Assembly: GCF_037042905.1 (NCBI RefSeq)
Contig: NC_087261.1
Location: forward strand, 9,052,001 to 9,116,000
Direction of reading: 5' to 3'
Source of the DNA: Lytechinus pictus
Taxonomy: Eukaryota
DNA: 64,000 nucleotides
The notes beneath the pieces are model-generated. The model did no database searches. It saw nothing but the letters and a program-made list of their open reading frames with translations, and was not told where the DNA came from. The position numbers were made by a program, and so were the translations under genes. Shown in pieces: positions 1 through 64,000 of the stretch; within the stretch, counting starts at the first letter, position 1; each line of letters opens with the position of its first letter.

Positions 1-1388
1 ATGTGAGGAAGTGGCCTGGATGAAAGAAAAGTGAACATGTGTCCAATTACTGATTTGCATATTCTAAGACAATTTTGTTTCTGGATAAATTTTGCTATGC
101 ATTCCCTACATTAAGAGTAAAGGAGAAGTCCACGCAATCAAAAATTCATTTGAATTTAAAGAAAAATAACAAGATATTGCAGGAAATTTCATAAAAACTT
201 TGATTCAAATTTATATAATTACTATTTTAACAGTTCCGTAAATATAACCTATTGTGATCAGATGAAGAGTTTCCTATCGTCAAATCTGCAAAGAATAAAA
301 AACAAAATGCCACAAAAAATAGAAACGAATGTGATGTGAGTGACAACTCTAATTTGCATATCATTGCTTTGTGTATATGACTGTTTTGAGTAAAAACAAC
401 AAGGGAAATCACTCTATTCAAATAATTTTTAGTTGATGTGGACTTGACTTTTAACTCTACCCCTCCCATCCCAAATAAGAGTAGAAATAATCTAATCAAG
501 AACTTGAAAATCAAAAGCAGCAATTAAGAAGCAAGATTTGATAAATACAGGTCTGAATAGAATTTCACAAGAAAATAAAAAGAGAAAAAAAAGATGGGTA
601 GGGACGGGAAGGAATAAAAAAAAAATACCCAGAAAAAAAAATCCGAGTTTCGAACCAGGGTCCTCGCACATGACAAAACAATGGCCAACGCATTTGGCCA
701 CAGACCATCGCCCTAACAGGAAGGCATTTTTAAGATATATGAAAGAAAGTCCGCTCGCCGCTGTTTCCTAATAATGCTTCGGCAATTCAACTGCAATTTC
801 AGTCATTTCGCGATGGATATTGCCGTGTTTTTTTTGTGATTCCTGACTTTGCTACTTAATGAAATTTCATAATTTTTGTTCAGTCATAAAGAAGAATGTC
901 TATGCTTTATATTGATTATAACATTAATGTGACGCAAGTGTGATTTCTACGTGAAAATATGCTTTGTTTATTCACCTATATTTCTTGAAAAAAAAAAAAA
1001 AATTCTAAGCTAAATATCGGTCACCAAAATACGTTAAATGTGCACTTTTTTTCACTGTTCAGTAAATTCAAACTTTTATCTATATAACAAGACCAATCTT
1101 AAGAGGAATAAACAATTCTAAGAGCAAAAAACGCTGATTGGAAAGATCGTCTCCAATGGGCTGCTGTCAGCTCAGCTGCTCACTGCTCATTGTGTGACGT
1201 CACTCAGCTGGAGCTCGCAAGAGGACCGGTGGAAGGCAGAAATATGGCATGAAAATAAATCATTTTTGAGAGCTGATTTCTGCAATCTCTGATCACTATT
1301 TTGAAAAGTGAAGTTATATATCTGATTAGTAATACTTCCCCTTTACAATGATGACCACATAAAGTCATTATAAAATACTTTTGATTCT

Positions 1389-2433
1389 TTGGATGTATAC
1401 TTTAAATGGTTTTGCTGTAACAAGCTTTTATTAAATGCTAGTAAAACTCAATATATTGTCTTTAGAACAAGGGGTAAACGAGTCCCTGAAGATACTAATC
1501 CATTATCAATAGGAGGCCATCAGATTAGTCGAAGTCAAGATGTAAGATTTTTGGGAGTTGTAGTTGATGATCACTTATCATGGAAAAATCACCTCAGTTA
1601 TGTTTGTACTAAGATATCAAGGAGCGTTGGTGTCATTTATAAATTACGTTTCTCTCTCCCTCAGCAGACCTTAGTAACTCTTTACAATGCTATTATTATG
1701 CCACACTTAAATTATTGTAATGTTGCATAGGGAAATACATATAGGAACCATTTAAACAAATTGCTAGTTCTTCAGAAGAAAGTTATGAGGCTCATGACAT
1801 ATTCGAATTACAGATGTCCAAGTATTCCTTTATTTCTGCAATTTAAGATTTTGCCTCTTGATGATTTAGTCTCCCTCAATTGCTTGATATTTATGTACAA
1901 ATCACAATCCTCTCAAAACTGTTCATTTTTAAAAGATGCATTTGTTGTTAACTCAAATGTCCATTTGTACAATACACGGCAGAAAAATCTTATCCACCAG
2001 CCACTTGCAAGAACAAATACTGCTTTTAATTCTTTTGTGATAGTTTGTACAAAAGAATGGAATAAGTTACCACAAAACTTTAGATCCAGTCCAACACTGC
2101 CCATATTTAAAAATTCATGTCGAAAATATTTATTTGAAAGATTACAAAATATCTTAAATTGATTCTTGATGAACCATGTGTGTTGTGTGTGTGTGCGTGC
2201 GTGTTGTGTTTGTATGTATTTTCTTATTTTCTTATTTTACTCTTTAGATTATCATTGTAAATATTTTTTTCATCTCATTATTGTTGTAATGTACTTTATA
2301 AGGGGCCCCTCTCACAAGCTCTGCTTCTATGGGGTCCCAAACCTATCATGTATTCTCATTTTTGTTAAACTATGTGATATGTCTCTTGTTCTTGATTGGT
2401 TTGAATAAATTTGAACTTGAACTTGAACTTGAA
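1389..2433 (+). mobile_element. 5'-truncated non-LTR retrotransposon (L2/CR1-like LINE): 3' end of the RT ORF, 3' UTR and (TTGAAC)n tail
   Basis: ORFs 1389-1730 and 1761-2162 share one frame and are split by a single TAG (YCNVA*GNTY, where W is expected). Motifs LLLNASKTQYIVF, RFLGVVVDDHLSWKNH, LYNAIIMPHLNYC and LQKKVMR are typical of the LINE ORF2 C-terminal region. The element ends in AATAAA followed by tandem TTGAAC repeats at about 2404-2433. Confidence 0.9.
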
Positions 2434-2732
2434 CAAATCCAAAGACAATCAGGACAACGGAAAACATTTTATGTTGTTCATTTATTGTCCATTTCCAAGA
2501 ATCATTTTACAATAAGTTTTGTTACATACATCTTAAAACAACTATTAATAAAACAAGGAAACTTTGTAAGTATAATAATCAAGATAACCATGTATCAGGA
2601 AACGGTGGAAGCTGCTTATAAGCGAAGCTTGTTGAATGCAGCTTCCTATTAAATATTCGTATGAACAATGTAAACAAAATACAAATACATGGTAGAAATT
2701 TGAGCATGAATCCAATTAAATGTATAGCTTAA

Positions 2733-2762
2733 AAGAGAAAGAAAGAAAGAAAGAAAGAAATA
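2733..2762 (+). repeat. (GAAA)n microsatellite
   Basis: Tandem gaaagaaagaaag... is directly visible. Confidence 0.8.
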
Positions 2763-3686
2763 GAAAATGAAAAAAAGCGAGATCAATAGTTCGAAAGGAA
2801 AGTTAAAATATACACACTATTTCACGGTTTCTTATAATAACCAGGTAACTGGAAGAAAAGATTGAGTAAAATCAATAAAATATTTCTGAATTAATTTAAC
2901 AAGTGACTTTTCATAAAAGGGATTGGTATACTCAATCGCCAAAAAAAGGCAAAATCGCACTTAAAATTTCTGTATACATACCAAACCTGTTTGAATGAAT
3001 TCTAGATATATTTTGTGCTTTGCAAATTATTTGATTGATGGATATGTTTTTACCATGTTCTAGTACTTGTCGTAGTTTATACATTGGTTGTTACAACATT
3101 AATGTTTTCATATTAACAATAGGACCCCATTGGAAATAGCCTTTCGGCTTTCATGGGTTTTCTTGTCAAGGTGTTCTTCCAATTTAGTGTACCTTATATA
3201 CATGTGATATACTTGACGAATAAAATCAATCAATCAGTCAAATTTCAACATTGAGTGCTTTATCGTAAAATGTTGTTGAGCTCTGCAACATTATGTTTGA
3301 CCGAGGTTTATTAAATCTTATGACTATAATTGTAGCTTTATTTATTCTGTGATATAAACGTTTGACAGGATAGTAACATTCCAGGGCAAAATAATGATAT
3401 ATTTCTTACCTAAAACATCTAAAATTTTAGCTTGAAACCCAAACGTAGACCTATGACAATGTACAGGTCTGTATATAAAATTTGCAATATTGATGGTTAT
3501 AATTATATTGAGATATTATAGAGATTTATTCTGAGGCTTATCATTTCGCATGACTATACATATTTATATAATCTGTGGGATATAATATTAGAATATTATT
3601 ATTCCCGGGCAAGAATATCCATTAAGAAATGCAACTTGTAATTAAACTTAATCATTTACTTCAATGAGTATATAAATTTACAATAT

Positions 3687-5681
3687 TCAGGACAAAGTGA
3701 AATCGCTACATCGGTTATTAACAAGCTTGTTAATCAACCATTCGGCATAATGGTGACAGTTATTGAAGAGCAACGTGTATGTATTGTAACGCATGTACCA
3801 TCGACCCAAACTATCTGCTTGCTCTCGCGTGCAGCGACTCGTGCCTTGATAGGTCCGCCATCCACGGACGCGGGTTCGCCCTAATCCGCCATCAGAGTAC
3901 GGCAGAGTACGACCACGAAATTTTGGAGACCCCCATTCGTAGAACTTATTCCTGAAGTCGACCAAAGAATGCTTAAGCCGCCATTTATTCAAGTAGACAT
4001 CACGTCGTATTTTTCCCCCGCTGGAGTGAAGACCCGGGATGTCTTTCAAAAAATCACTGAATCGATTGTGCCAGTGATTCACGCTTGCATAGTCGGCTGA
4101 TGGGTGAAATTGAAAATACAAAAAAAAATCAATGCATGAAATTAATTGTGTCCGTTTTGCAAATGAGACGAAAGTTTTTCTCCCTCCCCTCATTTTGTTA
4201 ATACATTGACAAGGAATAAAAACAATAATGAATATTGTACAGGACATCTGATAGACATTTTTATTCTCTCTTTGTAAACATAGAACAGATCTATTTCTAA
4301 ATTTTGATATATAATTCCGATAGATTTTCCAAGGTGTGGCTCTGTATGTACTAGATACACACTGCATATTCACTGAATAATACTATGCAAGAAAACCAAA
4401 TATTTACTAAAAGAGAGTCATATTATATTAACAAAAAATACACTGTTACAGGGCGCTATTTGAAATATCAAATAGCAAATATACAATAAGGTGTATCTGA
4501 TAGTGTTGTCACTTGAAAGAGTCTGTAAAAAATACAATTTGGTGCTAATTTAGAATTCAAGGAAGAAGAGAAGATNNNNNNNNNNNNNNNNNNNNNNNNN
4601 NNNNNNNNNNNNNNNNNNNNNNNNNNNNNNNNNNNNNNNNNNNNNNNNNNNNNNNNNNNNNNNNNNNNNNNNNNNNNNNNNNNNNNNNNNNNNNNNNNNN
4701 NNNNNNNNNNNNNTGATGGCGTGGTGGTGGTGCTGCAAGGAGATGATTATGATGATCATGCTGGGGCGGCGATCCTGGGGGGCCGGGGCATAGTGCCCCC
4801 CCCCCATTTTTCAAAGCACTGACCCTCTCACGAACGTGTTCTGTGCCCCTTTCACCTGAGGAGGGCCGGTTTCAGGTGGTATCAAGTGCCCTTTCTCGTA
4901 TGGGGTGCCAATTATAAACAAAAAATTCCCCTTCACGAAAGTGTTCTGTGCTTTCTCTAATCAGTGCCCCTTTTTACCCAAGAAAAGTTCCCTTCACGAA
5001 CGTGTTCAGTGCCCCTTTCATAACTGAGAAGGGCCCGTTTTATGCCGTTAGCAAGTGCTTTTACCACCAAAAAAAAAAGAAAAGGAAAGAGAGTAGGGTG
5101 AAATGAGATATTACTTTGTGAATGTTATGTAAAAATCTATCCCAAAATTGGATTTTCGTTATAAAAATGTCAATTTTTGCTCGCTCGCAAGTTGTAATAG
5201 ATTTCACGCGTTGTGACATATTAGCCGCCTCAAAATTTTAGGCTTATTACGCCACTGTAGATAAGATTTTCCCCCCTTTGTTTTAAGGTGCCCTTTTCGA
5301 AGGAAAATGTGCCCTTTTCCCCTGTACCCTCCCCCCCCCCCCTTTAAACTCTTTAACCCTACGCCGCCCCTGTGACCATGATGATGATCAAGATGATGAT
5401 GTTGGTATAGTGGTGATGATAACGATGATAATTATCTCGTGCAGATCCAGGTCGTTTTTAGCAGGAATGCTTCTCATTTCCGTTTTTTAAGAAAATGCCT
5501 CCCCCCCCCCCCCTGGAGAATCATGTCTTAATCCGATCCCGAAGATGACGAAGGATAAACAAGAATACGAATAATAAGGAGAAATATAAGAAGGGGGTAT
5601 AAAAACTATTGTTAACGTACCTGTCACAGCCGAGATAACCACAACAAGTAAGACAACGGTGAACAGGGCTGCAATCTTCAT
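3687..5681 (-). CDS. Secreted 156-aa protein with a PPPDE/DeSI-like (permuted papain/NlpC-P60) His...NNC motif; 2 exons
   Basis: Exon 1, 5681-5621, encodes MKIAALFTVVLLVVVISAVT (signal-peptide-like) and ends at a phase-1 donor (ACAG|gtacgt). Exon 2, 4096-3687, follows a pyrimidine tract and ccatcag| acceptor and continues in phase to TGA. The product includes KHSLVDFRNKFYEWG and YTLLFNNCHHYAEWL. The intron contains an N gap, so an additional exon cannot be excluded. Confidence 0.75.
4576..4713. other. Assembly gap (138 N)
   Basis: Run of n characters. Confidence 1.
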
Positions 5682-5752
5682 CTTTCTCAGCAGTTTATAT
5701 CGACGAACTGATGAATTTGTCTAGGAACATCTCATGACATCGAGACCTTACG

Positions 5753-5760
5753 TTTAAATA
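5753..5760 (-). promoter_or_regulatory. Candidate TATA box (TATTTAAA) of the secreted PPPDE-like gene
   Basis: Minus-strand TATTTAAA about 75 bp upstream of the ATG at 5681. Confidence 0.35.
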
Positions 5761-6378
5761 GGATAAATGCCAGTGCTCCAATGTCTCAAGAAGTCCAATC
5801 GCTCGTCCATAAAAATAAAAAGTGGTCCGTATAATTGCGTTTTATAAATTACGACTGACTTTAATGTTAACGTAAGCACTATCAACCAATGGAGGATTAT
5901 TTATCATGGTTTTGCAATAATTGATCATAACAATTCTCAAAAAGTGTTTGTTACGACAGGGCCCTCCCGGTCTCCAAATGTGCTGCCGATTCGAGTCATG
6001 TGATTGCTCTTGGCTTTCCTGTCGCGTTTTAGTATAGAAGCACGTCCCTCGTAATGTTATAACCTTTACAGGCTAACTAGATTGGAACCACAGACGTGAG
6101 TGGGTATGTTTTCCTGTTTCAGCGGAAGAAAACAATTGTTACATGAACATTAGAATGTATTTGTCTGCTAACAACCTTGAATTTTTTTTTCTATATATTA
6201 TTTTTAATTTGAAGTAAAATATACATTATCCAATGGAAGAGATGGGCGGATGATCGAATGTATACACTGCAAAATATGAGAAACGCCAAAAATGAGAAAA
6301 ACAGACCCCAAACTCACTCTAGCCTAAACCGCGAAAAAGATATGTAATTTTAAAACCTGGGGCATGTTACAACCGGTA

Positions 6379-7302
6379 ATGTCGCAGCAACGCATAATGT
6401 CGCAGCAACGCATAATGTCGCACCAACGCATAATGTCGCACCAACGCATAATGTCGCACCAACGCATAATGTCGCAGCAACGCATAATGTCGCAGATTGC
6501 GACATTATGCCAAGAGCGTCCGACGCATAATGTCACAGTCAACGCATAATGGGTGATTTCAAGAACGGTGTTGAAATCTGGTGTTGGTGTTGTGACAACA
6601 CCAACACCAGCCACAACACCGTACTTGAAATCAGGCTGGTGTTGGGATTGACCTCGGAAAATATGACGTATTTCCGGCAGTTCGTGTTGAATGCTGGTGT
6701 TGAATGTCGTCTGCTGAACCCAGCACTGCGGCTGGTGTTGACGATCTACGTGCAATTTCCCCATTCACCAACACCAACCCCCAGGGATTGGGAAAATCAT
6801 GATTTCAAGTTCGGTGTTGACTGTTGGTGTTGGCAATCTCAAGCTCGTGAACAGGCGGCGAACACGATGAAACAGTTAAGATGAGTACAAATCATTTGAG
6901 CTGTATATATTTTGATGAAGAATAATGTTCACTCTTTCGAATTCTTGAATTAATTAAAACATTAGTATTCTGCACGATGAGAATTTAATGCATTTCTCTC
7001 CGATTTCATTTTCGTCGTCGAGACTTCTCACGTGAAGTTGAGATGGTTTAGCAGCGCAGCGCAGAGGCGTGACGTCATGTGCTATCGATAACGCAATCGG
7101 TATCATTCCTCTGAACCCAGCTCGGTGTTGGAGCTCGGTTCAGCGGCCTTTTTACGCTCTCAACACCAACACCGAACACCGAACTTGAAATCACCCAATA
7201 TCGTAGTTTTTCTAACGCATAACGTCACATGTCGCAACGCATAATGTCGCAGCAAAGTGTCAACGCATAATGTCACATGTCGCAACGCATAATGTCGCAG
7301 CG
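6379..7302 (+). repeat. 18-bp minisatellite (ATGTCGCA[G/C]CAACGCATA)n interrupted by a TIR element
   Basis: Six near-perfect units at 6379-6490, with degenerate units to 6550 and again at 7214-7302. Confidence 0.9.
6551..7196. mobile_element. Non-autonomous TIR element (PIF/Harbinger-like MITE), AAT TSD
   Basis: Termini GGGTGATTTCAAG...CTTGAAATCACCC, with AAT on both flanks (6548-6550, 7197-7199) and internal GGTGTTG/CAACACC subterminal repeats. Confidence 0.8.
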
Positions 7303-7385
7303 GTATTTTCTTCAGGACTCGAGCTGCAGATAAGATATAAAATATGCTTTCACTAAGTATTTTGAGACACGAGAAAGAGAATTAA

Positions 7386-7763
7386 AGGTATTGTTTAACT
7401 TTGTGAGCAGCCGATTTAAAAAACTATCAAACCAAGATGAAACATGTGTACAAGTGCATGTATTAGAACTAATAAACCCTAAAAACAACCATTATTGAGA
7501 ATGAAAAGCTAAAATTACAAGGCAAACCCCGATTTTGTAAATAGGCGTCTTATAGACGCCTAAATAGTACACATAAGTGTATGGGATGAAATTAAGATGG
7601 TGTTTTCGGTCACTTTATATTTCAATTTTTGAAGCACTAAATAATCATTTTCGAACGCAATTTTTTCTGGGCTTCATTTTTGTAACATATCACAGACACA
7701 GGTGACAAGTGTGACCTTCTAGCTCAGATTTTTAAAAAGTCAAACCAATGTTAACCAATCACT
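7386..7763. mobile_element. TTAA-flanked non-autonomous DNA transposon (Kolobok/piggyBac-type TSD)
   Basis: TTAA|AGGTATTGTTTAAC ... GTTAACCAATCACT|TTAA: imperfect TIRs with a TTAA target duplication. Confidence 0.6.
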
Positions 7764-8968
7764 TTAAGTGATTTTGAAATCAGGATTACTCTTTGTATGG
7801 ATATTTATCGGTATATTGCCATTTCGTCTACTGCCTTTTTCCCCACTATCGCATGGTGTGATATCATTTCATCTACCATTAGTTAGTCAACAACTATCAA
7901 CACAACATAGTCCAATAACCATTTCGTCTAATTACCATCTCGTCTAATAGCCATGCAGTTGGTCTAATTGTATTTTTTTTCAATTGGTCCAATATCTACT
8001 TTGTCTACTCTCATTTCGCCCACGTTCCATTTGGTCTAACTTCAGTTGGTTCCCTATCACTTTTTCTAAACCCATTTCGGCTAACAATCATTTGGTATCG
8101 TTGCCATGGGTCCAATCACCAATAAGTCCAATCACCGGGATTTTCTTCAAGACTTGAGTTACATAAGTAAACAATTATTGACGGCAGCGCGAGCCGAGAA
8201 AAATAGATTTCGGATATAAGAACAGGAAACTCTTTTAATGTTTTGTAAATCGTAAAATGGATGGGTAACTAGGTATCTTCCTACATTAATGTTAATAAAG
8301 TGAGCAGAAGTTTTTTGATATTCTAATCTGAAACTGGATAATTCAAGCACGTTATAAATATATAGAACAAGCTCCATATCTCAATAAACTTGGGTGCTGA
8401 GTGCGCGTTTTTTTTTAGATTTAGACCTAGAATTTAGGCATTTTGAATACATGTTTTAATCATTTCATTTTATTTCCGTTTCACAATGTTGTATATAATG
8501 AACATATCATAAAAATAAAGAATATAACAAAACATAACATCCTATAAAACATAATAAGGCCTATACATTTGATAAACACAATTAATAACATTAAGCTGCC
8601 TTAAATGATTTTTTTAATATTTTAGAGTAAAACGGAGGGGCTGCCGAAAATAAGCAATGCTTGTATTTGAGGCCAGCCCCAAAACTTAGTTTCATTACTT
8701 AATTTTACACAAAATAATGCATAAATATAACTTCGTAATAGTAAAAACAATAATAGTAATAATTATCGATGTACACTTTGCAAAGCAAATCAGAACTGAA
8801 AAAGCATAAAAATATAAAGCAAGAGCGAAGCGCGAGCTAAAAATACTTCATATTCCAGTCCGAAAAGGGGTAAATTTAAGCACTTTTTCAAGCACTATGC
8901 ATGAAAATTCTGAAGTGGATGTGGATGCGAGCGCGAAGCGCGAGCGAAAATTTTAGCCTATATAGTAC

Positions 8969-9172
8969 ATGGTGATTTTTTTTTACCTGGTTGCTAAGAA
9001 AGCATGAATGCTTGTAATCAAGCAACCAGAGAACCGACGGCTTAAGGTCCTCTCCAAGGGACATGGTAGGCATAATGACTATTATGCCTTACCAAGGGAC
9101 ACTAACGCACCAATCAAATGCATGTCACCGAAATCAGAAACCCCCGTTTTACCGACTGAGCTATCGCGCCTC
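8969..9172 (-). mobile_element. tRNA-derived SINE
   Basis: The minus strand begins GAGGCGCGATAGCTCAGTCGGTA (A-box-like tRNA head; B-box region degraded), followed by a non-tRNA body (GTCCCTTGGTAAGGC...GGAGAGGACCTTAAGCCGTCGG) and an A-rich end. Confidence 0.75.
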
Positions 9173-10234
9173 TTTTGAGACATGAAAGATTTTTTTTTTC
9201 CAAGTCTTCACCTCACCCTATTTTATTCACTCTTCTGTCTCCTCTTATTTTTCCTCATTTTCCCTCCTCTCTTTCCCTGTTTTTCTCTTTTCTTTCGTTC
9301 CCCTTCCTTTTTTATGCGGGGAGGGGGGGGGGGGGCGGGGGGAGCCGGGCCTTTCCCTGGATCCGCTTATGCCCTGTCGGCGGATGGTAAAGGGGTTTTT
9401 TGCGCTCGCGAGCTGATCTGAACCCAAATCAGGAGTAGTACTGCAACAAGTCGGCAATGATACATAGAGTCACCGTGGAGGTCTAGTGCCAGTAGACCAT
9501 TATGGTTATAAGATGAAATGAATATGCCTATTGGACGAAATGATGATTGGACGAGATGGTGATTGGACCTATTGGTGATTGGACCCATGGCAACGATACC
9601 AAATGATTATTAGCCGAAATGGGTTTAGACAAAGTGATAGCGAACCAACTGAAGTCAGACCAAATGGAACATGGACGAAATGAGAGTAGACCAAGTGGTT
9701 ATTAGACCAATTGGCTATTAGACTAAAAGGTAATAGACGTGGTGATATTGGACAAAGTGGATATTGGACCAGTTGAAAAAAATACAATTAGACTAAATGA
9801 TAATCCAGGTCACTAGCGTACCTAAGGGGGGGGGCAGGGGGCAGACTGCCCCCTGACGAGTCACAAGCAAAAAAAAAGGAAGCGAAAAAGGGAAAGAAAA
9901 AAAGAAGAGGAAAAAGGAAAGAGAGAAAAAAATGGGGAAGGAGAAAAAGAAGAAAGAGTTTAAGAGAAAGGGGAAACAAAACCTGGACTGCAGGCTGTCG
10001 GAAAAAATGATAAACCGTCGGGCACACGGGGCTGTTCTAACTGATTTGGTTTTTTAGTTCCACCATCTTTGTCGGTAAATGTCAATTAAACTGGGTACAC
10101 TTTTATCGGTAAATTGTGATTTTTACGCAATGCGACTTTAAGAACTCTCTGTACCGATAGTAAGGATGGACTGGGCCGTCCAGGGACAGGAAAAAGGTAG
10201 AGAACAACTTTTAGGTAGTATAATTATAACAATA

Positions 10235-11390
10235 AAAATTTCGCTCGCGCTACGCACTCGCATCAATTTTTCAGTTAGGTACTTAAGATAAATGTCTATT
10301 TTTCAGGTTGAAATATCAAAAAATTTCAGCTTGCACTTCGCGCTCGCGTCAATTGATTAGTTAAAAACCAATTTGTTCACGGTTTCAAAAAGTGCTCATA
10401 ATATCCAGTTCTTAGGACTGAATATCAAAAATTTCAACTCGCGCTTCGTGCTTTCGTATAACTTTTTAGGTATGTTCATCCTGTTCATAGTAAATGAAGT
10501 GCTTAGAATGTCCGGTTTTCAGGTCGGAATATAACAAATCAAAAAAATATATAATTAGAAACCAATTTGTTCACGGTTACAAAAATTGCTTAGAATATCA
10601 AGTTCTTAGGTCGGAATATCACAAGTTTCAGCTCGAGCTTCGCACTTGCATAAATTTCCATCCTGTTCATAATTAAATGAAGTGCTTAGAAAGTAAAGTT
10701 TTCAGGTCGAAATATCAAAAGTTTTCAGCACGCGCTTCGCGCTCACACCAATTAATTCATTGTTTTTAACTACCATCTTGTTTATAGTTTTTAAAAAAGA
10801 TGCTTAGAATGTCCACTTTTCAGGTGGGAATATCTCAAATTTTCAGCTCGCGCTTTGCGCTCGCATCAATTAATTATTCAGTTAGAAAACAATAATTGTT
10901 CATGGTTACTAAAAGTGCTTAAAATATCCAGTTCTTATGTTGGAATATCAAAAGTTTTAGCTCACGCTTTGCGCCCGCTCGACTGTTTAGATACCCATCT
11001 TGTAAAACTGCTTAGAATGTCTAGTGTCCAGTTAGGAATATTAAAAATTTTAGCTCGCGCTTCGCGCTCGCATAATTTATTAAGGAAGATACCCATCCTA
11101 TTCATAGTTAAGTGCAAAAAATGTATAGTTTTAGGTCTAAATTTTTTTTTAATTCAGCTCGCGCTTCGCGCTCGCATCAATTAATTATTCAGTTAGAAAC
11201 CAATTTGTTCATGGTTACTAAAAGCGATTAGAATATCCAGTTCTTAAGTCGGAATCTCAAAGGTTTTAGCTCGCGCTCGCATAATATATTAAGGAAGATA
11301 CCCATCCTATTCAGAGTTAAGTGCACAAAATCTATCGTTTCAGGTCGAAATTTTGAGAAAATTTCAGCTCGCGCTTCGCGCTCGCAATTA
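10235..11390. repeat. ~100-bp tandem array with core AATTTCAGCTCGCGCTTCGCGCTCGCA inside a composite poly-G TIR-type element
   Basis: About 11 copies of the core at roughly 95-115 bp spacing. Flanked by CACTAGCGTACCTAAGGGGG (9811) and AAATCCTGGATCTCCCCCTG (about 11519), which resemble the termini of the 28561-28760 element. Confidence 0.8.
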
Positions 11391-12554
11391 TTATTTTCAT
11401 ATAATCTTAGTGTAAATTGTTAGGCACGTGCAAGTTAAAGTGAAGACTCTTTGGGGGATGGAGCTTGTCAATTTTTTTGTAAACAAAATGTCCCCTTGAA
11501 AATCCTGGATCTCCCCCTGGGTTGGATATAAATGAGTATTGGTCGTCGGACGTCAGTAATCGGTACTGATATCTGTCGGTAAAGGCCTAGCTATACCCCT
11601 GCTAACACATTCCTCTGGTTATTACCGTCCCCCCTTTCTATCCTATGTACCCGATCCCTTCGTCCGCCTGTCTATCTTTTTCCAATTTCAATTCCCTCAA
11701 CCTTCTGACATTCCTGCGAGTGAGTGAGTGATTTTCCCCATATCTAGTGACTAGTGATATATCACTATCGCATATATTTTAACGTTCATATCTATTTGTT
11801 TATGAGTGAATGGATGCATTTATTTTTTGTTTTAACTGTGTACATGGAAATAAAACAAATGCAAATCAGTACATGAATACAACTGATTTCAATGTCAAGT
11901 ACCTCTTTTATAACGTCTCCAAATGAGCAGAATTCGGAACATAATGTAAACACCATCAATTAGAAATATATCGATCACGATCCAATACATTTCATTTCTG
12001 GAATGAGATACAAAAAAATTAATTTCGACAATAAAGTGCAATCGCCCGATAGCAAATATCAGTAGTAGCAAGATCCCAACTGTTTTATTGGGCACCCCCT
12101 GGGTAACCTTTCTCACCTTCAGTGCCACTTCCAGACCTACACATCCAAACGTGTATGGGGGGCTACAAAATGCAGGGCAACGAGGACTGCGAGGTGCCCA
12201 AATATTCTCGTGTATTGGTAATTTTATGACCGAATGTATAATTTCTGCAAGTTTCATATCATGTAAAATGGCTAAATAATAATTGAAATTTTTTTCGCTC
12301 GCTTCGCTCGCTCAAAAATTAAAAACTGTAAAGTTGATACTTGGGCAATGATTATCAGCCCCCCCCCCTCGAAAAATTATGCCTATACGTCCATGCCTAC
12401 TACCCCCCCCCCCCACCTTGCTCATCCCTTACATCCCTTACATTACATTTTATGTAATATTTCACTAAAGTAAAAGGGGCGACCACCGCCCCCCCTTATG
12501 GCGCCTGCCCCTAAAATTGATGGCGTTCGGCTTAAATCGCATTGGCCAAAATTT

Positions 12555-13543
12555 ATTCGAAAAACGATTCTGCGCTGAATCGACAGCTATTCGGGACCCA
12601 TTCGTCTCTAATTCGGGGAGCTCCCCGAATTAGAGACGAATAGGTTCAGAATCTATCCATTATTTCTCCCTCCCCGAATGCGAGAAAGCTCGGGATGGAT
12701 TCGGGATCATTCTTACGGGGATTTTCGGCTTGTTTTGAAATGTTATAAACGACTACTCTCCAAAATACTCGCGATTGTGGCCCAAATATCACGAATTGAT
12801 TCGAATCCGCCAAGAATGCCCCGAAAACTGACCTCCCCGAATCCATACGAATCATTACCCAAATACAAAGCAGAATACAGGGCGAGAGAGCCGAATAGGC
12901 CAGAATACGGCCGAATGGCAGCCGAATAGGTCGAATTATTGGCCGAAATTACCCGATTAGCCTACAGCACCCGACGTGATATCGGCAGTTTGGTAGCGAG
13001 GAGAAGATCATCATTTTCCATGGAGTGCACAGGTCGAATTACAAGGTGCACATATAGTTGCACACCCATATATACCCCGTAAAAAGTGTAAACCTTGTTA
13101 TAAGGCGATTCGGTCAAAATTAGGTCCGATTTGAACCCAATTCGGATAATATTCTGGGGGCTTGTTATGGAAATTCGGTGGTAAACTTGGCGCATTCGGC
13201 CATATTCGTTCCGATTCGGCTTGATATTCGGGTCTTCATTCAGCAGTAATTTGAGCATTCGGGCCACATTCGGCTCGATTCTGGCACCTTTTGCTTGATT
13301 CTTGCCACTATTTGGGTTGGCATTCACATTTTATTCGAGATGGCCAAAGTTAATTCGGGTAAATTCTTGGCGATTCTGCTCTGAATCGGGACCAATTCTA
13401 TTTTTTATTCGGAGAGCTCTCCGAATAAGAGTCGAATAGGTTCCGAATCCATCCGAATCAGGCTATATTCGGGCAGAATCGGTCCGAATCATATCTCTAT
13501 GGTCCGAATCTATTCGGGAGGATTCGGTTTTGGTGTTACCCTA
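12555..13543. mobile_element. ATTCGG/CCGAAT-rich foldback-like repeat, probably a truncated TIR element
   Basis: Dozens of ATTCGG/CCGAAT motifs in both orientations, perfect palindromes at 12600-12641 and 13405-13428, and a right end ...TTTTGGTGTTACCCTA. Confidence 0.55.
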
Positions 13544-13767
13544 TAACCGACTATATACAATCATCCTAAATTATGATTATAATCTTTTATTATTATCGTC
13601 ACTTCTGTAGTCACCATCATCCTCACTTTCACCCTAATTCTCATTGTTATCTATTAATGATCTTCATCGTCCTCGTTATCGTCTTCAACGTCACCATTAA
13701 CGCTATCGTCGATCATCATCATCATCATCATCATGACAATCATCATTCATAATTTAAACCACGATTA

Positions 13768-14039
13768 CACGGCCCTGGGAAGCGGGGATGCTGAAGCACC
13801 CCAAAATTTACCTGTGGGTGCTGCGTGTGTGATTCTTCATATAGGCAGCACCCCCTGGAAATCTGGTAGGTAAGCAGAAATGTAACCAAAGTGACCTTCA
13901 TTTTGTAGTGAAAACCTTTTCATTTTTTTTCTTGTCAAATTTGTCGTGACCAAAATGACCTTCATTTTGTCGTGAAAACCTTTTTTTTTTGTTCAAATTT
14001 CAACCGGCACCCCCTGTTAAAAATCGTTCCAGGGCCCTG
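13768..14039. mobile_element. hAT-like MITE with 8-bp TSD
   Basis: CACGGCCCTGGGA...TTCCAGGGCCCTG, flanked by CACGATTA and CATGATTA (one CpG-type mismatch). Confidence 0.7.
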
Positions 14040-16381
14040 CATGATTAATAATTCATGTCGAGACAATCATATACAATAACACAACTTTGCTGTATCACAA
14101 TAATTTTGAAGGAGTCTTTATTTACAGTAAGATCTTATACAAAATTGCATACATTGACGTTTCTGAAAAACTTTGAAAAAAAAACATCAAAGTTCGTTTT
14201 GCACATATTATATCTTCTTACTATAGGCCTAATTGGACGGAATAATAGATGAAATTCACATTGGCATGGTTGTATACAGAAGCTAAATTGGTATAACTTA
14301 TAGGTGGTAAAATCTATTTATTGCACGTAAAACGAAATACCACTTTTGGGTTTGTGGCGAATGAATATTATGAATATTGGTTGTCATAATTATGGTCCAC
14401 TTATATTAATTCGACAATGCAAAGTCTCACGAATCAAACTGATGCAAGTAGAGAAAAGAAATGATCTTAATTTCGTATCAAACAAAACAAAATGATAAAA
14501 TGCATAAAAGCTCATATAAAAAAACAAACTAGTTAAAAATAATTAGAGTACTAGTTGTAGGCAGCTTGGTACTAGTATATGTATAATGTCTGAATGATCT
14601 AGTCATGTAGACCCTATTTGTCGTTGTACTATTTTCTAGTCAGGAATGAGCGTGTCCTTATCAGGGCCCCCGTATATACTAATCGCTAATTTGAAAGAAC
14701 AATTCTGATTGGTTCCCCGTCAGTCTACTGAGCAAAATGCACATGCAACGATGATCTTGATAGGCCATTTCATTTAGCGATTAATCGCTAACCTATGTGT
14801 TACGGGGCCTAGACTCAATTTTAACAACTAGTAGCTTGTTAGAATATACAGTATCGGATTCAATCTCCTATAAGGCAGTCAACTCAGTGTCCGTGCCGAT
14901 TTTCATGCAAGTATATTAACCAATTACATCAATATAAAACTTGTGAAAAAAGGCGAGTTTTCTCACCGGCTACGCAGAACGAATTTAAGAACACAGTAAA
15001 TGTATTGAAAAATTTCCTTCAAATGACAACGAACAGCTGGGAGGTCTTTGTCGAAAATAATAACTGTTGAACCTGAACAGCACCTTTGTCTTAAGTTTCG
15101 GAGCTGACGAAAATTTGCAAATATGTCGTTTGTCGAGAGTCCTGGACGACCCTGCTGTGCTGATTCACCGATTTTCGACAAGGACTTCTTGGTTACACTT
15201 TGTTATGAAGTGCATTTGACAATACACTTTCTAGGTTCTTAAAAGAGTTCTGCGTCGTAGTGCGAAAACTCCATATTGATAAAGCACATGCAAGCACACT
15301 CACAAACCACGCGCTCATCTTCATTCCTACGATAGAGGACTGTGCACATTTTATTGCAAGATTTTACATTAGTATTATTCTTAAATAGTCCCTATTAATT
15401 TCTCAGTTTCCATACTTTATGAGTGACAATCACCGCATCATCTTATCTGATCCATTAAATTCAGATTTGAAATACCTATTTATTGCAGAAAACAATGACG
15501 TGAAGACCTATATAGGGTGGGCTTAAGTTGAACATGTTGTTTTTGTTGTTTCATTTTCCCAAACTTGAGAATTTAAGTTCCGCGCCACATTTTAAACAAG
15601 TTTAATAAAGTCAGTGCTGAATTCGCATACTGTCCAATGCCTTGACCACTTAGACCGATGGACCAATACAATGATAGGCCTATGAATGAGTAAGAGAAAG
15701 CAAACGTTCTCGGTTGATGGATTATGATCCCGTTTGTGTTTATAAATATCCGAAAATTAGATCAAAGTTTCGAATAAACACAATAACACACGTCCCCACT
15801 TTGGCGGTGAAATGTAAAACGATTTCCCATATTGACTAAGAATGCGTGTACGGGTGTCTCTACTTGTGTGTGACGTGGATCACACAAAAAGCTAAAGTAT
15901 CATTGATCAATAATTATTGATTGGCACATTGGCCCTCTATTGGCGACGCGTCGCGATATACCCGACAGTCACCAATAGAGGGCCAAGGATTAATGACGTT
16001 TCATTCATTTCTTTTCTTACCATCTTGGTTTAACCCGAGATAAGCAACTGAGAATGTCAAAGATTTTACAGCATTTTGTTTTAATATACATTTTGATATA
16101 TGCCTATATACACTCAAAATTTAATTTGGAAGGCATTCCAAACGCCTCCTACCCTGTTAAGACAACGAAAAAAGGTTTCAATAAAACATAAGTTGTTTCT
16201 GGCAATAAACTTTTCATGAAAATTCAAACAGGTCCATGCAATACTATGTGACTTTGTTTATCATTTCCTTTTCTGTCACACGTAATTCCACGACAGCTAG
16301 ATATTCTCCTGTATAATGGCGCGTATATATGGGTTCTGAAAAAAATAAATATGTATATAAATACATAACGGCCAGCATCTT

Positions 16382-19300
16382 TTAGCGGTGTTCGAAGAAC
16401 ACATCACGCATTTCTCGATCACGGACTGTTGATGATTTGCTGAATGTCTGGATGGGCGGGATGGCCATCCGATGGACTGGTACATTCCTCGCCGTGCTCG
16501 TCGAGGCCTCCTCTCGCATATCCACGTGGTCATCGATTCTGTAGATGAAATGAAATGAAGATGAAATAGAAAAGAAGAATGTATTGGTAAGACGTGTGCA
16601 AATTCTGCAATATGCCAAGCTTCTTTGGTATAAAAAGAGACATGATGATGTGCGTTGTTGATAATAATCAGTAGTCCTAATAATTCCTAACTGAAATTTG
16701 AATATTTTAGAATGAAAAGTTTTCGCATAGCGTATAAATTAATATTTCGTACTAAAAATTTATTTCACAAGTGTATAATAAATCAATCTTTATCCGTCTT
16801 TGAATTTTCACATGACTGCCGATACAGAGACGGTGTTCCGGGGGGGGGGGGGGTGGTGACTACCCCAATGATCATGATTTCCCTCCCCGCAAAATACACT
16901 GACGGTCCCCTTCCCTGCATTTATATAGTTGTTATTATCCGAACAAAGAGGGGTTTTGTGTTTGATACAGCCCCCCCCCAAAAAAAAAAAAAAAAAAATA
17001 GAACCCATATTTGCTAAATACTCATTCATTCAGACTCTCATGGCACACCCCTGCCCAGTATCTGAAGATATTTACTTTATTAACAAAGCAAAAGTTGCCT
17101 TAACGAAGCCTATCTCAGCCTGTGAATTTTGGATTTAAAAAAGCCTATCAATGTTCTAGTCCTCGCTCTGCTCTCTGCCTCAAGTCCCGCCCCCCCCCCA
17201 AAAAAAAAAAAAATAATAATAATAATAATAATAATGACAGAAAATCTCAATATATTTGCAAAAAAAAAATTGTCGTATAAAGTTCTTCATTTGCATCAAA
17301 TTCATGAAGTTTTCTCATCAATTCAACTATTATTATTGTGCTATTATATTTTCGGGGGAAAGGAGGCTCGCTCGCTTCACCATCTTGCAAAATATGCACA
17401 TATACACATTTTTTTTGCACTACATCCACAACTCAGCCCCTATACCGGGGCATTCTGGTATTCAGGGGCCGCGGAAACGGGGAAAGGGCTGGATGGGCTT
17501 CAGCCCCCCCCCCCCCCACTTTTTTTCAAGAACGTAAAAGTTACCATCTGCTTGTGATTTTTTACATGGTCAGCCCCCCCCCCCCCGCACTTTCAAAACC
17601 GTTCCGCGGGCCCCTTGGAAAAAGTTCATGGAAGGATAGATTTCATTGGTTTTTTTACACCAAAGCATAAATGACACAGGAAATTCTTTTTTTACATTCG
17701 AGTGACATCTCCGGATGTTAGCCTACATCTAGGCCTGTGGACTTAATTATTCTTGGCATTGAATTACAGCTCATCTCCCACGAACTAACACGGTCAGCAA
17801 TCTGTCAGAACAATATTTATCCAAAAAAATTAATCATTATCCCGCCCACCACGTGAAAGGGGTTTGTCATCATACATTGTGCGAATTCGATAATGAATTA
17901 CCCCCTCCCAATTTCTCGCTCGAAGCGCATTAAAAATATCAAGTTACACGAGAGAACAATAGAAGCATGTAAGCAAATACGAATCATCAATAAATATAAA
18001 GGAAAAATATTGTACGGCTGCCGGCTGGATCGAGCTGCGCTTATTTGTATATTACTTGATTTTTATGGGGATGGGTGGGTCTACATCATATTTTCTCTGA
18101 TATTTATTTTGTAGACATGCCTACCTGACTAATTAAACATATTTCACTTGACAAACTATATAGGAACCAATTACTGTTTTCTTGTCTTGTTGCAGTGGCG
18201 TAATGAGCCAAAAGTGTTGGAGGGTCTAGATTGCGTATCGGGTAAAATTTGAAGAAAAAAAAATTGCGAGCGAAGCGAGCGAGCAAAACTTTAGATGATT
18301 TTATTACAAAATCAAACTTTGTGATATAGATTCTGACATAATATTAAGAAAATTTCGCCATTCTCTCTTTCCTTTTCTTTTTTTTCTTTGTCGTGTTTTT
18401 TTCCGGGGGGGGGGGCAAGCGCCCCCACCTGTACGCCAGTGTCTTGTTGGTTCGCGAGAAATAATGTTGTTCACAGCATGCTGAATAAACACACAAAAGG
18501 GAGGGGGGTATAAGTTGCAGCAACGAGTGGTATGATGATTCATCAATCAAAGGTGGCGATTAAGTTACGGCAATATCTCTGATCATACGATTTCCATCTT
18601 TTCTTTTTCTCGGCACCCTTCCAATTGCCTTTCTCTATATCTGATAAGCGTATATGTATATGTACCCCCTTTCCTTCCAGGGCACAAATCAGAAGAGAGA
18701 ATGTGAGAGACTGAGGCGATCGAGAGAGATATACCGAGAGACAGGGTGATCGAGGGGCGATAAAGAGGGGCATGATACTAGGAATGACCTCTGGTGAATA
18801 CTGAAAGGACATGCAAACTTTAAAGTCCTTTGCCACATTTATGACGTAGTGAAAGTTGGGTAAAACTGGCGGGGATTTCCCTTTACTTTTTATTGTCACG
18901 GAGACCAGAAGTCCAGATTTTGTAGATCTAGGTCTATATGTTATTGTTGGCATTGACACAAAAATCATCTCTCACGATAATACAAGGTCCAAAGTTGATA
19001 AAATGCACATTTGAATTCTTTGAAGTAAATTTCTTTTTTTGAAATTCTGAAATGTTTTGTTTCTTTTAAGTGAAAATGACATGTACAGCTTCTCCGAGCC
19101 GGCATGCCAATTTGAGGACTTTTTAGAAATTTTTAAACAGTTGAGATTCGACTGTACGGGCTTCATGAGAGTTAATTTCCCCCATTTTACTTATCAAGAA
19201 AGTGGAATCGATTGTCAGAATCGATTGTATAGGTGCCGTTGCCGAGTGGTATAAGGCGCCTGGCTATACATAGAAAGTCATGGGTTCGATCCCCGGCCTG

Positions 19301-22300
19301 TTAGCAAGGCATTTAATGGACAATGCTCTTTTATCCTGCTTTCTAGTAAATGGAAATGCTATATGCATTATTGGTAACTTGATGTGCACTTGTTTAAAAG
19401 AAAAGAAAACAAAAACGACAATCGTTTTTTTTTCTAGGTTCAGTGCTGTTCAGTGAGTGCTGTGCGTAACACCGAATATCTCGCTGCAACATCGTTAACA
19501 ACGAGATATTCATGCCCATTCTCAATTATTTTCAGACCGTCGGGCCCTGTTGCATGAAATTGACTATATTATGGTAATTCTGCCATGATCCTGAGGTTAT
19601 TTCCTTTTGAAAGCTTGATGGTAGTAACCATTTCATACAGCAGCCTATGGGAAGGACTAAAATCTCACAAAAGTCACCACGCACGGTAATAACCATAGAG
19701 CTATTATTGGATGGTGCAGGTACCCTGGTGAAAATTAAAAGTCTATGAATAACAGATTGTCATTGAAAATTGTTTATTTTCATAAATTAATCGTCTTCCT
19801 GACATATATACGAAGTTATATCACAAATATACCTTCTTGAGCTTTTACACATTACATTCCCCCAACGAGCGAGGTGCACAAATAATTTTCCATTTCTTAT
19901 TTATACTTGAGAATAACATCAGCTCGAATACATTGCCAATTTGCCATATCATAAGGAAGCAATGCGAATTTGAAAACTTAACACAAATCGGCCATCGATC
20001 GTAGAGAAATACACTGCAATACAAAAAACAAAAGACAGAAAGTACACAACAAACAGACGGCGGGAGTTAACAGTCAAAATAATGATTATTGTTAATGAGA
20101 TTAATGAAAATGTACAGTGCGTGTAGTTGAGTTCATATTCTAGACATGTACATGTATATTAGTGTGATCATTATATTCATCTTCTACAGGTTTAATTGCA
20201 TGGATTAGTACGATCCCAAAATTGAAACATATTTAGATGTTAAAATTGGTTAACATTACATGTAGAGGTTAACATATAGTTGATATTCATTATGTGCAGT
20301 TACATACAACTTGCACAATAATCAACTTGACTCCTAGGCAGTGTAGGCACTATATACAGCTAAAGATTGTTGTGAATCAAACGATATGTGTGTAATGTAA
20401 AGACCAAAGGTATGAAGAAAAGATACAGTATGCCAAGAAGAAAATGATATTAAACATAAGAATACAGTATGAATTACAAGATGATAGTTTCCTATGCTGA
20501 TATTATTACATGAATACCACAGGCCCAATAAATCTGACAAACATAACATGACTTATTTTAAGTATCATATATTTTTATTGATTTCTGGTTAATTTATGTG
20601 GGTTTTCCCCCTTCAAACTCATTAGCTTTGCATTTATTTCAATCAAGTGTGAATAAATAACCAATCAATGCTATTTCATATATCATAATTTAATATTCAC
20701 CTTACACTTTACTACCACACTATTACTATACATATATATATCTTATACTCATATAAAGGTTTATTTTTAATGATCAAGTGTGTATATATATATGGTAAGG
20801 TGCCAGAACTCAATTTGTCTTGGTTCAAATGGAAAGACCACTCAAATTTCAGCCAGAGATTCTATTGCATATGCATTAACAACATGAGGTCAAATTACAT
20901 TACAATATTAAGGTGTAACAGAGAAAAAAAAAACATATTAAATTCAGCTTTATCGATTTCAGTGTATTTATATGTAGAATAGTACAGTATTTTTATGTTA
21001 TACATTTTTATCTAGCCAAATGCAAACATCAGCTTATGGTAAAATGTTTTAATTAAAACATAAAAAGCGATCATTAAACATATTCTATATATCTGGTAAA
21101 TTTATTTGGAGACTTTGGGGAAAATATTACTAATTATCTATTTAAAAAATCGAAGTAATCTTTCATGTTACTCAGAGTATATTAAAAAGGACAAAGAGTA
21201 TATTGAACATTCACACATAGAAGAACTTATAAAGTCCACAAAACATGTCTAAATCTATATTTAGATGTATAACATGGACAAGAAATCATTAAAGGGCAAT
21301 CCAACCCAAATAAAAAATTGTTTTTATAAGGAAAAGAAAATTCAGACAAGTCGATAGGTGAAAGTTTGAATAATATTGGACAAACAACAAGAAAGTTATG
21401 AATTTTTAAAAGTTGTAAATATTGGTAATCATTATACCCATGGAGACTTCAAATTGGCTGCATATGGGATTTCATAGTGATGTAATACTCTTCCATGTAC
21501 TCCATTACATATAATGGCTAAAATGTAATTTTTCCCGAAAGTTTTATTTCAAAGTATATTTTTCTTTCATTATGACATAAATCAATATACTACCTAGGTT
21601 ATATTTAGATTACTGCCCCAGGGGAATGGGTACTTAGGAGAAAACCACAAATCCCTGATAATAAAGTACATGGACTATGGGAAAGTTGTCCTTGCCCCTT
21701 GTCATAATTTACTTACCCAGTTGCCAATTTGAAATCTACATAGTATTAATGATCTCAATTTTAAAGCAGCTATAACTTTCTTATTGCTTGTCCGATTTCT
21801 TTCAAACTTTCACCATTCTGTTTAATTTATTTTTCTCCTTCCCAACACAATATTTTATGGCCAAGGCTGGATTCCCCTTTAACTATCAAACTAAAATTCA
21901 CACATATGTGAACGGCAAGTAATAATCGAGAACATAAATCTATGCAGCTATTTCTGAGTTGAGTTCTAGCAATATTTTAGAGCAAAGTGAGATAGATTAG
22001 TATCCTTATTAGCCCATTACAAAAAACCCCAACAATTCAAGAAATAATTATAGCATACATAATGCTAATTTCTATACATATTCTATACATTTTCCTGCGT
22101 TTTTAAGGTACAGTAACAAATCTTTGGTAGTTGAAATTTACATATTCATGACAGGTTAAAAAAGTGCCAATATACTACACTGTACCGGTTAAGTTATATG
22201 TAAAACTGCAACAACACAAAGAGAGAGGGATTCACATAACAGAGCCGCAGTGTGAGCCTAATTTTTCAGAAATATATCAAATTAAGTGGATTTAGACCAT

Positions 22301-25066
22301 TACTTTCTCCTATTTCAATCTTTACAGAACAGAAATTAAAATGAATTAAATTTGATTGTTTTGTTTTTTCATTTTAAGTAAGATAAGATTTGGCTGTGCA
22401 TCGTAAATAAAGTCAAAATTTTCAATTCCACCAACCAATATTGATGTGGGATGGGAAATATATTGATGAAATGATGTTATAGATTACAAAGATGTTACTA
22501 ATATATGCTGCCCAAAACCAATGGAATGATTCAATGTAAATCTTAATCTTGTTTATCTCAAAAGATGCTCATAGTCATTTCAAAGTTGAACAGAGATATG
22601 GACGATATGAACATAAAAAAGTAAATTGAAAACACTGAAAATCTGAACAAGTAGACCCTACATGAAGTTATATGAAAGTTATGTTGTTAAACATGGAGAG
22701 AAATGAAGGTTAATAGATCACTGAGGGGTTGCTCTATAAAGCTGCTCGTAAAATAATGCTCAACTTTAAATACAAACGACTGGAATATGGCATGCTAAAT
22801 GTGTGTCTAAATCACTTTGTTTGAAGTTGATATTATATATTATCAACATTTCTATAGTTAAAACACACTTTAATGGCAAGGTATTTTTGCCTTAATAAGC
22901 ACAAATTATGTGAAATACAGTCGTTCTTCGGTTAGTATCTCATAAAAAACTTGTTCCAATATTATATTTCATATTCCAGTCATTTGTTCAGTCATGCATA
23001 ACTTTTCAAAATGCTTTTAGAAACACCATCTTTACAACAATCACAAAAGGAAGCAGGTGACAAAATGCAGACATTGCCATTAAATCAATACCATGATGTC
23101 TTGTCTTATGTATTTTATCTGAATTTGGTCCAGAAGAAAAGCTGGGGAACTAAAAATTTCAGTAACATGCATATATTTGGTTGTCATGTCATATTGCTTC
23201 CTTATGTCATGTTGGTGTACCATAGCCCAAGATGTGCAATGGATTCACACTGCAGGTGCAAAGTGCGCCCGCATCACGTCAAACCGGCACGCTAACTTAC
23301 AATGCGCTGTCCTGATGGTACATCTCCTGTGCTGACCGCGGAATCAAGAACTCGTTAACACGGCCGACGGTACCCGTTCTGTCCTTGTAGTGTTCCCTCT
23401 GTACCTGAGCAAGCTAAAAGCAATGAGAACAGTCTCATTATTATATTATCTACAATGTAGACTTTAACATTTTTTTTCTTCTTGCAAGAAAGTGCTCGCC
23501 CCTGCAATACTTGCAAGAGCAAGACAATTGAGTGTAATTGTTAGAAATATGATTGGGTACACATAAAAACATAAAACTTGTCAATATGAAAATTATCAAG
23601 TCCTTTTATTTTCCAGTATGTATTATATAACATTTCCTCATCTTTTAAGTTTGTTTCAGATTTTGGTCTGAAAGCAAATAATCAATTGTATGGAAAATCA
23701 CTTCTTACATGTAGGAGAACTGAATGTAATATACTGTACACCTTCTTTCCTAATCTTTATTCAGAAAAATATGGATTGCCAAGGAAAAGTGACCCTATCA
23801 CCTTAATTAGCTGTACTGAACTTGGAGAGATAATTCATTACCAATGTGACTTCCCAAATGTACATATCATTGAATTTCAGCCAACAACTGGTTTCAAATT
23901 ACCTTATCAAATTTGTTGATTTCTTCTTTCCTGTCATGATTTACATTGCTAAGAGAATAATTTGGTTCTGTCCTCCACCTCTCCCTGGTCCTGTCCCTAG
24001 CTCCAATCACTTGGTCTGGGTTATGAGTGTAGACCGTCGGGAACTGGCCTCCGTTGGCGTAGTTGGTCTTGCTATCGTTCAGGGTTGTGGAGCGATAATC
24101 TTGCAGGCATTTAGCAGTGGCATTTCCGTACGTCTCCCCATAATCAAACTTCATAGTAGGGCAATGTCCTTTGTATCTGATAAGAAATGGAACAGATAAC
24201 ATAAATATGCAGTCTTGAGACTAAGAATATATAATATTTACATCAATAATATATCTGCACATTTGTTATATGAATTATCAATCTGAGATGTAGATCTGCA
24301 CACTTTCATACATTTTCCCAGGGGGGGGGGGCACTTTCATTGACGAGTAGATACCATGCGTGACCATGGGGTTTCGAAAAGCACCCTAGACAAGTATTTT
24401 CAATGTTCTAAAAAGCCCCCTTAACAAGTATATTGGCATGTGAATCCCTATCCTAAACAAGTATTGGAAATAAAACGGTACCCTTGACAAAATTTTAACT
24501 GCCTTATAAATGAACCTGCACATTATTTGCAAGTAAGTCATGACAATAAATAAAAATAGTATTATTTATACCAATGAAAATAGTGCAGTCAAAACAAGTA
24601 GTAGTGAAAACACAAAACAAAAGGTACTGCCAGTCATTGCCACATTAGATCGAGGGCCTAGTCTAGATACACGAAGACTAAAGACTAGATCTAGAGAGGA
24701 AAATCTAGTCTTCTAGACCTACATTGTAACTTATAATACTACTTAACATTACTGTTCAGTTACAGAGTGAAACAACAATGAGAAAAGATTATTTGCAACG
24801 TAGCTAATTTATAACTTATAATTATAAGGTGAACCAATATAACTTGGAAATCTCTAACAGGTTTCAAGGTTTTAAATAATTCAAGCTACACTGACTGCCT
24901 CCTTCTTAATTTCAACAGTTATTAAAACCATCACAAATCACAGTACAGTAATAAAACTAATATATCACAGCAAACCTTTTCAAAATTTGACTTACCCTGG
25001 CATCAATCGGGGAGGGATATATGTTGCCTGATGAGTAGTTTGAAGAGTTCCTGCGCTTCTAGACAT
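16382..25066 (-). CDS. CIMIP2C: Ciliary microtubule inner protein 2C (FAM166C/C2orf70 homolog), 204 aa, 4 exons
   Basis: Exons: 25066-24996 (MSRSAGTLQTTHQATYIPPRLMP), 24176-23903 (GYKGHCPTMKFDYGETYG...GGQFPTVY...RERW), 23413-23301 (LAQVQREHYKDRTGTVGRV...), 16538-16382 (...RDREMRDVFFEHR*). All introns are GT-AG and phases 2/0/2 match. The N-terminus, PGY motif and C-terminal RD.FFE.R match my recollection of vertebrate C2orf70/FAM166C. Confidence 0.9.
17463..17617. mobile_element. Short poly-C TIR element (hAT-like termini)
   Basis: Inverted termini CAGGGGCCGCGGAAACGG ... CCGTTCCGCGGGCCCCT. Confidence 0.55.
19232..19415 (+). mobile_element. tRNA-derived SINE
   Basis: GGTGCCGTTGCCGAGTGGTATAAGGCG (A box) ... 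GGGTTCGATCCCCGGCC (B box), then an unrelated body and A-rich tail. No closed tRNA acceptor stem. Confidence 0.7.
21293..21878. mobile_element. TTAA-flanked MITE (Kolobok-like), copy 1, in CIMIP2C intron 3
   Basis: TTAA|AGGGCAATCCAACC ... GGCTGGATTCCCCT|TTAA. Closely similar to the reverse complement of 43290-43888. Confidence 0.85.
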
Positions 25067-25592
25067 TTTGTTGGTTTCTTTAATAAAATGAACGAAAATT
25101 CAATATGTTGCTGACTTGCTTACTGCTGTTGACTTGTGATCTGACCGTCAGTACAGCTGATAATATGGGCCTGGTTTTGCCTTGCCGATTGTGTGTGCAT
25201 ATACTTGCACTAGCGTGTTTGTGTACAGTGGTAGCTATGGAGAACCCGGAAGTCTCGGCCTTCTTTTTTAGCACATGTTATACTAGACTATTATTCAGGC
25301 TTTTGCATGAAGGGATAAAAAAGGCAGAGCCACTACTTGCGGCTATCAAAGAAATCACGTAATTAATTATAAATATATGTCATTCATTATTATTTTTAAG
25401 CTCATTTTATTTTTGGTCATCTTTTTTTAATAAATGGGAGGAAAAAACGTTATATCCTCAAAATACTTTGGTTCGAACGTTCTGGATAAAACTATCTTCA
25501 TATAGCAACTGTTGTTATGTAAATAATTGACCACACTGAAACAGTAGCTGGCGCTATACCAAATTTGTGCGATCAAGAAAAATTTGATAATC
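25067..25592. promoter_or_regulatory. Putative bidirectional promoter/5' UTRs shared by CIMIP2C and RSPH10B
   Basis: Only 526 bp lie between the divergent ATGs. Contains X-box-like GTAGCTATGGAGAA (25231-25244), ETS-type CCGGAAGT (25246-25253), an RFX half-site TAGCAAC (25503-25509) and FOX-like TGTTTGT/GTAAATA. Confidence 0.6.
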
Positions 25593-48344
<22,752 letters not shown>

Positions 48345-49745
48345 TTGTCTTTTATTCATTTGGTAATAACTCAGTCACATTTTCTCTACAGCGGCGTACT
48401 GTGGGTAAAAACAGCAGTTATATGTATTTTTATTCAAACCACCTCGTGTAGCTGGTAAAAAAAATTGCTATTTTTTCGTAGGGGAAATGTGACTGAAGTA
48501 TATAGGTCAAGTCCACTCCAGCAACAATTTGATTTGAATAAAGAAATAAATAAGTCAGTATACAAATAGGCATGAGTGCGAGATTTCGCATAAGATGAAA
48601 GAAAGATGCTCTATTCAAAGAGGCCTTAGCCGAGTTGAATAGAGTGCCTCTTTCTTTCACTGAATGCCATTCATATTTCTCCAACAATAGTAACACAGCA
48701 ACTGCTGCATCACGCAGAAGTGTTACCCTTGAGGTATTGTTGGAGAAATATGAATAACTAAAGATCTTTCATTGATCAATAGGACTGCATTTTAATTGCA
48801 ATATATGTGTAGCTTTCAAAAATATGAGGATCATATTGTCAGTAGCCACCCTGATTCCTCATACAATGAGTAAAATGTGGTCTGGCAATAGGTACACAGA
48901 ACTATTTAAAAAGTCTAACCAAAGGGCAGTTTCATCATATTATTAACCATTTGATAAACCCCCCAGTTCTTTTCCATTCTCACAACTGCTCAAGCCTTGA
49001 TATTTGAGAGCATTACAACTCTTCATGAGCACACATACTTTCCTGTGTGGCCTTCTAGTGGTTGGCACACATGAACTCACAGCTTTTAACCCAATTTAAA
49101 TTTGTTTTTCTGTGAATATTGAACATTCTGTTGAAAATTATTTTGTATATGGTGTAAATATGTATATATATTTATAAATGTGTCTTTATAATTATTGCCT
49201 TATTTCATTCAGATATTTCACCTTGCTAATCCAATGCATTCCAGAGGAACTAAAGTTTTAAAAAACCTTTTGAAAATTGCTTTCAATTGCTTCGAGTAAT
49301 GCACATTTTTAGAGCTATATCAGTTTGTAACATTTTCTATGTTTCTATTTTGATGAATGAACATGTTATGATATCCTCTCAGAAATGGCTAATTCTTTTG
49401 AATATCTTTGATGAGGTATTCTAGAGAGTGTACAGGGGCCCATATCAAAAAGGACTTATGAATATATCTTTGTTGCTATGGTAACTATGGTAACAGGATT
49501 CGGTAGCCAATAGAAATTAAGTTTTCCATCTCTACCTCTATGTTTCCATGGTAATTAATGGTAAAGTTACAAAAACCTTAACTGTATGTCTTTTTTGTAA
49601 AAGGGAATCCTAGTATGCACTTGAAGGGTAACCCCAGATACGTGGGTATATCAAATGATAGAAGCAAATAAAAAAATATATATGAGAATTTATCCGTCCA
49701 ATAATCAGAGAGTTTCAAAGTGTGCATTATGTCTTTGGAATCCTT

Positions 49746-50162
49746 GGCCTTAATTCACATAGGTTGTTTTGAAAACCATTGGTTGAACCCATGGTTTATG
49801 CAAAATTCCTGTTTAAATCATGCTTATTTACTGCTTGTAATAAACAATTACCAATGATGATGCGCACTTTTGTAACAGTGCGCCAAATTGATGTCTGTTG
49901 TCATGGATAAGCACGCTATTTTATTAACGAGTCCACTGTTCTGAAGAGTGGACTCATTAATTCAAAACAGTAGACTCATTAATGAAATAGTGTGCTTAAC
50001 CATGGCAACAGGCATAAATTTGGCACACTGTGACAAAAGTGTACATCAGCATTGAACATTTTTGTTATATATGTGGTAAATAAGCATAATGTATACAGGA
50101 AATCTGCATAAACCATGGGTTCAACCGATGGTTTTCAAAAAACACCTTTGTGAATTTGGGCC
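49746..50162. mobile_element. Fully palindromic MITE, copy 2 (CTT TSD)
   Basis: GGCCTTAATTCACATAGG..TTTTGAAAACCATTGGTTGAACCCATGG ... CCATGGGTTCAACCGATGGTTTTCAAAA..CCTTTGTGAATTTGGGCC. Homologous to 34426-34846. Confidence 0.75.
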
Positions 50163-52022
50163 CTTGTGCTGTGAAAGGTACTGATTTGTGCATGCTTGTG
50201 TGGGTATGTGTGTTTTCTTCCTGTCAGTGAATGATGTCCAGCCCGCATAAGCCCTTGCTCCCCCCCAACAGAAAGTCATGTACCTTAACAAAATTGTGAT
50301 CCATTCTTACGCTACAGTCACACCAATAAAACTGACCCCAAACCGACCGATGCTATGTCAGGAGTGAGTTTTGCAATTGCACCAGGGACAGATTCTAGAA
50401 CATAGCAAATGCATTGAAAATGCTCGTTAAATCACAATGAAAAGCCAAGAGGTCTTTGTCGAAAATTGGCGAACTGGGATAGAGATTATCGCAAGATTCG
50501 AAGCAGATGACAAATTACAAATATGTACTTTGTCTAGAGTTACGGACAAAACCATTTTTTTAATTCACCATTTTTTTCAACAAAAAAAAATGCCCTTCAT
50601 GGCTTTGCCATGAAGGGCATTTGACAATAGATTCTCTATGTTCCAGAAAATGTCTGCGCAATGGATGCGAAAAATCCCTACTGGTAAGAATGTAATAGCT
50701 TTGGTTGGTTTGGAGTCGCTAGTTTCGCTATGACCTTTGGAGATAATCGTACTCGGCATTTCAAACCGACACTGATGGGAAGTATATGTACTTAATTGAT
50801 TTTGATCTGTTTTGTTGCTGTGACCGCTTCATAAGCCGTTAACTTTTGGCGAGAATCTAACCCAGTTCAAAAGAATAAAAAATCTTGGCTGTGAGATCCT
50901 GCATAGATGTTTCTATTGTTATTAACCCTAAAAAGACTGGGCTATTTGAGATGTACTGAGGACTGAAGGGGGCCATTATGCCCCCCTTTCCTTTTAGGGT
51001 TAAAGTACTTTGGTGTTTAAGAAGATACATATCGAGATGAGAAACAAATGAAACAAAAATTCAGACTTTATTTTGTCTTCATGTCAGTCAGTTTTTAATA
51101 ATCTTTTCAAGAAAGAAAAATGAAGAAAAGAAAATGACTTGCTTTTTAAAAGTTCTTTCCTCAAAAAGCTAACAGTAAGTCTTCAAAACACCAAAAAACA
51201 CACATAAATACAATACACATTATAAACTGAAAAACAGAAACAGAAAAAAATAACAACAAATATGTTTCCATCTTTATACAGATTGTTAACAAAGATTTAT
51301 ATACCAATTATCTTGGTACTCCAAATGACCATATATATATTTCATATATATATATTACAACCATATTCCAGACTTAGCATAGTCTGTGGCAAGTTACCAT
51401 AAATCTTTTTTTCCCCTCTCTATCTCTCACTGGTATTTTGCTATGATTTTGAAGAGAGGTCTTCAATGAGTTTGTATAAAAGCACACTTTCAGAGCTGAT
51501 ACACATTCCATTAAAAAAAGATGAGAATTCATTCAGCATTACAAACGGCAAGACGTTTTTACCCACATATAAAAGTTGGCAAAATTCATAAAGACTTACT
51601 TCGAAACATTTAATATTCCTTTCCGTTCCAAAATCAGCTCTTAAATTGAGAATAATAATTGGGGCTCGAGCTTCTTGATAGTCCATGCAATATCATCTTT
51701 GTTAATTTTTCATTAATCATTTTGAATCACCAGAAGAGCGGGATAATCACACATATCAGTTTCCAAAAATGTACAGTCAGCGGATGTCTGGATTATAATA
51801 GATCTTCTCATAATATTCACTTAAATATTTCACATACAGCAAAAAGAGAAAATAAAAATAAACATACTTGAAACTTGGTAAAGGAAGCCAAAATCAATCT
51901 TGAAGCACACTTAGTCAAGTTTTTAGAAAAAGGAGTTCATACTTCAAAAAAAAAATCAGAATCATTTTTTTATATGGAACTATGTTTTGAAGAAGTATGT
52001 ATGAATGTAAAAGCAATACATA

Positions 52023-52336
52023 GACCTGTATTCTGAAGTTGGGTTTGATTTAAACTCTGGTTTAAAGTTGTGGATTAACTATGGATAGCCAATAGTGGCA
52101 TAAATCTCTAACAGTAGAATTTCAATGTATCAGCTCATTTTACTCTCAAATCATTCTTTACTGTTTCGGAAAGATGAATAAGATAGCTTTCTTCACCATC
52201 CACGAGTTAGGAAAGAGCACAGGAAACATAAGAAACAAACAATGTAAGGAAAATTCTGACATTTCTGGCTTTCCATAATTTTAGCACACAGAGTTAGACC
52301 ATGGTCTAAGTTAAACCTGACTTCAGAATACGAGCC
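52023..52336. mobile_element. MITE with GTATTCTGAAGT...ACTTCAGAATAC termini; an inverted copy lies at about 57214-57505
   Basis: Terminal inverted repeats. The TTAGACCATGGTCT..GTTAAACCTGACTT block is shared in reverse orientation with 57214-57505. Confidence 0.65.
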
Positions 52337-53243
52337 ATAGTGTTAGAGGATGTTTCATGAAAGTTGTCTGCACTTAATAGTCAGTCGAAGACCAGTGCTT
52401 TTCAGCCAATCAAGAACAAGGATTTCACAACACTTTGTCAGAACTGAGAATTTAGTCAGTGCCGACAACTTTAATGAAACGGTTTTACAAGCCTGGGAAA
52501 ATCATTCGTATCTACATAAGATTGATCCATTCCCTATGTTGCTGTAACACTGTGTATTGCCTTAAGAGACATTATACATATAAATCAATTAAGCACCCTG
52601 CAAGTTGTTGGGGGTTTATTCTATAAAATATCCTTTGGCAACTTAGTCATGTTCAAACAAAGATTTAAAACACAGAACTTGCTACAAAACAACAATATTC
52701 ACCCTCAGTGGTGTGAACACGGTCAAGAAACATAGCACGGCTTGGTTTAGACCACATTTTATACAAATCACTAGACATTTTGGCAAAGTGTTCACAAAAT
52801 CTCCTCTTACTTTACAAATATTCAATCGATATTAAAACTTCACATGATAATAATAATAATAGTAAGAATAATTAATACCTACATACAGACAACATGAAAT
52901 CAAGTAATGAACACTTTATACATATAAGTATTGTCTTCTTGTACATCTCTTTTGCAAATAAAATAGAAAGAAAAATGATAGAATATCTCTTTTAAATACC
53001 CTAGTTCCCACACAACAATATCTCATGAGCATTCCATTAGGGAGATGCAGTAGAAGAAACTTGTCCTATATGATGCATCGACTTTCATCATCATCCTTAT
53101 ACACGAGAGGATGAGCACATAAACCATGATTGTAGGAAATTTCAATGGAGCAGCCCTATAGTGAGAAATAATTAGCAAACATTGATCCCCCTTAAAGACA
53201 GAAGAGAACCAATTAAAGCTTTCTACAAAGTTCAATATGTCCA

Positions 53244-53443
53244 ATGTCCAGATATTCATTATCATCTTAGAAGTGAAACACCCCAACAAATAAAAAAAAA
53301 CACTCAAAACAATTAAAGCCCATTTTAAAAAATAACTCAAAGTATGTCCAGATATCTATTATCATCTTAGAAGTGAAATACCCCACCAAATAAAAAAAAC
53401 ACTCAAAACAATTAAAGCATATTTTCAAAAATAACTCAAAGTA
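53244..53443. repeat. Direct tandem duplication of about 99 bp in the presumed eya 3' UTR
   Basis: ATGTCCAGATAT..ATTATCATCTTAGAAGTGAAA..CCCCA.CAAATAAAAAAA.CACTCAAAACAATTAAAGC..ATTTT.AAAAATAACTCAAAGTAT occurs twice. Confidence 0.8.
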
Positions 53444-55624
53444 TTTGTTTCTAAACATTACCCATCTTTCATGAAAACGCGAAAGAAAAATTATGTTTTT
53501 TGTACGCAAGATTTTACAGGGGTGCCGAATGTGTGCGAGGGACCGGAAATAATTTGATACTTGCAATATATTGCAATCATATTTTTTGCAACATCCCATG
53601 ACACATTACTTTCACATCAATATTCAAAGAGACCGTTCAAATCATTCACTGAAAAGACTCGGTTTTCATACAGACTTAAATTGAACATATTAAAATATTT
53701 GGTGTCTCAAAAAAACAAACATGCTTGTATAAATTATGTTCAACATATAAAAGCAGGTGTGATTTATTGTACAAAATTGATTATCTGGACATCTCAATTG
53801 TGTTGGAAGTTTGGACTCTCTTTGAAATATCTTTCAATAATATCATTTATCTAACGAGAACAATTAAACAAACCTAGTCTATGAACACAAATCGGTGGAC
53901 AGAAATCAACAAGGCCGTCTTTTGTTTTAGTAATACTAGTTCTCTTTGGTATGTCCTTATATGAACACAAAAAACAACAAGCCAAATATATTAAAACTAA
54001 ACTTTGAAAACAAAATATATTCATCTAGCCATCATTCATAACATGATTTTTGTTCTCAAAATTTACTCTATAAAAAAAAATCACAGACTATTACATTCAA
54101 AACCAGTTCATGATAAATAACATTCACATGTGTAATTTCACATAGGGTCTGGTTGCATAAAACTTCATTCAATAATAAGAAATGTTAAAAGCTATGGAAA
54201 TGGTGGCATTTAATTGGTTGATAGCAAAATTGTCATAGGAATTGTGCATTTGTCATTGATAGCAAGTTTTATGAAACGAGATCCATGGTCTAGTAACGCA
54301 GAGTTTAGTGATAGATCATAAAACTGAATTTCATGATTGATTGTACATTTGTTGTCAATTCAATTAATTGCAACATTTGTTTTACAATCAATTACTAAAC
54401 TTTTTGTTACAAAGCACAGTATAATAAAGGGAAAATTTTACAAAGTTTCTACTAAATCATGACACGCAAAATATCTTACTTCTTATGATATGCCTTTTTT
54501 CTGACTGTATTCAGCCTGTAACCTGTCTTTATAAAAACAACTACTTTCCTATTTACAGTTCCAAAACATTTCTTTATTTCATTTATGTCCTGATATTATA
54601 CATTTACTGCTGGATGTTATAGAGCAACTTGTCTTCATGGAAGATAAAAAGTTCATGTTGTGGGAAAAATGACCTTTAAAAATTCTTGCAATAATACATC
54701 ATTTTGAATTCCCATGCTTCTATTCAACTGCATTCAAAACTTCAATTCAGAAACTCTTTGGAAATTATTTTTGGAGGAAATAATGACATTTGAAATTTTT
54801 TAGTATACATGTATTATCTATATTTCTTTTAAAAAAATCTTCACTTACATGATTATTCCCCATCAATAATAATTTCTCGGTGGAAAAAATATCACAAATA
54901 TCATTATTTCTGAAATACAATAAATTAAATATACACCTGAAACTCTTATAATAATGAAAAAGAACAACCGACTTCCGGAGCAGCGAAAGCCTATATACCA
55001 CACTCTAAGAGGATTCTTAGAGGGAAAATAAAAGAGCCATTCCGATGAAACCAAGCTTGATTTATTTCATCCCGTAGAGAAACACGGAGACGACTCCAAA
55101 GTCCTGAGTGATTCCATGGGGTCAACATTAACCTTCAAAACACGACACTCCATCTTCCTTAAAGATACCAATATTCACAGATCTGAATATATATATGTAT
55201 ATATTCACCAGTTGCCATGGAAACAGCAGTATCGTCTCCGTAGGATGGCTTCACCATGTTTTCTCCGCGTCTAAATATATTTCCCGACGCAACTAAGTTC
55301 GAGCTGCCCATTAACATCCGAAGATTACTCTGCCTATGCATCTCATCATCTACATTTGAATGTCATTGTTATGGCAAGTTCATCGAGTTGTTCTGCTTAT
55401 CAGTCTTTCGCACATATTTTTTTAGCACCAATGGCATTTTCCAAGAGGTGAATGTCCAGGATACAAGGGGGGGAAGGGAGGGGGAGTGAAAAAGGAGGTT
55501 TGGAAGGGGGCAAGATAGAAAATATATCAACGATGGTGTATCTAGGGGGGTGGTGGTGACAGAGGAGGGGGTGGGGGTGACGGAGGAGGGGGTGGGGGTG
55601 GATGGCATCGTTCGGGATTGATAT

Positions 55625-58600
55625 TCAGAGGTATCCAAGATCAAGTGCATGATGTAACGCTGCTAAGTCTGAGTGGCTCGTTACCCGCCAAAAAGGAAAG
55701 TCCAACTGAAACAAAATCAAGAAATAAGTGAAAATCATTATCATCTTTATCGCAATAATTATCCATAATTGGGATAATTATTACTAAATTAATCAAAGCC
55801 TATATCAGGCTTCTACATGTGTCTAACGTTTTGGTAACAGTTACAATACTGTTGAACTCTTATCCTACTATTGCATGTAATAAACGTGTTGTGAGCAATC
55901 TATTGCTTTTCACAGACTGATTCTTCATGAAAATTTGAATTCTTCTGTTGGTCGTACATGTATTCCAGTGCCCTCTATCAAGAATGTTCCTCGCTTTGTA
56001 AGTAAAGACCCTTTGAACACTTTCTAAAAAAATTTAGTGATATGACAAATTCAATGAAATACAAACATAGTCTACTGAAATTCTATTCAAGCATGAGATG
56101 TGCATACTGTGTAATCTCAGTGAAACTTCCAAGCAGTCTGAAAAAGTAGTGTCCAAGAAAATCTTGTTTTTTTTCTTTTATTCAACTTCACGACTTTAAA
56201 CTTTCACAGTATGAAGAAGAAGAATTGCTCTTTCAGGTAAGCTTTTTTTTTAATTTTTGGATTTTGGAGACTAAATTACTATTTTGGCTATTGATAGAGA
56301 ACCTTACCAGGTTGGTGTTTCATAAAGCTGTTCGTAAGTTAAGAGCGACTTTAAGAACGACTGGTGATCCTTTCTTGTGGTAAATGGTATATTCATTGGC
56401 GACGGTTTAGCGCATAAGAAAGGATCACCAGTCGTTCATAAAGTCGCTCTTATCTTACGAACAGCTTTATGAAACACCAACCTGGCGACTTATTGGTAGT
56501 TTTGGGGTGGTAGGTGACATTTTATAATGAAGATGAAGTCAAAATAATTTACCTGCTTAGCAGCCGTCTCCTCATCCTTCGCATCACCGATGGCAACGTA
56601 CGTCACCTTACGACCGAACCTCGCTACGATTCGTTCAAAGCAGCTTTCCTTTCCAACTCTTGTGGCGCTGTACACATTCTCAATGTTGAACACTCCTCCT
56701 AGACCGTAGAGCAAGACTTTGGCAACGGCAGGGACGAGTTGTGTCGTTGTCACTAAAACATTGATGCAGTTTGATCTGACAGGAGAATATATCAAGAGAG
56801 ATTTCTTAATTCATGAGAATATATTTGGGCAAAATGTATTTAATTACATCATACTATAATCATCATAAATAGTATAAACAAATTGCCTGAGGACCATAAC
56901 TAGTTTGTAGATGTGTGTTGAATAAATTCTGAGTGAATTCGCTGACTTATTTTCTGTAAGATTTAATCAGAGATGAATAAAATTGTGTCTGAATGAAGGA
57001 TGAACATAGGAAAGGCATACATGTACATATAAACATTGTCATCCAGTATTTGACTACCATTACCCCTTTTTTCTTCCAAGTCACCTTTTGATACAAAATA
57101 TATTCCATATACATTGGTGGATCCAGGATTTGTTATGGAAGGGGCAACTGTGACCATTTTTAATAGACTTAGCTAAATCAATGTGTATGTTCAATGAGTG
57201 ATTCTCAAAACATAGGCCCGTAAGTCAGGTTTAACTTAGACCATGGTCTCACTCTGTGCTAAACTTATGGGGAGCCAAAAGTTCGAAAATTATGTTTCTA
57301 TTTTATATTTCTTATGTTTAATATTTTGCTTCCATTATAAAGAAAAAATACTTAAAAATACTAAACGTATTATTCCCAGATTATTATGAACAATTTGGGT
57401 GTCTTATGAGTTAATCCATTGGATGTGTACTGTTAGGGATTTGTGCCCCCAATTAGCTCTCCATAGTTAAACTACAACTTTAAACCCGAGTTCAGAATAC
57501 GGGCTATAGTGTGCATCCCTTGCACCCCAACCTGGATTCACTTTTGATAAAAATAACTCAGATTTTTCTGGCAATTGAAGAATAAAACAAGACTTGTGTT
57601 GAGGGATACACCTAGACTCATTTCTTACCTTGAGTGAATAATTGATAGTGATTTGAGAGCGATGGTGAGCCATGAATCCGTCATAGCTTCAATCTCTGCT
57701 CGTAATTGCAGCCACTGTTCCCTCTTCTGAGGTCCGAGTAAGCCTAAAACAAAAAAAAAGAATAAAAGTAAATTTAATTCATAGAGCTTTAAATGATACA
57801 ACCATCTGCACTACAAACTACATTGCTTGTGAACGCGAAGGAAATGTATAGTAATATTGACGAGTATAGAACTGTGGCTGAAAATCATTTTTTTCTTTCA
57901 AGCCATGCTAACATTTTTTAAACTAAAAATATTAAGCCTACTTTCAAATAATTTTTCATATTAATCATCAAAGAGTTTATCAATATACATGTACTAATAT
58001 TTGGCCAAATAAGATTTATCAGTATACCAATTTAAATCAATCCATAAATGAAATGACTGATTAACCTAAACGTAAGATGTTTCTTAGGTAATTGGTTATA
58101 TACCAGCTTGGTGTTTACCAGCAAAAACGCAGTCCTGCTGAGTTCCTACGGGAGTTACCATAAACATAAACAGAAATACATCTATACATGTATATCTTGG
58201 ACCTGGTGTGTATCTATTTATATATATATTGATCTATCTTCTACCTAAACCTGCCAATGTAATTATCAATCTACTACCATAACATGCTGATGTAATTATC
58301 AATCTATCTCAATGTACCCCCTACTTCTCTCTCCCTTCAACACTTTTGCTCTCACCCTTTCCATCTATCTCTCATTCTAAATCCATCCATCCACCTATCT
58401 ACCTATCCAATGTTTTCTTTCTCCATTTCCTTGAATAATTAATCACGATACTAACCTCCTACATTGTTCTTGTACGAGCTGTAAATCTCCTTGATTCTCC
58501 TATACCGGTATGCGAGTTTCCTCATCCAATCGACTCCGCCCCTTACACCGGTAGCGAGACATAGGTTAGCACTGGTAGCAGCAGCATGGAACCCGTCAGT

Positions 58601-59224
58601 CTGGAAATTATAATTACTGCTTGAGAAAGACAAGAGAGAACACAAATTATCATCATGAAATCAAAAAATTAATACAAAAACATCAATACAAAATTAATAT
58701 AGAAAGTTGTTTTATATAGTAGAAATTTATGTTGTAGCATTATCTCTTAAATCAAATGATTTGCTTGAACAAAGCTTGTAATAAAGAGGGAAGGAAATGC
58801 TCATGGAGACTTTTTGATTATTCAAAGTAATGTTACCAAATGCAACTTTGCTATTTTTCTTGCTTAATTACTTCATAACACTGATATTATATTATCACAA
58901 AAAATCTGTTCAGATTGTAAAATAAATCTCACTCTCTAAGGAATCTTAAATGTTGAAGAGCAAATTAGATCTTATCCCATTTTACTAGTGTGTCTTAAAA
59001 GCTATAAGAATATCTATATATATGTGTGAATAAGATTGAGATATTGAAAAACATTATTAACAAGTCATAATGCAATTCTCATCATACCTCTATATTTGTT
59101 TAGAGGCTGCTTTAATCACAAAAATTGTTATCACAATTATGTCTCAACAAAACTTTGTATCCTACCTCAAATCTTGTCCATTATCATCTGATGCTACATC
59201 GTCTATGTGCACCTGATCACATTC
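55625..59224 (-). CDS. eya: Eyes absent homolog (EYA HAD-type phosphatase domain), last five coding exons; no upstream exon was found, so the 5' part probably lies beyond the window
   Basis: Exons: 59224-59166 ([20 protein letters not shown]), 58616-58456 (NYNFQTDGF...[21 protein letters not shown]), 57743-57629 ([25 protein letters not shown]), 56775-56553 ([22 protein letters not shown]...GKESCFERI...IGDAKDEE), 55705-55625 ([26 protein letters not shown]). These are characteristic EYA-domain motifs; introns are GT-AG and phases are consistent. Confidence 0.97.
56307..56485. mobile_element. Near-perfect hairpin MITE in the last eya intron
   Basis: CCAGGTTGGTGTTTCATAAAGCTGTTCGTAAG ... CTTACGAACAGCTTTATGAAACACCAACCTGG, with arms of about 70 bp. 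Confidence 0.8.
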
Positions 59225-59740
59225 CTGAAATGAAAATAATAATATACATTTCAAAGTTTACAAGTAAATACTTTATCAGTGTTCAAGAATGTCAGAAGGA
59301 ACCCAAACATCACACTAAACAAAGAAAGGGTGAAACAAGGTAATGAAAAGGAACAAAAGGGGATAGATATTTGACATTAAAAATTGAAATTTTGAAAATG
59401 GAGGGGGAGGGGGGTAAAAGGGTTGAGGATAGAGAGAGGGATGTCGGAGGGAAAGAGCTGCGGGAGAGGAGAGATAGTAAGGAGGGGGGGCAGGGAAATT
59501 CAATAGAAAGCAAAGCACAGGGGGATGGGGTGGTTTTTGTAGGATAGTGGAATGGGAGTGGGGCAGATATAATGTAGGTCCTACAAGGAATATATATAGA
59601 GAGAGAGGAAACAGGAGAGAAAGGAGAAGAAGAGAGAGAGAGAGAAGAAATGAAAAAAAGGAACCATAAGAAAATGGAAAATAGAGGGTCAACATCAAAG
59701 ACAGAGCTCGTACACAGGGTTGGAGAATAGACGATCTTAA

Positions 59741-60331
59741 AGGGGAATGAAACCTTTGGAACAAGTAGGCTTGTGTCGAAACAGAAAAATCTAAGAATAA
59801 GAACAAAGAAAGTTTGAGAAAAATCAGACAAATAATGAGAAAGTTATGAGCATTTGAATATTGCAATCACTAATGCTATGGAGATCCTGCCATTGGCAAT
59901 GCGACAAGGATGTGTGATGTCACATGTGAACAACTTTCCCTTTGATGGACTATAAAATACCCTCAAAATGTCTCTCTTTGCTTTTTCTTATGGTGATACA
60001 AACTCTTTATCCATGATGTACATGTATTCTTTAAAAATCTGTATTACATGCCCTTCTATAAAAAGAATACATTATCTACTGATAGATGTGATAAAAGAGG
60101 CAATTTAAGTTAAATATATACTAAAGTAATGGGGAGAGTTGTTCACAAGTAACATCACACATCTTTGTCGCATTGCCAATTTGAGGATCTCCATAGCATT
60201 AGTGATCGCAATATTCAAATGCTCATAACTTTCTCATTATTTGTCCGATTTTTCTCAAACTTTCGTTGATCTGTTTCTTTGATTTTTCTATTTTCACACA
60301 AGCTATCTTGTTCCAAAGGTTTCATTCTCCT
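59741..60331. mobile_element. TTAA-flanked MITE with TIRs of about 200 bp (Kolobok-like) in an eya intron
   Basis: TTAA|AGGGGAATGAAACCTTTGGAACAAG ... CTTGTTCCAAAGGTTTCATTCTCCT|TTAA, with long inverted arms. Confidence 0.85.
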
Positions 60332-63300
60332 TTAAGGAAAAGGGGGCAGAGGGAACATTATTTGACGGGAGACCGTCATAGATAAGAAAAGGAATAGGGG
60401 GAGGACGATAGACACATGACAAATGGGGTGCTAATTTGTGATGAAGTTTGGAGTTAATGAGATGAGACAGGATAGATTCTGTTAATGGTGGTCCCCCATC
60501 CTCAATAGCAGGTCCCTGGTGGGCCAACCACGGCTGATATTAGATACCCTGCCTAATCAAGCTCCGAGGCCGCTGAAAAGGAGGTCTCAACCACTGTGTT
60601 TATCAAAGCACAATTAGTGAAGGACTATCGACAACTCCCACGAGACTGGTATAAATGAGTATACCCCCACACCAGCGCAAATCAAAGTCCTACAATTTAT
60701 CTTGCCCTTAAAAATATAGGGCTGGTTTTTTTTTTAATGTAATTTATGCATCCATTAGTCCTATACACTCAATCATAAGGGCTGCATTTCAGTCAAAACC
60801 CATAGATAAGGATTAAAATCCAGGCTAAAGGTTGAAGACTCTATAAACATATCAAAATAATAATAGGCAAAGTTCAAATAAACATGTTTACAGAAAGCAA
60901 TATTAGGCCTGGAAAAATTGAGGTTACTTTTTGTCCTGTTTCTTTTTATTCCATATTAGTTTTTTAATGTAATCATATGCCAATTTACAGGGCTTTTTAT
61001 TCTGCTATTAACATATATACCTAGGCCTTCATGGTCTATATCAGACATTTGGGGGCTAAATTGATTGCCCTCAGTCCTTATTATTTTTTTTTTTATACTT
61101 TCCGGACTTAATGTATGTTTGAACACTTGTTTCCAGAAGAAATCAACAGCTGTTAATACGAATGATCTCCATCCCTTTCTCATCCGATTAAAACTCCCCA
61201 TCCTTTTGTTCACTTGTCATTGTGAGTTTTATATGATCCTGGTTTCCTGCAGGCTTTAATGATATGTGCTGCTAATTATTTTTGATGCCAGGGCTTTCAA
61301 GCAAGGCGAGCAGGGCGGTCCCCGATGCCTGATAAATCCTAGCACTCCTCACACCAGCGCAAGACGGGCGACCTTAATAGATTTCTCCTCCGGAGAAAAA
61401 TGGCACTTTCTCTCCTAAGGATAGCTATCTCCTTATCTCCATCCTGTCATTTTCTTTGTATGGAGGTCTTTGATTAATTATTCATAATTAATTTCCTATT
61501 TCTATATCGTGGAAAATGAACTTAAACAGATCATCATCAATCAATGTAATTATCATCAGAATTACCGTGGTAATCATTTACTTTCACCTGCTCAACATAG
61601 TTTGCTTTAGTCTAGCACATTGTCCATATACAGCCTTGCCTGATTTATCTCAAGCATGAGGAAAATATTATTGGCAGGCAGCAGGCCTATATCATGAAAT
61701 TCCTATAAGAGTGCTTTCAAGAAATTGAAATTCAAATGTGGCTATAGTTCCAGAGGTCCAAATAAGCTACAGTACAAACTAATAATGGAGAATAAGAAAG
61801 GGGAATGGATTAATAAGATATTCACTGACCGATTTTCCCCCATCTTTCCCATTTGACCCCTCTTATTCTTTCTTTTATTTTCATTTTTTTCTCTAAATAG
61901 AATCCCATTTATGCAATTTTTTTACTCTGAGGTGAATGCTACACTGATGTTGGAGGCGAAGTTGGAGGGGACGCAATTTTTTTGTAAGGATCGGTTTGAG
62001 TTATTATGCTGCGATCTTAATCAAACCGGAAATACTTATCATAATTATCTCATTCATAATTTTTCCCAGCAACTGTCTTTTCGCTGGTCATAAACATACC
62101 TTTGATACATGTAAGTCTATGATCAGCGTTACATTTAGCATAAAATGAGGAAGGACGCACCCTTATTTCTAAATAACATGCAACAAAAGCCGGATTTTGG
62201 CCCGAGAATGAGTTGCATATGCATCCAAAGTGAGAAGGAACATGGGAACGATCAACTTTCTTTTTACCATCCCCCAGAGAATTCTCCAAAGAAACTGTTG
62301 CAAAAATCTTTCTTACTTTGTGATTTTGACAGTGCAGATTTTGTTGACTGTTGCTCGTATAAATGGGAATGCCTTTTGGGCATCTTTAAACTCTCCTTCA
62401 ATTCAGGCTCCATTTAATTCCACAACATCTTTCCTCCAAATGTGCGAGAAAGAAAAAAACTATAATCCTTCAATACATATAATAGTCCAAACATACAGCA
62501 ATTTCAGCTAGGAAAATTTTCCTCTTTTTTCACCCGGCAAGCTTTTGAGAGGGTTAAACTTTTCTTAAAGGCTAAAGCAATGTTTGGTTATCATAATAAT
62601 TACCAGTACCAGTAATACGTCTACATACAGGTACTTTGCATCTATACGATAGAATTGATCCACAAAGGGTCATGTCAGAAGTTATGCTTTCCAAAGAAAT
62701 TTACATAAACAACTTATTTCTTTTTATCAAGATTTCAAAATTAATTCTGACAAACAAATGGGAAAGTTGGCCTATTACTTTCTGTTAATTTGTTTATCTC
62801 GAATGCCAATCACAGCTCATCTTTTAGCGTCCATTGTCTCTTTTGGTTCTATTATATATCGTTTAGTTCTAGCATTCTGTTCATTCATGCAATTTTACTC
62901 CGATGAGTGCATGTCGAAAAGCTTTAGTACATGTAGGTCCGTTTTTAAGGCTATTTTATTACTTTCTGTCTATCAGATGGCAACTTTCATGCTCCGCTTA
63001 TAGTTATTACCATGGAGCTCCTAGAGAACCATACAGGCCTAACTCTAACATTCTGCATCCGAACGATATGCAATTTGGATGTTACATATATACATGTAGG
63101 GCCTACATGTATATCACAATGACGTTTTACATTCTATTCATTTAAAAATTACATATATATCAACACAGCAAAAATAGCAATGAATGGTATGTATCACTTG
63201 TTTGAATATCTGGGGATTTCAGCTTTAAAACCACACTACCAGTAAAGAAGTAAGTGAAAAGAATGGAGCGTGAATTAAAGAAAAAGCGAGTAAGTAGGCC

Positions 63301-64000
63301 TCTAATGGAGTAGGTCTTTGAATGAGTCTTCTCTTTCTCTCTCTCCTGGGCCATGCCTGGGCCAAGGATTTTGGCCAAAGGCAGGCAGCTTTGGCATGTT
63401 TATACGTGGTTTAATTGCCTGTCTTAGAAATGTTTAGAATAATAACAGGGAATAAAGGTACACCGCCTCCGGCAATCTTCTTGTGGTATTTATTCGTTCT
63501 TTTCCCCCCATTTTATGGTCATTTTCTGATAGCTTGCTTTTGAATTCCTTGATTTTTGCTTTCCTCATAACCTTTTCCCCGTTTATTTCATCTGTCATGA
63601 CCGAATGTGTTCTTCATAATATTCCTTCTTTTTGCCAACATTCAATAACAAGTCATTTTTCAACTATTACAGTCAGCCATTCTACACCTCATTACCAAAC
63701 TTACAAGTTTTGTTGAAAAGAAAAGTCCATATTCACTTGTTTCCTTTATAGGTTCTGTACAAGGCCTATCTGATTCAGGTAGGCCCGAGGTCAGTTACAG
63801 TTTGAGGAATTTTATTTTGAACGGTCCATGATCTGTATTCTGTATGCAAAACTAATAATTGGCTAATGGTTTCCTTCCATATATTCAACTTGCACAGTGC
63901 ATGTTCAATGGAAAATGCCAAATATAACAAACAGGTATTTATTTTTGCAATATCTATTCTTCTTCTCCAATACTTCAACAAGGTTTCACATTTAATGGGT

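Follow-up and report, generated by a model that had tools for sequence, protein, structure and literature searches.

The window analyzed here, a 64,000-nucleotide stretch of the Lytechinus pictus genome, carries on its minus strand a gene with two coding exons (5681..5621 and 4096..3687), which join to 471 nt and encode a protein of 156 amino acids. The coding part of exon 1 (5621..5681, minus strand) opens with the ATG, runs for 20 codons plus one base of codon 21, specifies a hydrophobic leader, and ends at a donor consisting of G followed by gtacgt. It is separated from exon 2 by a phase 1 GT..AG intron (4097..5620, minus strand) of 1524 nt as assembled. The coding part of exon 2 (3687..4096, minus strand), entered through the acceptor ...cccatcag, supplies residues 21 (in part) to 156, including the entire PPPDE-like domain, and closes with a TGA stop codon at 3689-3687. 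An assembly gap of N at 4576-4713, bordered on either side by microsatellite-like cat/cac runs, lies entirely within the intron, which also contains dispersed repeats at approximately 4813-5079; the gap therefore leaves the reading frame unaffected, and only the intron length is uncertain. Two plus-strand ORFs at 1389-2162 gave no match in Pfam.

The exon structure was confirmed by sequencing run X1, which yielded a single contig of 1610 nt (depth 23.5) that covers 3300-4096 and then continues directly at 5621-5950. This contig omits exactly 1524 nt, and the omitted piece ends in CT..AC on the plus strand. Unique intron sequence showed no depth in X1, indicating that the run is RNA-derived and that the 5621/4096 junction is real. 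A preliminary description of this DNA had predicted the same splice, and in the spliced 156-aa product its quoted leader, KHSLVDFRNKFYEWG and YTLLFNNCHHYAEWL are all present. The 3' untranslated region occupies 3300..3686 (minus strand), and the contig extends approximately 474 nt below position 3300, to about 2826. The 5' untranslated region spans at minimum 5682..5950 (minus strand), with the contig reaching at least 278 nt upstream of the ATG and approximately 9 nt beyond 5950; an in-frame stop codon lies 14 codons before the ATG, and TATA-like boxes are found upstream of it at 5699, about 5760 and 5846. Because the boxes at 5699 and about 5760, together with six upstream ATGs, lie inside the transcript contig, the compact TATA-type layout proposed in the preliminary description was unsupported. 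Exon reads were absent from the portion read (approximately 6% of each) of three raw RNA-seq runs of the species (X9-X11), which points to narrow or low expression and is not evidence of silence. The locus is a real, spliced sea urchin gene with an intact ORF, and for annotation purposes the short leader exon 1.5 kb upstream makes an apparently headless ORF a complete gene.

The 156-aa product has a pI of 10.06 and a net charge of approximately +12 (24 Lys and Arg versus 11 Asp and Glu), and contains 6 Trp, 9 Tyr and 3 Cys residues. Residues are numbered here on the precursor; mature numbering leaves out leader residues 1-21, such that His63 corresponds to mature His42. The leader consists of M-K, an 18-residue hydrophobic run and A-V-T-A, after which the protein continues with D-Y. 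The small residues A-V-T-A before the exon boundary, together with a Pro at -5 in the paralogs, fit a cleaved signal. A run of 18 residues is nevertheless longer than usual for a signal peptide that is cut off, and the leader could instead act as a signal anchor. Its length would suit a protein retained within the secretory pathway (ER, Golgi, endolysosome or secretory granules) whose targets there are lipids or lipidated proteins, as for CLN5; CLN5, a thioesterase with a PPPDE-like fold that resides in the lysosomal lumen (PMC9012467), is also the third structural match of our protein. However, the 156-aa protein has no N-glycosylation sequon and hence no mannose-6-phosphate route, its sequence includes neither a KDEL-type tail nor a second hydrophobic segment, and the CLN5 family (PF15014) was absent from the Pfam matches listed at E <= 0.1 for 32 family members. 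Together with the features that fit a cleaved signal, these observations make a luminal rather than an extracellular destination very unlikely in our judgment.

To place the protein in a family, we searched 1.84 billion representatives with the exon-2 protein and recovered 30 hits at E <= 0.001, the best at 1.8e-39, which argues that the ORF is not a chance one. Two of the 30, P0006 (4818 aa) and P0027 (a bacterial repeat protein of 2644 aa), were composition or repeat artefacts and were left out as relatives. The predicted nucleophile Cys is kept in 75 of 76 relatives, and the His box with Glu at +11 in 71 of the 76. In alignment A1, E53, N112 and C129 are invariant, and H42, C88 and C113 occur in at least 90% of sequences (mature numbering). 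The preliminary description had further suggested that the RCT and NRC cysteines form a pair; both are near-universal in the family, and their pairing would leave the NNC Cys free. A dibasic or basic convertase-type site in a flexible loop precedes the His in 63 of 76 relatives, many with R-x-K/R-R, and the N-terminus is hydrophobic in 49 of 76. Some relatives also carry fused Sushi or LDL-receptor-A-like modules. Together with the Cys pair and the leader exons of the tandem paralogs, these basic sites, hydrophobic N-termini and fusions point to export. Judged by sequence, the gene belongs to a family of predicted export-pathway PPPDE relatives in echinoderms, amphioxus and corals. Other members already carry automatic labels of the type "PPPDE/LRAT domain-containing" (in UniProt, some are "LRAT domain-containing"). 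A literature search covering secreted PPPDE proteins, the Pfam names and the accessions of the relatives returned no characterization or activity assay of the subfamily, its sole mention being LOC586717, given as "Unknown".

Within the genome, the gene sits in a tandem group of five two-exon paralogs, and at least nine copies exist overall, an expansion that the preliminary description had considered worth searching for. Translation revealed an equivalent leader exon in all five tandem paralogs, in line with the N-terminal hydrophobic leader that had been proposed for the window gene. A genome DNA search with exon 1 and its flank returned the gene itself only. The closest relative in the protein search, P0001, was considered as an ortholog from another species and set aside; a genome search with P0001 gave no copy above 64%, indicating that P0001 is not encoded in this assembly. 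The S. purpuratus counterpart of one distant paralog is enriched in skeleton-forming cells. Neighboring recent duplicates display dN/dS values of 0.74-1.42, and one of them, copy L003, has lost Cys88 (mature numbering), suggesting that part of the clade may be losing function. Between the window gene and its paralogs, synonymous sites are saturated by the age of divergence.

These patterns bear on whether the protein is an enzyme at all. It might instead be a non-catalytic protein, either a binding module or a precursor cut at its dibasic site to release a basic fragment, in which the Cys-His pair is a relic of the clade. The Ser at the nucleophile position of P0001 (N-N-S in place of N-N-C), the lost Cys88 and near-neutral evolution of the young copies, and the lack of exon reads in X9-X11 are all compatible with such a protein. 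By contrast, the window gene keeps its His, Glu, Asn-Asn-Cys and both pairing cysteines despite the saturated synonymous divergence from its paralogs, and the near-complete retention of the nucleophile among relatives likewise argues for catalysis. We therefore regard a non-catalytic role as unlikely and favor an enzyme.

DeSI/PPPDE enzymes have been studied as cytosolic deSUMOylases and deubiquitinases and, more recently, as depalmitoylases. Their family, PF05903 (Peptidase_C97), which includes DeSI-1 and DeSI-2 (PPPDE2 and PPPDE1; PDB 2wp7 and 3ebq), was the top Pfam match of the window protein (E 0.015, 15.6 bits), a score below the gathering cut-off of 29.2. Its PPPDE membership thus rests on transitive homology. 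PF05903 matched 30 of 32 aligned relatives at E <= 0.1 (best 4.2e-9), with P0023 at 36.9 bits, above the cut-off, and P0019 at 28.3 bits, and a precomputed PF05903 label is attached to roughly half of another 55 relatives. In this genome, the two canonical DeSI genes each aligned to the family profile at its Cys box (E 6e-7 and 2e-6). For the His box, the family profile gave no significant hmmsearch match to the canonical DeSI exon that encodes it, and the correspondence is one of identical spacing recognized by eye: the canonical DeSI-1 box H-T-G-I-V-V-F-G-R-E-Y-F-F-G has a His-to-Gly spacing of 13, as does K-H-S-L-V-D-F-R-N-K-F-Y-E-W-G of the window protein, which fits the PPPDE hairpin pattern H-[ST]-x-[IV]-x-[VF]...G. 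In P0023, the Pfam-aligned stretch begins 4 residues after the His. Sequence searches of the PDB gave no match for the window protein or for P0023, and a search with the family profile reached DeSI-1/2 chains in the Cys-box region only (E 0.3-0.8).

Structure prediction led to the same fold. In the AF2 model of the window protein (pLDDT 82.6, pTM 0.78), helix 113-125 begins with the Cys of the N-N-C motif, and a strand begins at the His. The nucleophile motif Y-x-L-x-x-x-N-C is present at the N-terminus of that helix, C-terminal to the His, as expected of the circular permutation. Foldseek ranked 3ebq (PPPDE1) first and 2wp7 (DeSI-1) second, with a probability of 0.97 and an E value of just 0.05-0.08. 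In VIA-align, DeSI-1 (2wp7) scored Z 8.8 with an rmsd of 2.5 A over 98 of 135 residues; the scores that followed were much lower, for TseH (5.9), CLN5 (5.2), Aichivirus 2A (4.7) and PLAAT4 (4.6). Profile and model both assign the window protein to the PPPDE/DeSI (Peptidase_C97) permuted-papain fold as a divergent member, with DeSI-1/DeSI-2 the best match on both counts. Pfam, Foldseek and VIA-align thus bore out the relationship with the permuted-papain PPPDE/DeSI and LRAT families that the preliminary description had recognized.

Individual residues could be assigned on this basis. His63 (mature His42; 3969..3971, minus strand) is the predicted general base and opens model strand 41-47. Cys134 (mature Cys113; 3756..3758, minus strand), within the motif N-N-C-H-H and first in helix 113-125, is the predicted nucleophile. 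The positions of these secondary-structure elements and the superposition, which are the basis for this reading, suggest that His63 and Cys134 would be juxtaposed. The invariant Glu74 (mature Glu53; 3936..3938, minus strand) lies at His +11 on the return strand of the hairpin and, by analogy with CLN5 Glu183, may be the third residue that orients the His; in CLN5, which like DeSI-1 and DeSI-2 is a Cys-His thioesterase, Glu183 stabilizes the His (PMC9012467). Cys109 (mature Cys88; 3831..3833, minus strand) and Cys150 (mature Cys129; 3708..3710, minus strand) are the first and second members of the conserved Cys pair and probably form a disulfide. The dibasic, proprotein-convertase-type site K-I-R-R (precursor residues 49-52; 4002..4013, minus strand) falls in a low-confidence loop that separates strand 1 from the strand of the His, and makes a weaker convertase motif than R-x-K/R-R, the form seen in most relatives.

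The window protein shares with DeSI the His at a strand start and the Asn-Cys at a helix start approximately 70 residues later, as well as the hairpin spacing and the motif Y-x-L-x-x-x-N-C-x-x-F. Canonical DeSI proteins, in contrast, reside in the cytosol or nucleus and lack a leader, and in this genome multi-exon genes encode them; the canonical DeSI-1-like gene has a non-polar Phe at His +11, where the window family has its Glu. The leader, the conserved Cys pair and the basic loop site likewise set the window family apart.

Relatives of other kinds were weighed in the same manner. The H-box/NC proteins, namely LRAT/PLAAT (H-rev107; PF04970) and picornavirus 2A, resemble the window protein in their permuted NlpC/P60 arrangement, in their N-C-x-H-F motif and in the placement of a third catalytic residue (in the window protein, a predicted one) on the hairpin strand that runs back from the His. 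PF04970 gave weak matches in 18 of 32 members (best 2.3e-4; Z 4.6-4.7 for PLAAT4 and Aichivirus 2A), the window protein scoring 13.7 bits (E 0.08) against a cut-off of 24.3 bits, and PPPDE scores were consistently better. LRAT/PLAAT enzymes carry a Cys-His-His triad with an N-C-E-H-F motif and a C-terminal membrane anchor and face the cytosol, whereas the window protein has an invariant Glu as its third residue and ends in ...N-N-R-C-S-D-F-T-L-S, with no hydrophobic tail. Membership in LRAT/PLAAT was rejected on these grounds, including the sub-cut-off score and the low Z to PLAAT4.

CLN5 (PDB 6r99), an S-depalmitoylase listed in the Atlas under the name bis(monoacylglycero)phosphate synthase, is similar in its PPPDE-like permuted papain core, in its Cys-His plus Glu arrangement and, as far as the sequence of our protein indicates, in secretory-pathway entry and disulfide stabilization. 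It differs from the window protein in its lysosomal location, its N-glycosylation and its far greater size, with extra domains and approximately 285 residues resolved, and the links between the two are the fold-level Z score and a weak Atlas feature-neighbor relation (0.86) only. CLN5 is evidence that the PPPDE fold also works in the lysosomal lumen. Outside eukaryotes, TseH (PDB 6v98), a Vibrio cholerae T6SS effector, is a secreted bacterial peptidoglycan hydrolase (PMC4453574), and the window protein, with its predicted export, would resemble it as a papain-like hydrolase acting outside the cytosol of its producer. TseH is bacterial, delivered by the T6SS, paired with an immunity protein and assigned peptidoglycan as its substrate (PMC4453574); the two proteins share 18% identity, and TseH lacks the signal peptide, the convertase site and the disulfide layout. 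The preliminary description had regarded the protein as a secreted offshoot of the fold. The kinship and the leader agree with this view, which is incomplete in that CLN5 and TseH already act outside the cytosol.

The likeness to TseH raises the question of an antibacterial effector, that is, a secreted cationic peptidoglycan amidase or endopeptidase of the TseH or NlpC/P60 type that serves innate defense and uses its basic surface to target bacterial envelopes. TseH is the second structural match and an Atlas feature neighbor, lyses permeabilized E. coli, and itself matched peptidase_C97 by HHpred (PMC4453574). The strongly basic charge of the window protein would fit this role, as would the lineage-specific tandem expansion with young copies at dN/dS near 1, a pattern frequent in defense genes. 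However, the high pI is confined to this Lytechinus clade (family median 7.2), DeSI-1 is a far better structural match than TseH, and relaxed constraint would explain a dN/dS near 1 in such short sequences just as well, leaving an antibacterial function a rather improbable explanation of the gene.

In summary, we consider it reasonably probable that this expressed two-exon gene encodes a 156-aa cysteine enzyme of the permuted-papain (PPPDE/DeSI-type) fold that is routed into the secretory pathway and works as follows. Leader residues 1-21 would be removed, Cys109 and Cys150 would form a disulfide, and a proprotein convertase may cut the exposed loop after Arg52, with the N-terminal strand remaining docked in the sheet. 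Cys134, activated by His63, which is itself oriented by Glu74, would then attack an acyl (thio)ester or an amide/isopeptide bond, and catalysis would proceed via a thioester acyl-enzyme, the mechanism used by DeSI-1/2, CLN5 and PLAAT/LRAT. Since SUMO and ubiquitin are unavailable outside the cytosol, the substrate is more likely one found outside the cell or in the vesicle lumen, whether a lipid, a lipidated protein, or a cross-linked matrix or cell-wall peptide.

More tentatively, and with somewhat less than even confidence, we propose that the family represents the first extracellular branch of DeSI/PPPDE. It would consist of small, disulfide-locked Cys-His-Glu hydrolases that are synthesized as precursors and cut by a convertase, in the loop ahead of the catalytic His, into a two-chain active enzyme, and that were recruited in marine invertebrates (echinoderms, amphioxus and corals) to edit extracellular acyl/isopeptide links, one branch acting in skeleton-forming cells and the basic Lytechinus tandem cluster, to which this gene belongs, possibly on microbes. 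A conserved invertebrate family in which the DeSI/PPPDE core comes with a leader, a convertase site and a disulfide would bring extracellular chemistry within the range of the fold and would provide a compact enzyme (approximately 12-16 kDa) for asking which acyl/isopeptide bonds are edited outside cells, with the biomineralizing matrix, given that the ortholog of one paralog is enriched in skeletogenic cells, and host-microbe contact as candidate settings.

The minus-strand gene of the window comprises two coding exons, the first encoding a hydrophobic leader from the ATG at 5681 to 5621 (20 codons plus one base, followed by gtacgt) and the second continuing in open frame from 4096, next to the acceptor …cccatcag at 4097, to 3687, with the TGA at 3689-3687. 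The spliced product of 471 nt, or 156 aa, contains exactly all the protein strings quoted in the preliminary description, and the in-frame stop closest to the ATG lies 14 codons upstream. The 1524-nt intron (4097-5620, minus strand, GT..AG on the gene strand) encloses an assembly gap at 4576-4713, so that continuity across the gap bears on intron length only, leaving the frame unaffected. Using exon 2 as a query, we found sequencing runs including X1, in which a single 1610-nt contig (depth 23.5) covers 3300-4096 and resumes at 5621-5950. The contig skips exactly 1524 nt, with ends CT..AC on the plus strand corresponding to GT..AG on the gene strand, confirming the 5621/4096 join proposed from sequence. 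Depth in X1 was zero on unique intron sequence, demonstrating that the contig derives from spliced RNA. Expression of the gene is restricted or low, as three raw RNA-seq runs carrying the same species label (each sampled at ~6%) yielded zero reads on its exons. Reads from these runs, as well as short X1 contigs of high depth (~100), map only to 4813-5079 within the intron, at 95-99% identity; this segment is a dispersed repeat whose transcripts originate at other sites, and it gives no evidence for intron retention.

The X1 contig extends ~474 nt below 3300, indicating a long 3' UTR. Upstream of the ATG it covers 278 nt or more (5682-5950), passing beyond the TATA-like boxes, and the compact TATA-type layout initially suggested finds no support. 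The contig crosses six upstream ATGs here, which open short reading frames (uORFs) of 2-28 codons; the gene may use a long regulated leader, or else transcripts are merged in the contig. Approximately 700 nt upstream of the gene, an 18-nt minisatellite (6377-6495, 6.6 copies, 98% matches) underlies an apparent 146-aa minus-strand ORF with C-D-I-M-R repeats.

Searching 1.84 billion representatives exhaustively with phmmer gave 30 matches at E <= 0.001, two of which were repeat artefacts, and a profile search added ~50 further relatives. Members with a named source belong to sea urchins (Lytechinus variegatus, L. pictus, Strongylocentrotus purpuratus and Diadema), a sea star (Patiria), a sea cucumber (Apostichopus), amphioxus, a soft coral (Xenia) and stony corals (Oculina and Desmophyllum), all labelled 'uncharacterized' or, automatically, 'PPPDE/LRAT domain-containing'. 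The best Pfam matches of the window protein itself, Peptidase_C97/PPPDE (E 0.015) and LRAT (E 0.08), fall below the cut-off. Across a 32-sequence alignment, PPPDE matched 30 members (best 4.2e-9), LRAT 18 and RTE1-like 13, and one relative, P0023, cleared the PPPDE gathering score (36.9 vs 29.2 bits). Both of the canonical DeSI genes in this genome, which are multi-exon, align with the Cys box of the family profile, and the canonical DeSI-1 His-box exon has the same 13-residue His-to-Gly spacing as the family.

An AlphaFold2 model built from this alignment (pLDDT 82.6, pTM 0.78) has strands at mature residues 3-11, 41-47, 50-52 and 79-86 and helices at 12-18, 90-103 and 113-125. Strand 41-47 begins with the His and helix 113-125 with the Cys, the same placing as in papain-like enzymes. 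Foldseek ranked PPPDE1 and DeSI-1 first and second (prob 0.97, TM ~0.5). VIA-align comparison with 48,161 chains matched DeSI-1 (Z 8.8, rmsd 2.5 A over 98 residues), TseH (Z 5.9), CLN5 (Z 5.2), Aichivirus 2A (Z 4.7), PLAAT4 (Z 4.6) and YiiX (Z 3.9). All of these structures are papain-like NlpC/P60 relatives, a kinship with which Atlas searches agree. The PPPDE/LRAT permuted-papain assignment of the preliminary description is upheld by the 30 PPPDE-matching members and the DeSI-1 Z score.

The family differs from cytosolic DeSI in several respects. Of 76 relatives, 49 have a hydrophobic leader at the N-terminus, many of the remainder being truncated models, and extracellular modules are fused to an amphioxus member (Sushi, P0026) and to coral members. 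The coral clade (P0040-P0063) carries an N-terminal six-Cys LDL-receptor-A-like module and N-N-C-Q in place of N-N-C-H. A near-universal Cys pair, mature Cys88 immediately preceding helix 90-103 and mature Cys129 immediately following helix 113-125, fits the disulfide predicted earlier. A second pair, in 41 members, links a Cys position of the N-terminal segment with another beyond the hairpin; both are missing from the window protein and its closest relative, P0001, and this joint loss supports their pairing with each other. A Glu 11 residues after the His is invariant in the family, whereas the canonical DeSI-1-like gene of the same genome has a non-polar residue there. The two-residue turn in the model places this Glu opposite His+2 on the return strand, and from this hairpin register we read it as the third-catalytic-residue position of LRAT/PLAAT; in CLN5, Glu183 stabilises His166 (PMC9012467). 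Finally, a basic K/R-R site, often R-x-K/R-R, precedes the His by 3-23 residues in 63 of 76 relatives. In the window protein it is K-I-R-R, within the model's only low-confidence loop (pLDDT 57-61), and is a candidate proprotein-convertase site. Because strand 1, upstream of the site, belongs to the sheet, a cut here would be expected to leave an enzyme of two chains and not to free a propeptide. In coral members a second basic site (N-R-x-R-R) directly follows the last Cys; in these coral and amphioxus members the catalytic domain is therefore flanked by convertase-type sites.

Four further two-exon paralogs (L002-L005 and L013-L017, G000:C17:9,010,126-9,042,708) lie in tandem just before the window start, 15-46 kb from the window gene, on the same strand and at 53-61% identity. 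A separate leader exon lies 1.5-3 kb upstream of every one of the five tandem copies; in the paralogs before the window it reads M-K-[IL]-A-[LV]-L…. More distant copies occur at C17:1.16 Mb, at C17:7.27/7.29 Mb and on contig C9, and all nine clear copies of the genome keep H-S-x-V-x-F-R…E-[WF]-G and N-N-C-H-H-[YF]-A. Weak candidates lie on C14 and C5. Locus L010 (G000:C14:11,129,544-11,129,840), a 280-aa open frame weakly matching the family (E 0.12) and PF05903 (E 0.0019), is possibly a more distant member.

P0001, labelled L. pictus LOC129280575, is 64% identical to the window protein and sister to its gene in the maximum-likelihood tree (96/83), within a seven-member Lytechinus clade (100/99) matching the tandem cluster. 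Its coding sequence was not found anywhere in this assembly, pointing to a paralog, to a cluster gene that varies by presence/absence or haplotype, or to one belonging to a different assembly version. At the predicted nucleophile motif P0001 has N-N-S instead of N-N-C, and L003 (L003:1498-1881, G000:C17:9,017,109-9,017,489) has Phe for the first pairing Cys (S-R-F-T vs S-R-C-T). L003 may be decaying or tolerant of disulfide loss; together with the N-N-S of P0001, its lost Cys88 suggests that part of the clade may be drifting to non-catalytic roles. L002-L004 are recent duplicates (dS 0.05-0.09) with dN/dS of 0.74-1.42. This ratio among the three youngest neighbours, the lineage-specific tandem expansion and the pI of 10 of the window protein give a possible antimicrobial role only circumstantial support. 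Basic charge does not characterise the family, whose domain pI values span 4.6 to 10.3 (median 7.2).

The S. purpuratus counterpart of the C17:7.27 Mb paralogs is LOC586717 (P0011/P0094, labelled 'PPPDE domain-containing'). Primary mesenchyme cells (PMCs) are the skeleton-forming cells. LOC586717 and L. variegatus LOC121431115 are listed among PMC-enriched mRNAs, LOC586717 being down-regulated by both VEGF and BMP inhibitors, with its function entered as 'Unknown' (PMC13200730 Table 2). This skeletal enrichment concerns a relative ~40% identical to the window protein, not the window gene.

On balance, we favour a reading in which the window protein is exported and works as a Cys-His-Glu hydrolase of acyl or amide bonds on a putative extracellular substrate, its predicted export ruling out SUMO or ubiquitin. 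Relatives of solved structure act by acyl hydrolysis or acyl transfer via a Cys thioester, with phospholipids as the substrates of PLAAT/LRAT. DeSI-1/2 and CLN5 act as depalmitoylases (PMC9012467), whereas TseH instead cleaves peptidoglycan (PMC4453574). Our literature search found no paper describing this subfamily, whose members stand in databases under automatic labels only. This kind of catalysis is already known, and CLN5 and TseH are existing examples of the fold acting beyond the cytosol; what appears to be new is that one small metazoan family combines a leader, a predicted disulfide, a convertase-type loop site and a putative Glu triad, which would represent a variant and not a new category.
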